In this document: positions 1 to 64,000 of the stretch, in pieces
How positions within the stretch are numbered: the first letter of the stretch is position 1
Layout: each line of letters begins with the position of its first letter
Origin: a virus
Taxonomy: Duplodnaviria; Caudoviricetes
DNA: 64,000 nucleotides
Virus record (IMG/VR): IMGVR_UViG_3300007214_000006
Strand: one strand, 5' to 3'
Notes under the pieces: model-generated
What the model was told of the DNA's origin: nothing
Seen by the model: the letters and a program-made list of their open reading frames with translations, nothing else
Database searches by the model: none
Program-made: the position numbers and the translations under genes

Positions 1-15
1 CCTGTCCGCACAGGC

Positions 16-21
16 TATAAT
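16..21 (+). promoter_or_regulatory. Possible sigma70-type -10 box (TATAAT) upstream of ssb
   Basis: TATAAT at 16-21, ~47 nt before the ATG at 68; GAGGAG RBS at 56-61; the -35 position falls outside the window. Confidence 0.3.
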
Positions 22-67
22 ATAACTGTTAGTCAATCGTTTGTTACTTTTTTTTGAGGAGATAATT

Positions 68-433
68 ATGAATATAACTTTGTTAAAGGGTAATCTTGCT
101 AGGGATCCAGAACTACGAACAGTATCAACTGGAGGAAAACAAACCTCTGTTGTTAATTTTACTGTTGCCACTTCTAGAGAATATACAAAAGCCAACGGAG
201 AAAAGGATAAGATTACTTCTTTTATCAATTGCGAAGCATGGGATAGTGGTGCTGATGTTATTGCCTCTTCTTTTAAGAAAGGTGATTTGGTTCTAATAGA
301 AGGTTCTTTGAGGAATGATTCTTGGGAAAAGGATGGTGTCAAGCACAGCACATTAAAGGTTAGAGTAAATAATTTTTCCAAGATTACAAAGCTTTCTAAG
401 AACAATAAATCAGAAGAGGCTGTGGCATTCTGA
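68..433 (+). CDS. ssb: Single-stranded DNA-binding protein
   Basis: MNITLLKGNLARDPELR..NFTVAT..FINCEAWD..KGDLVLIEGSL is the SSB OB-fold; the ATG at 68 follows GAGGAG (ORF track starts at an upstream TTG, 41). Confidence 0.93.
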   Translation: MNITLLKGNLARDPELRTVSTGGKQTSVVNFTVATSREYTKANGEKDKITSFINCEAWDSGADVIASSFKKGDLVLIEGSLRNDSWEKDGVKHSTLKVRVNNFSKITKLSKNNKSEEAVAF

Positions 434-477
434 TGGAAAGATTATCTTATCTAAGATAGCTTTATTAAAAAATAATC

Positions 478-503
478 AGGGGTTGAAAAACCCCTTTTTA
501 TTT
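478..503 (+). terminator. Rho-independent terminator after ssb
   Basis: AGGGGTT-GAAA-AACCCCT 7-bp stem with GNRA loop, followed by TTTTATTTT. Confidence 0.8.
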
Positions 504-521
504 TATATCAATAAATAATAT

Positions 522-2183
522 ATGAACCAGAAACTAAAAATATTAATGTGTTCTGAGGCTAGTTTTATAAATTCTGGCTTTGGTAATTACACTAGAGAGC
601 TGCTAACAAGACTTCATAAAACCAATAAATATGATATAGCAGAGTTTGCTTCGTATGGAATGGTGAATGATCCAAGAGATAAAGATATACATTGGAAATA
701 CTATGCAAATGCTGTAAAAGAAAACGATCCAAGAATGCAGGATTACTCTTCCAGATCAGATAATCAATTTGGAAGATGGCGTTTTGATAAGGTTCTGTTA
801 GATTTCAGACCGAATGTTGTTATAGACATAAGGGACTATTGGATGAACTATTATCAGGCACAGTCATCACTGAGGCCATATTTTAACTGGGTTTTAATGC
901 CAACGGTAGACTCTGCTCCGCAACAAGAACCGTGGATAGATACATTTTTACATGCAGATGCAATATTTACATACTCTGATTGGGGAGCAAAGGTTTTAGC
1001 AGATCAAAGTAATGGTAAAATAAATTATATAGCAACAGCCTCACCAGGAGTAAATCTTTCTGAATTCAAACCCAAACCAGACAGAGAGAAGATAAAACAA
1101 AAATACGGTCTTCCTTCTGATAGTTTTATCATTGGGTCTGTTATGAGAAACCAGAAAAGAAAACTTATACCAGAACTATTTTCTGCATTCAGACAACTGT
1201 TGGATGAACTAGAAAATGACGGGAATCCATTAGCAGATAAAACGTATTTATATTTACATACAAGCTATCCTGATGCTGGTTGGGATATACCGGAATTGTT
1301 AAGACAAAATAGATTATTAAATAAAGTTTATTTCTCATATCACTGCTCTAGGTGTCAAAATACTGAATCTCAGGTGTACACCCACCCTGTAAAAATTTGT
1401 AAAAATTGTATGGAATTATCTAGTAGATTTAGTTCCGTTACTAATGGTGTCTCCAATGAGACTTTGTCTGACATATATAATATGTTTGATATTTATGTTC
1501 AATATGCTATATGCGAGGGATTCGGAATGCCACAGGTTGAGGCTGGAGCATGCGGCGTACCAATAGCCACAGTTAATTATAGCGCAATGGAAGATGTTGT
1601 ACATAAACTAAATGCACACCCAATAAAAATTAAATCATATTTTAAGGAATTAGAAACAAAGGCGATAAGAGTTTATCCAGACAATAATGATCTGAATAAA
1701 TTTATTCTAAAGTTTATGAGATTGTCTAAAAATAGACAAGAGGAAAAAAGAAAAGAAACTAGGCTATTAACAGAAAAATATTATAATTGGGACAATATTG
1801 CTAAGATATGGGAAAATTTCTTGGATTCAGAATCATTGTTTAAAGCAAAAAGAAATTGGTCAGATCCTCCAAAATATTTGTCTTCTATTAAAGAGAATAA
1901 TATATCTAGGGCAAATCATTTTATGTCTACATATACAATATGTGCGAATAATATGGAGGACCCTGATTTTTTTGGTACATCTATATGTTTAGATATGCTA
2001 AGAGATGGAGATTATGGTTTTTCACAAAACGGTATGAGTATTGTTGGAACAGATATCAATCAAACTCAAAAACATCTTCAAATTATTATAGATAATCATA
2101 ATCAGGCAGAGTACGCCAGAAGTAATAATATGAAATTTGATGAAGACTTTATAGAATATTCACAAATCAAGAGTAATACATAA
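522..2183 (+). CDS. GT4-family (GT-B) glycosyltransferase with an internal CxxC..CxxC insertion
   Basis: KILMCSE..SGFG N-terminus; GSVMRNQKRK; intact EGFGMPQVEAGACGVP (EX7E) motif. Confidence 0.88.
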   Translation: MNQKLKILMCSEASFINSGFGNYTRELLTRLHKTNKYDIAEFASYGMVNDPRDKDIHWKYYANAVKENDPRMQDYSSRSDNQFGRWRFDKVLLDFRPNVVIDIRDYWMNYYQAQSSLRPYFNWVLMPTVDSAPQQEPWIDTFLHADAIFTYSDWGAKVLADQSNGKINYIATASPGVNLSEFKPKPDREKIKQKYGLPSDSFIIGSVMRNQKRKLIPELFSAFRQLLDELENDGNPLADKTYLYLHTSYPDAGWDIPELLRQNRLLNKVYFSYHCSRCQNTESQVYTHPVKICKNCMELSSRFSSVTNGVSNETLSDIYNMFDIYVQYAICEGFGMPQVEAGACGVPIATVNYSAMEDVVHKLNAHPIKIKSYFKELETKAIRVYPDNNDLNKFILKFMRLSKNRQEEKRKETRLLTEKYYNWDNIAKIWENFLDSESLFKAKRNWSDPPKYLSSIKENNISRANHFMSTYTICANNMEDPDFFGTSICLDMLRDGDYGFSQNGMSIVGTDINQTQKHLQIIIDNHNQAEYARSNNMKFDEDFIEYSQIKSNT

Positions 2184-2185
2184 AA

Positions 2186-3190
2186 ATGAATATCTTATAT
2201 ATAGGACCATACAGAAATGAATTAGCTGTTGGGCATGCTTCTAGAAATATTATAAATACATTATCCGAGATAAGTAATCTAACAATAAGACCTATATATA
2301 TATCAAATAACAATTTTCCTATGTCCTTAAAACTGGACACTCTGGAACAAAAGGACACAAATAATGATTATGATATTATTATACAACATTGTTCTCCTTA
2401 TTTATTAAGTTCGCTATATGATAAAAATATCAAAGCTAAAAATATTGCTATTCCTATTATAAATAAAACAATCAATAAAAAACAATATGAAATTTTACTA
2501 TCTGATTTTGATAAAATATTAGCAGATGATGCGACTGTTGAATTGATATTAAGGTCTAATTATAGTTTAAATAATGTAGAGCTATTTAGATATAATATAA
2601 TAGACGATAAAAATAAAATACAAAAAATTAATTTAGATATCCATAATCAAAACAAAAAATTCTATTTTATAGGATCATTTTTTAGCAATAAACAGATTAT
2701 AAAAACTATTATCAAAAGCTTTTATTTTACTTTTGGTAATTCTACAGATATGTCTTTGATATTATTTATACTAGAAAATACCGAGGAATCAAAAGCAGAA
2801 TTAAATAAAATAATTGAAAATGTAAAAAAAGAACTAAATATAGTTGGAACAAATTATTGTCATAAAATTATTGTGAAAATATTGTCAGAAAATGACTTAT
2901 TGTCTGCTCATAATTCTTGTGATATATTTATTTCTTTATGTGACTCAGGCATAGAATCTAGTTTTAATAAAACAATAGCATCAACATACGGGAATTATAT
3001 TATAGACGAATCAAATACAAATATGTTCTACGATACCGATCCTGGGTATTTGGATACTTATTATTTTGGAGAAGTGAGATTAACAACGAATATTATCAGC
3101 TTATCTCAATCTATGGTAAATTCCCTTAATTCAACAACAAAAGCCAACACAAATACTGCTCAAACAATAGATAAAATCATATGTCAATAA
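2186..3190 (+). CDS. GT-B glycosyltransferase-like protein, divergent
   Basis: MNILYIGPY start, DIIIQH, FYFIG, HNSCDIFISL; EX7E motif not preserved. Confidence 0.55.
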   Translation: MNILYIGPYRNELAVGHASRNIINTLSEISNLTIRPIYISNNNFPMSLKLDTLEQKDTNNDYDIIIQHCSPYLLSSLYDKNIKAKNIAIPIINKTINKKQYEILLSDFDKILADDATVELILRSNYSLNNVELFRYNIIDDKNKIQKINLDIHNQNKKFYFIGSFFSNKQIIKTIIKSFYFTFGNSTDMSLILFILENTEESKAELNKIIENVKKELNIVGTNYCHKIIVKILSENDLLSAHNSCDIFISLCDSGIESSFNKTIASTYGNYIIDESNTNMFYDTDPGYLDTYYFGEVRLTTNIISLSQSMVNSLNSTTKANTNTAQTIDKIICQ

Positions 3191-4038
3191 ATTACCAAGT
3201 ACACAATATATTACATAGTATTTATTCGAACCAAAGAAATAATCTTAATATTTTTTATACATACAATTTCAGTCTTTTCGATAAAATAATTATAGATATC
3301 CCAGGCATCAATTTTTTGCATAATGGAGTATTTTTGAACTGTCCATTATCTTATGCTTTATGTGTGATTAACGACCCCATAGATTTTGCTCAAAATATAA
3401 ATGCATATAATAATCTATATGCCAATAAAATCATATTTTTCCATGAGGAACCAAATGCTTCCTTAAAAAAAGAAGATTTGTTCCTTTTAAAAAACTCTTT
3501 ATCAAGATTCGAATTGTTCTCTTTTAATAAAAACTATGCTTCTTGGTGCAATCCGAATATAAGATCATTAACATATGGAATAAAACCATACACAAAACAA
3601 ATAAATAAAGATAAGGACATAATTCTGCTGTATTCTAATAGCCATAAACAGACAAAGCTAATATACGATAATCTAAAACAAATATATCCAAATACCAAAT
3701 TGCTAGAAATTAATGCTACACAATCCTATGATGATATTATCGAAATCATATCAGAATACAAAATATGTATAGATTTAACATCATATTACAACATATTGTG
3801 CGCTGTGTCTGTCGGTTGCTATGGTATAACAGGACAAAGGGGGTACAAAGACGAATATATAAATCAAATTAAGGATTATCAAGAACTAATTGATATCATA
3901 AAAAAAATACTATCCCAATTTGAATCAAATACCGACAGTATGCAAAAATATATTGCGGATAATTACTCGTATGAATTTTTTATAGAAAATATCAAACACA
4001 TAGTCACAAATTATTCCAAAAAGGCTGTTATATTATGA
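3181..4038 (+). CDS. Glycosyltransferase-like protein, divergent
   Basis: YDDIIEIISEYKICIDL..CAVSVGCYGIT resembles a GT-B C-terminal domain; cluster context. Confidence 0.4.
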   Translation: MSINYQVHNILHSIYSNQRNNLNIFYTYNFSLFDKIIIDIPGINFLHNGVFLNCPLSYALCVINDPIDFAQNINAYNNLYANKIIFFHEEPNASLKKEDLFLLKNSLSRFELFSFNKNYASWCNPNIRSLTYGIKPYTKQINKDKDIILLYSNSHKQTKLIYDNLKQIYPNTKLLEINATQSYDDIIEIISEYKICIDLTSYYNILCAVSVGCYGITGQRGYKDEYINQIKDYQELIDIIKKILSQFESNTDSMQKYIADNYSYEFFIENIKHIVTNYSKKAVIL

Positions 4039-4460
4039 GCAAAAATATTAATATCGTATTACAGAATACCAATTCTACTTTAGCTGGCTTTGAAAATGTT
4101 TTGATCGATCAGATATCTTCTGTATATAGTTTTTCTTGCGATATAATAAATTGTTCTTTTGCTAGCTTTTTTGATCACTCAAAATTTTGGATAATAATTG
4201 ATATTTTGATAGACAAATTAAAGCCCGGTGGTCAACTTATTATAAACTTATATGATTCACAAAGAATCGCTGCTCTATATGCTAATAATCAAATAAAAAA
4301 TTCGGATTATCTAGCATTAATAAAAAATATAAACAATTGTATATCATTATCTGATATTATTGATTTTATTTCTAACAAAAAAGATATTTCTTTAATAGAC
4401 ACAAAGAAAGATCAATTAATTACCAATATTTCTATAATAAAGAATTTAAATAATGGCTAA
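4035..4460 (+). CDS. Truncated class I SAM-methyltransferase-like protein
   Basis: ILIDKLKPGGQLII motif; no GxG motif I. Confidence 0.4.
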   Translation: MSKNINIVLQNTNSTLAGFENVLIDQISSVYSFSCDIINCSFASFFDHSKFWIIIDILIDKLKPGGQLIINLYDSQRIAALYANNQIKNSDYLALIKNINNCISLSDIIDFISNKKDISLIDTKKDQLITNISIIKNLNNG

Positions 4461-5199
4461 TACTCATTGCAAAGGATGTATTTTTGCTGTGTTAGATCAA
4501 ATAATAGAAAATTCTTGCGAATTCGATATTCCAAAATATATTAAAGATATAAAAGAAATTTCAATCAAAGATAAGTATCTATATATCAGCAATTATAGAT
4601 GTAAGTATGCATTTTCTGAGAATATACTAACCGAAAACCAAATGGATAAAGATTCTATAAAATATACTCTGATAGAAAAATCACACATACAATATTATTT
4701 GGTTGTAGATGCTCGTAATCTATCCTCCACAGAAGATTTTATAAAGCTAGCAAAAGATATAAATAATTTAGATATATCTCCAAAATTAGTATCTATCTTA
4801 ATTACTATCAACGATACTAATAATAGAGAAATCTATAAACAAATATATGAAGCTATCGACAGTAAAATTAAATGGAAATTACATGCTTTTTTGAATAGTC
4901 TTAATTTTAACGAAGCCGGACATATTGCTGCTGAAACTAATATTCAAACAAGTGAATCATCATTAATTTATTTTTGGGATTATTCGTTATCTAATCAAAC
5001 GTCAACCAATAAGAGATTAAATCATGTATTTTTTGTTAGAAATATTCAGCAAAACAATGCCTATGGATTTGAATCCTCTGGGTTTGATGGTTTGTGCATA
5101 CCCATAAGTTTGTATAAGTCTGTAACAACTTTAGTAAACAAAAATATTATCGAAGGTCTGTCTTACGCTGGGATTTCTCTATCAAAATATGACGAATAA
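4453..5199 (+). CDS. Hypothetical protein with Cys-rich N-terminus (HCKGC..C..C)
   Basis: 248-aa ORF translationally coupled within the cluster. Confidence 0.6.
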   Translation: MANTHCKGCIFAVLDQIIENSCEFDIPKYIKDIKEISIKDKYLYISNYRCKYAFSENILTENQMDKDSIKYTLIEKSHIQYYLVVDARNLSSTEDFIKLAKDINNLDISPKLVSILITINDTNNREIYKQIYEAIDSKIKWKLHAFLNSLNFNEAGHIAAETNIQTSESSLIYFWDYSLSNQTSTNKRLNHVFFVRNIQQNNAYGFESSGFDGLCIPISLYKSVTTLVNKNIIEGLSYAGISLSKYDE

Positions 5200-5905
5200 A
5201 AATAAACAAACATTATCTGCTATTATTTTAGCATCGGAAATTACTAAAGGAATGAAATCTGTAGGATCAAAAGCGCTATTGCCGATATATGGATCTGTAA
5301 CCTTGATAGACTATCAAATACAGTCATTAAAAAGATTTTATAATCCAATTCAGATACATATATGTACTGGTTTTGATCATGAAAAAATTGTGAAAAAAAC
5401 ACAAAAGTACAAAGATATAAAATATATTTACAACAAAGATTATGCTATACACAATCAAGTGGATTCTTTATTGTTATGCTTAAATAAATATAATTTAAAC
5501 CATGCTTTAGTTATTAATAATGGTGTTATTATGTCTCAAAAAATTATTATAGATTACAATAACACAGAAATTTTTACTATTAATTCTTCAAAAAAAATAG
5601 AATTCGGTATAGGATGCAATATACAAGATGAGCACACAAACTATTTATTCTATGACTTACCAAATAAATGGATAGAGTGCGCATTTATCAATACCAGTGT
5701 TATAAAATTTCTACTAGAATATTCTAAAATAAAAGATTTATCTAAATTATTTTTATTTGAAGCATTAAATCTTGTATCAGAAAATATACATAGCCTTAAA
5801 ACACAACAAATAGATAAAACCTCAGCAATAAAAATTAATACCATAAAAGACTTATCAAGAGCGAAAAAATACTATGAAAAATATATTTGTTCAAAACAAT
5901 TATAA
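5189..5905 (+). CDS. Sugar nucleotidyltransferase (NTP_transferase)-like protein, degenerate signature
   Basis: SAIILAS..GMKS.GSKALL..TLIDYQI, ICTGF, C-terminal INTIKDL; the canonical LAAGxGxR is altered. Confidence 0.7.
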   Translation: MTNKNKQTLSAIILASEITKGMKSVGSKALLPIYGSVTLIDYQIQSLKRFYNPIQIHICTGFDHEKIVKKTQKYKDIKYIYNKDYAIHNQVDSLLLCLNKYNLNHALVINNGVIMSQKIIIDYNNTEIFTINSSKKIEFGIGCNIQDEHTNYLFYDLPNKWIECAFINTSVIKFLLEYSKIKDLSKLFLFEALNLVSENIHSLKTQQIDKTSAIKINTIKDLSRAKKYYEKYICSKQL

Positions 5906-6581
5906 TAAATTTATTAATAATTTACAAAACATAACTATTCCAAATTTTAATTTTTATTTTAATAAAGTTGAAAATAATTTACATAAATTATTTTTTACAT
6001 TAAATTTAACAGATTATATATTTTGCTCTTCTGGCATTAATGATGAGGTCATCTCTTTCATAAAAGATAATGAAGAAAAAAATATTAATATATATATTTA
6101 TCACGATATATATAATGAATATTTGACAAAAATCATACCTAAAGCTAAACATATTATAGATGAAGAGCATTATACAGATTTTGGCGTCAAATTAAGCAAT
6201 AATATTATTAATACAGATTTATATTATAATGATAAAAATATAGTAAAAAAGAATCAAATTATAGTATTTTTAGAAAAACAAACAGCCATACCAGAAGCAA
6301 TCAAAGAAAAATTATATCCTGATGGTATGAACGTATTAATGTTCAATAGCTCTTCCATCCAGAACGATCAAAATATTGGGTTTTTACTAGAGTCTGATAG
6401 GGCTGATATTCTCAGAAAATCTCTATATTTTGCATGTGATGCGGACTATTATGGCATAGAAGCAAAATTATGTGGATGCGAAATATTAAATATTCATAAT
6501 CTTGATGATAATATAAGCAATAAATATGATACAACAAATTATATAGAATATAGAGAATATGTAAGGGATACATTATCATGA
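5874..6581 (+). CDS. Glycosyltransferase-like hypothetical protein
   Basis: RADILRKS..YYGIEAKLCGCEI resembles the GT-B EAxxCG motif. Confidence 0.4.
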   Translation: MKNIFVQNNYNKFINNLQNITIPNFNFYFNKVENNLHKLFFTLNLTDYIFCSSGINDEVISFIKDNEEKNINIYIYHDIYNEYLTKIIPKAKHIIDEEHYTDFGVKLSNNIINTDLYYNDKNIVKKNQIIVFLEKQTAIPEAIKEKLYPDGMNVLMFNSSSIQNDQNIGFLLESDRADILRKSLYFACDADYYGIEAKLCGCEILNIHNLDDNISNKYDTTNYIEYREYVRDTLS

Positions 6582-7039
6582 AAAGAAATAATGATCTTGG
6601 GTTTTTAATGCCCATACTCGACAATAATCAGTCATGCAACCTAGCGTGTAATACAATCTCAAAACTAATTTTAACAAGACCCAAAAAACAAATATGTATA
6701 TTTAATAGTTATTCTGAAAAAATACAAACCTATAATATACCAATATTACATATTAATCAAGCTAAATTTTTTAGAGGGGATATGGTAGTATTTGATTTAT
6801 ATTGTTTAGAATTATGCGGCTCTTTTTCTTTGTTAGAAAATGTATACTATTATGCTCAAAATATTCCTTGGTCTAATAATCAATCTTTGTATAGACAATG
6901 GAAAAAATTATTTGATAAAAATAATGTCAAAATTATTGCTGCTAACAAATATATTAATGACATGTATAATATAGCATGGTCCAATTCTATAGGAATTTCG
7001 GAGACATTTGATTATGAAACAATCAATAATTTACTCTAA
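6578..7039 (+). CDS. Hypothetical protein, possibly a GT-B N-terminal-domain-like fragment
   Basis: 153-aa ORF coupled to its neighbours; weak resemblance only. Confidence 0.5.
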   Translation: MKRNNDLGFLMPILDNNQSCNLACNTISKLILTRPKKQICIFNSYSEKIQTYNIPILHINQAKFFRGDMVVFDLYCLELCGSFSLLENVYYYAQNIPWSNNQSLYRQWKKLFDKNNVKIIAANKYINDMYNIAWSNSIGISETFDYETINNLL

Positions 7040-7817
7040 TTTAAATGATCAAGAAAAATATAAAATATTACAAGATCTATATATTAACAAAAAAATGAGT
7101 TTTGCAGATATTGCTCGACAATATAATACTTATGCAAACAAAGTTAGAAGAGATGCGATATCTCTAAAAATTAAGATTAGAGATAAATCGGAAGCGCAAA
7201 AAAACGCTTTAAATACTGGCAAGCACAAACATCCGACAAAAGGTACGATTAGGTCTGAAGATACTAAGAATAAAATAGGTAAAGGGGTAATGATTTCATG
7301 GGATAATTTATCAGAATCAGAGATGCAAGAAAGAAAAAATAAAGCCAAACAAAATTGGGAAAATCTTAGCAAAGATGAAAAGCAACATATGCTTAAGCTT
7401 GCTAATAATGCTGTTAGAGAAACAAGTAAAGTAGGATCAAAACTTGAAAAATACATATTGTCTAATCTAATAAAAAATGGATATAAAGTAGATTTTCATA
7501 AGGAACAAACACTATCAAATACAAAGTTGCAGATTGATCTATTTATTTCTAGTATAAATACAGCTATAGAAATAGACGGGCCTTCTCATTTCGAGCCTGT
7601 TTGGGGAGATGAGGCACTAAAAAGAAATATATCTTACGATAACAAAAAAGAAGGATTAATTATTGGTAAGGGTTGGAATCTGATCAGAATAAAACAAACA
7701 AAGGATTTTTCTAAAACCAGGGCTGATTTGATTTGTTTAAAGTTAGCAAATATATTAGCCAAAATTAAATCAGGAAACACATCGGGATCAAAAACTTTTA
7801 ATATAGAGGACAAGTAA
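7008..7817 (+). CDS. HTH/NUMOD3-like DNA-binding region plus DUF559/Vsr-like endonuclease domain
   Basis: MSFADIARQY HTH; KGTIRSEDTKNKIG NUMOD3-like; SKLE..IDLFI..AIEIDGPSHF..DNKK..GWNLIRI. Confidence 0.75.
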   Translation: MIMKQSIIYSNLNDQEKYKILQDLYINKKMSFADIARQYNTYANKVRRDAISLKIKIRDKSEAQKNALNTGKHKHPTKGTIRSEDTKNKIGKGVMISWDNLSESEMQERKNKAKQNWENLSKDEKQHMLKLANNAVRETSKVGSKLEKYILSNLIKNGYKVDFHKEQTLSNTKLQIDLFISSINTAIEIDGPSHFEPVWGDEALKRNISYDNKKEGLIIGKGWNLIRIKQTKDFSKTRADLICLKLANILAKIKSGNTSGSKTFNIEDK

Positions 7818-7820
7818 ATC

Positions 7821-8543
7821 ATGAGCAAAATTAAAAAAGAGACCGCAGAAGTCAAGCCAGATACCCAGGAATCGATCAAAATACCTACATGTAATGATCT
7901 GGAGTGGACCGACTACGTTCTGGGGCTTTTATCCGATGATGAAAAAATAAAGGGCAATCCAACAACAGATGGTCTAAGAAGAATTTTTGAAATAGCATTA
8001 AAATGTACAGTTATACATTCTGATACAACAGTCATCCAATCTCCTTCTCCAGATAACGAAAAAAGAGCCACAGTAACTCATAATTTGACATATGTAATGA
8101 ATGATAAGTCTATAGATGAGGGATTATTAGTTAGATCAACAACAGGAGCTGCGGATGTTTATTGGGGAAATTGCGACAAGATATATAGAAATCATCCTGT
8201 TGCTGTAGCAGAAACCAGGGCGGAAGGCAGGGCTTTAAGAAGAGCCTTAAAATTAAGAAAAGTAGTAGCAGCAGAAGAATTAACAGAAGATACAGAAGAT
8301 CATCCAGATGCTAATTCTGTTAATAAAATTACTAATAATCAAATTAATTTTATTGACGTGATTGCTCAACGTCTTAATATAAATGTAAGCAAACTATTGA
8401 AGCAACAATCTTTGGATAATAAAAATATCTATGATCTTGCTCATCAGGATGCTGTTGACATAATCAGATTATTGTCAAAATATCAACAAACCGTAAGTGA
8501 TATTGCAGAAGATATCATAGGCTATAATAATGAATGGAAATAA
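7821..8543 (+). CDS. Putative Rad52/Sak-like ssDNA-annealing protein
   Basis: GAADVY..HPVAVAETRAEGRALRRAL resembles the Rad52/22-like helix; product is an inference. Confidence 0.4.
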   Translation: MSKIKKETAEVKPDTQESIKIPTCNDLEWTDYVLGLLSDDEKIKGNPTTDGLRRIFEIALKCTVIHSDTTVIQSPSPDNEKRATVTHNLTYVMNDKSIDEGLLVRSTTGAADVYWGNCDKIYRNHPVAVAETRAEGRALRRALKLRKVVAAEELTEDTEDHPDANSVNKITNNQINFIDVIAQRLNINVSKLLKQQSLDNKNIYDLAHQDAVDIIRLLSKYQQTVSDIAEDIIGYNNEWK

Positions 8544-8866
8544 TTATGAAAGTATTTTATAAGGCTAGCGAAAAATTAACCTTTGAACTAGAATCAGAAG
8601 GACAAAAAGAAATATTTAAAGATCTGGCTTTGATACAAGAAATATTCAGTGAGGAAAAATGCGGATTATGCGGAAGCACAAATCTAAAATTTGTAGTAAG
8701 AAATGTAGAAGGTAACGATTACTATGAAATAAGATGCGCTGATTGCGGGGCTGTTTTAGCGTTCGGTCAACATAAAAAAGGCGGCACATTATTTCCTAAA
8801 AGAAAAGATGATGATGGTAACTGGCTCCCTAATAAAGGTTGGCACAAATATCAGAAAAAAGACTGA
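8534..8866 (+). CDS. Zn-ribbon hypothetical protein
   Basis: CGLCG...CADCG. Confidence 0.7.
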   Translation: MEIIMKVFYKASEKLTFELESEGQKEIFKDLALIQEIFSEEKCGLCGSTNLKFVVRNVEGNDYYEIRCADCGAVLAFGQHKKGGTLFPKRKDDDGNWLPNKGWHKYQKKD

Positions 8867-8867
8867 A

Positions 8868-9203
8868 TCACCATTTGTCGATAGGACAATTCTGATCCTT
8901 GTTTGCCAATTTATTCATATAATTTCTATCTCTAGTAATAGCACATCCACATTTTGTGCAAGTATTATTTGTTAGAAATTCGCAAGATAAGCATATCTTA
9001 TATCTTTGCTCTATTAATTCAACGGAGCTTTCTGGTATTAGGGAATGTATGGCTGCTGGAACATGTTCTTTATCTTTTAATAGTGGACTTTTGCAAGGAA
9101 ACATGGGCGGTTCGTTAGAGTCATAAAAAATTACTTTATTTCCGCATTTAGAGCATTCATAATAGTCGTTAACTTTAACAAAATTACAAAATATATCTGA
9201 CAT
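8868..9203 (-). CDS. Small Cys-rich protein (DUF6171-like C-terminus)
   Basis: RYKICLSC..CTKCGC..K..CPIDKW plus an N-terminal CSKC; start moved to the ATG at 9203 to avoid overlapping the upstream gene. Confidence 0.65.
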   Translation of the reverse strand: MSDIFCNFVKVNDYYECSKCGNKVIFYDSNEPPMFPCKSPLLKDKEHVPAAIHSLIPESSVELIEQRYKICLSCEFLTNNTCTKCGCAITRDRNYMNKLANKDQNCPIDKW

Positions 9204-9207
9204 ACTA

Positions 9208-12200
9208 TTAACTAAAATCATACGGTATCCAATATGTTTCGTCTTTAGATTTGACCATCTCTCTTCCTCTGTGCTCGACCCCATCCACACTTCCAAAATA
9301 AGTTCTAAATAACATTTCGTTAAGCCACTGGTAATAAACATTTGGCGGTGCTACATAAGAGCCGGTTTTAGAATCAATACATTTCCAAACTCTAAAAGAT
9401 GAATCAGACGGGCCACCAGGAGCTGGGAGGATACTTTTTGTTAATTCCCCAAAATTATTTGGCTCGTAAAGATCAAATTCAAGATCTTTATTCCTTAATA
9501 ATCTTGGTATTCTTTTAAACTCAACATAGAGTTCGTTTGTATTATCTAAATTAAAAATATTATATACTTTATTTTTTAAATCTCCATCTGGCTCTATATC
9601 AGGATTTTCTGGACCAATAGGCGTGATATATTCATAAATTCCTATAACTTCCTGAGCCCTTTCTTTACCATCAAGACTTAGAAAAAATTTTCTTTCTATT
9701 ATATAATTAGGATTATTTTCTTCTGGCCATTTTACTTTTGTATATTTAGATTTTATAGCTTCTATACCTTCATCTGATAATTTATATTCAAATCCATAGA
9801 GTCCTCTGTTATTATTAAAACTTTCATTTACACCTATATCTTCTGGAATATCATTTACTGATGGCTGAATACATATTGTTTTAGCATTTAAAGTTACAAT
9901 ATCATTGTAGCCTAAACATTTAAATTTTACAGTCTTTAATACTTTTGGGCTTCTATCTTTATCGATAGCACAACCCTGTTCTGGATCTATATTTATCCAA
10001 TATAAATTTTTGTTTTCTTTTTCTTTAATAGTCAGGGACTGGTCATTATTTTGCGTTATCTGAATATTAATATGAGGTATACTAGCAATGTTATCTATAG
10101 GATTTTCTAGTTTATTTAAATAATATTCTATATTATTTTTTTCATCGTATAATTGCCTTAATACTATCATAGCTTCTTCTTTTTCTGAATACATTTGTTT
10201 ATTTCCTTCAGAAGAAGAAAATGGAAAAATGCCATATGTTTTTGATAATTTTTTACTTTCTGTGATTTTAGCCTCTATGAGATCTTCTAGAACCAACAAT
10301 CTATCTTTTAATTTAGGTAAATCTCCAGGATTTTCTAATTTATATATTTTAATTGGAGTTAAATTTTTATCAAATATAATTGTTCCTGTCAAAAAACCAC
10401 CATCTTGTCTACTCAGGTCGATATCAATTTCTGTAATTTCATTATTAAGAATCTGCTTTTCGTACACATTAAAATGAATATCTTTAAATATTTTGTTATA
10501 TATTTTACCATATTCTTTATTGATATTATTATCTATATATATGTGTTTATGTTTATTTATAGAATTATTAATATTATTTGTTTTATATATAAATGCATGA
10601 CTTTTAATAGTGCCATCAATTTTTGTATTGGAGTTATCAAGTATAATGGAGCAGGTATTTCTATCTAATGAAGAATTTTTTCTATAATGAATTCTATCTA
10701 TAAATGGAATAATCTTGCTTTGTATATCTGGTTCGGACAAAGTAAATCTTGTGGTAACATTCGAACCATACCCATAATTACCAACTCCCCAAGCAGAAAT
10801 ATTTTGATCTTCTGACATATTCGTATTTATTGCTTGACTATTGCCGAAAGACCAAATATTTAAAGGTATAATATTTTTATTATCAATAGTAGTATACTCA
10901 TCATCCATAACTATAATTCTATTACTATTTTTTTCTGACAACGAGATAATGCTCCCAGATTCTGCAGAAGATTCAAGAATTAAAATAGTTTTATAGGATT
11001 CTGAATCAAATATATATCCAATATTTAATATATTATTCTCTAGAATATTGTGTTGCAGCAAAAAGATTTGGCTCTCTAAATAGGTCAAAACAAAATCTTT
11101 TTTGTTCTCAGTTTTGTAATCGGCTAGTCTTTTTTTAAATGTTTCCAACGATTCAGTATCTATATCTTCTGGTTTTTTAGGAGTAAATTCTACTATTTTT
11201 TTATTGTTTTCGAAAAAATAATATGCCCTTAAACCTTCTATAACTACCAGCCTTTTTTCGTCTATTAATGTATCAAAATTATCTGTATTTTTAGTCAAAT
11301 CAAAAATATTATTATATTTTACATAATTATCGGTATATAACATATCCTTAAAGCTATTAATGGGTTTACCAGGAATACCCCCTAGTCCCATTAAACTTTT
11401 TACAAATATATAAACCTGTTTTCTATCTTTATTTCCGCTTATATGACAGATATCATCATCATATAACTTAGTGTCTAAAGGATCAATCTCCCCATCTTCT
11501 GTTAAAGTCTTTATATAGTTTTTATAAAAAATATCTATAAAATTATCGTCTTGTACAAGATTACTTTTGAATAAAGATAAATTTCTTAGGTATCCATCAT
11601 AACATAGTTTATAAAATTTATATTTTGGTTTATTCATAACTACTGAATTATTATATTTAAATATAGAAGCTTCTAACTTATAAAACATTTCATTATCTTT
11701 TGATATGCTCAATAAAACTTTGTCAGAAGATCCAACAGGATATTTCTGATAATTCGGAACATACCAATCTTGATTAAATGTATCTCTTTGTCTCTGAGTT
11801 CTCATAGAGTTTAAAGTATCGACAAGAACCCTTGTCTGTTCGTTCATTGCTGAATCAAATCCACCAAAACCAGCCGCAGCCCCTATCAGGGTTATTGGAA
11901 AAATAAATAATAAAGGCATAATAACCAAAGGATTAGGTTGGGAATATTTAGGAATATTAATATTTTCTTTAGAATATCTACATAATCTACCATCTATAGT
12001 GTAAGCATTAGGAGCATTAATCACAGAAGGAGGTAATAAATGTAATTTATCAGTCAAATCAGCAATAAAATTGTATCCAGGAATAGATGGGTTTTCATTT
12101 TCATATTTAATATTGCCTAACATATCTCCAGGAATAAATCCATGATTATTCTCTGTTCTATGTAAAATAAGTTCCCAATTACAAAGACTATTTTGAACAA

Positions 12201-15200
12201 GGTTTGATCTATTTCTTTGTATACACGAATCAAACCCCGTCATTTGTTGCGTGGCTATAACTCTATCATATGGCTCAAAAATATCGGATTCATCGGTTAC
12301 AGCTATACACAAAGTAAATGTAGTATCAGAAGAATTGGGCGCTTGATTGGATTCTTTGCTTTGAGAAAATAATGGCATGCCTATAACTTTGCTAAATTTA
12401 TGACTATTATTGCATAATTTATTTTCTATCATAATTTTTTTGTACTTAGCAACCTCTATATCGGAATATCCAGCAGCACTAAGTGTTGCAGATAAGTCTA
12501 TTGTGTTATTTATTTTATTAGAAACATTATTGTCTATATATAGGGTGGATTCAGTATAATTATTATTGGATGCGTTTTTATATATGTCTAGAAGATCAGA
12601 AAATTTAATATTAACATTATATTCATAATCTTCTATGTGTTCTTGATTTAATAAATAAATTCTATAAACAGGATCTCTCGGGGTTTTGGGATCATCTTTA
12701 AATGGTGAGATACTACTTTCTCCTTTTAATGAAATATTATCATTCATATACCACAACGAATATAAAAACTTTTTAATTTCGTCAGGGTGGGTTGCTGGTG
12801 CGCCGACACCTTTTATCTCCCCGTATCGGTCTGGCAAAGAAGAAAATTCTGCATATTTTTGATAATATGAGTCTTTAAACCAAGGATCTTTTGGTTTGCT
12901 TGGATTACCATCTTCAGACGGTGGAGGATTCAGTCTTTCTGATACATTTGCACATGGATATATTTCTAACCAGATTACTAAATTTTTCGGATTAACATAA
13001 TTAAGAAAATTTAATTTCACTTCTATATTGCCTATGCTTGATCCACCGTGCCTATTCCACCTTAATCTCCTCTTTCCTTTAGATTTTCTATCTTTAAATG
13101 GTATCAATGAGCCAGGTCGAGAAAAAGTATAACTAGTATAGTAATTATTTTCTGCTATATTATCTGTACAATAATTATCTGATGATACCGGATTATCATC
13201 TTCTATAGCCAGGTTTTGATCGAATTCATCATTATAATTTAATGTTTTTAATGATACATTTCCTCCTATACTTCTATATCCATAATTTGTAATATAATCT
13301 CCTACCTCGGCTCTTTCGTATGCCTCAAGATCTTCATCGTTTTTGATATTATTTGGATCATATGCTATTTTATCTACTTTTAATAATATTGAGCTTTTGT
13401 ATATTCTTGTTTGACCATCTAAAAAATCGTTATCTAATGTGTGAAATCCTGGTCCTTTAAATACTTGTACGTCTCTATTATATGGATCAAAATTAACAAC
13501 AGAAGATAGGTTATTAAATTGTTTAGAATTTGTCCAACCATGATAGGGGTGGAAACATCCTTTTCTGAATAGTATCGGAGATCCGAAAGAAAGATCTGTA
13601 TCATGACATAAATGAGTTACCGTTCCATCATCTCTTTTATTGCCATTTAAAAGTTCTTCTTTTGTATCTATATTTTTAAGATAGGATCCTGGTCGTGGAT
13701 GATATGGAATATTAATATTTAATGATTTTATAATATCTGCAGAAAACCCTCCATATGCGCCAACATTTAAATGATTTGTTGATAATTCAGTTGGAGCTTT
13801 TACAGAAACAGTCTCGTCGTTATCCGAAGGGTCTATAAAATCAAATCCAGAAAGATTCGAACCACCATCCAATATAAACCCGGCTTGATCCACAATCCCC
13901 TCATATAAAGAAGGACACCCTAATCCTTTCTCTGTAGGATCTGATAAATGAGTTAGAGTAATTCTATCTAAAATAATAATAGTATTATTACAATCATATG
14001 TTATAGAAAAAGGACACTGCAAATTTTGTATAATTTTATTACCTTTTTTATCCATAACCATAGGTATAGCAAATTTATGATAATTATTACCTAAAGGTAT
14101 AACTGCTGGGGGTAAACTATTTCCAGGGCCTGGTGGTTCATCAGGATTAGCTAAACCTTGAGGAACTTTTACAGAACAGTCTGTGTATGATGGCCAAAAT
14201 ACTCCTTGTTTTCCTATATAGCATTCTCGAATATTAGGAATCATTATAGATAAATTTCTTCGAGCTTCTATATATTGTACTGAAGCTGGTCGCAATCTGG
14301 TGAATCTGGTATAGGATGTAGTAATAATAGTATTTTCTTCTTCTGTTTGTTCCCTATCTTCTCCTTCTATGTTTGTTTTTTTTGTTTCTATTATTCCATT
14401 AACATGTATGGTAACAGTATCATATATTGTAGCAAAAGATGTTCTAACACGGACTTCTAAAACATATTTCCCTGGAGCCTTAATGAAAATCTTTGGCCCC
14501 GCTGATGTGGCTGTTTCGTATCTGAGAGTTGGTTGTTTGGGATCTCCAAATCTTATGCAATCAGTTCCGGAAACTCTTCTCCATAATATATCTGGAGCTT
14601 CAGCTCCTATTATACTAGTTTCATATTTTTGATTATATTCTATTGCGTCTGGTAGTTGATATTCGATTTCTTTTATAGAAGATGCATCTTGTCTTCCAAA
14701 GTCTATTTCTATGTCAGGACCAGCTGTAATAGGTATTCTAATATTTTTTATTTTAGTTTTTTCTATATCCCATAATGGTATAATATTTTTTTCGGCAGGA
14801 TTTTGTGAGTTTTCTAAAATTATTTTTGTAGCGGTATTATCAAAATTTGTTTTTATATTGAAAAATCCCGCACTAATAGAAACATTATTATAAATTGTCT
14901 GATTAAATAAATTTTTATCACATTTACTAGTTATTTCTTGATTAATCTTGATGTGTGGCCCATTAGGTAATCCTTCTCTATATTTTAATTCAGAAATATT
15001 TTCTAATTTAAGTTTTGATCCATACTTATGTATAATCTTATAAAATAAATCACTACGTGTAGAAACAAAACCATTAGAGTATGTAGATTGATGATTTGTT
15101 TTTAAGTTTACATTAGTATTTAAATCAGAAAAATATTTTGTTATTATATTTAGTGCTTGCTTTACAATTGTTATTTCATTTTCAACCGACCTAGGTACAG

Positions 15201-16314
15201 AGTTTATAAATTCGAAAATAAAATCTTGAATCTGTTGGTCTCTCAAAATAGATACGGTTGTTCTATCAATTAAAGGATGAGTAGCAAGTAAATGGCAAAT
15301 TTTTTTAAATAATTTAGATTGCAAAGAAGTTAAATTGGGTAAGGGTACCATCGCTCCCTTCATTCTTTGAATTCTTCTTTTATTGAGATTGGCAGATAAC
15401 GCATGATATACTTCTCTATATATATTAGATAGAGATGGAGATATGAATGATGAAGAACAGGATTTATTTTCATAAGCTTCTACTCTTATTTCTGGAGATC
15501 TAAAATAACTATATGTATCTCCGTAAGGTATCCATAAAGATACATTTGAGCTTGAATCTATAATAGGATCTTCATTGTCTAAATTGATAGTAAATAATAT
15601 GTCTTGTTTTGTTGTATTTTCATTAGAGGCCAAAAGATTATTTATGGTAAAATATCTAAGATTTGTTGATGGTAAAAAATCTTGATTTTTCTTTGACAAC
15701 GGAGCTTGATCTGGCAGCAATATTCTATCTTTATCTACTTTGATTAAATTTGTTGTATCGTTTAATTGGATAATATAATTTTCATTAATTTTAATTTTAT
15801 AATATTGATTATCTTTATTTGGTAATAATCTGATAGAACTTCCAATAGGAATTTCATCTATAGTTAATCCAGACGAAGAAGAGCTATTTCTTTTGAACCA
15901 AAACATAAGCCCATACTCTGGATAAAATGGACATAGTTCAGACGTTAGTATCCAGTCTGTTGACATAAATGGAGAATCATTTATTTCCCAACTCTGAAAT
16001 TGTGGCCTAAATATATAAACCGCATCCTCTACTCCTAAGTTTGGAGTAAATGTGGTAGCTCCTCTATATAAACTTATAGTATTAATATAACTGTTTTTAC
16101 TTGTGACGAATACCGGATGCCAAACATCGGTTTCTTGTGTAAAATATATATTTTTCTTTATAAAATTTATAGCATTTGTCATATCCACGTCACTAGAATG
16201 CAAATTAGACATACCATTCCAAGAATATATTATCTTTGATTCTTTGGAATTATATGTATAACTGTATAAATCATCAAAGAAAGACTTATCATAAAAAACA
16301 CAATTCTTAGCCAT
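9208..16314 (-). CDS. Giant virion/tail-tip protein (2368 aa) with a PKD/Ig-like domain and an expanded P-domain-like jelly roll
   Basis: ILWRRVSG..PGKYVLEVRV..DTVTIHV (PKD/REJ-like); last large gene of the tail operon. Confidence 0.6.
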   Translation of the reverse strand: MAKNCVFYDKSFFDDLYSYTYNSKESKIIYSWNGMSNLHSSDVDMTNAINFIKKNIYFTQETDVWHPVFVTSKNSYINTISLYRGATTFTPNLGVEDAVYIFRPQFQSWEINDSPFMSTDWILTSELCPFYPEYGLMFWFKRNSSSSSGLTIDEIPIGSSIRLLPNKDNQYYKIKINENYIIQLNDTTNLIKVDKDRILLPDQAPLSKKNQDFLPSTNLRYFTINNLLASNENTTKQDILFTINLDNEDPIIDSSSNVSLWIPYGDTYSYFRSPEIRVEAYENKSCSSSFISPSLSNIYREVYHALSANLNKRRIQRMKGAMVPLPNLTSLQSKLFKKICHLLATHPLIDRTTVSILRDQQIQDFIFEFINSVPRSVENEITIVKQALNIITKYFSDLNTNVNLKTNHQSTYSNGFVSTRSDLFYKIIHKYGSKLKLENISELKYREGLPNGPHIKINQEITSKCDKNLFNQTIYNNVSISAGFFNIKTNFDNTATKIILENSQNPAEKNIIPLWDIEKTKIKNIRIPITAGPDIEIDFGRQDASSIKEIEYQLPDAIEYNQKYETSIIGAEAPDILWRRVSGTDCIRFGDPKQPTLRYETATSAGPKIFIKAPGKYVLEVRVRTSFATIYDTVTIHVNGIIETKKTNIEGEDREQTEEENTIITTSYTRFTRLRPASVQYIEARRNLSIMIPNIRECYIGKQGVFWPSYTDCSVKVPQGLANPDEPPGPGNSLPPAVIPLGNNYHKFAIPMVMDKKGNKIIQNLQCPFSITYDCNNTIIILDRITLTHLSDPTEKGLGCPSLYEGIVDQAGFILDGGSNLSGFDFIDPSDNDETVSVKAPTELSTNHLNVGAYGGFSADIIKSLNINIPYHPRPGSYLKNIDTKEELLNGNKRDDGTVTHLCHDTDLSFGSPILFRKGCFHPYHGWTNSKQFNNLSSVVNFDPYNRDVQVFKGPGFHTLDNDFLDGQTRIYKSSILLKVDKIAYDPNNIKNDEDLEAYERAEVGDYITNYGYRSIGGNVSLKTLNYNDEFDQNLAIEDDNPVSSDNYCTDNIAENNYYTSYTFSRPGSLIPFKDRKSKGKRRLRWNRHGGSSIGNIEVKLNFLNYVNPKNLVIWLEIYPCANVSERLNPPPSEDGNPSKPKDPWFKDSYYQKYAEFSSLPDRYGEIKGVGAPATHPDEIKKFLYSLWYMNDNISLKGESSISPFKDDPKTPRDPVYRIYLLNQEHIEDYEYNVNIKFSDLLDIYKNASNNNYTESTLYIDNNVSNKINNTIDLSATLSAAGYSDIEVAKYKKIMIENKLCNNSHKFSKVIGMPLFSQSKESNQAPNSSDTTFTLCIAVTDESDIFEPYDRVIATQQMTGFDSCIQRNRSNLVQNSLCNWELILHRTENNHGFIPGDMLGNIKYENENPSIPGYNFIADLTDKLHLLPPSVINAPNAYTIDGRLCRYSKENINIPKYSQPNPLVIMPLLFIFPITLIGAAAGFGGFDSAMNEQTRVLVDTLNSMRTQRQRDTFNQDWYVPNYQKYPVGSSDKVLLSISKDNEMFYKLEASIFKYNNSVVMNKPKYKFYKLCYDGYLRNLSLFKSNLVQDDNFIDIFYKNYIKTLTEDGEIDPLDTKLYDDDICHISGNKDRKQVYIFVKSLMGLGGIPGKPINSFKDMLYTDNYVKYNNIFDLTKNTDNFDTLIDEKRLVVIEGLRAYYFFENNKKIVEFTPKKPEDIDTESLETFKKRLADYKTENKKDFVLTYLESQIFLLQHNILENNILNIGYIFDSESYKTILILESSAESGSIISLSEKNSNRIIVMDDEYTTIDNKNIIPLNIWSFGNSQAINTNMSEDQNISAWGVGNYGYGSNVTTRFTLSEPDIQSKIIPFIDRIHYRKNSSLDRNTCSIILDNSNTKIDGTIKSHAFIYKTNNINNSINKHKHIYIDNNINKEYGKIYNKIFKDIHFNVYEKQILNNEITEIDIDLSRQDGGFLTGTIIFDKNLTPIKIYKLENPGDLPKLKDRLLVLEDLIEAKITESKKLSKTYGIFPFSSSEGNKQMYSEKEEAMIVLRQLYDEKNNIEYYLNKLENPIDNIASIPHINIQITQNNDQSLTIKEKENKNLYWINIDPEQGCAIDKDRSPKVLKTVKFKCLGYNDIVTLNAKTICIQPSVNDIPEDIGVNESFNNNRGLYGFEYKLSDEGIEAIKSKYTKVKWPEENNPNYIIERKFFLSLDGKERAQEVIGIYEYITPIGPENPDIEPDGDLKNKVYNIFNLDNTNELYVEFKRIPRLLRNKDLEFDLYEPNNFGELTKSILPAPGGPSDSSFRVWKCIDSKTGSYVAPPNVYYQWLNEMLFRTYFGSVDGVEHRGREMVKSKDETYWIPYDFS

Positions 16315-19300
16315 TAATTATTTCCTATTAAAATCCACTTACCGTTTTCGAATAAAAACATCCCTCTTTTTTGTATTCCTGCATTTATATTAAAATTAAA
16401 TCTGGTATTGTCAAAAATAATTGGGATCCTCGGTGCATTTTCTGGTTTTTTGAAACCTTGAATATATGTCAAAGATATTATAGCATTATTACCAGCAGTA
16501 ATATTACCAAAAACAATAAAAGATTGCTTAGAAATAGGCTCATAAAAACCAGAAGAAGTATCATATCTACATAATAGTTTTGCTCCTCTTGGCGCAGTAT
16601 AGCCACATCTGTCTTTCACATAAACTAATTTTCTAATTCCATAATCCATAGGCATAATAGAATATTCAACATCATCAATAAATGCTCTTGTAGGATAAGA
16701 TTCAGAACTACCGTTGGGCAATATCATATCTTCTTCTAGTGTTATATAAACCATTTTATATGGGCATTTATTTTTAGTGTTACTTTTACTTACAAAATTA
16801 TTTAACAAAGATATGTCGTTACCGCTAGCCACAATATATGGAGGTAATATTTCTCCTTCGCATCCTCCGCCGCTAGCTGACCAAACTCTTCTGTCGTTAT
16901 CCCATCTTACATCTATAGGCCCAACAGGCCAAAGATCAGGGCGCTCTGCCCAGTTTAAATGAAAATATTTACTTTTTGTTTTTACCCATTCATTGCCATC
17001 CTTTTTATATCCTTTACCTATAATATCTCCTAATAAATTATTTGATGTTGGTAAAAAAGCACCATCTTTTGTTAAATCATTGGTTCCAGAGGCTGTTAAT
17101 ATAAATCTTTTTGGTCTTCCATAATTATCTATTTCTAATGGTTCATCAGCCGCATTTGGCACAGGATACCCTTCCGTATCATAACCCCAACCATGCATCA
17201 TCAAAGGTCCTCTTAATCCAAAAAATCTTTGATTTAATAAAATGTTTTCATTAGTATTATATTTATATGTTAAATCTATATCATAAAAATCTTTATTTAC
17301 TGTTTTGCTTAAATCTGTAACTTTCATTAGTTCATTGCTCTCTAGTCCAACTTGATATTCCGAAGATGGTACTCTACTTACGCAAAATTGTCCTGTTTGT
17401 GGATCATATAAGCTTTGTAGATTTTTAGTTATATCAAGACTCTCAAAATCTATAGGAGCATATTCTGATCTTCCTATCACAGCTATACTATGTCTTGATC
17501 TTTCGCCGCTTGTGGGTGGTTGTGCATTAGGGTTCTTAAATTCGCCAAAAGGAACTACTATAGGATTTAAAGATAGAATATTTATTTCTCCAGGAGCATC
17601 TGTATCTGTGGATTCTCCAGATGGATATACTATCTTTGAGCCACAACATAATGGACAAGGATAATCTATTTCATTTTCAAAATCATCTGTATCTTTACTA
17701 GCAATAGACGCTTTATAAAAACCTAATCCTCCGCACTTTGGACAGATAACATTTTTCTTTTTTAGATCATTCGTTATACATCTTGAAGAAAGCGAATATG
17801 TACTTCCAAATACTGTAGGATAAAATGATATCGGAGAAAAAAATCCATCCATACTCATTACTGATTTAGAATCATATTCTTTTGACAACTCAGATAATAT
17901 TTCATTTGGCATATACAATGCCGTTTTAGTATGATGCCTCTCTAATTTTGAACCAGAAGCTCCAGGGTCTTGAGAAACTATGTGACTTTTAGGAATATAA
18001 TGCATAGCTCTGCCGATAAATACCTCGGACGGGCTTCTGCCATAAATTTTGGATTCGAAAGCTGATAAAGACGTATTAGATCTAGTACTCGAAGCATTAG
18101 AGGTTAGTTTATTTATTTGGTTAATAATTTTCTGTTCAAATTTTGTTTGCATATCCGCCATTTTTTTAAGCAATGATATCCTAGAAGTAGAAAATTGTTT
18201 GATTCTATCGGCATTTTCTTTGCTATATATGCCCAATTTTTGAGAGTATGTTCTAAAATTATAATTTGTAGACACGCCATTTACTGAACCATTAGTAGAA
18301 ATACTACTAAGAATTAAGCCTGTATAGTTATCTATATAATTTTTAGGCAAAACTGCACAAGCAAAGCCATATACATTTTGTGTAAAAAATGTATGAATGT
18401 CGTTGTCTGTTAAACCGATTGTCAAGCCGCCAGCTAAACCACATATTGGCGGACCATAGATAGAAATTTGTCCATTTTCTAAAACAGACTGATATGACGT
18501 TTCTGCTGTTATTGTATTGATAACCAATAAATCCAATGCTGACGCTCCTCCTGTTTGCCACGGAACAAACTCTTCTTTTCTTTCGACTTTCACATCAGAT
18601 ATTAATTGTTCTAAAGAATTTTGCGTATTTAATATACCAGGAAAGATAACAGATTGATTATTTAAGCTAGGATAATTTGTCCATGGTCCATAACAAAATA
18701 AATTGGATTTTAATGGAATTCCAGCGAATAGAGGTTGCGCCATTTTGGGACTGATGCTTTCGTGTTTGGAAGATTGGTCAGATGAATCTCCTTCAGATAC
18801 TAAAAATCCATTATCTAAAATAGGAATACAATATGACATCAAAATCTTTTTTAGCCCAGGAGTTAATAAATTCTTTTTCTCCAAAACAGCTAAATCTTCT
18901 ATAGCAACATTAGCTATAACAGTAAGATTAGGATCTTTAGTATAAGAATAACTACTATTAAATAATTCTATACCAGGAGAATCAATAATAACCCTCGGCC
19001 CAATCAAATTATTCGGATCCCAAAAGCATATATCATCACATGTTGTGGTTATATATAATTTTTGTGATGGTGCATAAAATATTGATCTTTTTATTTTTTC
19101 GTTATTACCAGAATCCTGTTTCTTTCCTTCATCATCAGAATCTTGTTCTTTATTCTCTTCTGCTGGCTTTTCTACCACCGATGAAGTTGCGGACCTCCCA
19201 AAAGCATCCTGACGCACATCGTTTGTATTAATCAATAAATAATCTTGACCAATAGAGGAGAGATTAATAGATGGAACTATTTTTTTTTCACAGTTAATTG

Positions 19301-22268
19301 ATGAGCCTATTCTGTTTGCCCAAGCTTGGTCGTATTGTCTCCTTTCTTTTTTATTTTGTATAACAACAGATGTATCATCTTTCTTAATAAGATTACTATT
19401 ATTTCTCATTTTCAGTTGTTTTAGTTTAAAATCATCACTTTTTTCACACCAAACACGAGATGCGTCATCATAATTAAAAGAAGCATTATATCCCAGAATT
19501 GGTTTAATTAATCCTTTATCGTCTATTAGTCTATAATATGCCGGTCCTCCAACAATAATTGAATCATCTATTTCATTTCCAAGTTCTTCCCACGCCCCGT
19601 CTACTAATTCTTTATCAAAAAATATTTTTCCGCTTCCTTGATATACTAATATATTTCCGCTAGAAGCTGGTATCTGTATATCTGCATATACTTTATCTCT
19701 ATATGCTTTTAAACCAGGAATTCTAACCAAATATTTTTTCCCATAATATTTATCTCCTATGTTTTTTATGAAATCTACCAAAATACGTAAATCGCTAATA
19801 AATTCATAACTAAGAGTATATCCAAAATTAATATTAGTCTTTCTTTTTTCTGAATTAGGGGTATTTGTTTTTTGTTTGGCATCTCCTGAATAATTTATAC
19901 CTTCGTCGTTTACGCCAGTAAAGCCAGTTCCAACAGCTTGAGAATTTGATGCAAATCCGGGGGTTGGCAATACAGTTAATTTACCTAATTTTTTATATAA
20001 ATTAACTAACATCACAAATAAATCTGGTTTTTCTGTTTTATATTTGGCTAAACAATATGCTAAATACGAGTCGAACCCTGCAATCGCGGCTCTAATTTCT
20101 GTTTCAGTAATTTTAAAAGCAAAATCATTGATTTTTTGAGGGTTGTTTCTTATTGGCTTAATTGTTTTTTTATTATCGTCTTGCGTTTGCTCATCACTTT
20201 CTGGCAATTGATTATCCTCTACAGGATCCTCTTCCTCTTTGGATTCATTTTCGCTAAGACCCTGTTGCGGAACTGGCATATTATTAGGCAGAGCGGGGTC
20301 TACGGCATATAAACTAGCCATAGAACCTAAAGATAATATAGGCAATTCTCTAGTAGACATAGTAACGGCGAGCTGTCCTGTCCATCTATCCAAAAATACT
20401 GGGCGAATATATCTAAAAATATTATTGGTTGTCGCGGCTAGTTCTATTTGTTCGTTATGCTTATAACCAAAAAAAGGACTGATAGCATGATTTATTAATG
20501 GCACATATCTTGTATTAGGGGAATTACTAGTCTGGTTATCAGTTGGATTTTCTCCAGACGTTGGTGGGGATTCTTGGTTATCTGAATTTTCTCCAGTGAT
20601 TATTTTTTTAGGAGCATATGGCACACCATTTCCAAAAGCAAAAGCAGAGTGATAATTGCCAACCCATGGGACATTTTTCCCTCCAATATTAGCATCAGAA
20701 AAAACAATATCTGATTTATTAAAATTATCACCAGTAAAAGTTTGTCTAATAATTTCATTTCCATCATAAAGTTCCGATAGAGATGCTGACCCAAGAAGCA
20801 TTTTATTTAAAACTGTATTTTTAGTAGATAAAAAATTTGGAACTTTTATTGCGGAATGTTTTCCTGTGAATCTATCAAAATTTACAAATTGATCAATAAT
20901 AGGATTATATATATAATTTGTTTGAGAGTATGCAAGAGTATAAGATTTGGCCTGATATAACCGTTGTTGATTACCTCCTATATACATAACTTTTGGAGAG
21001 CATTGATTTTGTTCTTTTCCAAAAGTTGTATAGGTTGTTGATAGACCAGTATTCTCTAAATTTGTAACAAAAGAAGAAACAGCATTTGGAGTTACAGAAA
21101 TAGTTCTGTTGATAGTTTTTACTTTGATAACATTGAGACCATTTTTGCGTAAAATCACAGTATAAAAATCTCTACCGGTTTTTTCACAAGCCACCCTAAT
21201 AAGATCTGCTATGCTCAATGAAGAATCAGGAGCACTAATTCTTATATCCAATGGTGGCCTTGGTATTTCAGAAAGATCCAAAGTAAATAATGATCTAAGA
21301 TTACCATCTGTGGATAATTCTGGAGATATAATTCCAAACCCACCATCTGCAAAATTAGCGACCACAGGAACAGTAGTATTTGTAAGTGCTGTTGGGGCTA
21401 TAATTCTACCAAAAGGAGAGAATGCTTGTTTAACTCCTAAAGAATTAATATTTACTACCGAAGTTAATGTAGACAGAGCATCTAAAACATATGCCAATGG
21501 CATACCTTCGTCATTTTTAGATGATGCTCCAAATCCATAAGATTCTAAAAAACCATAAACATTAAAAACGTTAGGGATATTACCATCTTTTAAAGAACCT
21601 ATGTAATTTATTCTATTATCAATAAAATTAATAGGTCCTCCAAAAGATCCAGCATATTTAGCGAATATAGCTCCAGCATAATGATCTATAATGACCTTAG
21701 AATTTTGTAAAATATCATCAGCAGAAGAAATTGTTACAGTGTAAGACACTGTGTTTTGTCTATTACTTCTTTCCCATGATTTGATAACACCTCCGAAACT
21801 AAAATATCCATACCTAAAGTAAACCGGGCATCCTATTATATTATAGCTGTATAAATTATTTGGATCATAGACACCATTTGCATTAATATGAGTTGCATGA
21901 CCCAAAAATCCAGGATCGCTTGTTGTCCAATACTTAGAAATTAAATTGTCATTTCTTATAGCATGATAGACTTTGCCTGGAACAATTTTATCTTTACTTT
22001 TTGCTGAATTATATGGTTGACCAGTCTCATCAATATAACAACTATCGTCTATACAATTATAATAATGATTATCTGGATAGGATAAAGCATTGCTATTAAA
22101 AACATTGATTGAGCACGGGGATATGTCGTTGATTAATTCTACAGTAAGGGATGACGACGATCCTCCCCAACCTAAATTATTATTAAAAGATACTATGCTT
22201 GATCCTAAGAAAAGCTGTTGAGCTATTACGCTTGATCCTTTAATATTTCTTAAACATGAATTAGGCAT
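16314..22268 (-). CDS. Large tail-tip/hub-like protein (1984 aa) with a Zn finger
   Basis: Position downstream of TMP; SLTVELIND..CPVYF..FGGVIKSW..YTVTI N-terminus resembles hub proteins; TAATG coupling to the next gene. Confidence 0.5.
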   Translation of the reverse strand: MPNSCLRNIKGSSVIAQQLFLGSSIVSFNNNLGWGGSSSSLTVELINDISPCSINVFNSNALSYPDNHYYNCIDDSCYIDETGQPYNSAKSKDKIVPGKVYHAIRNDNLISKYWTTSDPGFLGHATHINANGVYDPNNLYSYNIIGCPVYFRYGYFSFGGVIKSWERSNRQNTVSYTVTISSADDILQNSKVIIDHYAGAIFAKYAGSFGGPINFIDNRINYIGSLKDGNIPNVFNVYGFLESYGFGASSKNDEGMPLAYVLDALSTLTSVVNINSLGVKQAFSPFGRIIAPTALTNTTVPVVANFADGGFGIISPELSTDGNLRSLFTLDLSEIPRPPLDIRISAPDSSLSIADLIRVACEKTGRDFYTVILRKNGLNVIKVKTINRTISVTPNAVSSFVTNLENTGLSTTYTTFGKEQNQCSPKVMYIGGNQQRLYQAKSYTLAYSQTNYIYNPIIDQFVNFDRFTGKHSAIKVPNFLSTKNTVLNKMLLGSASLSELYDGNEIIRQTFTGDNFNKSDIVFSDANIGGKNVPWVGNYHSAFAFGNGVPYAPKKIITGENSDNQESPPTSGENPTDNQTSNSPNTRYVPLINHAISPFFGYKHNEQIELAATTNNIFRYIRPVFLDRWTGQLAVTMSTRELPILSLGSMASLYAVDPALPNNMPVPQQGLSENESKEEEDPVEDNQLPESDEQTQDDNKKTIKPIRNNPQKINDFAFKITETEIRAAIAGFDSYLAYCLAKYKTEKPDLFVMLVNLYKKLGKLTVLPTPGFASNSQAVGTGFTGVNDEGINYSGDAKQKTNTPNSEKRKTNINFGYTLSYEFISDLRILVDFIKNIGDKYYGKKYLVRIPGLKAYRDKVYADIQIPASSGNILVYQGSGKIFFDKELVDGAWEELGNEIDDSIIVGGPAYYRLIDDKGLIKPILGYNASFNYDDASRVWCEKSDDFKLKQLKMRNNSNLIKKDDTSVVIQNKKERRQYDQAWANRIGSSINCEKKIVPSINLSSIGQDYLLINTNDVRQDAFGRSATSSVVEKPAEENKEQDSDDEGKKQDSGNNEKIKRSIFYAPSQKLYITTTCDDICFWDPNNLIGPRVIIDSPGIELFNSSYSYTKDPNLTVIANVAIEDLAVLEKKNLLTPGLKKILMSYCIPILDNGFLVSEGDSSDQSSKHESISPKMAQPLFAGIPLKSNLFCYGPWTNYPSLNNQSVIFPGILNTQNSLEQLISDVKVERKEEFVPWQTGGASALDLLVINTITAETSYQSVLENGQISIYGPPICGLAGGLTIGLTDNDIHTFFTQNVYGFACAVLPKNYIDNYTGLILSSISTNGSVNGVSTNYNFRTYSQKLGIYSKENADRIKQFSTSRISLLKKMADMQTKFEQKIINQINKLTSNASSTRSNTSLSAFESKIYGRSPSEVFIGRAMHYIPKSHIVSQDPGASGSKLERHHTKTALYMPNEILSELSKEYDSKSVMSMDGFFSPISFYPTVFGSTYSLSSRCITNDLKKKNVICPKCGGLGFYKASIASKDTDDFENEIDYPCPLCCGSKIVYPSGESTDTDAPGEINILSLNPIVVPFGEFKNPNAQPPTSGERSRHSIAVIGRSEYAPIDFESLDITKNLQSLYDPQTGQFCVSRVPSSEYQVGLESNELMKVTDLSKTVNKDFYDIDLTYKYNTNENILLNQRFFGLRGPLMMHGWGYDTEGYPVPNAADEPLEIDNYGRPKRFILTASGTNDLTKDGAFLPTSNNLLGDIIGKGYKKDGNEWVKTKSKYFHLNWAERPDLWPVGPIDVRWDNDRRVWSASGGGCEGEILPPYIVASGNDISLLNNFVSKSNTKNKCPYKMVYITLEEDMILPNGSSESYPTRAFIDDVEYSIMPMDYGIRKLVYVKDRCGYTAPRGAKLLCRYDTSSGFYEPISKQSFIVFGNITAGNNAIISLTYIQGFKKPENAPRIPIIFDNTRFNFNINAGIQKRGMFLFENGKWILIGNN

Positions 22269-22271
22269 TAT

Positions 22272-24161
22272 TTAATGATCCATATAGTGTCTATTTAATG
22301 AACAATGTTCAAAAATCCAACTAACTGATCTAGAATATCTACCCTGAGACGGAGACCATGTTTCAGAGTCTGATTGTACAAACACAACTCCATATCTCTG
22401 AGAAATAGAGTTTTCAAATAAAGCATTTGTTCTATCTCCAAATGGCCTATGTCCTTCAATAATAAGATCTATATTTTGCCATAAAGGATTATTTCTATAT
22501 AATGGACAAGATGGATCTGTTTGTATAGATTCTCTTGGAGAAGAGGGCGGTACTATAACAACCTCAACACTAACACTTTTTCTACCTGTTGTTTTTCCGT
22601 TTGATGTTATAATAGGTCCTAATTGGCGCCCAATAACCTGAGTTTCTGTGGTATTATCAACAGGTGAATCTATAGTTACGCTTACATTTTCGCTAAGAAC
22701 ACCATTCCATACTGAAGCTAACATATTTCTTTTATTATTAAACTCATAGCTATAATTAATAGTTCCTCGATGTGGATCATGACTTTCTGATGTCGATACA
22801 GGAACAATATTTAACGTATTTTCTGTCGCAAAATTTGGATGAGTATTTTGAGGAATCGGATTAATATCATTATAGTCATTTGTGCGATCATAACTATTTA
22901 TGGCTAATGATGCACGTCTATATAAAAGAGGTTTTACTTTTTGTATCCATCCATCGCGAGCGCTATCATATTTATTTGACTTAGGACTAATATTATTTTG
23001 CAACGTAGTGTCAGAAGTAGTTTGTCCAACATATTCTGAAAATTTTAAATTAATTGGATTATTGATACCAGTACCTGTTGGCATTATTCCTGATGTTCCG
23101 TCCATAATAGTTGTAGGAGTTTCTACCAAACCCTGTAAGGATCCAGCAATCCTTACTGTTGTAACATATTCTTGAGAGGTTGATCTTTCTATATTAAATG
23201 TTTCTATATACCCAATTTTTTCAGGCATTGCTAGCCAAGAATCATTTACTTCATATGTTCCATTGTAGATATCTATATTTGTACTTCTAGCATGATTATA
23301 TAAATGAGTGCCAGAAGAATTAGCAAAATAAGGAGATCCACCAGAAGCATCTATACCACCAAACGGTTTTTTTAATTGTTTTTCTACCCAAGATTTGGCA
23401 TAAAGATAAGATTTATTATTTTGGCTAATAGCAGAATCAACCGTTAAACATCCAGTAGCACTAATTATTGGAATACCTTTAGCAGATAATCTCCTGGTGA
23501 TTCTAAATTGTGGAATAGAAGTAATATTTGTAGAAGAAGATCCCATGAGCCCGGCGCCGTTAAGAGCATCTATAACACCAGCATTTGGAGAAAAGGCTCC
23601 GTATCCTGGTGGGCTTTCTGGTTTTGTAGATACTCTATAATTCTGGTTAATATATGATATATCCTCTTGAGGTTCTATACTCCAACTCTCTGATCTATCA
23701 GTAACACTGTCTGATCCGCTAACAGCGGTTAAAAATTCTAATCCGATACTGTAATCTGCTGTTTGAGTCCAATTGTTTTCTGTTTTATTAATACTTAAAT
23801 TTGTAACTCTTACCCCATTCATACTATACATTGTATCGTTATTGCATTTAATTTCAAATAATCCATTAGAACAACTAAATAATTCTTCTAATTTTTTGAT
23901 AGATCCAATGATACCACTTATGCCAGTAGAGCCATTTGTATCTATTGCTCCTTTATTTGTGCTGACTATTTTTCCTGTTAGATCTATCTGGTTAGATACG
24001 CTTTCAACAATATTATTGCTATTAGCATTGAATGTTTTTGATATATCCACAAACGGCTCTGGTCCAACTATAGATCCGATATTAATTCCTCTATAAAAGA
24101 CTTTAATTCCGCTTGACGGCAAAGACTGAGTATTAAACAACAATAAATCTTGATTAAACAT
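22272..24161 (-). CDS. Tail protein (629 aa), possibly distal-tail-like
   Basis: Beta-strand-rich; synteny in the tail-tip block. Confidence 0.45.
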   Translation of the reverse strand: MFNQDLLLFNTQSLPSSGIKVFYRGINIGSIVGPEPFVDISKTFNANSNNIVESVSNQIDLTGKIVSTNKGAIDTNGSTGISGIIGSIKKLEELFSCSNGLFEIKCNNDTMYSMNGVRVTNLSINKTENNWTQTADYSIGLEFLTAVSGSDSVTDRSESWSIEPQEDISYINQNYRVSTKPESPPGYGAFSPNAGVIDALNGAGLMGSSSTNITSIPQFRITRRLSAKGIPIISATGCLTVDSAISQNNKSYLYAKSWVEKQLKKPFGGIDASGGSPYFANSSGTHLYNHARSTNIDIYNGTYEVNDSWLAMPEKIGYIETFNIERSTSQEYVTTVRIAGSLQGLVETPTTIMDGTSGIMPTGTGINNPINLKFSEYVGQTTSDTTLQNNISPKSNKYDSARDGWIQKVKPLLYRRASLAINSYDRTNDYNDINPIPQNTHPNFATENTLNIVPVSTSESHDPHRGTINYSYEFNNKRNMLASVWNGVLSENVSVTIDSPVDNTTETQVIGRQLGPIITSNGKTTGRKSVSVEVVIVPPSSPRESIQTDPSCPLYRNNPLWQNIDLIIEGHRPFGDRTNALFENSISQRYGVVFVQSDSETWSPSQGRYSRSVSWIFEHCSLNRHYMDH

Positions 24162-24172
24162 CCTCTATCCCT

Positions 24173-25417
24173 TTATGTTAGATCGACAGGACCCATATAT
24201 ATAGGGGTAATTTTTCCAGTGATTTCTGTTCCTAAATAATCAACTTTCAAAATATCTGCATCATATATTCTATAATTATATTGTAATTGTCCAAGATTAT
24301 TCCCTTGATATTTTAGCATTGCAACACTAGGTATCTCCGATAGGTCTGGTAAATATTCTGTAGTTTTCGCCACTTCAGAAAATTTGACAGGTTGACCACT
24401 CGGTGGCGGATTCATAGCCACAACCAAGTCTTTGAAAGATTCTGAAGTAATAAAAATATCATCTATGATAATATCATAAGATTTATTACCTAAATTTGCA
24501 ATATATTTAGTACTTTCAATATTATTGTAAGCAGTTAAAATAGCTGATCTGATTTGCTCGACTGTAACATTTTTTTCTTTCATAACTAATGGATCAGCTA
24601 TAATTCTAAATCTATTTTTATAGCCTCTATTTGGCAATAGCTGGCTGTTCTTTTTGTTTAAGATTATAGAATTAATATTATTATTATATGGTATAAATTT
24701 AGCTAAAATATAATTTTGATGAACATAAGTCCAATTATTGTCTTTATTTAAAAAGATAAACTCATCTTTAATCGGATTATTAGATATAATTTCACAAGGA
24801 ATACTTGAAGAGTCAGAAACTATAATTTCTTTATATTGTGTTTTTATTATAGCTTCAGAATCAAATCCTTTTATTGTCATTTTAAGTAATACTTTACAAG
24901 AATTAGAAAATTTAGGTACTATTTGTAAAGAAGTGACTGGTATAAATTTATCATTACCAGATATAATGTAGCTTTCTGGTGTGATATCAACAAATGTTCC
25001 TGTCGGCACAATTGATTCCGCATTAAATTCCAAAATATAACTATTTTTAGGCTCTATATTATTTGCTAAATATATTTGACCAAGAGCATCAGTTGATTCT
25101 GCGTCTGGTTGACTCTGAAAATAAGAGATTTCATCATTTTGAACATTTGTCAATATAAAACTACCGACATAAGAGTTATTTAAAATAATTTCAGGATTTA
25201 AAAAATTAGAATTATTCGAAGAAACTATAATCCTAGATCCTGTTGATATAGGATATGCTGGATTTATATTAGCTAAAGATAAAGTTGATGTGCCTTCTGT
25301 TCTTACAGAAGAGACTGTATCAGCGACCTTAATTGGTCTTGGTCTTAATTCATCAAATGTTATGTTTAGTCCGCAAGCAGCAGAAATTATATTGTATTGG
25401 TGTGTTTGTATAAGCAT
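24173..25417 (-). CDS. Hypothetical virion protein (414 aa)
   Basis: Long co-oriented ORF in the tail block. Confidence 0.6.
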   Translation of the reverse strand: MLIQTHQYNIISAACGLNITFDELRPRPIKVADTVSSVRTEGTSTLSLANINPAYPISTGSRIIVSSNNSNFLNPEIILNNSYVGSFILTNVQNDEISYFQSQPDAESTDALGQIYLANNIEPKNSYILEFNAESIVPTGTFVDITPESYIISGNDKFIPVTSLQIVPKFSNSCKVLLKMTIKGFDSEAIIKTQYKEIIVSDSSSIPCEIISNNPIKDEFIFLNKDNNWTYVHQNYILAKFIPYNNNINSIILNKKNSQLLPNRGYKNRFRIIADPLVMKEKNVTVEQIRSAILTAYNNIESTKYIANLGNKSYDIIIDDIFITSESFKDLVVAMNPPPSGQPVKFSEVAKTTEYLPDLSEIPSVAMLKYQGNNLGQLQYNYRIYDADILKVDYLGTEITGKITPIYMGPVDLT

Positions 25418-25424
25418 AAATAAT

Positions 25425-25946
25425 CTAGCAGTTTCCGCAGGATATTGTGATTGTTCGACTTGTAAGTTCTATTAACTCAGAAGATGAATTGTAGTTTAAT
25501 ATTTTAAACTTTAATATGGTTAAGTTTTTAGCTCCTGAAATACTCAATGTAACTGGTATAACCGCCTCTTTTAAAGGGATAACGTTATTTGTTGAAGTAT
25601 CTGTATAATCATATTCTGTATATATGGGCGTATTAATAGTATAAGTAACATCATTACCACTTAGATCCTCAAGTTCAAAAATATAATTACCATCTATAGT
25701 TAAATCTATAACTTTGACATTTAATATATCCCCATTGCAACAAAAATTATTTATTGCATCAAAAGTAATACCAGGTATTTTACTAAAACATACTTGTTTA
25801 CCTACGAATTCCACAATGGATCCGTTAACTAATTTTGTATATAATTTTCCAGTTACCGCATTTATTGCTATTTCTCCAACAATAAGCTGATCTGAATGTG
25901 GTGGATTAGTTGTTTTTTGATCATTCTTTAGTCTTAAGACGCCCAT
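25425..25946 (-). CDS. Short fibre-attachment-type protein
   Basis: LRLK..P..QLIVGEIAIN..TGKLYTK motif typical of fibre N-termini; GGAG RBS. Confidence 0.55.
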   Translation of the reverse strand: MGVLRLKNDQKTTNPPHSDQLIVGEIAINAVTGKLYTKLVNGSIVEFVGKQVCFSKIPGITFDAINNFCCNGDILNVKVIDLTIDGNYIFELEDLSGNDVTYTINTPIYTEYDYTDTSTNNVIPLKEAVIPVTLSISGAKNLTILKFKILNYNSSSELIELTSRTITISCGNC

Positions 25947-25964
25947 AAATATATATTCTCCTTA

Positions 25965-28900
25965 TTAATAACATACCCCAGTAAACATCATTCCCAATCC
26001 GCTAGGCCCTCCACTAAAATCAAAAGAATCTGATCCAAAAGTTGGTGAAGGGTCGGTCTGTGTTGACCTAGGATCTCCATCTGTTCCGACGCTTCTCAGT
26101 TCTGATGGCTCGCTGCTTCCGTAGCTATTTATAGCTACAATTTTAAAGAAATATGTATTATTTTCTGAAATATTACTAATGAGTAAATTTGTCGCTGTTG
26201 GACTTACAGAACCATTGTATGTAATCCAAGAAAATTGGCCTATTGGTGTGATGCCATCATCGGGCCAATAATAGACAATATATCCATCTCTAGGAGCCAA
26301 ACCATCACTAATAGGAGCAGTCCATGACAATAATGCGTCATACTGATTTCTTACAATAGACAACGATTGCGGCTTACCAGGAACATCGCTAGATGGAGTT
26401 ACCAAAGGAGTAGGATCACTAGGCTGAGATTTGCCTACAACGCTAATTGCTATGACTCTAAATTTATATGATGTCGTCGAAAACAGATTGCCTATATATC
26501 TATAGGTAGCTGGATCCGCAACCAAAGGTAATCCGTCACTGGTTATTTGTTCACTTTCTAATGGAAGCCAGTCCTCTGCTATATCAGAATAATATTCTAT
26601 TAGATAAGCATAAATTGGTTTTCCTCCATCGTTTTCTGGAGCTTGCCATTCTAGAACTATCGCATTGTATTTGGGTGTTGCAACTACATTTGTGGGCTGA
26701 CCGGGAAGCTCTGGATTCGGCGGAGGAATAAGGGAAACTATCTGTCCCAAAGTATTTATCGTTAATGGATAATTAGGCACATATAGTTTTTTGTTTATCG
26801 ATTCTTCATATGGCACAGGAATCGCTCCATCCCAAACAGGATTAAGTACCAATTCATTGGTTATAACACCTTTACTATATGTATAACCATCTACACTTAG
26901 GTCCGCATAATTCGATAGAGGTAAATTACCACTAACCAATACTCCTGTGGAACTAATTTCTAATCCGTATTCTTTTTCTAGCGCTAGATTCTCTTCTGGT
27001 GTAGAAGCGTAAGATATAATACCCTCATAAACCCCACTAAGCGATGTGATAGCGTAAGGATTATTTCTATTTATAGTAATCTTTGGTTTTATGTCTAATT
27101 GTATTCCGGTTGCTCTAACAATCTGTTGATTTTGTACTATATCTGTTTTTCTAAAAATTCCACTCTCCAAAGATCCTAAAACACTATTTGGAATAGAAGC
27201 ATGTACTCTAAAAGCTGGAACCAAACCAGAAGGTACGCCATTTTCATTTGTTCCAAACCATTCTGGTTCGTATCTAGTAAATAATGTTTTTCTGTGGCCA
27301 TAAACAATAAAATCAATATCTTCAGCTATTTTATTAAATGTAGTATAAATATTAGGTCTAATACTAATTGTATTAATTGTGCTTGGCTTGAATCTATATT
27401 CACTATCTGTTGATAAACCATCGCATGTAAATCCTTCAACAGCTTCTGGCTCAATCTTCATTTCAAGATAAGCACCCTTTTGTATAGAAAATGCGTAACC
27501 TATATATCTACCATTGTCAACATCTCCTTCTCCTAAAACCAATTGAGACTGAGAATAAAAACTTTCTGGTATAGGAGGACATACAGTAACTATTAGATCG
27601 GCTTCATCAGTAAAGAAATCTTTAGTTCCATCGCTAGCTCTGGCATCTACTAAACTAATATTAGCAACTTTGACATAAAATACTTCTTTATTTTGATTAT
27701 AAATAGCAATAGTCTCATTGTAAGCAAATTCTTGAGATATATCATTTAAGTCTATTGGCCCTGTGCCTCCTTTGGATTCATCCAAAACAATAAATCTAAA
27801 TCTATCTATGTCTCCTTCTGCTTCTATTCCCATAAACTCAATAGCTCTTCTGGGATATCTGGTCCATGTAACACCAGGGGCACTTAGATAATCCGGCTGT
27901 TTCCATAGTGCTGGACCTGTACCGTTATGTGTTAAAATACTGCCACTAAATCCGGGAACTAAAGGTCCAACAAAAATCCTATCGGTATATAATGCTGGTG
28001 GTAGTTCTGGCTCAGTAGAGCTTTGGCCACCAGATGGTTTATATATACCAACTACATAATTACCAAGAGACTGAGCCTGAGATGGGGCTAATCCAATACC
28101 GAACCAATTCGATGCGGTCAAGTATCCTTGAGATGAATTATGTATAATTGCATTTTCTGCTGTGCCATTTAATACTGGATATAATCCTGAGTTATTAACA
28201 GTTCCTCCCGTGCTATCAATTGACGATACTACCATATATTCTGATTTTAAATAATCAGAAGAAATAACTTTGGTATCATTAACTTTGAATAAAAACCCAC
28301 CGCTTGATCCAGGAAACATACCTCCTGGCACAACATTTCCATCAGAACCTAAATATTCGAGCCCGCCACTGGGACTTATTCTAACCCCACCTTTACTGTC
28401 TAATCCTGAGCCTATAAAAATAGATTGGTAAAATTCTGTTCCAGATGGTGTTATATTAACTAAATTTATTGGATTTATTTTATTAATAAATACAGTATTG
28501 CCTGTTGTGGCAAAAACTATACCGGTATTAGATATGACGGTTCCAAATGTTCCAGTAACTAATGCTGTTGGAGATGATTCTACTACGGTATTGTCTCCCC
28601 CAAGTTTAATATGAAAATAATTCCCGGAACTATTAGCAGACAATACTTGGCTATCTGATGGTCCCAAATTTAAGCTGTCTGCATATAGATTTCCTGAAAT
28701 GCTCAAAGCGGATATTAGTCCGCTACCATATTCAAATGGAGCTAATCTATTTACAGTAATTGCTGTTCCGGAGGATGAAATAGTTTCTGTTGGCATAGGA
28801 ACATAATATGCTGCCTTATGCCATTCATTTAAAGATGGTAGCCAATATTTTGGATCTTTTTTCCTTGTTACCGCAATTGTTCCTGCTGATTCACTAATAT

Positions 28901-31868
28901 AATAAGATCCGTCCTCGGTAGTGGTGGATGAAACTAGATCTCCGGTTGGCGCACCATTATTTAACCAATTAATAAACCTTAGTGAACTTAGATAGTTTAT
29001 ATATACTGCTGGCATATTTAACATGCCATCTTTTGTAGAATAACTGAACGGCGTAGTTGAACCATTTCCGGTTCTTAGTATTCCTCCATGTACGCTATTA
29101 GACATTCTAATATCATAAAGACCATTAGCAGCAGCCCCTGTAGCCACAGCATTTAAGAAAGAAACATATTGTTTATTCGTTATCTCTGTTTCAGAGATTG
29201 TATATGGGTAATTTACTGATCCAAGATTATTTTTACTTATAGGTGTTGGTTCGGCTTTGACAGTAAATCTATTATTAAATGATTCTGTAAATAATGGAGA
29301 CGAATCAGATGGATTGTTGGTATTTTCTACAGAAGTGAACTTGAATTGCATAGACTCATTGATGTTAGCATCCATAAATCCAGCTTTTGAGCATATTCTA
29401 AATCCAACATCATCAAAACCCGACAATCTAGGGGTTGGTATATAACCCCTTAAACTATTGACATCAGATGTTCTCCACGATCCTCCGCATATATACTGAT
29501 TAGTATTGATAGAAGATATTTTTTGATCATCTTCTATCCACTCATAAACATTTCCGTTTTGATCATATGTTCCATAAAAACTTTTTCTACCATTGGTTGA
29601 TACAACGCTAACCATTCCAGTCCAATATACGGATCCTGGAGTATAAGCAGCCTCCTGGAAATTCACTGTATTATTTGATCCACCAACTCCATTACCATTC
29701 ACAGAAATTTTAACAGGAATAGGGTCTATCGACGAGCCATCTGCTGATTCTAATTGAGTAGCATATTTATAATATTTACCTGATGGCTGGGTATTGACTG
29801 TTGCTTTAGCAAATATATTTAACGCTGGTATATCGCTAGTTCCATAAATCAAAAAATCTATATTCTTTTTTGTTGTATTAAAAATTGTTGGAATATTTGG
29901 TCTGGTGCTAAGTTGAATTGCAGTAGCATCAGAAACAACACCAGAAGTATACAATTCATTTTTTAATACTCCGCCTCTTGTGATAGAGAATATACTTAAA
30001 TCTCCAGATAGATTAATACTATCCTGAACAACCAATCCAGTAATTTCATCATTTGTAACAAAAATATCTTCTATTGTGTTGTATAATATACTATTATCAG
30101 AAGTGTTATTTATTGCTATTTGATCTCCAATAACAAATTCTTCTATTGGGGCTGGGGTTATAAGGTCTATTTCTTTAGTAGTTTTACCTATGCAAACTTG
30201 ACCGGATCTACTTGGATATCTAGTCCAGGATAAGTCTTTTCCACCTAGTCGAGGATTACCTGTTTCATATGGCCATAAATCAGAAATATTTAATTGAGAA
30301 ACTACTGTACCGCCATCAGTGGTTGTTAATATTTTTCCTGCGCTCTGATTGCCCAAACCTGGAATTTTGAAGCCTGTTGTTGCAATAATTCTTTGAGAAG
30401 AATCTAAACATAATAATTGATTTGTTTGATTAATATATGGCAATCTTAATGATGTTAAAACGGATACTACACCAGTTGTAACTATATTAGAGGCTCTTAT
30501 CCCGACAGACGAATCATTACCAGTACTTGCTATAGAAATAGAAGAAGACCCTAAAGAAATATTACTGTTGTTAAAACTTATACTATCGCCAGAAGACGAT
30601 ATTTCTAATTTTGCGCCACCATTGGAAATCAATGTTAGATCTGGATCTGTACTAATAGTTGTTTTAGATAGTATTCCATCAGAAACTACAAAATTTATTT
30701 GCCCATCTCCATTTACAACAGATTTAGTATTAGCTTCTATTGATGCATACGAAACTTTATTTCCGCTATTGTTTTTAGCAGAGAAGGAAACCTTGCCAAT
30801 CGTCCTGTTGTCGGCGTTATTTAATGAGTATGGATTTTTATATAAAGCTATGTGGGCGGGAAATTCGCATGAAGATTTATTTTCTAATCTTAGATCTTCA
30901 TTGCATATATTATTTATAATATGAAAAACTGTGGCTGGTTTTATGCCGGATGGCATATTTAATCCAAATCGTCCATCGTGAGTAAAGATCAAATTTCTAG
31001 AAGGATAATTGGGTAAGTTGCCACTGCCATATACTATAAAATTACCTGATTCTTTAGTTTGATTAAATATTGTATCAAAAGATCCAGATGAAGGAATCAC
31101 ATTTTTAGCTAAATTTTCTGTAGAAGAACCAAATAAAATTTTATTATTATTTCCAACATAAGCATTAGCTCCAGCAAAAGAACCCGCATCATTATACTGT
31201 AATGATCTATCATCTCCATGTGGTGTGCTTTGTGCAGAAAACGCTGATTCTGCATCGTAAGATAAAGTGGATGTATTACTATTATTGGTATTCAGTATCA
31301 CCCAATCTTTGCCGGTTGACACAATAGAAGCATAATCATCATTTGATAAAGATAATAAATGGCTGTTCTCATATTTAATAGATAATGATCCCGATCCGAT
31401 AACTTTAAAAAATATTTCTAATCCAATATTATTTTTAGGATTCAATAAGCATGCTTCTATATATCCGGTTGATGTATCAACTATGTAAACTGTCTTTTTG
31501 TTATCAATAGTAAAATTATTATTTTTAACAGAAACATTATTAAATCCTGTATTAAAATTTAATGAATTTACAAACAAATAAAACTGTTTTGTTCCTCTAT
31601 CAGAAAATTGAGTTTGATGATTATTATTTGATGAAGAAACCACCGTTCTATTTGTTATCACTATTGCAGAATCTCTTTTATAAATTTCTCCAGCGCCAAT
31701 TTCCCATTCTATTGTATTTGAATCTATAATATTTCTAGCTAAATATGGTATAGTAGATCCGATATGAGATTCGTTTAGATTGTTATATCCTGGTAATGTA
31801 TTTAATATGACTATATCATTATTATTATTAACAGAAAAAAGACATCCTATATTATCGAATATATGCAT
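25965..31868 (-). CDS. Tail fibre/adhesin (1967 aa) with a permuted FGE-sulfatase (C-type lectin fold) domain and two C-terminal FN3 domains
   Basis: GTYDQNGNVYEW, GGSW, GFRI, EITNKQY, LPSLNEWHKAAYY; PGQPTNV..LEWQAPENDGG..Y.IEY and PGKPQSL..LSWTAP FN3 repeats. Confidence 0.8.
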   Translation of the reverse strand: MHIFDNIGCLFSVNNNNDIVILNTLPGYNNLNESHIGSTIPYLARNIIDSNTIEWEIGAGEIYKRDSAIVITNRTVVSSSNNNHQTQFSDRGTKQFYLFVNSLNFNTGFNNVSVKNNNFTIDNKKTVYIVDTSTGYIEACLLNPKNNIGLEIFFKVIGSGSLSIKYENSHLLSLSNDDYASIVSTGKDWVILNTNNSNTSTLSYDAESAFSAQSTPHGDDRSLQYNDAGSFAGANAYVGNNNKILFGSSTENLAKNVIPSSGSFDTIFNQTKESGNFIVYGSGNLPNYPSRNLIFTHDGRFGLNMPSGIKPATVFHIINNICNEDLRLENKSSCEFPAHIALYKNPYSLNNADNRTIGKVSFSAKNNSGNKVSYASIEANTKSVVNGDGQINFVVSDGILSKTTISTDPDLTLISNGGAKLEISSSGDSISFNNSNISLGSSSISIASTGNDSSVGIRASNIVTTGVVSVLTSLRLPYINQTNQLLCLDSSQRIIATTGFKIPGLGNQSAGKILTTTDGGTVVSQLNISDLWPYETGNPRLGGKDLSWTRYPSRSGQVCIGKTTKEIDLITPAPIEEFVIGDQIAINNTSDNSILYNTIEDIFVTNDEITGLVVQDSINLSGDLSIFSITRGGVLKNELYTSGVVSDATAIQLSTRPNIPTIFNTTKKNIDFLIYGTSDIPALNIFAKATVNTQPSGKYYKYATQLESADGSSIDPIPVKISVNGNGVGGSNNTVNFQEAAYTPGSVYWTGMVSVVSTNGRKSFYGTYDQNGNVYEWIEDDQKISSINTNQYICGGSWRTSDVNSLRGYIPTPRLSGFDDVGFRICSKAGFMDANINESMQFKFTSVENTNNPSDSSPLFTESFNNRFTVKAEPTPISKNNLGSVNYPYTISETEITNKQYVSFLNAVATGAAANGLYDIRMSNSVHGGILRTGNGSTTPFSYSTKDGMLNMPAVYINYLSSLRFINWLNNGAPTGDLVSSTTTEDGSYYISESAGTIAVTRKKDPKYWLPSLNEWHKAAYYVPMPTETISSSGTAITVNRLAPFEYGSGLISALSISGNLYADSLNLGPSDSQVLSANSSGNYFHIKLGGDNTVVESSPTALVTGTFGTVISNTGIVFATTGNTVFINKINPINLVNITPSGTEFYQSIFIGSGLDSKGGVRISPSGGLEYLGSDGNVVPGGMFPGSSGGFLFKVNDTKVISSDYLKSEYMVVSSIDSTGGTVNNSGLYPVLNGTAENAIIHNSSQGYLTASNWFGIGLAPSQAQSLGNYVVGIYKPSGGQSSTEPELPPALYTDRIFVGPLVPGFSGSILTHNGTGPALWKQPDYLSAPGVTWTRYPRRAIEFMGIEAEGDIDRFRFIVLDESKGGTGPIDLNDISQEFAYNETIAIYNQNKEVFYVKVANISLVDARASDGTKDFFTDEADLIVTVCPPIPESFYSQSQLVLGEGDVDNGRYIGYAFSIQKGAYLEMKIEPEAVEGFTCDGLSTDSEYRFKPSTINTISIRPNIYTTFNKIAEDIDFIVYGHRKTLFTRYEPEWFGTNENGVPSGLVPAFRVHASIPNSVLGSLESGIFRKTDIVQNQQIVRATGIQLDIKPKITINRNNPYAITSLSGVYEGIISYASTPEENLALEKEYGLEISSTGVLVSGNLPLSNYADLSVDGYTYSKGVITNELVLNPVWDGAIPVPYEESINKKLYVPNYPLTINTLGQIVSLIPPPNPELPGQPTNVVATPKYNAIVLEWQAPENDGGKPIYAYLIEYYSDIAEDWLPLESEQITSDGLPLVADPATYRYIGNLFSTTSYKFRVIAISVVGKSQPSDPTPLVTPSSDVPGKPQSLSIVRNQYDALLSWTAPISDGLAPRDGYIVYYWPDDGITPIGQFSWITYNGSVSPTATNLLISNISENNTYFFKIVAINSYGSSEPSELRSVGTDGDPRSTQTDPSPTFGSDSFDFSGGPSGLGMMFTGVCY

Positions 31869-31894
31869 AGTTTAAAGCTCATTATAAAAGGGTG

Positions 31895-34800
31895 TTAGGC
31901 TTGATCAAAAGGATTAATTAGTGGCGCTCCTGCTGTTTGATTTAATGCTGTTAGTTCAGCAAATTTTTCTCTTATAGAATCCATAGCAATATCTTGTAGA
32001 TCTGGTGATAACTTATTCAATGCAGAATCTCCATTAATTATCACATTATGAGTATGTGTTACTGTTATAGTTATTTCCTGTGGTATAGCACTTAATCCGG
32101 CCAAAGTATCGGCTACGCTCTTAAGTCTATTGGTAAATTCACCAATCTTATTAAGAGTATCCGTATCAATAGATGATACACCATTTGTAGTTGTTGTGGT
32201 CAAACCGCCACCAATAGCAGAGGATGCGTTTTGAAAACCCGTAGTGATAGCGCTTGTAATTTGGCCAAAGATATCACCCATAAAAGAAGATAAATTGAAA
32301 CTGCTATTATTTGCTGACGTTATACCAGCTGTTTCGTAATAGTTGGGGAATATAATCCCGCCGCCTGATAAATATTTTACTATTCCTCCCCTGCTATAGT
32401 GGCCTTCATTTATAGCTTTTAGAACAGGTAGGTGCTTTTGAGTAGCAGCCCTATTAACTACAAATTCTCCGGGTGTTAGCATCGCAGGAACGGTATCTGT
32501 GCCTCTTGGTTGATAATTAACTAATGCTCCTTTGCTAGCATAAACTACCCCTCCGTTTGACATGGTTGCTGTTTGTTGAGCTGCTTCTTCTGCTTTTTTA
32601 GTTTGTTCTTCTTTTAGTGCTCCTGTGGCAATAATTATTTGAGCAACTTGGTTTGCGGTAAGGGTGTCTCTTCCGTTTTCTAAATTTAATAATGGTTTAT
32701 AAGATTGTGAAAATTCATTCCAGTTTTTACTACCCTCATCAGATTTCATTGCTTTTAAGGATGTTGCCAGAAATTTATAATCAAGAGCTTCGACCCAATT
32801 ATCGGAACGACCCAGCTCGGTATCGTTTGGCTCACCAGTTGCCATTCCAGTATTAACCAACCGATCAAATTGATGGAAATACCATTGTAGGCTTTCTAAT
32901 CTGTCTATTTTTTCTTCTCTTAATGCATCAGTAGGAATAATAGATTCTCCGTATTTATTTTTTCCTGATGTATAGAATGATATTAATTGATCAAATAGAT
33001 TAGATCTAGTACCTATATCCGGAAAAACTCTTTGAGGATCAAGAGCTAATTCTCTAACCTTATTCCAACTATCAGGGGTAACATCTTTTTCTACCTTGGC
33101 CTGTCCTGATGCTCCAAAAGCATAACTATCTCCTTTTGCAACTCCTAATGGATTGCCTTTTTCGTCAACCGGCTGTTCATATGCGGTGCTTGTCATACTG
33201 CCTGTTTTAATCATAATTTCTCTATTTATAATAGATTGTAATAATTCAGGAGATGCCCCGGTATAATTTTTGTAATATCTTATAACATTATTTCCTAAAG
33301 TGCTTTTTTCTATTAAAGGCTCACTAAATGCATCGTCCGCCATATTCACACCAAGATTTTGTAATAATTTAGCATCTTTATTATTATATATCTCGGCAAA
33401 TGCTGCCCTCCATGCATCTATACTGTGTCTAGCATAACTATCACTAGGAGCATTGGCGGGAATTTTGGAACTTATTGCAATAGCTGTGTTTCCTATATCT
33501 GCTATAGTAGTAATGTCTTTTTGTAGTGCTTCCTGCACATTTTTGGGTGATGATGTTTTAGCTAATTTATAGAACGCTCTAGCCAATGTTATTCTTTTAG
33601 CATCATTTACTTTGGCTAATTCGTCCATAGAAAAATCAGACTTAACTGCTGAAATTGCTTTTTCTTTTTCTATTTTATCTAGATTTTTTTGTCTAGCCTC
33701 TAAAAATTTAGAAAAATCATATGGAACCTCGGGATGATCTTCATTAGATAATGTAAAAGGCTCGACATTTGGATATGATGAAGGATCAAGGAATTGGGTT
33801 GTTTTGAAATTTGTTTGCTCTCCAGATAAGATCTTAGTAAGGCTGTTATTTAGGTCGGTTGTCCAAATAACGCTGCCTTGAGGAATAATGCCACCAGCAA
33901 AAGGATTAACAGGACTAATATCGGGTGATTGTGGCTCTATAAAAGCGTACCTTGGGCTTATAGGCTCATCAGTGTATCTACGTGAACCCATATTGAATTT
34001 AAGGCTTGGAGCTAGATATCTGCGATATGTAAATTGAAGACCATCTTTATTATATTCTTCAATTTTACTATTAACGTTTTTCTTAACTAGTTCAATATTA
34101 TCTTGGATATTTCCAAAGACAGAATTATAGTCCTCGGGGGTAAAGCCAGCATCTGTCCAAGCGAAAGATTTAATGTTATTATTCGCTAGATCTTTCAGCT
34201 TAATAAAGTCATCACCAGTTTCTGAAAAATTAAATGACTTTTGAGCTTTTAATGCTGATATTCGACCAGAATAGTCTGACCATTTTTTACTGATATTTTC
34301 GTTATAAAGAGTTAATGGACTTTGGTATCCCTCTATTGTTTTATTGAACGGGGCGCTTGGGATAGTGTTATTAAATAAATTTTGAAAGTTTGATATTCTC
34401 TCTTTATTTTTCAAAGACTCTTCTGTTTCTTTAAATGATTTTTTATCTTTTAAAATAGAATGTGTTGTTGTTAAATTTTCTTGTAAAATAAAAATTTTAT
34501 TTAAATAATCGCTTAAATAGGACATAGAGTCACCAAGATCATCAGATACTATCTCTGTTGCAAAATTTTGATTTCGTAATGGTTTTGCTGCTATTTTTGG
34601 CAAATAGTTTCCTCCTCCTATGTATTCGCCTGCATCAAACGTAACGGTATTAGAATTTCCGGCATTAGCTTTAAATAGATCATTGACTTCTGATGGCAGC
34701 AATAAAGCCCCATCAGAAATATTAGAAGCAGATTGGGTCAGATTTTTAATCACCCATGTAACCTGATTATTTTTTAGTTTCTCTTCTTTTCCTGGACTTA

Positions 34801-37800
34801 TTGTACCATCTGCATTACGTATTAAGGACGTTTTAGTATTTTTTGTTGAAACAGAAAAGGATGGTGATGCCTGATTTGGTTTTATCTTATTAAGATCATA
34901 AATTATTTTATTTTTTCTTGCTGTTATTAATTCACCATTATTTTTATCTATAAAAGGTAGCATTTCTGATATTTTATTTGTTTTTTCTATAATATCATTT
35001 AAAATTGCCGATCCTTCTTCTATGCTTAAAGATGTTGTTTGATTTGTAGCATCGTCAATCCATTTTCTAGATGGAAGCTCAGTGAATTTTCTGGATAATT
35101 TATGTTTACTTTGGAACTTTAATGGCACAGAGTTATTGCTTGTTGATTGAATTTCATCAACACCGGTACCGAGCCCCCAAAATAAAGATTTTCCTGTTAT
35201 TAATCTGTTTATATTTTTAGGTCTATTTATATCTTTGTTTTCATATAATTCGTCTGATGATAATAAATCTTCTTGAGATCTTGAGCTTAAAGCATAACCA
35301 ATATTATCAAAGAAATAAAATTTTTCTTTTGTAATATCATTAGCGTTAATATATTTCCAATTTATATTATCTAATTTTATGCTTTTATTAGTCCTACTTG
35401 TCTGTTCGTAATCTCTTTCGGCTTTGTCTTCTCTTTCTTTTTCGTCAGCTATATTTGACCATTTCTCATCTACAGCAACGTATCCTCCATCAGCATAATA
35501 TTTTACCCTACCTCCACTACTATATCCTCCACTATTAATTTTATTTAATAACGGTAAATGTTTTTGCGTTGCTGATCGATTAACCACAAACTCGCCAGGA
35601 GTTAACATAGCAGGAACAGTATCTGTGCCTTTTGGCTGAAAATTTACTAATTGTCCAGCAGCAGCGTATATTATACCTCCTGAGCTGAAACCGTCTGCTC
35701 CCATAGCCCCTGGTTTATTTTCAACAACCTGTCTTAACAGTTTAATTTCGTTTACAACATCGTTTAATTGAGCTCCCTCAAAGGTAAATTTAAATGTACT
35801 CATTACTGATGCAAGTTTTGTGGCCGCTGTTTCTTCGGTATTTTTGGCTATGGCTAAATTTAAAAGACCAAGTTCTTTATTTGCAAGTGCCTGTAAATCA
35901 ACTGCTTTTTTATATTCGGCGATTGCTGCTTGCATCTCAGGGTCACCTTCTGGATTTCTTAATGACTGAAGGACCTCTGCCATCATAGAATTAACGCCAA
36001 CACCACTCTCCATAAGCATGCTTTCCAAAACATTAGCTTTCATTTCGTTTTGTTTTTCGCCAAGAAATGGTGCTATCATATTAAAAGCATCCAAACTTTC
36101 TTTTCTCTGTTCTGCACTACTACCAAAGTTAATTCCGCCCTGCATATTATTATTTAATCTGTCCATTGCCCTATTTAGCTGACTAAATTCTTGAGGACTA
36201 CTAGTCACCAGCCTTTCGGCCATATTGACACCGGCCTGTCTTTTTTGTTGTATCTCATTAATCTTGGCCATTGCGATACTGGCCATTTCGGTATTGTCTG
36301 CCATGCTCTTTAATGCGTCATAATTTTCTCTAAGAGCAATATTTGTATTTCTTAGCCTGTCTTGCATTAATTTAAATTCGTCAGCTCCACCAAAACCTCT
36401 TTGGCCAGCAGTATTACTCATGCTTTGTTGAGTTGCTCTTCTATCTTCCAATCTTCTAATATTTTGAGCTATAGCTGCCGGATCAGTTATTCCTCCAGTT
36501 TGACTTCTAACTCCAGCAGTAGCAACGTTCATTTGATCTCTCAAAGATATCTCTTTTCCAAGAACTTTATCCAATTCCATTTGACCTCTAATTTGTATAT
36601 CAGAAGCTCTTCTCATTCTAGAATTAGCTTCTACTTGTAAATCAACCATTTGATTCATGCTATTTGCATAATCATTTAATCCATTTTGCCAATGTTCTAA
36701 TGCTTTGAGTGCTGCTTCTTGTGCTCTTCTTGTAGCATCCATAACTTTTCCAAGTTGAGGAACTTTTTCCATTAAATCTCCAAAATCTATCTTTTCATCA
36801 CCCTTTTGTCTAATTTGTCCTATAGCTTCATTGACTTGCTTGCTTAGTTTTGCAGATAAATCTGGCGGTATTTTTAGGTCTTCGAGTGCTTTTGATATAT
36901 TGCTTTGTATCCTGATTCCAATTTTTTCATTTCCAGCTGTTGGGTCTTCTTTTATCGTTTTGTTAATAGTTGACATTATAGTATCTTCTATCGCTCCTCC
37001 AGCTTGTAATAATCCTTTCATTGTTGCTGATTCTGATCCAAACATATTGGCTGCATTTTGTGCGGCAGATGCTCTCTCGGTTTTGTTGTAAGCCCTTGGG
37101 TTTTGTAACACATTCATGCTTTTTAACGCAACTTGACCAGCTTTTGCATTTCCAGACAAAGCAGATGCTGATAGCTCTGCTTGTTGACTTAAATTATTTA
37201 ATTGAAAAACATTACGTCCAATAGCTTGTTCCATATTCTGAAACATTCTTTCTAAGCTATTTTGTAAATGATTTGCTGATCTATTTAGCTCTTCCAAAGA
37301 TTTTTCTTTTAGGATTTTTGTTTGAATTTCTCTAGCTTTTCTTTCACCGTTTGCTGCTATAATACCAGCGATCATTGCTGATTTTTGTTCTTTTTGAATA
37401 TTTGTGCTATTTTCAATATTCATAATCTGTTCTTGTACAGATGCGTCCGCTAAAGCAAGACTTCTAATAAAGGAGTCGAACTGGGGTTTATTTTCTGTCT
37501 CCAGATCAGATATAGATGTTCCAGATTTAATATTACTAGTTAAAAATTGTTGAGTAGCCTCTGCTGCCCCACGAAAATCAGCAGCTCTATCTCTTGACTT
37601 TTGTGGAATTAATGTAGAATATTGTCTAGATAATCCTATATCTGACGAAGAGTATCCTAAAGAATTTTTATTGGACATTCCAAACATGTTTGATATCGGA
37701 TCTTCTAGTGTTTGTATATACGAGCCAACGCCTTTTGAAAATAATACTTCTGATCTTTTATCTACATTTTCTCCATAATCAAAAAGATTTGCAAATCCTA

Positions 37801-40800
37801 ATTGAGGTTTATTTTTTGCCGTTATAACATTTTCTGTCTGTCCTATGGTCTGCAATACCTGCGTCCTAGCTGTTTCTTTAACGGATCTATCTTTTAAATT
37901 TTCAGAAAATTTTTGTAAACTATTATTTGTTATTTCTATTGATGTCTCTAATTTTTTTTGTTCTGACGATATTGCAAATTCTCTAGCGGCATTTTCAGCA
38001 TCAATAAAGGCTTTTGTCAATCCTATTACTGCTGTCGTCACCATTGCAACTGGTCCAGCAAATTTGGCGATACCACCCATACCTTGTGTCATCTCACTAA
38101 CCATAGACCCCATCATCACAGAGCTGCCTATGGCAGTAGTCGCTCCCTGAGTTAGCGATTGTGATCTTGCTTGACTTGCTGTTTTTGCTTCTCCTCCAGC
38201 AAACAAATCGCCTATCATCGGAATAGCCATACTTAGCATAAAAGCTCTATTCATTGCACTATTTTGTCTATCTCCAGATGATCCGGCTGCTACTGCTCTT
38301 CCTCCTACAAGCCCACCATTGTTTCTTCTTCTATTCGCAGCATTTCCAGCTAAAATAGCTTGTGAACCAGCACCCCCTCTACCAAATCCTGCGTCTATCA
38401 AAGCTTGTTTTCTTGCTGCTGGGTCTAATGCCCTAAAACTATCACTTTGAGTTAAATCTCTCATAGAAGCCGATGCTCTACGACCAGCTGCAACAGGAGC
38501 AATTCTGCTATTGGCAGTTGTTTGAGCATTTCTTGCTTGTTCTTGTGAAGAAAATGGCATTACTCCAATATTTTTTAATGTGTCTGGTAATACATTAGAA
38601 ACCAAATTTCTAGCCCTTAATCCAGTTGATCTTATTGCTCCTCCTATTCCTCCAAGTCTATTTTGTCTTATTCGTTGAATTTCTTCTTGTCTATCTCGTC
38701 TCTTATCACTGGAGTATATACTATCATAATAATCTCTACCAGTTTGATTGCCTCCAGCGCGTCTCTTAGGATTATATCTACTAGACGGTCCAGAAACATC
38801 AGTCATTATTGTTTTCAAGCCTTGCTTATACTGCATAACTGCTGTTTTTTTTGCTTGTGCTATCTCTTTATCTGATTTTAATGACATTTTCATTAATTGA
38901 TTCGTCACCTGAGCATCAGTTAGATTTACTCCATATTGTTTTAGAGCAGCTTGTTTTATTCTCAGTATTCTTTGATCGATATCTATTGTGTCTGTTGCAT
39001 ATTTTTTTTGTATAGCTTGTATTCTATCGTCTCTTTCTTGACGAATGTTTCTTCTTAATGTTCTAGCCTGTGGTGTTGCTTCTGCAGTTTGCTGTCTTTG
39101 TTGCTGTCTCCTTCTAATTCTGGCTCTAATTTTATCTTCTCTTTGTTGAAGAGCATCTGCTTCTCCAGCTCTTATATCATATGTCATACCAGATCTTATA
39201 TATTGTCCTGGCTCTAATGGTCTAACAGTTGTTCCTCTCGCAAACTTCTGAACAACTCCACCATTATGATATTTATTTAATTTATGGAGATTAGAATATC
39301 CTATAGCTTGAGCAGAATGTCTGTTAATAACATACTCGCCCTCTTGGGCCATGATGGGTATTTCTCCACCAGCAGCATATCTACCTCTAGCTCTTAAATA
39401 TTTTTTTTGCTCTGTGGTTCTACCTTCATAATCAGAACTTCCTAGTCCTTGTCTTTGTTTCCATGTTGCTATTCTGTCTTGTTTTTGCATTATGGAGCCC
39501 TGTACCTTTTCAAGCAATCCAGCAGGCCCCGTATAAGGTCTTAAAGATTTTGGCAGCTTTTGGCTTTCACTGGGAATTCCCCAATCAGTATAAAATAAAT
39601 CGCCTTTTGCGTTTCTTTTTGTAAATTCAGCTATAGCTTCTTCTGGGGTTAATGTTTTACCAGTAACCTCTCTCATTGCTTTTACAACATCATCTTTTAA
39701 ATATTTCGATCCTCCATGAGTTATCAATTCTGGTCCTGATTCAGGAGCGCCTCCCTCGCTTAATTTTTGTACGGCTCCACCAAAAGCAAAACCTCTAGCT
39801 TTAAGATAATTAGTAATATTGCTGGGTATTTTGCCTCTTGGTCCAGTTAAGGTTCTTTTGGCATCAACGGGAATATTAGCAAGCAAAGAATTATTAAACC
39901 AATTTCTTGCTATGGTTGCGCCAAGACCATAAGGAAAGTCAACGCTTCTATGAATCTCAGCTTCTTGTGCCATTGCCCCATATAGTTGGGGCGCAGTTTC
40001 TTTAAGATAAGAACTAATTTCATTTTGAAATTTAGCCCCCTGGCTATCTGCTATTGCTTTTTTAGAGGCTCTATCTTTATCAAATGTTAGTCCATAAGTA
40101 TATGATTTGATATTTGATGCTTTTGCGGCCATAATATTTTCTGCAGCATCATCAACAAACACACTCGAAGATGACCCGGCGGCTTCTAATATTGTGTTTG
40201 CTTTTGCTACTCCAACAGCCTTATCTGACATACCGCTTCCACCGACACCTCTAACATTACCAGCCGGTATTGGTAAACCCTTTGAAGCCAACCATGAGGC
40301 AATAGCTCCCATTGTATTTTGAGGTCTAGCACTTACAACATACATATTCGACAATAAAGAAGATAACTGATCTGGCATTCTCTTTCGAGTTTTATTAACC
40401 AAACGCACCAGACCAGACATTAATATGCTGGGTTTTGCTTTCTGTAAGCCTCTGGTTACCAAATCAAGATCACCAAAAGCTGTATAGTCTGGTTTTGTTC
40501 CCTTTTTAGCTTTGTATCCTATTGGATCTGTTTTAAGTGCTAGCGTCTTATCAAAATCAAAAAATGCCTTTGTTCCCGAACCGCCAGATAAAGCCTCAAG
40601 AATACTTTTTGTTAATCTCTCATTATTTCTTTTTCTAACACCAGATAATTCTTCTCTTGTATATTCTTTATCTAATTTAGATGCTATTGGAGCATTTTTT
40701 ATATCTATATAATTAGGATCATTTAGTTGTAACGATTTTAGTCTTGCGGCTCTAGCTGCTTTATTTTTGTCTAATACGGCACCAAAGACTCTAACAGTAA

Positions 40801-47451: not shown

Positions 47452-48402
47452 TTATGGATAAATTTTTATAGTCCAACGAATGACTGAACTATGCAGAGTT
47501 GAAGATATACTGTTTATCTCAGATAATACAGAATTATGAATAACAAAAATATTTGACCTATATAAACTATTGTTCATAATTTCGTTATAATATAATCCAC
47601 TATTATTAATTTGACCTTTATTATCTAGCTTATAAACATTATCTTTTATAACCTTATTAATATCATATAAATATGATTCTCTGTCTTTTTGTATTAACAA
47701 TATATCAGATATAGAGTCTCTTTGAGAAGCATTTTCTGTATATATATGCAATAATACATCCTGATCAATAATATTATCAACACTACCTAATTGGTACGGA
47801 GTTTGAGATGTTCTAGCTATAGTCTCCACAATTATGCAGGGTAATTGGACTCTATGATTGGCCGTTATTATTTGCCCTTTATTTTTTGCAGAAGCATCTG
47901 GATCATATGATAATCTTTGTAGTTCTCTCCACCATGAGCATTCATGAGCTGTATATGTTTGTATATATCTATAACTATAATTTAATTTAATATTTGTTGA
48001 TGGTGGTTTTGGCGACAAGAATATAATCTGTCCCATAGGGTAGTTTATAGAATAGTTGTTGGGGCTAATACCAGTTGGGCCTGGGACAAAAATATTGTTT
48101 ATATATATGCCAGAAATAGGGGTCGGGCACCTATTATTATGGCACACGCCTGTTTCAAAAACCCAATCTTTTCTTGATCCTTCCCAAACCGTATTATTTG
48201 TTCTTGCTGGATCTTGAGATGGTTTTAAAGTCCCAAAATCTCCATTATATAATCCGCTAGTAGGAACATTAACATTGATAAATCCTCCTATACTTAAAAA
48301 ACTATAATCTAAAAAACTTTTAAGATTATCTTCTAATTGGGATATAGACGGTTTATCTGATATATTTTGTATATTATGAAAACCTAAAAATATATTACTC
48401 AT
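47452..48402 (-). CDS. Tail terminator/completion protein
   Basis: RVQLPCIIVE..DQDVLLHIYTENASQRDSISD; immediately upstream of the tube gene. Confidence 0.6.
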   Translation of the reverse strand: MSNIFLGFHNIQNISDKPSISQLEDNLKSFLDYSFLSIGGFINVNVPTSGLYNGDFGTLKPSQDPARTNNTVWEGSRKDWVFETGVCHNNRCPTPISGIYINNIFVPGPTGISPNNYSINYPMGQIIFLSPKPPSTNIKLNYSYRYIQTYTAHECSWWRELQRLSYDPDASAKNKGQIITANHRVQLPCIIVETIARTSQTPYQLGSVDNIIDQDVLLHIYTENASQRDSISDILLIQKDRESYLYDINKVIKDNVYKLDNKGQINNSGLYYNEIMNNSLYRSNIFVIHNSVLSEINSISSTLHSSVIRWTIKIYP

Positions 48403-49055
48403 AAGTTTCTTTCTAATATAGAATTTATGGTATTAATTAGGTCATTTTCTACAGACTCAATGGCTCTTGTTGTCCAATTATTATTTGCCGTTCCAATAAA
48501 TTCTGGTGGAACTCTCCAGTTTTTTGAACTGCTTATCATAATAGCATCACCAGATCTAGAATTAGGATTTGGCCCAAACTTTACTTGATAATTACGAATA
48601 ATAATATCTGTACCTTTTAATAATAACCATTCTAACCATGGTAATCTATATCCCCTATCCTCATCAACAACATTAGCGCTATCGTCAGACAATATACCTC
48701 CAAAAGTATCAGATGGTATCATTTTAATACTAATACCACCAATTAATCCAGTATTAATAATTTTTATGGGTAAAACTTCGACTATTAAAGTATTAACTAA
48801 ATTATCTATCACAATATTTACATTATTGATATTAGCTATACCAAATTCTTTTCTTAGCTGTCCAGAAGTTAGGGATTGATATTCTGGTTGAGATTGCAAT
48901 GCTTTGGATATTATAATTTTAATAGCTTGTGTCAGAGGATTGATGCTTCTTTGTAATCCTGAAGATATTTTATTGGATAAATTATTTAAAATTAAATTTC
49001 TGATTTCAGTATCTGATTCTAATAAGGAAATATTTAACCTCATTGTCTTCTCCAT
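48399..49055 (-). CDS. Neck/tail completion protein (HK97 gp10-like position)
   Basis: LPWLEWLL..WRVPPEF..NNWTTRAI; synteny; start possibly at 49043. Confidence 0.5.
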   Translation of the reverse strand: MEKTMRLNISLLESDTEIRNLILNNLSNKISSGLQRSINPLTQAIKIIISKALQSQPEYQSLTSGQLRKEFGIANINNVNIVIDNLVNTLIVEVLPIKIINTGLIGGISIKMIPSDTFGGILSDDSANVVDEDRGYRLPWLEWLLLKGTDIIIRNYQVKFGPNPNSRSGDAIMISSSKNWRVPPEFIGTANNNWTTRAIESVENDLINTINSILERNL

Positions 49056-49540
49056 GTGGTTATTATATAATCTAAATCACCTAAACCAGCAGGATTGACA
49101 TCTTCTATTCTCTCGTAAAAAATATTTGGAACACTATCGACCATCAGAGCATTAGCATTTCTTATATCTAAAGTATGATTTTTATGACATATAGTTTGTA
49201 TCGTACCATCTGGCACATTTATTGTTTTTGTGTTCATGTTTAAGAAATATTTGCTATCAAAAATTACAGCTAAATATATCTTTTTAGTAATATTATTATT
49301 TTGTTTACTTCCTATTCCCATACAAACAGGACATATTGTGTGATCTGGAAACGGTTCTGGTCCAGTATTATTATACAAGTTAGATGAAGCTTTTGTTATA
49401 GGATCATAAAAACAATTATTGCAATAATCTGCAGATCCATTATTGAATCTAAGAGTACATGAGTTTGTTAAACCGTTAGAGCTTAAAATATCATTAATCA
49501 TTATTTTATATGTATTTTTTAATATATTATTAATAATCAT
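49040..49540 (-). CDS. Head closure (stopper)-like protein with a CxxC/CxxC insertion
   Basis: Synteny; YCNNC..ICPVC; C-terminal GLGDLDYIITTWRR. Confidence 0.55.
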   Translation of the reverse strand: MIINNILKNTYKIMINDILSSNGLTNSCTLRFNNGSADYCNNCFYDPITKASSNLYNNTGPEPFPDHTICPVCMGIGSKQNNNITKKIYLAVIFDSKYFLNMNTKTINVPDGTIQTICHKNHTLDIRNANALMVDSVPNIFYERIEDVNPAGLGDLDYIITTWRRQ

Positions 49541-49740
49541 GATGAATAAATAACTCCAATTATTTTAGGATCTTCTATAATAGAAACTATTATATTTTGA
49601 TATTCAATTCGTGATGAGGCGGATATTTTTTGTTGCCTTAATACTATTAACTGGTTTTGTTCTGTTTTAGCAATATCGCTACTCACAGACGCATTCAGAT
49701 ATTCAGTATCCAAAGATGTGGTTGTGATTTGAACTCTCAT
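49537..49740 (-). CDS. Small hypothetical protein
   Basis: 67-aa ORF coupled to both neighbours. Confidence 0.55.
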   Translation of the reverse strand: MRVQITTTSLDTEYLNASVSSDIAKTEQNQLIVLRQQKISASSRIEYQNIIVSIIEDPKIIGVIYSS

Positions 49741-49742
49741 AT

Positions 49743-50816
49743 TTATGCTTCATATGGAGGGGGTTCATATGTAATAACCATATGCCATCCAGATATGCTT
49801 CCCGATGAACCTATATCTTCGTCTCTGATAATCAAAGACCAGTTTCCAGAACAGCTGTATCCAACCAATCCGGTTATAGAAGTATCAAAATTCTCATAAT
49901 TAATATTATCTAAAGTAAATTTATAATTTTGTTTTTTGTCTAAAATATTTAAATAATAATCATTAGAATTTCTGTTATTTAGGTATATGCTGGGTAGTGC
50001 TTTGTCAGAAAAGGCAAAGCTCAATCCACTACTTGGGTTATAATTTTTGATTTTATTGTGGCTAGATAATAATATTTTGTTTCCAGATGGCGGCACCAAT
50101 ATCATGGACAGATCTTGGGGATGAGAATGAGTTAATTTATCTATAGCTATTTCAATATTTGTAATTATTCCTGTATCCGGAATACTGATAGTACCACTAA
50201 TGGAGCCCATATCTGGTATATTCATATATGGCCCAGAATACATTTTGCCAAACATGTCCATGCCTTGACATAGGTATCCACAAAAATCTTCTTGTATAAT
50301 ATCACAAGGAGATATTGTTGTTGGCGTAGGAGTAGGCGTAGGATTCTCTCCAGTTGGTACGGGGGTACCTCCATCTCCATCTTCAGATATATTGGTTCCA
50401 TTGCTATCGTCACAAATAAGAGCATCGCACGGGGCGCAAATTCTTGAAGGATTGCCTCCAATACAATCTACAAAATTATTTGGAATAATCTCTATGCGTC
50501 CTGTGGAAATCCTTCTGCTATCTATGCTATCTGAATTAACATCTAAATCGTATACTGCGGATGTAAAAGTAAAATCTTTTGTTACAGAGGCTGGGAGGGA
50601 CCATGTTATGAACCCGTCCGAACTTTTAGATAGAGTGTAATTATTACACGCTACTTCGCTACCATAAATTCTGACAACATTAGTATTATCTTTCATTCTT
50701 AATCTAATACAATAATTAGTAAGATCTATGGGATTACTATTCACATCCAGATACTGAAATGTTATTTCAAAAAATGAACCTTGTTCTATAAAAAAATTAT
50801 AAATTGCTGCTGCCAT
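49743..50816 (-). CDS. Virion protein: N-terminal EQGS Ig-like module, Cys/Pro-Thr linker, C-terminal proprotein-convertase P-domain
   Basis: ITNIEIAI..LTHSHPQDLSMILVPPSG..SGNWSLIIRD..GSISGWHMVIT. Confidence 0.75.
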   Translation of the reverse strand: MAAAIYNFFIEQGSFFEITFQYLDVNSNPIDLTNYCIRLRMKDNTNVVRIYGSEVACNNYTLSKSSDGFITWSLPASVTKDFTFTSAVYDLDVNSDSIDSRRISTGRIEIIPNNFVDCIGGNPSRICAPCDALICDDSNGTNISEDGDGGTPVPTGENPTPTPTPTTISPCDIIQEDFCGYLCQGMDMFGKMYSGPYMNIPDMGSISGTISIPDTGIITNIEIAIDKLTHSHPQDLSMILVPPSGNKILLSSHNKIKNYNPSSGLSFAFSDKALPSIYLNNRNSNDYYLNILDKKQNYKFTLDNINYENFDTSITGLVGYSCSGNWSLIIRDEDIGSSGSISGWHMVITYEPPPYEA

Positions 50817-50824
50817 AATATTCC

Positions 50825-51337
50825 CTAGAAAAATTCTCTCATAGTATTATAATTACTTCTTAACATATCTGGTGTAAAATTATTCCCAACAAATGGACTA
50901 AGAACAGCTTTTGCCATAGTAGCCTGAGCTAAATCCCAATGAGCTGTTAATTCATCGTATGAAGCACATGGGCCATTGTTCAATAGTATTCTTAGTCCTT
51001 CCATACCTCCACCAACACTTAAACTAGCTGGACCTAATGCCGCCCTAACCCCATCCATAGCGGCTTTAGTTCTAATAGTACTTTGATCAATAAAACATGC
51101 TGCTTTAAGGGAAACTAGACCAATAAAAATTTCATCTTTTGAGTCGGTAGGATCCGGACTAATAGACGGATTTGTTACATCAATCGAATATGTTTGATCC
51201 AATGATACATCAAACTGGACATACTTAGCTGCTACAACAATTGTTTGCAATAGTCTTTCATCGCTATATTGTTGTTCTTCTCCAAAATCGTTTATTAATG
51301 TTCTAACGATAATTGGTAATTCTATGTTCCAAGCCAT
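50825..51337 (-). CDS. Head-tail adaptor protein
   Basis: IVRTLIND....YSDERL motif typical of gp6/gp15-like adaptors; synteny. Confidence 0.65.
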   Translation of the reverse strand: MAWNIELPIIVRTLINDFGEEQQYSDERLLQTIVVAAKYVQFDVSLDQTYSIDVTNPSISPDPTDSKDEIFIGLVSLKAACFIDQSTIRTKAAMDGVRAALGPASLSVGGGMEGLRILLNNGPCASYDELTAHWDLAQATMAKAVLSPFVGNNFTPDMLRSNYNTMREFF

Positions 51338-51377
51338 GAGCAGCTCCTAAATTGGCTAAATAATAGTTCTATATAAT

Positions 51378-51389
51378 AATAAATACACC
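51378..51389 (-). promoter_or_regulatory. Putative late promoter motif GGTGTATTTATT
   Basis: Intergenic, ~47 nt upstream of the adaptor ATG. Confidence 0.55.
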
Positions 51390-51400
51390 CAATAGTATTC

Positions 51401-51586
51401 TCAAAAGTTTTGTTCTAAAATAATCGAATCAATATTTTCTAAATAACTAGATACTACCATATTCACTTCTTCCTGAGTAGGATAGTGGTCAAATTTAAAA
51501 AATTGGGTTGAGTTTTCATCTATCTTGACTCGTACTCTGTATTTGTTTGCAGGATCAAGAAAAACTTCAGTAATGGTATAATTCAT
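51401..51586 (-). CDS. Small hypothetical protein
   Basis: 61-aa ORF with GGAG RBS. Confidence 0.6.
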   Translation of the reverse strand: MNYTITEVFLDPANKYRVRVKIDENSTQFFKFDHYPTQEEVNMVVSSYLENIDSIILEQNF

Positions 51587-51595
51587 AAAAACTCC

Positions 51596-54163
51596 TTACG
51601 CTTGTATTATAGTAATATCGTCTATATATCCAGTGTGCGTTGATCCTCCCCAACACTCTGCTAGTATTTCTACCACTCCAGTTTCTGTGGGAGTAAAATT
51701 TAAAGATACTTGTTCCCAAGTATCAGCAACGGCAGTCATACTACTTGTTATATCATTTGTTACTCCGGCTATTTGTCCACCTTTTATTTTTAATCTAAAG
51801 GATAGAGCAGTATTGGTCCTTCTCATCCAGGCTTTAATAGTTACCAAGCTGTTTGCAGAAACTGCTGTGGTTGCTATTTTAAAATCTAGCGGATAACTAG
51901 ATGTTCTCCAGGTAGCGTTAGTCGGAGCCATGGCCCATGCATATCCAGTATTACTATATCTAATAGAGGTTTGAGGTCTGATTGTTCCGTAATCAGTAGT
52001 AACTAAATGATTATTTGCTGTATTATCATGATTGGTACTATATATGCGACTATTTCCTCCTCCGTAATGATCTGATTCTGTCGATTCGTTTATGATACAA
52101 TTTTTGAGATAGTAGTCTCCGCCGAAAAGAAAGAATCCTGCACCTGTTCCGTTGTTATTGTTTGAAGTGGTGCAGTTAACGAAGGTTTCACCTTTTGCTC
52201 CGTAGTATCTAACACCATTTGTTATATTATATCTAAAAGTGCAGTTTTGGAATATATTGTCTGTACCACCGCTCTCTGCAAAAACTCCATAACTACTTGT
52301 GTTTGCTGTAATATTATTAATTCTATTATTACTAAAGCCTTGAACAATATAGAAGGCCGCACTGGTGCAACTTTTAGATATGACCTTTTGATAAATGTTA
52401 CTATTATTTCCAAAAATATGACTTATGTTCGGTCCATTGTTTGAACACGATCTTATTTCAGTATATGTGTTAAAACTTGTAGCGCTATTAAAATCCATAC
52501 CATAATCAGTATTTCCTATAGCATCCAAAAATCCGTGGGTAGAAGATTGATTAGTAATTAATCTTAATCCTCTCCCATATCTTACGAATCCAAATTTATT
52601 TGTATTAACATAGTTTTTTGTATTTATCACAAGTGGGTATCCGAACCCATTTAATCCATCAAAATAAGTTATGAGATTTTGAGTACTCATATTGGTCCTA
52701 TCCCATCCTCCCTCATAGTTAAAAGGAGCAGACACTGTTCCAGCCTCTTGAACTTCTTGTATAACAGAGCCAATAGCGGAACCCATAACAGTTTTTATGG
52801 TTTCTCTTTTATATGTGGTTACAGTTTCTGTTGTTCCGTCGTATCCCAACCTTGGCGTAGTGCTCGAATAAATATTCCAATTTGCTCCGTTGCCAAGAAA
52901 AATTCTAGTTCCTTTTATGCTCATAATAGGATACCAAAGTTCATCTGTCGTATTTTTGCTTATCAAAGATTGCAAACTAAGACTATCAGCGGATGAAGGA
53001 GCTTTGCAAGCAATAATATTGCTGATTAAAAAGGTTTGAGCGCCTCTGTCCGTATCAACGTACAAAGCAACGCTTGCTATACTGGTGCTCATTGCTGAAC
53101 CAAGATCTATAGTGAATGGAACCCACTGATTTAGGGCCACTATGGCAGGAACAGCAAAAGTATGAACACTGGTCGCTCCAGCAGCATCGGAGCATAGTCT
53201 TATACTTATATCACCATTTACTGTTATTGTGCCAGCGGTTTGTTTGATAAAAAAACTGAGCTGTTGATAACCACTCAGATTTAATGTTCCCGTGGCTTTA
53301 TACGCAGCAAGTCCGGTAGTAAAAGAAGCCCCAACTGCTATGCTATCACAAACATCTCCCTCTTTTGTGTCAGTATCCAGCAGTGTGGCTGTAACATTTG
53401 TGCTAGCTGTCCATGCTGTTCTTCCTTCTCCTCTGTTACCATGACTCGCTATACTTTGAGTAACAGCAGATGCCAGAGTTACTATTCTGTTGGTAATTTT
53501 TCTTAGTAACCCGCCAGAAGTCCATGCTCCTGTTCCTGTGGATCCGACAAGCTGACAAGTACTACCGCTTACTCCTGATACTGTCCAGACACCATTTGTT
53601 CCAATATTACCAGCCGTTCCAGTAATAAGAACAGTATCTCCGTTGCTTATACCAAGTGTTGCCATTGTGCTAGCACAAGTTACAACTATAGGAGAAGCAT
53701 TGGTTGCTGCAACAACGTTGGATGTCTGGTAATGAGAAGCGTCAGTCCAAGTGGCATTGCCTATGCTTGTGGGATCAGGACTACCCATAACTCTTATTGT
53801 GTCACCGGGAACAAGTCTGTTTGAAGTGGCTCCTGTTGTGCTTATTGTTTTCCACCTTCCTCCTATGTAATATTGACGAGATGAAGTATTGCTTAAGCCC
53901 GCTCCTCCGCTAATAGCGGCTATAGTCAAACTCGTGCTACTGACCCATGCTGTGATTACATAAGTTATATAAATATTAGGTATGCCGGAAGTATTTATGC
54001 TGATATATTGTCCTATCAAACTTCCGTCGTTAGGAAAATTAGCGCTGGCCGAACTAAAAGTTGAACCAGATATAGTGCCATCTGTACCGCTAACAAGAAC
54101 AGCAAAACTTGTTCCACCATAATTATCATTTCCATTTTCGTAGTCTACAAATAAAGTGGCCAT
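51596..54163 (-). CDS. Fibre/spike protein with right-handed beta-helix repeats
   Basis: NNRINNITANTSSYGVFAE..DNIFQNCTFRYNITNGV repeats; TNASPIVVT..GDTVLITG module; jelly-roll-like C-terminus. Confidence 0.7.
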   Translation of the reverse strand: MATLFVDYENGNDNYGGTSFAVLVSGTDGTISGSTFSSASANFPNDGSLIGQYISINTSGIPNIYITYVITAWVSSTSLTIAAISGGAGLSNTSSRQYYIGGRWKTISTTGATSNRLVPGDTIRVMGSPDPTSIGNATWTDASHYQTSNVVAATNASPIVVTCASTMATLGISNGDTVLITGTAGNIGTNGVWTVSGVSGSTCQLVGSTGTGAWTSGGLLRKITNRIVTLASAVTQSIASHGNRGEGRTAWTASTNVTATLLDTDTKEGDVCDSIAVGASFTTGLAAYKATGTLNLSGYQQLSFFIKQTAGTITVNGDISIRLCSDAAGATSVHTFAVPAIVALNQWVPFTIDLGSAMSTSIASVALYVDTDRGAQTFLISNIIACKAPSSADSLSLQSLISKNTTDELWYPIMSIKGTRIFLGNGANWNIYSSTTPRLGYDGTTETVTTYKRETIKTVMGSAIGSVIQEVQEAGTVSAPFNYEGGWDRTNMSTQNLITYFDGLNGFGYPLVINTKNYVNTNKFGFVRYGRGLRLITNQSSTHGFLDAIGNTDYGMDFNSATSFNTYTEIRSCSNNGPNISHIFGNNSNIYQKVISKSCTSAAFYIVQGFSNNRINNITANTSSYGVFAESGGTDNIFQNCTFRYNITNGVRYYGAKGETFVNCTTSNNNNGTGAGFFLFGGDYYLKNCIINESTESDHYGGGNSRIYSTNHDNTANNHLVTTDYGTIRPQTSIRYSNTGYAWAMAPTNATWRTSSYPLDFKIATTAVSANSLVTIKAWMRRTNTALSFRLKIKGGQIAGVTNDITSSMTAVADTWEQVSLNFTPTETGVVEILAECWGGSTHTGYIDDITIIQA

Positions 54164-55173
54164 TATTGATTCCTAGTAAGAGATGTTTGAAAAGTTTGCA
54201 TAATTCCATAAAATGTATTTGCTTCACTTTGTGTCATCTCAGCCCCTATAGAATATCCTTGAATTCTTGTGGGACATAATGATGATGCGACTCCTACATT
54301 ATTTAGAGCGAATACATATAAGCTCCAACTAGATATTGGAAAAGAAACACTAGTAGTGTTAGTAGAATCTGTTCTAGAGGTTGAGCCATTAGTATACAAA
54401 ACCATATTTGTAGAAGAGGTTCTTGTTACTAGATAGTGACCTCCACTATTAGTAGCAAATGACGCAACATTGGCAGGTGACCAAAATCCACGAATAAGAT
54501 TTATGCTATGGTTTATATCTATGCCTATTCCATTTGTCCCGTCAGCACCTCTAATTAAAACATTGGCTGCTGATGTTGACATCGCCCCTTTATGATAGCA
54601 ACTAACGTGTCCAATAGTTCCTATCTGATTGATTGTAACGCCGGTATCTAAATATTTTGTGCTACCATCTCCCAATAATCCTCCAGATACTCCAGTTTCT
54701 GTATAGTCTCCACTAACAAAATTAAAATTCCTATCTCCATTAGCAAATCCATAAGGAGAGCTATTCCATCTTCTACCAAAGTAAATAGGAAGCAAGCACG
54801 AAGTTAAATTGCTGCCACAGAATAAATTAAGTCGATAAAATTTATCTCTTAATCCAGCACTGTCAATACTATTACAAAAAGTATTCATAGCATTTAATGT
54901 GCCAGAACTTGCGGATCCTCCATTAAGTATCCAAAATTCAAGATCAGGATTGTAGTTAGTTGGAAGAGAAGAATATGTTGAAGTTAATCGGTTATTAAAA
55001 GCAGTCACAAATGGTTGTGCTTTATGAATATAGTCTAAACTCCATGTATTCTCATTTTTAGCAACAACTTCGACATATGGTTGAGCTTTGTATACCACAT
55101 CCATACTTAAGAGTTGACGTTTTTTAAGAAGTTTGGTCGATCTCTGATTAAAATTTTGTTTTGCACTAAACAT
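54163..55173 (-). CDS. Virion-associated lectin/LamG-like protein
   Basis: GLLGDGSTKYLDTG..HVSCY..GHYLVTRTS..LYVFA..YSIGAEMT resembles a concanavalin-like fold. Confidence 0.5.
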   Translation of the reverse strand: MFSAKQNFNQRSTKLLKKRQLLSMDVVYKAQPYVEVVAKNENTWSLDYIHKAQPFVTAFNNRLTSTYSSLPTNYNPDLEFWILNGGSASSGTLNAMNTFCNSIDSAGLRDKFYRLNLFCGSNLTSCLLPIYFGRRWNSSPYGFANGDRNFNFVSGDYTETGVSGGLLGDGSTKYLDTGVTINQIGTIGHVSCYHKGAMSTSAANVLIRGADGTNGIGIDINHSINLIRGFWSPANVASFATNSGGHYLVTRTSSTNMVLYTNGSTSRTDSTNTTSVSFPISSWSLYVFALNNVGVASSLCPTRIQGYSIGAEMTQSEANTFYGIMQTFQTSLTRNQ

Positions 55174-55175
55174 GA

Positions 55176-58100
55176 TTAACCATAATTTTGAGAAAAACTA
55201 CCATACCAATAAGAGCCATCACTAATAAAACTATATATATCTACTTTGCTAGCTAATATGGTGGCCGTTGGCGTGGCGCTATCTGCCCACCTTACTCCAC
55301 TAAAACTTGCAGTATAATTACCACTTCCGGTATTAAGAAACATTGTGAAACTCTTGCCGGCCGTTGTTGCTGGCATGGTAAAAGTGCAATTGCCCGTTAG
55401 TGTACAAGTATGCACAGTGCCACTAACTAAGCTTAATGTTTTGCTAGTGCCACTATTACCATTAGACACAACGCTTTCTGTGAAACTATCAAAAGTAAGA
55501 TTTCCATCAATATTAACATCTCCAACCACATCAAGCTTGACTGATGGAGTGCTTGTTCCTATTCCAACACTGCCAACATAATTAATACACATTCGTTCAC
55601 TGATGTTATTAGCTAGACCCGTAAAAAAACGTAATTTGCCAGCATCATAACTGCTAGAATCTGTTCCGGCCGCTATAGCGGCTAATTCTCCAACATCATC
55701 ATATTTATTATGAAATTTTAATACCACCCCACTCTCATTTGCATCATATATTTCTTTATAAAAATCAAAATCATGATCTGCTTTAATTTTTAAAGCTAAA
55801 CTATTAGCGGTGAAAAATTCTATTGGAACAGAACTAATGTTACCTATTTGTAATTTAGCAACGTTAGAACCTTGTGTTACAATCATGGCGCATCCGGCAT
55901 CACTTGTATTACCACCATAATAACCATGCTGATACCCTGTGCCGTGAACGAAAAACTGCATCACATTATTTTCCCAGGCATTAGAACTATTATTGCTTAG
56001 TGTGAACGAGCCCCTAGATGCTGCGTTAGTAACATTAAAATGAGCTAAATTAATATAGTCTGAGGATGTTGCATCGTTGATCTGAAAAGGTTGGGACTGT
56101 GCAGCGCCTAATATTGTTCCTCCGGCACCGCCAGCAGAAATTGCTAGTTTAGCATTTGGGGCATTAGTGCCTATGCCGATACGGTCCGCACTAGCATCAA
56201 GAAAGAATAAATTACTATCGGTATCTCCTTCTATTCTAAAATCATTATTTGCTCCATCCTCATTGAACACGGCTGATCCTCTGATATCCAGAGTTGTTCC
56301 CGGAGAACTTGTTCCTATTCCCAGTCTATTATTTGTCGCATCCCAATATAATTGGCCGCTATCAGCAACTATTCCGCTAGCACTGTTCCAATATGCTATA
56401 TGATTCGCAACACCGGTTCCGATAACAGGATTAACAATACTACTATTAATTGTAATAGTACCACTACCATTAGTTATGCTAATACCAGTACCAGCAGTGA
56501 GTGTATTAGCAGCTAAACTGGTGCCACTACCAATTAATAATTGGCCGTTACTATAAGTAGACCTATTTGTTCCTCCCTTGGCTACAGATAATACTCCAGT
56601 AATTTGAGAAGTATTAATATCGGAGAGTCTCGCTAAAGTGCCGCTGTCGGCTGGTAACTTAACAATAATATCATAACCAGGAGCATCTGACATTAATGTT
56701 GTAGAATATCCGACACCATTACTATCATTAACATCAAACTTTAGAATATCTCCATTGAACCCTGGGTCTATATTTCCTCTATCTATTTGAAAACCAAATC
56801 CACCAGCCCCTATACTAAATCTAGCTGGTCCGCCAACATTTATACCATTAAAATTACCAGTATTACATACTAAATCATTTATTCTCAAATTTCCATAAGT
56901 GCCAGGAGTATATATACCGCTGCTATTACTAGCTACTCCGCTACTCAACATTACGAATTGAGAAGCGCTAGTGTCCCAGCCCATAAATGCAGTTAAGGCC
57001 GTGCCTCTTATTAGTGCTAATCCTCTATCCAAAGTGTCTGTGGTTACTATATTACCACTAGCTAATCCTAGTGTGATAATAGGATCCTCAATCTCCATGC
57101 GATCCACATTGGCAGTCACTACTGATCCATTAACTGTTAGGTTGCCACCAACAACCAAGTCACCAGAAAAATTACCACTATTACTAGTTAACAATCCGCT
57201 AACACTTAATCCACTACTAAAAATACCATTACCTACAACGTGTAATTGGGAAGCTGGAAATTGTGTATTTATTCCTAATCTATTATTTGAACCAGTAGGA
57301 GTTATATATATAAAATCATTAATACTATTGATTTGAATATTAAAAACTTCTTGTCTTGTATAAGAAAATCCACCAGCACCACCCTGGGTCCAACTGTTGA
57401 ATTTAACTTTCCAATATCTATCTGATGGAATATGATTCATTATTAATTCTGAATCAACTATAAGATTACCAATATTACCTTCTCCCCATAAAGTATATAA
57501 ATTATGATATGTTCTTGATTGAACATTGGTTAAATTATCCCATCCATCATTATTCCACACTGTGCCAGAAGGAGAAAAAATGTAGCTCCAGCTATTTTCT
57601 TTAGCCAAATTATATATTGCTCCACCGGATCCTCTTGTAATAATTAATTCATTTGGTATTATTACATCATAATTATTAGAATATGTATTATCTGGATGAG
57701 TATAACTAATTATAGGAGCAGAAAGATCGTCTTGTTTGCTATTTAGTTGAGTTTGCACATTGACAGCGTTAATACTTAATGAAGTAAAATTTCCACTACT
57801 AGTTGGTACCCATAATCCACTAGCAGTATTGTATTGCAGGAACTGACCGTTAGTGACACCAGTAACAGCCACATCGTGTAATTCTTCCAACTCGTATCCA
57901 TTTTGAATTCTTACCTCAATAACGCCATCGGTTTGGTGTGTTCTTGTAATTGTGCCAATAGTCACAATATGACTAGGAGCATATGGTTTTATACTCGTTA
58001 ATCCTCCAGAAACTGTGGGACTCAAATACAAAACAGTACCATTAACATTGCCTTGAGGAGCAGATGGATTAAACTGATCTGTATTTAGACCACTTAATGC

Positions 58101-58583
58101 TCCAAAGACTATAACTTTACCTTCTTGGTTTATTCCAATGGTCTCATAAGTTAGTCCATAAGTTCCGGCACTACTAGCATCTGTTGTTGCTATTGCTTTT
58201 TGTATTGTTGGTCTGTCTCCATGACCGCCATTGATATAAACGGCGGTCATCTTATTTATGGATGCTCCTGTGTTATTAAAAACTGTGGTTATCAAAGATT
58301 GAGCATGCTCAACAGATCCCGTAACAGATATAGTGGCAGATGAGCCATTAGAACCTAGTCCTATGGTAATATTATTTCCAGCTAATAGTCCTGTTGGATG
58401 TATAGCCGTATAATACAAATTATTCCAGCCAGATCCGTTTATTCCTATTTTTAATTTTCCGGTATCTGTTTCGTATCCTGGTTCACCGGTTGCTAATACA
58501 GAATTAGAATTTGTCCATTCTGTGGAAGTACCTTTTCTAAATTGTATATTATTATATCTTGGCATCTGCTTCCCATGATTCAA
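55176..58583 (-). CDS. Fibre protein with an Mtd-N/hyaluronidase-type N-terminus (1135 aa)
   Basis: IQFRKGTSTEWTNSNSVLATGEPGYETDTGKLKIG; repeated RLGIGT beta-repeats; start probably MPRY at 58565. Confidence 0.8.
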   Translation of the reverse strand: MNHGKQMPRYNNIQFRKGTSTEWTNSNSVLATGEPGYETDTGKLKIGINGSGWNNLYYTAIHPTGLLAGNNITIGLGSNGSSATISVTGSVEHAQSLITTVFNNTGASINKMTAVYINGGHGDRPTIQKAIATTDASSAGTYGLTYETIGINQEGKVIVFGALSGLNTDQFNPSAPQGNVNGTVLYLSPTVSGGLTSIKPYAPSHIVTIGTITRTHQTDGVIEVRIQNGYELEELHDVAVTGVTNGQFLQYNTASGLWVPTSSGNFTSLSINAVNVQTQLNSKQDDLSAPIISYTHPDNTYSNNYDVIIPNELIITRGSGGAIYNLAKENSWSYIFSPSGTVWNNDGWDNLTNVQSRTYHNLYTLWGEGNIGNLIVDSELIMNHIPSDRYWKVKFNSWTQGGAGGFSYTRQEVFNIQINSINDFIYITPTGSNNRLGINTQFPASQLHVVGNGIFSSGLSVSGLLTSNSGNFSGDLVVGGNLTVNGSVVTANVDRMEIEDPIITLGLASGNIVTTDTLDRGLALIRGTALTAFMGWDTSASQFVMLSSGVASNSSGIYTPGTYGNLRINDLVCNTGNFNGINVGGPARFSIGAGGFGFQIDRGNIDPGFNGDILKFDVNDSNGVGYSTTLMSDAPGYDIIVKLPADSGTLARLSDINTSQITGVLSVAKGGTNRSTYSNGQLLIGSGTSLAANTLTAGTGISITNGSGTITINSSIVNPVIGTGVANHIAYWNSASGIVADSGQLYWDATNNRLGIGTSSPGTTLDIRGSAVFNEDGANNDFRIEGDTDSNLFFLDASADRIGIGTNAPNAKLAISAGGAGGTILGAAQSQPFQINDATSSDYINLAHFNVTNAASRGSFTLSNNSSNAWENNVMQFFVHGTGYQHGYYGGNTSDAGCAMIVTQGSNVAKLQIGNISSVPIEFFTANSLALKIKADHDFDFYKEIYDANESGVVLKFHNKYDDVGELAAIAAGTDSSSYDAGKLRFFTGLANNISERMCINYVGSVGIGTSTPSVKLDVVGDVNIDGNLTFDSFTESVVSNGNSGTSKTLSLVSGTVHTCTLTGNCTFTMPATTAGKSFTMFLNTGSGNYTASFSGVRWADSATPTATILASKVDIYSFISDGSYWYGSFSQNYG

Positions 58584-58634
58584 AATATCCCATATATCAT
58601 ACTATAATAATAAATTTAATAAACTTGTCTATAT

Positions 58635-60953
58635 TTATGGGGTTCCACCATCTATAATAAAGTTTACTAAATATGTTGTACTACTAACACCACTAATACT
58701 ATTACTAACATAAGTAGCTTTAGAATCCCATGTTAATGAACCACTAATGCCACTCACTGTAATTAGTCTAGCAGCAAAGCTTTCATTATTATCTCTTAAT
58801 ACCACAGAATTACTACTGGTTGATGAACTAACTGAGTATCCATTATTTAGAGTAGTACCATCAGTTCCACTCCAAGTTGGAATATATCCACTTGTGCGAC
58901 CAGCATATGCTATCATCTGAGAATTATTGCTTACATTATTTAAGCTTAAATCAGATTTAAGATTACTAATGCTTCGTGCTGTTATGGTATGTAAACCATT
59001 TGTTGGATCTGTGCCTGTAAATACTGGTATAAAAGTACTAGTGGTGCTGGTACTTGGTACGGTATATCTAATAGATTTCTTAAAATCGAAAGTACCGGAC
59101 ACATTACTATCAAAAACTAGATTATTTGCAAGTCCTTGCCAAGAAATGGTTGCGGTATCAGAGCCATCTTGGAATGTTAAGGTACCAGTTCCATTACTCA
59201 AAGTTTTAATGCCAACATTGGTCGTGGATCCATTATCAAATGTTTTGACACCACTAACTGTCTGAGTGCCAGTTACTATTACCACAACATTAGTATCAAC
59301 AGCCACAGTGTCACTCAGAACACTAATACCATATCCTGCACCAACATTCAAAGTTGGATTACCGCTTAAAGATAGCGCAGTGCTACCATCCAAGCCGCTA
59401 CCAGGAGTTATGGTTCTATCGGATGCTAGTTTATTATTTAGTTGAGTTTGAATGCTACTACTAACACCACTCAAATGACTAAGTTCTGTTAGTGTTGGAG
59501 ATCCTGTGGATACAAGTTGTTTATTACCATCAAATATTGCTATAGTACTGTTTGTGGCACCAGTAACAAAGATATTACTTCCACTAATAGCTCCAGTACT
59601 AACTAATGATCCGAGTTTGATGCGACCAAGAGTTCCAGCACCATAATCATTACCATCAATAGTGCCAGTGGTGGAACTAAGAAAAGAGAATTCGCTATTT
59701 TGAGAGTCCCATCCCATGAAACCTGTGGTTGCGGCGCCAGCACCACCCCAATACCTAAATAAAATGCCTCTGTCTAATCCATCATTAATGATAGTTCCTG
59801 TACCGCCAAGGGTAATAACAGGATCCTCAACTTGCATAGTTGAAACATTAGCTGTTATAGTATCTCCTCCGATAACAAGATTTCCGCCAACAGTAACATC
59901 TCCTGTTGTTGTTAAGCTCGTGATACTAAGATTCGGATTGAGACCAACAGAAGGATTGCCTAAAACTCCATCTCCATTACCTATCCATATATTGGTACCA
60001 CTAGCTCCTATGGTTCTAGCAAGTATATTGGTTCCTGATCTTGTTATCAAACCATTAGTGCTTAGATTATGAAGAGCTAATGCCTGACCACTAAGAGATA
60101 GTGTCGCAGAATTATTTATAAAATCTAATCTAAGTCCAGTACTAGCAACCAGGGCCGTATCAACACAACTGGCCACACCACTACAGAAATTTGTAATATC
60201 TGTATAAACATGCTGATGTCCACTTAAGCTAACAGGAAAAACATCAATTCCTACTGTGCCTCCTGATGGTCCAACAAGAGGAGTATTTGAAAAATATGTG
60301 TTACCTTTGAAAACAGTAGGATCGCCAGAATACGTAATTGCACCTCTAGCATATATATCAGAAACAAGGGTGATATCAATAGCTCCACCAAGAACCAACT
60401 CTCCATTAACAAACAAATCATCTGTTGTTACTCTACCACTACCTCCATGGATAAATACTCCGCTATATCCTGATATAACTATACTTTGTCCACTAGCTGG
60501 TCCACTAGTATAAAAAGTATTGCCACTCACGCTATTTGTAATGCTAGTTATACCGGTAATATTGCTTTTTAAACCTATAGTAAAACCACTACCGCTAGGA
60601 TGAGTTAAGCCATTTCCTCCAACAGAATATTGACTTAATGTTATGTTGCTTCCAGAAGATAATGGGCTATGTATGGTATACTTATTAGTTGAACTATCAA
60701 AAATAGTACCTATACCGCTACCAGGATTAAGATCAGATCCTCCTGCGTATGGTAGATTTATCCATGTAGCTAATGATCCATCTATGTATTTACCTATTTT
60801 AAATCTACCAGTATCAATTTCGTATCCAATTTCACCCTCTTCTAGTTGTATAGAGTTAGTCCATTTGACTCCTGTTGGGGTGCTACCAATTACACCGCTA
60901 GCATAACTTGATGAATAACCTCTTCTTACTTGAATTCTAGTATTAACTGGCAT
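58635..60953 (-). CDS. Second fibre protein with an Mtd-N-type N-terminus (772 aa)
   Basis: RIQVRRG..W....LEEGEIGYEIDTGRFKIG; ends IIDGGTP. Confidence 0.78.
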   Translation of the reverse strand: MPVNTRIQVRRGYSSSYASGVIGSTPTGVKWTNSIQLEEGEIGYEIDTGRFKIGKYIDGSLATWINLPYAGGSDLNPGSGIGTIFDSSTNKYTIHSPLSSGSNITLSQYSVGGNGLTHPSGSGFTIGLKSNITGITSITNSVSGNTFYTSGPASGQSIVISGYSGVFIHGGSGRVTTDDLFVNGELVLGGAIDITLVSDIYARGAITYSGDPTVFKGNTYFSNTPLVGPSGGTVGIDVFPVSLSGHQHVYTDITNFCSGVASCVDTALVASTGLRLDFINNSATLSLSGQALALHNLSTNGLITRSGTNILARTIGASGTNIWIGNGDGVLGNPSVGLNPNLSITSLTTTGDVTVGGNLVIGGDTITANVSTMQVEDPVITLGGTGTIINDGLDRGILFRYWGGAGAATTGFMGWDSQNSEFSFLSSTTGTIDGNDYGAGTLGRIKLGSLVSTGAISGSNIFVTGATNSTIAIFDGNKQLVSTGSPTLTELSHLSGVSSSIQTQLNNKLASDRTITPGSGLDGSTALSLSGNPTLNVGAGYGISVLSDTVAVDTNVVVIVTGTQTVSGVKTFDNGSTTNVGIKTLSNGTGTLTFQDGSDTATISWQGLANNLVFDSNVSGTFDFKKSIRYTVPSTSTTSTFIPVFTGTDPTNGLHTITARSISNLKSDLSLNNVSNNSQMIAYAGRTSGYIPTWSGTDGTTLNNGYSVSSSTSSNSVVLRDNNESFAARLITVSGISGSLTWDSKATYVSNSISGVSSTTYLVNFIIDGGTP

Positions 60954-60974
60954 TGTTTCCCCTTTGTTTTAAAT

Positions 60975-61331
60975 TTATGGATTACCACAATCAAATTCAT
61001 ACTGATCTAAATATCCATCTAAACCCACATTGTTATTACCCCAAAGAAGACTATCAACATGCACCGCAGCATTATCTGTTAAAAATTCAGTGATATAATT
61101 TCCCAATCCGTCTATTCTGCTATAATGTAAATTACCACTAATTTTACTCATGGGTATATTATCAGGTAAGTCGCTCCAAAGAATTTTTTCTGTATTAACA
61201 ATTTCTATATTAAAACTTTCTGATCTTTCTATTTCAATATTATTAATATTTTCTATAAAACTAGTACTAACATCCAAATAATGAATTGTTGGTTCTAATA
61301 TTTCCAAAGTAAAATCGCTCATGTGGCACAC
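60975..61331 (-). CDS. Hypothetical acidic virion protein
   Basis: 118-aa ORF ending FDCGNP. Confidence 0.6.
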   Translation of the reverse strand: MCHMSDFTLEILEPTIHYLDVSTSFIENINNIEIERSESFNIEIVNTEKILWSDLPDNIPMSKISGNLHYSRIDGLGNYITEFLTDNAAVHVDSLLWGNNNVGLDGYLDQYEFDCGNP

Positions 61332-61741
61332 TCCAATCCAGAACCAGACTGACTGTATCTCTTTACCAAATTAATTGTGCCAAATAGTATTCTAACTGTA
61401 TATTTACCACCTTCATTAATGGTTCCATCACCATAAAAAGGTTCATTTGATTGTAATTCAAGATCATATTTTGCAGTTGTAAAATTAAATTGATTGGTTG
61501 TATGGGAAGGCAACATAAAAGTTAACTTTCCAGCCTCATCATTAATTATAAACTTATATACACCCTGATTAGTAATATTATCAGAGCTGAAAATTTGTAA
61601 TAGTCCTGTGTTAGTTTTCCATGTTAACCTAGCGCAATAATTGGTCAAATCTATAGGTATACCAGCAGAATCTTTATAAATAATACTGAGTTTAAAAGAT
61701 GATCCTTGTTCTATAGCAAAATCATATTTGCTTGCTGCCAT
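61319..61741 (-). CDS. EQGS Ig-like virion protein, paralogue of the 49743-50816 N-terminus
   Basis: MAASKYDFAIEQGSSF..PIDLTNYCARL vs MAAAIYNFFIEQGSFF..PIDLTNYCIRL. Confidence 0.7.
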   Translation of the reverse strand: MAASKYDFAIEQGSSFKLSIIYKDSAGIPIDLTNYCARLTWKTNTGLLQIFSSDNITNQGVYKFIINDEAGKLTFMLPSHTTNQFNFTTAKYDLELQSNEPFYGDGTINEGGKYTVRILFGTINLVKRYSQSGSGLECAT

Positions 61742-61774
61742 AGTAATAATGCCTTTATATTTTAAGAGTATACT

Positions 61775-61786
61775 ATTAAATACACC
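61775..61786 (-). promoter_or_regulatory. Putative late promoter motif GGTGTATTTAAT
   Basis: Immediately after the capsid terminator, 40 nt upstream of the ATG at 61741. Confidence 0.55.
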
Positions 61787-61787
61787 T

Positions 61788-61820
61788 AAAAAAAAAGGCC
61801 AGCCGGGTTGGCTAGCCTTT
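61788..61820 (-). terminator. Rho-independent terminator after the major capsid gene
   Basis: 11-bp stem (one G-U pair on the minus strand), 5-nt loop, U-tract. Confidence 0.85.
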
Positions 61821-61850
61821 AATTTTTAGATATAAAGATTATCTAATAGA

Positions 61851-62861
61851 TCATAGAGATCCAAGGATTACCCTACGATTATCTAGAACAGCAAAGCCCT
61901 GTTCAGCCCAACCGTAGAAGCCAGCTCTCTTTTGACGATGTAGTGTTTCATCCTCAAAGATCTGAACTTGTTCACGAACTGGCATAATGAAACTGTCTCT
62001 CTTGCGTAGATCAAGACCAACAACAATTTCACTATCACCCTGTGGTAGTGTGGCTTGTAGAACATTGCTATAAAATAGCTGATATTCTTGTCCAACACCC
62101 AACTCATCTCTATCGTGTAGATTAACACCGAAGACTCTATTAAGAGTGCCGTCAGCGGCTGTATAGATCTCACGACGTGTAATTTCGTCGATTTGATCGA
62201 TACCCCAGTTACGGATATCTTCCATAGCTTCTGGACTAACATAAAGGTCTGTCAAGATACCACGGTTGGTACTAGCACTATTACCGCCGCCATTTCTACG
62301 CATGACAGTCTTTAATAGACTTACTAACCTCTTGGTAAATTGATTCGCTGAAGCATCGCTATCGTATACAACGATATTACGATCAACAGCAGCAGCAAGA
62401 ATAGTGTGCCAACCGTCATCATTCATTTTCTTAACAAATGAACCTTCTAGCACTTCCATGGCACGACCAACAACATCCCATCGAGCATCACGAGCATACT
62501 TTAGTAAGTAGTCGATTGATGATCCTATGTCATAGGTTGGAACCATAACATAGTCACTCTCAATATGCTTCTCAGGAATATAGCCGTGATTAGGAATCGT
62601 ATAGGCTACAAAGTCTTTTTCTGTTCCAGGAGCTAGGAAATCTAGTGGAAACTCAGGAGTAGCACCTTGTTGAAGCTGAATAGGCTCAAAGATGCCATCT
62701 AGAATATCACCACTAAGAAGACCTTTTCTCAATGGAAGCTCTAGCGCTTTTGCAAATTCTGCATTGGCAGCAAGAGCAACTTCTCTGTTTTGCGAGCCAG
62801 AACGAACAAGAAGTTCTGTTAATTCTGGCGAAGGCTGAAATCTTTCTGTTTTTGCTGACAT
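61851..62861 (-). CDS. Major capsid protein (HK97-fold, inferred)
   Basis: 336 aa; codon usage distinct from neighbours; strong terminator; LTDLYVSPE, IVVGLDL, GFYGWAEQGFAVLD; follows scaffold and decoration genes. Confidence 0.85.
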   Translation of the reverse strand: MSAKTERFQPSPELTELLVRSGSQNREVALAANAEFAKALELPLRKGLLSGDILDGIFEPIQLQQGATPEFPLDFLAPGTEKDFVAYTIPNHGYIPEKHIESDYVMVPTYDIGSSIDYLLKYARDARWDVVGRAMEVLEGSFVKKMNDDGWHTILAAAVDRNIVVYDSDASANQFTKRLVSLLKTVMRRNGGGNSASTNRGILTDLYVSPEAMEDIRNWGIDQIDEITRREIYTAADGTLNRVFGVNLHDRDELGVGQEYQLFYSNVLQATLPQGDSEIVVGLDLRKRDSFIMPVREQVQIFEDETLHRQKRAGFYGWAEQGFAVLDNRRVILGSL

Positions 62862-62875
62862 TTTTTTCTCCCTTA

Positions 62876-63334
62876 TCAGGTGATATTGATATCTACTTTG
62901 ACATAACCATCAGAATCTTTGCCGCCAAGGAATCTTCCAACTTTGGTGCTATCTGTACTAACAGTTGTTAACTTGCCTGTGTTATCATAATAAGCATCAG
63001 CACCAGCTGTTGGGGATACTCCAGTGGCAACTACGTTAGTAGTAACTTGACCCTGACGTAGTAGAGTAACTTTACCACCAACTTGCATTTCGTCACGGAA
63101 CCAATTAATGTGTTGTCTTGTTAGATCAAGATTAACAACATCGTTCAGTAATAGACCAGCTGGTTTTGTTCCAGCTAGAACTCCGGTTGGATATGTTACA
63201 ACAGCATTAGCATCATCCATTGAAACACCAGATCCACTGGTTAGATGAACGACCACGCCGCCTCTTTCAGCAACTGTGTTCATGAAGTATGAAATGTCTG
63301 TGTAAGCTTCGATACGATCTGGTTTAAGAGCCAT
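62876..63334 (-). CDS. Capsid decoration/cement protein
   Basis: 152 aa immediately upstream of MCP; PAGLLLNDVV..G.VTT..VGRFL..DSDGYVKVDINI. Confidence 0.7.
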   Translation of the reverse strand: MALKPDRIEAYTDISYFMNTVAERGGVVVHLTSGSGVSMDDANAVVTYPTGVLAGTKPAGLLLNDVVNLDLTRQHINWFRDEMQVGGKVTLLRQGQVTTNVVATGVSPTAGADAYYDNTGKLTTVSTDSTKVGRFLGGKDSDGYVKVDINIT

Positions 63335-63348
63335 TTTATTCTCCCTTA

Positions 63349-64000
63349 TTAGAGTTTTTTACCTAATCTGCTGGAAACAAATTCTACTAATGCTGCTCTG
63401 GTGGTTTCGGCAGAATCATCTACTTCTCCACCAACACCAAGATTAACTTGTTCTTCGACTTCAACATTTTCTAAAGCGGCTTCGGTTATAACTTCAGTTT
63501 TTTTGACCTCTTCAGTAATTTCTTCTGATTTGGTCTTCATATCTTCTGTTTTAACCTTCTTTTTCATAACAGCAGCTAATGATGTGACTGCTTCAAAAGT
63601 TTCGTCGTCTAAAGATTCAAGTTTGTCTACTGTGGCTTGAGCTTCTTCATTGTCTAAGCCATTTTCTATAAGAGCAGCCATTCTTTTCATCTTCTTTTCT
63701 TTTTTCATCATTTCTTCTTCTTTACCCTTGTATGCTGCGATAACTTCTAAAGCAGCATCGAGTTCAGACTTGGTTTTTTTATATTCTTCCATTTTTTCTT
63801 TCATGTCTTCGTCAGCTTTTTTAGCAGCTAATTCTTTTTCAGAATTAAGTAATTCTAGCGCTGCTGTTATCTCAGCTATCTTAGCTTCATGGTTTTTTAT
63901 TGTTTCATTATTTGCCTTGATAACGTCTTCTAGAGATGCGATTGTGTCTGAGGCTGATTGAGCTGTTTTAGCCTCCATAGCTTCTATCTTGGATTTGATT
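63349..64000 (-). CDS. Scaffold (or protease-scaffold) protein, 5'-truncated by the window edge
   Basis: E/K-rich coiled coil; the frame stays open from 63978 to the window end (IKSKIEAM...). Confidence 0.7.
   Translation of the reverse strand, partial: IKSKIEAMEAKTAQSASDTIASLEDVIKANNETIKNHEAKIAEITAALELLNSEKELAAKKADEDMKEKMEEYKKTKSELDAALEVIAAYKGKEEEMMKKEKKMKRMAALIENGLDNEEAQATVDKLESLDDETFEAVTSLAAVMKKKVKTEDMKTKSEEITEEVKKTEVITEAALENVEVEEQVNLGVGGEVDDSAETTRAALVEFVSSRLGKKL

Follow-up and report, generated by a model that had tools for sequence, protein, structure and literature searches.

The tail fibre/tailspike-like protein P0001 (1967 aa), encoded on the minus strand at 25965..31868 (ORF list) of the window, i.e. 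the whole 64,000-nucleotide stretch of viral DNA under analysis, carries at residues ~733-1027 (28788..29672, minus strand, as delimited by the AF2 model and alignment A1) what appears to be a whole but circularly permuted FGE-sulfatase/C-type-lectin-fold domain. The joint reading, which combines an intact permuted domain, a fixed-specificity host-binding module in a tail protein and a coherent permuted lineage, is considered highly probable. A preliminary description, made from the letters alone, had put forward such a permuted domain in a tail protein, and this proposal is borne out by the order of the Pfam and PDB-profile matches, by the predictions (pTM of 0.87 for one chain, ipSAE of 0.91 for two) and by the tail setting. 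In the proposed architecture, the permuted chain would start in the loop that follows the 'LPxxxEWxKAA' helix, run through the native C-terminal half with its GNVxEW, GGSW and GFR motifs, and then go on without a break through the native N-terminal strand and half to end at 'YWLPSLNEWHKAAYY', the two halves being predicted to pack against each other within one chain. As assigned from PF03781 and structure alignment, the first part (residues 740-835, 29364..29651, minus strand) is the native C-terminal half and holds VSTNG..YGTYDQNGNVYEW, CGGSW and VGFRIC, and the second part (residues 882-1027, 28788..29225, minus strand) is the native N-terminal half and holds ETEITNKQYVSFLNA, PAVYINY, FINWLNNG and YWLPSLNEWHKAAYY. 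Between them lies a junction (residues 836-881, 29226..29363, minus strand, from alignment A1 and with pLDDT of 86-95) made of the native N-terminal strand FKFTSVENTNNPSD and an insert of ~25 residues.

The swapped order can be read from the sequence in several ways. All nine motifs of the preliminary description were found on the minus strand at the positions given for them, including SFYGTYDQNGNVYEW (29538-29582, residues 763-777), CGGSW (29475-29489), VGFRIC (29391-29408), FTSVENTNNPSD (29304-29339), LGSV...FLNA (29148-29225) and WLPSLNEWHKAAYY (28803-28844, residues 1009-1022). On the whole of P0001, the Pfam model PF03781 scores 35.9 bits vs. a cut-off of 23.3, in two stretches. When scanned alone, residues 754-825 match positions 166-253 of the HMM (E 5.4e-4) and residues 887-1020 match positions 35-122 (E 5.5e-6), i.e. 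the two partial, out-of-order matches that would be expected from a permuted domain; since the piece corresponding to HMM 166-253 precedes the one corresponding to HMM 35-122, the order is reversed relative to PF03781. A collinear match in canonical order is not found in P0001, whereas the canonical relative P0061 covers HMM 36-254 in one stretch. Among PDB sequences, the family profile matched CarF, pFGE, EgtB, TvpA (E 1.4e-6), PvdO and FGE, and the same reversal is seen with CarF (5aoh_A), where profile positions 26-91 correspond to chain residues 198-263 and profile positions 181-254 to chain residues 79-153. Motifs, separate PF03781 scans and PDB-profile reversal all agree that the C-half comes before the N-half. 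At the level of sequence, the reversed PF03781 order is confirmed as lying far beyond chance, and a significant profile match assigns the domain to the FGE-sulfatase/SUMF1-like superfamily; all its meaningful structural and sequence matches fall within the PF03781 superfamily. As for the linker, described beforehand as a short one joining the native ends, the direct C-to-N join holds true but the linker is not just short, as it contains ~25 extra residues (~856-880); in the P0001 clade the junction amounts to ~46 structured residues with this insert included, and the insert is missing from the bacterial-type and other units in alignment A1.

Regarding the fold, the AF2 model of segment 715-1045, built from a 55-sequence alignment, is a single compact domain with a mean pLDDT of 84.9 and a pTM of 0.87, and pLDDT ranges from 85 to 97 over residues ~755-1025, junction included (86-95). 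Conserved columns of alignment A1 occur within both halves. When the halves were supplied as separate chains with their own alignments (836-1030 and 738-835), they reached an ipSAE of 0.91 vs. 0.00 for the best control, a pass possibly due to resemblance to solved FGE folds, although such resemblance is the very thing at issue here; the ipSAE mark is one that 58 of 80 solved complexes and 2 of 110 mismatched pairs attained. The two-chain runs share at least 84% of contacts, with a partner pLDDT of at least 70, and the model displays more than 200 confident contacts, including those of GFRIC (823-827) against YWLP (1008-1011) as well as contacts of junction strand residues with the C-half. The monomer and two-chain predictions are related in kind and both may lean on a memory of the FGE fold. 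On these models, residues ~735-1027 look like one domain rather than two remnants.

In a structure search performed by other means than Foldseek, the top seven matches and further ones ranked lower are FGE folds, always aligned half by half and with modest per-half Z-scores (at most 5.5). Residues 115-312 of the model, which include the junction, align to TvpA 53-215 (Z 5.5, rmsd 3.5, 132 aligned) and also to the N-terminal parts of PvdO and pFGE, and model residues 125-312 align to CarF 2-162 (Z 5.4). The first part aligns to C-terminal parts of EgtB-IV, Mtd and TaqVP, namely model residues 16-114 to EgtB-IV 334-442 (Z 4.3) and 19-120 to Mtd 266-380 (Z 2.9). If the model is right, such half-by-half matches are the expected output of a sequential aligner faced with a circular permutant. 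Matches in the ESM Atlas (TM 0.42-0.48) are confined to residues ~116-314 of the model. Foldseek against the PDB returned nothing at E <= 0.001, its sole related match being CarF over 91 columns, as expected for a permuted, loop-rich fold.

Other readings of the fold have to be weighed against an intact intrachain domain. Were the two parts decaying remnants of tandem canonical domains, the first without its N-half and the second without its C-half, no working domain would be left; such decay would be in line with the tandem N-C-N-C arrays common in the same subfamily, where a segment taken across two neighbouring array units, e.g. residues 758-1051 of P0003, is collinear with the segment of P0001. 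The preliminary description had itself named missing halves lying nearby, or halves unable to fold together, as what would overturn the permutation. However, the flanks of the domain in P0001 (500-760 and 1020-1300) gave no Pfam match when scanned separately, and a maximum-sensitivity search of all six translated frames of the 122,965-base record with half-specific HMMs recovered a single C-half and a single N-half, both of them belonging to P0001. Besides, the halves are the best-conserved part of P0001 across orthologs down to 38% identity (over 12 full-length orthologs, identity to the window copy is 0.52 and 0.51 for the halves vs. 0.27-0.45 elsewhere in the protein), the predicted model is confident and compact with halves that dock, and unrelated proteins repeatedly show isolated C-N units right behind N-termini of signal-peptide length. 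Decaying remnants are largely refuted by this evidence and appear extremely improbable. Trimeric assembly is usual for tail fibres, and in Mtd the three chains are intertwined; these precedents lend some ground to a fold completed between the chains of a trimeric fibre by domain swap, with a permuted order that serves oligomerisation. The halves do associate without covalent link in the two-chain prediction, and the ~46-residue junction of the P0001 clade (836-881) could permit swapping. Across the wider family, however, the C-to-N junction spans 0-5 residues, which favours intrachain packing, and the monomer model remains confident throughout the junction (pLDDT 86-95), so that swapping between chains seems improbable.

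The permuted domain, taken here as one intrachain fold, is borne by a protein whose surroundings and flanking domains point to the virion tail. The P0001 gene starts 27 nt downstream of a 3965-aa ORF (31895..43792, minus strand) assigned to a tape measure protein by its PF10145 PhageMin_Tail match (E 1e-21, residues 190-384), and further giant ORFs follow downstream of the P0001 gene on the same strand. At the N-terminus of P0001, residues 1-198 (31275..31868, minus strand) comprise beta-rich domains resembling tailspike and baseplate-attachment domains by AF2 and structure search: the model of residues 1-340 contains two confident beta-rich domains (11-100 and 111-190, pLDDT ~85-94), and residues 107-197 of the predicted model match residues 78-180 of TSP4 from CBA120 (Z 10.8, rmsd 2.2, 88 aligned), the same N-terminal model also matching the Pa223 spike and the KP1 baseplate. 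Near the C-terminus, two fibronectin type III domains were found (residues ~1722-1925, 26094..26705, minus strand; PF00041, E 1.2e-20, two stretches). Taken together, the tape-measure adjacency, the TSP4-like N-terminus and the fibronectin type III domains support the identification of P0001 as a phage tail protein. In PHROGs, no match was obtained for P0001, its five downstream neighbours or nine of the ten upstream ORFs. BLASTP comparisons of P0001 with its own sequence and with the other giant ORFs revealed no significant repeats, recurrence being limited to one motif of ~20 residues. About 25 orthologs of the full-length type (1100-2000 aa, identity down to 38%) have the domain at the same position and give one collinear match.

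As to function, the domain is most likely, on present analyses, a host-binding module of fixed specificity and neither an enzyme nor a DGR target. Its role would be that of an adhesin or receptor-binding module that recognises a ligand on the host surface, and the variable loops 780-789, 800-819 and 990-1009 possibly set the binding specificity; we infer both the binding function and its ligand from relatives only, that is TvpA and Mtd (PMC5758913). An enzyme of the FGE, EgtB or PvdO type with a substrate on the host or the virion might be suspected from membership of a superfamily shared with several enzymes. In human FGE, which is catalytic, a conserved catalytic cysteine pair follows the GGSW motif. 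In the P0001 copy, however, no Cys lies between GGSW and GFR and the catalytic-FGE cysteine pair is missing; in alignment A1, neither Cys nor His figures among the invariant or nearly invariant (>=90%) columns, and the two Cys of P0001 (794 and 826) are replaced by Ala or Ser in other orthologs. As conserved Cys and His are missing, a formylglycine-generating or sulfoxide-synthase-type enzyme is unlikely, and with NCBIfam enzyme models reaching just 16-18 bits vs. cut-offs of 350-500, an enzymatic role of any such kind is hardly credible.

No class of DGR targets is larger than that of the FGE-sulfatase/CLec domains, whose variable region (VR) is C-terminal (PMC5758913), and the present domain could accordingly be suspected of being a DGR-diversified receptor-binding domain whose variable region was moved inside the chain by permutation. 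The preliminary description had alluded to this DGR link, which does not extend to the P0001 domain. No RVT_1 (PF00078) match was detected in the 122,965-base record, itself estimated to be only 82% complete, which leaves some room for a DGR elsewhere; within the window, no repeat of at least 40 nt pairs with 29390-29610, and one 50-nt repeat match at 70% elsewhere in the domain is at chance level. Moreover, the VR-equivalent stretch from GGSW to GFR is alike among the closest orthologs. Neither a reverse transcriptase nor a template repeat being found, DGR target status was rejected for this phage genome, and a diversified variable region in the domain is deemed very improbable. The lack of conserved Cys or His, of a reverse transcriptase and of a template repeat argues for a fixed-specificity binder rather than for an enzyme or a DGR target.

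Beyond P0001, a homologue search yielded 5231 matches at E < 1e-3 among 1.84 billion representative proteins. With the query split into halves, relatives sort into C-N-framed and N-C-framed proteins, as judged from spacing counted, for C-to-N, beyond the profile ends: in the former, C-to-N spacing is 0 (0-5) residues and N-to-C spacing 140 (42-418), and in the latter, C-to-N spacing is 11 (-3 to 180) and N-to-C spacing 30 (19-41). Units of both frames typically start ~25 residues from the protein start. PF03781 matches canonical relatives in one stretch (36-254) and C-N-framed ones only partially. The search for other permuted copies, suggested together with the permutation itself, proved fruitful: in IMG/VR, where 316 matching stretches were found, the C-N frame dominates the best 78 related viral loci (75 CN, 10 CNCN and one array of five CN). 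Of the best 80 species-representative bacterial loci, mostly from Planctomycetota, Verrucomicrobiota and Myxococcota, 74 are NC, some are NC arrays and none is CN; a phage-dominated distribution of the C-N frame is a statement on the best 80 loci per collection. The C-N-framed metagenomic protein P0029 lies within a run of large same-strand ORFs devoid of Pfam matches, a neighbourhood that looks like a phage fibre cluster. By tblastn, the domain had no match in 50,697 GenBank phage records.

The distribution of frames along phylogenies is informative about the origin of the permuted form. When 333 units were brought into one shared N+C order and placed on a FastTree tree, 4 changes of frame label were counted vs. 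~104 for shuffled labels, and 6 once the junction columns were left out; the exceptions are tandem arrays of ambiguous frame (P0003, P0031 and P0146). For an 81-row IQ-TREE tree, a single C-N clade was not rejected by the AU test (p 0.668), and the tree constrained to one such clade was better by 15.6 log-likelihood units. From these sequence trees, the C-N frame possibly has a single origin. All wider relatives of the fold being N-C, the permuted frame would be the derived one. Re-framing of tandem N-C-N-C arrays through duplication and truncation is the probable source of the permuted lineage, which would now dominate in low-GC uncultured phages; tight tandem arrays are indeed nested near the C-N clade and fit the classical duplication-then-truncation route. 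That the C-N frame is a single-origin natural permutant and the standard host-binding module of many uncultured low-GC large phages can be held as somewhat more plausible than its contrary. If true, no permuted lineage of the FGE/C-type-lectin fold would have been described before, and tandem arrays such as P0003 would be surviving intermediates.

Some corollaries drawn beforehand from the permutation fared less well. The idea that permutation lets the domain sit mid-fibre is not sustained, because long proteins and arrays harbour canonical N-C units in internal positions as well, and the end of a permuted unit often lies ~46 residues ahead of the C-terminus; a permuted order as a requirement for a position within the protein was rejected on these grounds, with N-C units occurring mid-protein and many permuted units near the C-terminus. 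Regarding the likeness to PEP-CTERM FGE proteins of Planctomycetota and Verrucomicrobiota, the resemblance is real (40-47% identity over the N-half) but the host hint attached to it does not stand. The GC content of this phage and of the 78 related viral loci is 32-40%, vs. 61% (median) in bacterial loci with relatives, and a PVC host deduced from homology was rejected on this basis.

The permuted form seems to have neither a published description nor a database model. No Pfam or NCBIfam model spans the permuted unit, NCBIfam giving weak GldK, PvdO and GldJ fragments only, and full-text literature searches brought up no description of a permuted FGE or C-type-lectin fold; in the one candidate paper, 'circularly permuted' refers to methylases only. 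The domain would thereby provide a clear natural case of circular permutation via tandem-repeat re-framing, in a fold relevant to phage host recognition and DGR biology, and would account for hundreds of phage tail proteins with fragmentary, out-of-order PF03781 matches, which a dedicated C-N-frame profile would annotate properly. It also suggests that termini newly placed in the loop behind the EWxKAA helix are tolerated by the FGE/C-type-lectin scaffold, a property useful for the engineering of binding proteins, and it offers a candidate receptor-binding module for large uncultured phages without recognisable tail-fibre families.

Among known systems, TvpA from Treponema denticola (PDB 2Y3C), a variable protein with a C-type-lectin fold of the FGE type that binds without being an enzyme (PMC5758913), ranks first among the structural matches to the P0001 domain. 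TvpA is canonical from N to C, however, and its alignment is limited to residues 53-215, which correspond to the second part of the P0001 model; it is moreover a DGR target whose variable region is C-terminal, whereas the equivalent stretch of P0001 is near the start of the domain and is associated with no DGR. With other PF03781 proteins, namely human FGE and pFGE (1Y1E/1Y4J), CarF (5AOH), PvdO, EgtB and PorK/GldK, P0001 has motifs in common but its match is split, out of order and without the catalytic Cys pair. Mtd of Bordetella phage BPP-1 (PDB 1YU0) is, like P0001, a phage tail-fibre protein, with a C-type-lectin fold used for host binding; its likeness to the P0001 domain is very weak, and the Mtd domain is of canonical order, C-terminal and DGR-diversified. 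The closest cellular relatives are canonical tandem FGE-like proteins of Planctomycetota, Verrucomicrobiota and Myxococcota, some of them PEP-CTERM, which share with P0001 the subfamily motifs YGTYDQxGNVxEW and NEWYKAAYY on top of their 40-47% identity over the N-half, but differ from it by their N-C frame and their high-GC genomes (median 61%).

The permuted FGE-sulfatase/C-type-lectin (CLec) domain of the tail fibre/tailspike-like protein P0001, in which the C-half precedes the N-half, carries at its junction an insert of about 25 residues, SSPLFTESFNNRFTVKAEPTPISKN (window 29226-29303, minus strand; residues ~856-880), which is limited to the orthologous phage clade of P0001 in the family alignment A1 (55 sequences) and exhibits a pLDDT of 86-95 in the AF2 model. 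Two cysteines, namely Cys794 preceding GGSW (29487-29489, minus strand) and Cys826 following GFRI (29391-29393, minus strand), mostly co-occur in the closest orthologs and are replaced by Ala or Ser in other orthologs; they may form a clade-specific disulfide joining neighbouring strands.

Within P0001, a short motif, TIFNxTKxxxDFxIYG / RPNIxTxFN....DIDF, occurs in three copies on the minus strand, at ~31011-31073 (residues 266-286), ~29826-29888 (residues 661-681) and ~27306-27368 (residues ~1501-1520), the second of which lies a short way before the permuted domain. As a sequence pattern, this threefold recurrence hints at a repeated structural module. Upstream of the P0001 gene in the structural region, an ORF of 1135 aa (55176..58583, minus strand) possesses an Mtd N-terminal domain (PF18454, E 3.2e-12, residues 13-47), and no FGE/CLec half was detectable in it with Pfam or with half-specific HMMs run on the six-frame translation of the full 122,965-base record; it may encode a second fibre whose tip differs. 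Besides, an ORF of 357 aa (49743..50816, minus strand) combines an N-terminal phrog_1084 match, annotated as of unknown function, with a segment at residues 307-346 that resembles the proprotein-convertase P-domain (PF01483, E 1.7e-6).

Using the same half-specific HMMs and six-frame translation, a single permuted unit was found in the record of this phage. Among the best 78 related IMG/VR loci, some phage contigs harbour two or three separate, distant units, i.e. IMGVR_UViG_3300042309_002320 (loci L115, L136 and L154) and IMGVR_UViG_3300037517_003820 (L099 and L125), and one viral ORF comprises five in tandem. In the related tandem arrays P0003 (2471 aa), P0031 and P0146, both junctions are present with short spacings, and in the tree of units these arrays are neighbours of the clade with permuted order, making them candidate intermediates in a duplication-truncation route to permutation.

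What the first reader, a model, noticed from the sequence alone, without database searches (positions are those of the whole stretch)
32350..42215. Five GG-flanked modules punctuate the TMP like cassette boundaries or processing sites
Seen: a module of the form [FYK]A/S-x-GG...P/E-G-E/S-[FYA]-V-[IV]...GG recurs at ~42100-42215, 41912-42082, 39230-39380, 35480-35692 and 32350-32565. Its edges read YAAGG, KAAGG, FAQGG, FAFGG, LSEGG, YAAGG, YHNGG, FSSGG, YSSGG, YADGG, MSNGG, YSRGG and LSGGG. The non-helical cargo regions lie exactly between modules. The GEFV motif itself is common in TMPs (established). Inference: the xxxGG sites are either protease cleavage sites that release cargo, as with ubiquitin-like di-Gly sites, or homology anchors for recombinational cargo exchange.
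Basis: partly seen in the sequence, partly recalled or inferred. Interest (0 to 1): 0.78.

Follow-up and report, generated by a model that had tools for sequence, protein, structure and literature searches.

The report
Repeated connector module in giant tape-measure protein
A 3,965-residue phage tail tape-measure protein is built like beads on a string, each bead ending in the same conserved glycine-flanked connector that also occurs once in phage lambda's tape measure near where that protein is cut, so the connector is a real, widespread but uncatalogued building block whose role (joint, cutting site, or both) is now testable.

Summary
ORF 31895-43792 (-) is a 3,965-aa tape measure protein (TMP) with five copies of a 55-75-aa module: xAxGG boxes, an AMLTPGEFV core, then YxxGG boxes. 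A sixth GG-box pair has no core. The module is absent from Pfam and NCBIfam, yet it matches about 32,000 protein clusters. It also matches lambda gpH (aa 732-788), mycobacteriophage Douge and Gordonia phage TMPs.

All 120 giant homologues examined share one grammar: every segment ends in a module. Similarity between homologues stops and restarts at the GG boxes: 57% of long alignment ends fall there, against 6.6% expected. The slot after the second module holds folded enzymes. These are a HAD phosphatase here and an ADP-ribosyltransferase in a homologue. The "third cargo" is instead a conserved family domain.

The module is under strong protein-level selection (dN/dS 0.07) and is position-specific, so it is not merely a DNA recombination anchor.

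Cleavage is plausible but unproven. Lambda gpH is cut in the glycine run just before its module. The mapped T5 cut (R1127|AEGG) lies in that protein's best GG-box match, before the GG rather than after it. No protease was found. The ubiquitin-like reading is unsupported.

The parts
31895..43792 (-). Tape measure protein gene, 3,965 aa (P0001)
   Evidence: ORF. Pfam PhageMin_Tail at aa 190-384, E 1e-21. PHROG TMP families. 870 giant homologues found.
42251..43792 (-). N block (aa 1-514), conserved TMP N-terminal region
   Evidence: About 100% of 119 homologues align here. The PhageMin_Tail domain lies here.
42065..42250 (-). Module M1 (aa 515-576), short subtype: YAAGG ... LMPGEAVI ... KAAGG
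   Evidence: HMM i-E 1e-13. Alignments. Orthologous M1 copies are 62% identical between phages.
41891..42085 (-). Module M2 (aa 570-634): KAAGG ... GNSDSFYTTLPEGSFVI ... FAQGG
   Evidence: HMM i-E 8e-17. Homologue similarity ends at the FAxGG box. Homologue coverage drops from 0.76 to 0.13 just after it.
39797..41890 (-). Variable payload slot (aa 635-1332): folded alpha/beta domains, including a HAD phosphatase at aa about 1075-1335
   Evidence: AF2 mean pLDDT 79.8. Foldseek finds AphA, phosphoserine phosphatase and T4 Pnkp phosphatase. DxDxT, TARP, K and DD motifs are nearly invariant in 45 sequences. Homologue P0086 carries an ADP-ribosyltransferase in this slot.
39707..39796 (-). GG-box pair without a core (aa 1333-1362: FAFGG, LSEGG, THGG) that closes the HAD cassette
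   Evidence: In 13 of 32 homologues the same box runs straight into a full module. In 19, including this protein, it runs into other sequence. AF2 pLDDT is below 50 at aa 1338-1352. G708/G709 are nearly invariant in alignment A4.
39224..39391 (-). Module M3 (aa 1468-1523), short subtype: YAAGG-EIPIMAQEGEYVIN ... YHNGG
   Evidence: HMM i-E 1e-17. It is an island of conservation inside variable sequence.
35702..38305 (-). B block (aa about 1830-2697): glycine-rich hydrophobic stretch plus a long conserved region rich in helix-forming residues
   Evidence: 88-95% of homologues align over aa 1921-2700; coverage rises from 0.36 across aa 1831-1920. Composition is rich in helix formers.
35468..35701 (-). 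Module M4 (aa 2698-2775), long subtype: FSSGG ... GTDTVPAMLTPGEFVVN ... YSSGG, YADGG
   Evidence: HMM i-E 2e-32. 65% aa and 70% nt identity to M5. Similarity to homologues decays just after YADGG.
32576..35467 (-). D domain (aa 2776-3739), about 970 aa, non-helical composition, function unknown
   Evidence: Homologous in 112 of 120 family members, one copy each, median profile coverage 83%. Length is a constant 930-1,100 aa. Composition is rich in aromatic and helix-breaking residues.
32339..32575 (-). Module M5 (aa 3740-3818), long subtype: MSNGG ... GTDTVPAMLTPGEFVVN ... YSRGG, LSGGG
   Evidence: HMM i-E 8e-31. It sits 150 aa from the C-terminus, as the single lambda module sits 65 aa from its C-terminus.
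31898..32338 (-). C-terminal tail (aa 3819-3965), presumed tip-binding plug
   Evidence: 70-84% of homologues align. The role is assigned by analogy to lambda gpH 818-849 and Douge 1658-1699, which are resolved inside the hub (PMC10721106, PMC13033339).

Best explanation
Each "GG-flanked module" is a copy of a conserved tape-measure connector that acts at the protein level. Its core is an extended AMLTPGEFV[VI]N stretch followed by two short helices. The core is bracketed by [K/R/F/Y]-[A/S]-x-G-G-hydrophobic-hydrophobic boxes, which lie in flexible linker.

One connector closes every segment of the TMP, so the protein is a string of beads:
- N-terminal TMP domain;
- an exchangeable enzyme slot (here nuclease-like plus HAD phosphatase);
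- a membrane/helical rod;
- a conserved 1,000-aa D domain;
- a C-terminal plug.
Seen from the tail tip, where tube assembly starts, each bead begins with a connector.

Shown here:
- the module is real and ancient;
- it is position-specific and under purifying selection;
- it is universal in this TMP family and present in lambda, actinophage and other TMPs;
- sequence novelty (gain, loss and swapping of beads) begins and ends exactly at its GG boxes.

Inferred (about 40%): the connectors are also where the TMP is cut after tail assembly, as lambda gpH is cut to gpH* plus gpHC and T5 pb2 to pb2* plus pb2C. The beads would then enter the host as separate proteins. The cut would fall on the N-terminal side of a GG box (T5: R|AEGG), not after GG. 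The protease is unidentified and may be host-encoded.

If no cut occurs, the same element would serve as an uncut joint or docking piece.
For: Module reality:
- HMM scores and GG-box enrichment.
- 719 modules in 120 of 120 homologues, 4-9 each.
- 31,992 cluster representatives match the profile, with up to 13 modules per protein.
- tblastn finds the module in 162 cultured-phage records. In the 40 rows shown, 39 hits lie under annotated TMPs and one lies in an unannotated record.
- PDB-sequence matches: Douge gp16 (two copies, E 1.6e-13) and lambda gpH 732-788 (E 1.3e-4).

Grammar: N-M(-M)-[variable]-M(-M)-[linker]-B-M-[D]-M-{[variable]-M}n-C in all 120 homologues.

Boundaries:
- coverage profile of this protein;
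- 296 of 666 alignment endpoints near modules against 91 expected;
- 57% against 6.6% family-wide;
- residue-level junction alignments.

Folded payload between connectors:
- AF2 pLDDT 79.8 with a HAD fold and nearly invariant HAD motifs;
- an ADP-ribosyltransferase in the same slot of P0086;
- an SLT domain between modules 2 and 3 of the Gordonia phage Annalisa TMP.

Flexible flanks: pLDDT is below 50 at aa 631-655 and 1338-1352, and the module's GG boxes have low pLDDT while the core reaches 80-86.

Protein-level selection: dN/dS 0.07 with pS 0.74, and about 35 of 69 columns carry more than 2.5 bits.

Cleavage precedents:
- Lambda loses about 14 kDa from the "glycine-rich region", by an unknown protease (PMC12617516). 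Fragments of 78 and 14 kDa fit a cut at aa about 710-725, just N-terminal of the module.
- T5 pb2 is cut after R1127 (PMC10038345). The best GG-box PSSM match in all 1,219 residues is PRAEGGMMYP at 1126-1135. Only 1.5% of shuffles reach that score.
- K/R is enriched at position -3 of the first GG box, 33% against 12% background.
Against: - There are no proteomic data for this phage or any relative, so cleavage here is pure inference.
- The module HMM finds nothing in T5 pb2. The T5 link therefore rests on a 10-residue PSSM.
- The lambda cut is known only from gel masses (PMC12617516).
- No recognisable protease was found in the 123-kb record, which is 82% complete.
- No nucleophile is conserved across all module subtypes, so self-cleavage is unlikely.
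- The AF2 monomer model of the module has low overall confidence, pLDDT 63.5.
- The module has not been resolved in the lambda or Douge cryo-EM maps (PMC10721106, PMC12617516, PMC13033339), so its partner and fold are unknown.
- Alignment-endpoint counts use non-independent homologue pairs.
Confidence: 0.5

Rival explanations
1. The connector is an uncut structural or assembly element. Each module would dock to a repeated partner such as the tail-assembly chaperone, the tube lumen or the distal-tail/hub ring. Alternatively it would re-nucleate tube polymerisation past a non-helical insert. In this reading the GG boxes are only hinges and the TMP stays in one piece.
For: - The long, highly conserved core (about 35 strongly conserved columns) suggests a bound or folded element rather than a mere cleavage site.
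- Every segment has exactly one module at the end that faces the tail tip.
- The last module is always 60-280 aa from the C-terminus, as in lambda, Douge and Annalisa.
- In T5 the 43 residues just upstream of the cut dock in the opened hub (PMC10038345).
- Position-specific subtypes have been kept for a long time.
Against: - No partner was identified.
- This reading does not explain why the two known TMP cuts (lambda, T5) fall beside GG boxes.
Confidence: 0.3
2. Ubiquitin-like di-Gly processing, the first reader's version: a deubiquitinase-type protease (JAB/MPN+ or Ulp/clan CE) cuts immediately after each GG and releases the cargo.
For: - Lambda gpK carries a JAMM motif (HSHPGGLPWLSEAD) and is annotated as a C40 family peptidase.
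- From general knowledge: JAMM and clan CE proteases cut after Gly-Gly, and adenovirus and ASFV core polyproteins are cut at GG-X.
- The GG pairs are 95-100% conserved.
Against: - PF14464 (JAB), PF00877 (NlpC/P60) and PF02902 (C48) give no match in the record.
- The mapped T5 cut is R|AEGG, two residues before the GG.
- The lambda fragment masses place the cut upstream of the module rather than after its YATGG box.
- The AF2 model shows no ubiquitin-like beta-grasp fold before the GG: no strands are called and the only elements are short helices.
Confidence: 0.06
3. The modules are pure DNA-level recombination anchors. They would be kept because they provide homology for cassette exchange and would have no protein function.
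For: Cassette boundaries coincide with modules. The number of modules scales with the number of segments.
Against: - M4 and M5 share only 70% nt identity, with exact runs of at most about 11-12 nt. Synonymous sites are saturated (pS 0.74) and dN/dS is 0.07.
- There is no homogenisation between positions within a gene.
- The amino-acid pattern is conserved across Bacteroidota-like, actinobacterial, cyanobacterial and proteobacterial phages whose GC contents presumably differ widely.
Confidence: 0.05
4. The core is a divergent LysM-like peptidoglycan-binding motif that tethers ejected TMP segments in the cell wall.
For: The profile search of PDB sequences gave weak hits to two LysM domains (E 0.38 and 1.3). 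The strand, two-helix order and the G-[DE]-x-[LV] ... L-x-x-x-N pattern look similar by eye.
Against: - hhalign of 451 modules against eight E. coli LysM domains gives probability below 1% in all modes.
- None of the 40 modules hits Pfam LysM.
Confidence: 0.03

Closest known systems
Phage lambda gpH (tape measure) C-terminal region, cleaved to gpH* and gpHC
   Same: It contains one copy of the same module (aa 732-788, profile E 1.3e-4). The order is the same: glycine-rich hydrophobic stretch, then module, then a short C-terminal helix that plugs the tip. The TMP is cut beside the module (PMC12617516).
   Different: Lambda has one module, not five, and no inserted enzymes. It lacks the GTDTVP segment of the long subtype. 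Its cleavage site and protease are still not defined at residue level.
Phage T5 pb2, cleaved after R1127 into pb2* and the muralytic pb2C
   Same: A TMP cut separates an enzymatic C-terminal piece from the channel-forming rod. The cut lies within the best match to this family's GG box, PR|AEGGMMYP (PMC10038345).
   Different: The full module is not detectable in pb2. There is a single cut and a single small cargo.
Actinophage TMPs with embedded lytic domains (Gordonia phage Annalisa gp18; mycobacteriophage Douge gp16; TM4-type motifs)
   Same: They carry several copies of the same module. In Annalisa an SLT domain (aa 1540-1630) lies between modules 2 and 3, and the last module is about 120 aa from the C-terminus.
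   Different: They are shorter (1,700-2,100 aa). Their cargo is a cell-wall hydrolase rather than a phosphatase or nuclease-like domain. Neither the literature searches run here nor the Douge paper (PMC13033339) mentioned the module.
Thermus phage P23-45 gp96, a 5,002-aa TMP with a fused virion RNA polymerase
   Same: It is a giant TMP that carries a working enzyme into the host through the tail (bioRxiv 10.1101/2022.12.01.518664).
   Different: The enzyme is at the N-terminus. Whether gp96 has this module was not tested here.
Viral structural polyproteins cut at Gly-Gly-X (adenovirus, ASFV pp220/pp62)
   Same: A repeated, conserved di-glycine motif separates the functional pieces of a virion protein. 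This comparison rests on general knowledge only.
   Different: Those systems have a dedicated clan CE protease and short sites. Here no such protease was found, the conserved element is about 65 aa, and the only mapped phage precedent cuts before GG.

Membership tests
Phage tail tape measure protein (Pfam PF10145 PhageMin_Tail / TP901 type) | Match to the family profile above its curated cut-off | tested here: met
   PF10145 scores 78.2 bits against a cut-off of 33.2, at aa 190-384. PHROG TMP families match at E 2e-24.
Phage tail tape measure protein (Pfam PF10145 PhageMin_Tail / TP901 type) | Position in a tail gene block, followed by large tail or tip proteins | tested here: inconclusive
   The downstream ORFs are giant proteins with fn3 and FGE-sulfatase/lectin domains. 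The upstream small ORFs have no family match. The order fits a tail module, but the neighbouring genes are unnamed.
Lambda-gpH-type GG-box/GEFV connector module (uncurated) | Profile match to the lambda gpH 732-788 and Douge gp16 modules: GG box, PGEFV core, L..xN helix, YxxGG box | tested here: met
   Five full copies are present in this protein.
Lambda-gpH-type GG-box/GEFV connector module (uncurated) | A copy lies 60-280 aa from the TMP C-terminus | tested here: met
   M5 ends 150 aa from the end. The same holds in the 118 of 120 homologues that are not cut short at the C-terminus, and in lambda, Annalisa, Douge and 8vjh_Q.
Proteolytically matured TMP (lambda gpH, T5 pb2) | TMP fragments with new termini present in virions | not testable with these tools
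   The phage is uncultured and no proteome exists. Only the precedents are documented (PMC12617516, PMC10038345).
Ubiquitin-like di-Gly processing (JAB/MPN+ or Ulp protease plus GG site) | A cognate JAB or Ulp-type protease is encoded | tested here: not met
   PF14464 and PF02902 give no match at E <= 1 and E <= 10 in the 123-kb record. The record is 82% complete.
Ubiquitin-like di-Gly processing (JAB/MPN+ or Ulp protease plus GG site) | Cleavage immediately after GG | not testable with these tools
   The only mapped TMP cut (T5) is two residues before the GG.
LysM domain (PF01476) | Profile or profile-profile similarity to LysM | tested here: not met
   hhalign probability is below 1%. None of 40 modules hits Pfam LysM.
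Self-cleaving S24/S26-type Ser-Lys peptidase | Invariant Ser nucleophile and Lys general base | tested here: not met
   T or S at column 24 occurs only in long-subtype modules and is missing from M1 and M3. No Lys column is conserved.
HAD-superfamily phosphatase (payload at aa about 1075-1335) | Motifs I-IV (DxDxT, S/T, K, DD) and a Rossmann-like HAD fold | tested here: met
   D449, D451, T453, A-R-P 525-527, K567 and D584-D585 are nearly invariant in 45 sequences. Foldseek finds AphA, PSP and T4 Pnkp phosphatase, with probability 1.00 and TM by target 0.5-0.6. Pfam and NCBIfam hits fall below their cut-offs.

The most novel reading that the evidence does not exclude
Tape measure proteins would be maturation polyproteins. 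In this reading the GG-box/GEFV connector, present in tens of thousands of TMPs including lambda gpH, is the universal signal at which assembled tails cut the TMP. Giant TMPs such as this one would then load the tail lumen with a series of separate ejected proteins (phosphatase, nuclease-like, ADP-ribosyltransferase, channel former). This would also identify the long-unknown lambda gpH* cleavage determinant.
Probability: 0.3. Interest if true: 0.85.

Novelty: new variant of a known kind. Interest (0 to 1): 0.64.

Why it matters
TMPs with embedded enzymes and TMP cleavage are each known from a few model phages. The rule that links them is not known.

This work shows that one conserved, uncatalogued module punctuates TMPs on a very large scale. 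About 32,000 protein clusters carry it, with up to 13 copies per protein. It defines where domains are inserted and exchanged. It also sits next to the only two known TMP maturation cuts.

That yields concrete experiments on lambda itself: mutate or delete gpH 732-788 and its GG boxes. These could answer where and how gpH is processed, a question open since the 1980s.

It also provides a practical annotation rule for splitting giant TMPs into payload domains, and a candidate insertion point for engineering tail-delivered proteins.

Tried and rejected
- Homotrimer prediction of the module (complex prediction, 3 copies): "no answer", score 0.01. It counts as evidence neither way.
- AF2 monomer of M4 with a 40-row alignment: mean pLDDT 63.5. 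Only the core is confident and no strands were called. The model was too weak for a fold search, so none was run on it.
- LysM lead from weak PDB-sequence hits: rejected by hhalign and by the Pfam scan of 40 modules.
- S24/S26-like or Asp-Thr self-cleavage idea, read from the GTDTVP...GEFVV pattern: dropped. The S/T is absent from the M1 and M3 subtypes and from lambda, and no Lys is conserved.
- Module HMM and an N-half HMM against T5 pb2: no hit at all. Only the 10-residue GG-box PSSM is significant.
- Protease hunt in the 123-kb record with PF14464, PF00877, PF04586, PF00574, PF01343, PF02902 and PF01551: nothing found. PHROG and Pfam scans of 25 neighbouring ORFs showed no protease.
- Megablast of the gene against cultured phages: no match.
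- phmmer of the two large inter-module regions against PDB sequences: nothing for aa 631-1470, and only an odd 68-aa hit to a plant-virus capsid protein for the D domain.
- ESM Atlas look-alikes for the D domain: no usable hit.
- Literature searches for the motif, for TMP polyproteins and for further mapped TMP cleavage sites: nothing beyond lambda and T5. JBD30's cut is only predicted.
Full report
**What is there.** The finding lies inside one ORF, window 31895-43792 on the minus strand, encoding 3,965 aa. It is a tape measure protein (TMP). Pfam PhageMin_Tail matches aa 190-384 at E 1e-21, and four PHROG TMP families match. The window belongs to a 122,965-bp IMG/VR virus record estimated 82% complete, with GC content about 25-40%. 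It has no close cultured relative.

**The observation.** In protein coordinates they are M1 515-576, M2 570-634, M3 1468-1523, M4 2698-2775 and M5 3740-3818.
- All 13 quoted xxxGG strings are present.
- A profile built from the modules scores the five copies at i-E 1e-13 to 1e-32.
- The box [FYW][ASHN]xGG occurs 9 times against 0.39 expected, with a maximum of 3 in 2,000 shuffles.
- 16 of the 42 GG dipeptides fall in the 8.4% of the protein covered by modules (P = 1e-7).
- FAFGG and LSEGG (aa 1335-1348) are not part of the five listed modules. They form a sixth GG-box pair that has no PGEFV core.

**Anatomy of the module.** In 419 distinct full-length copies, about 35 of 69 columns carry more than 2.5 bits. 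The consensus reads x-A-x-G-G-Φ-[IV]-Y-A-[SA]-x-G-x-[IV]-N-[FY]-Q-P-[RK]-G-T-D-T-V-P-A-M-L-T-P-G-E-F-V-[VI]-N-[RK]-x-A-T-Q-K-x-L-P-L-L-x-x-I-N-S-G-x-Y-S-x-G-G-x-V-x-Y-[LY]-A-x-G-G.
- Short subtypes (M1, M3) lack the GTDTVP piece.
- AlphaFold2 with a 40-row alignment gives a confident core (pLDDT 80-86) containing short helices, with low-confidence GG-box flanks. Mean pLDDT is 63.5.
- The module is in neither Pfam nor NCBIfam.

**How widespread it is.**
- The profile matches 31,992 cluster representatives out of 1.84 billion at E <= 1e-3. Some proteins of up to 7,872 aa carry up to 13 copies.
- A single-module tblastn finds it in 162 cultured-phage records (Gordonia, Mycobacterium, Nodularia, Ralstonia, Burkholderia and others). 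In the 40 rows shown, 39 hits lie under annotated TMPs and one lies in an unannotated record.
- Among solved tails it matches mycobacteriophage Douge gp16 twice (E 1.6e-13), lambda gpH aa 732-788 (E 1.3e-4) and, weakly, one further TMP.
- In lambda it lies just after the Pfam Tape_meas_lam_C domain (aa 627-701) and a glycine-rich hydrophobic run, 65 aa before the C-terminus.

**The family grammar.** A search found 870 giant TMPs of 2,180-6,939 aa, and I analysed the best 120. All carry 4-9 modules, 719 in total. All share one order: N block, then M(-M), a variable stretch of 150-2,560 aa, M(-M), a linker of 140-800 aa, the B block, M, a stretch of about 930-1,100 aa, M, then n further {variable-M} units, then 100-280 C-terminal residues. 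Every segment ends in a module, and each added segment brings one more.

**Do the variable regions begin and end at modules?** Yes.
- Coverage of this protein by 119 homologues is about 100% through M2 and falls to 13% within 60 residues. It is 95% across the B block and M4 and then falls again. M3 is an island of conservation.
- 296 of 666 internal endpoints of long alignments lie in or near modules, against 91 expected.
- Over all pairs, 57% of alignment ends lie within -15..+40 aa of a module's C-terminal end, against 6.6% expected. Only 16% of alignment starts lie at module starts. These pairs are not independent.
- Junction alignments show similarity running through "...RQKFAxGG" and vanishing within a few residues. 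It reappears at "...RAxGGE(I/V)PI..." or "...xGG(V/I)(V/I)YA...".
- The HAD cassette always ends in "NYLKxKGYAxGG". In 13 of 32 homologues that box runs straight into a full module. In 19, including this protein, it runs into unrelated sequence.
The GG box itself is therefore the junction.

**What lies between the modules.**
- aa 635-1466 was modelled with a 45-row alignment at mean pLDDT 79.8. It forms several folded alpha/beta domains. The disordered stretches fall exactly at aa 631-655, just after M2, and at aa 1338-1352, the GG-box pair without a core.
- Foldseek finds HAD phosphatases: AphA, phosphoserine phosphatase and the T4 Pnkp phosphatase. The four HAD motifs are nearly invariant.
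- In homologue P0086 the same slot holds an ADP-ribosyltransferase domain at aa 1156-1370, between its modules at 579-640 and 1518-1581.
- In the Gordonia phage Annalisa TMP, an SLT domain (aa 1540-1630) sits between modules 2 and 3 and abuts module 3, whose HMM alignment spans aa 1625-1675.
- aa 1521-2700 is not cargo. It is the conserved backbone: a glycine-rich hydrophobic stretch plus a region rich in helix formers.
- The "third cargo" (aa 2776-3739) is homologous in 112 of 120 family members, one copy each, with a constant length. It is a fast-evolving core domain of unknown function, not swappable cargo.

**Protein signal or DNA signal?**
- M4 and M5 are 65% identical in protein and 70% in DNA, with no long exact runs.
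- Synonymous sites are saturated (pS 0.74) and dN/dS is 0.07.
- Modules at the same position in different phages are 61-75% identical. Modules at different positions in one protein are 26-37% identical. M4/M5 are 67% identical within a protein and 66% between proteins.
There is thus no concerted evolution. The copies are ancient and position-specific, and they are kept by selection on the protein. Recombination between orthologous modules of different phages may well move cassettes, but homology for recombination is not why the module exists.

**Cleavage.** Two precedents matter.
- Lambda: gpH loses an approximately 14-kDa C-terminal piece from its "glycine-rich region" after tail assembly. 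The site and the protease are unknown, and gpHC stays in the tip (PMC12617516). Fragments of 78 and 14 kDa fit a cut at about aa 710-725, in the run AIGGAVGGGASASGG just N-terminal of the module.
- T5: pb2 is cut after R1127, which separates the muralytic C-terminal piece (PMC10038345). The sequence there is PR|AEGGMMYP. A 10-residue PSSM built from 500 first GG boxes of this family ranks exactly that position first among all 1,219 residues, at 12.5 bits. Shuffled pb2 reaches that score 1.5% of the time.
- Position -3 of the first GG box is K or R in 33% of modules, against a 12% background.

Against cleavage:
- the full module is not detectable in pb2;
- no nucleophile is conserved across the subtypes;
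- no JAB, NlpC/P60, S78, ClpP, S49, C48 or M23 family is detectable in the record;
- the module is much larger than a protease site.

Lambda gpK does carry a JAMM motif and is annotated as a C40 family peptidase. That keeps a deubiquitinase-style cut conceivable for lambda. The T5 cut, however, is before the GG, and this phage has no such gene.

**Verdict.** The modules are copies of a widespread, uncurated TMP connector that ends every segment of the protein. Its GG boxes are flexible junctions where domains are joined, gained and exchanged. That part is shown. I judge it about 40% likely that the same junctions are maturation cleavage sites, which would make this TMP a polyprotein of ejected proteins. 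Otherwise the connector is an uncut docking or assembly joint. The ubiquitin-like version, a pure DNA-anchor role and a LysM relationship are each unlikely. The closest known systems are lambda gpH/gpH*, T5 pb2, actinophage TMPs with lytic inserts, and the enzyme-fused P23-45 gp96 (bioRxiv 10.1101/2022.12.01.518664).

Noticed in passing
window 39788-40570 (-), aa about 1075-1335 of the TMP: A HAD-superfamily phosphatase domain sits inside the TMP. Its DxDxT, TARP, K and DD motifs are nearly invariant in 45 homologues. The best fold matches are AphA, phosphoserine phosphatase and the T4 Pnkp 3'-phosphatase.
   Followed up: partly
P0086 aa 1156-1370 (homologue); weaker in P0032 aa about 1322-1471: Some family members carry an ADP-ribosyltransferase exoenzyme domain (PF03496) in the same payload slot. 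Precomputed Pfam tags in other members include EF-hand, SHD1 and PF16581. The slot is therefore a variable enzyme bay.
   Followed up: partly
window 33300-33505 (-), aa about 3495-3562 of the TMP (D domain): A 68-residue stretch matches a 242-aa chain labelled "Capsid protein" in PDB entry 4v99 at E 5.6e-5 by phmmer. This is unexplained and may be chance.
   Followed up: no
L015 (phage T5) pb2 aa 1126-1135: The experimentally mapped pb2 cleavage site (R1127|A1128) lies in PRAEGGMMYP. This is the single best match in pb2 to this family's N-terminal GG box.
   Followed up: yes
L005 (phage lambda) gene K: gpK reads ...ALVHSHPGGLPWLSEAD..., a complete JAMM (HxHx7Sx2D) metalloprotease motif, and the gene is annotated as a C40 family peptidase. 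It is a candidate for the unknown gpH-processing activity.
   Followed up: no
window 9208-31868 (-): Three further giant ORFs (1,967, 1,984 and 2,368 aa) follow the TMP. The first has fn3 and FGE-sulfatase/lectin-type domains. The other two have no Pfam match.
   Followed up: no
P0122, P0123 (library hits): The largest relatives are 7,794 and 7,872 aa, with 12-13 modules each. They are among the longest TMP-like proteins seen in this search.
   Followed up: no
window 43875-45067 (-): Two small ORFs (109 and 288 aa) sit just upstream of the TMP, where tail-assembly chaperones usually lie. They overlap by 4 nt rather than showing an obvious G/GT-type frameshift, and they have no family match.
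   Followed up: no
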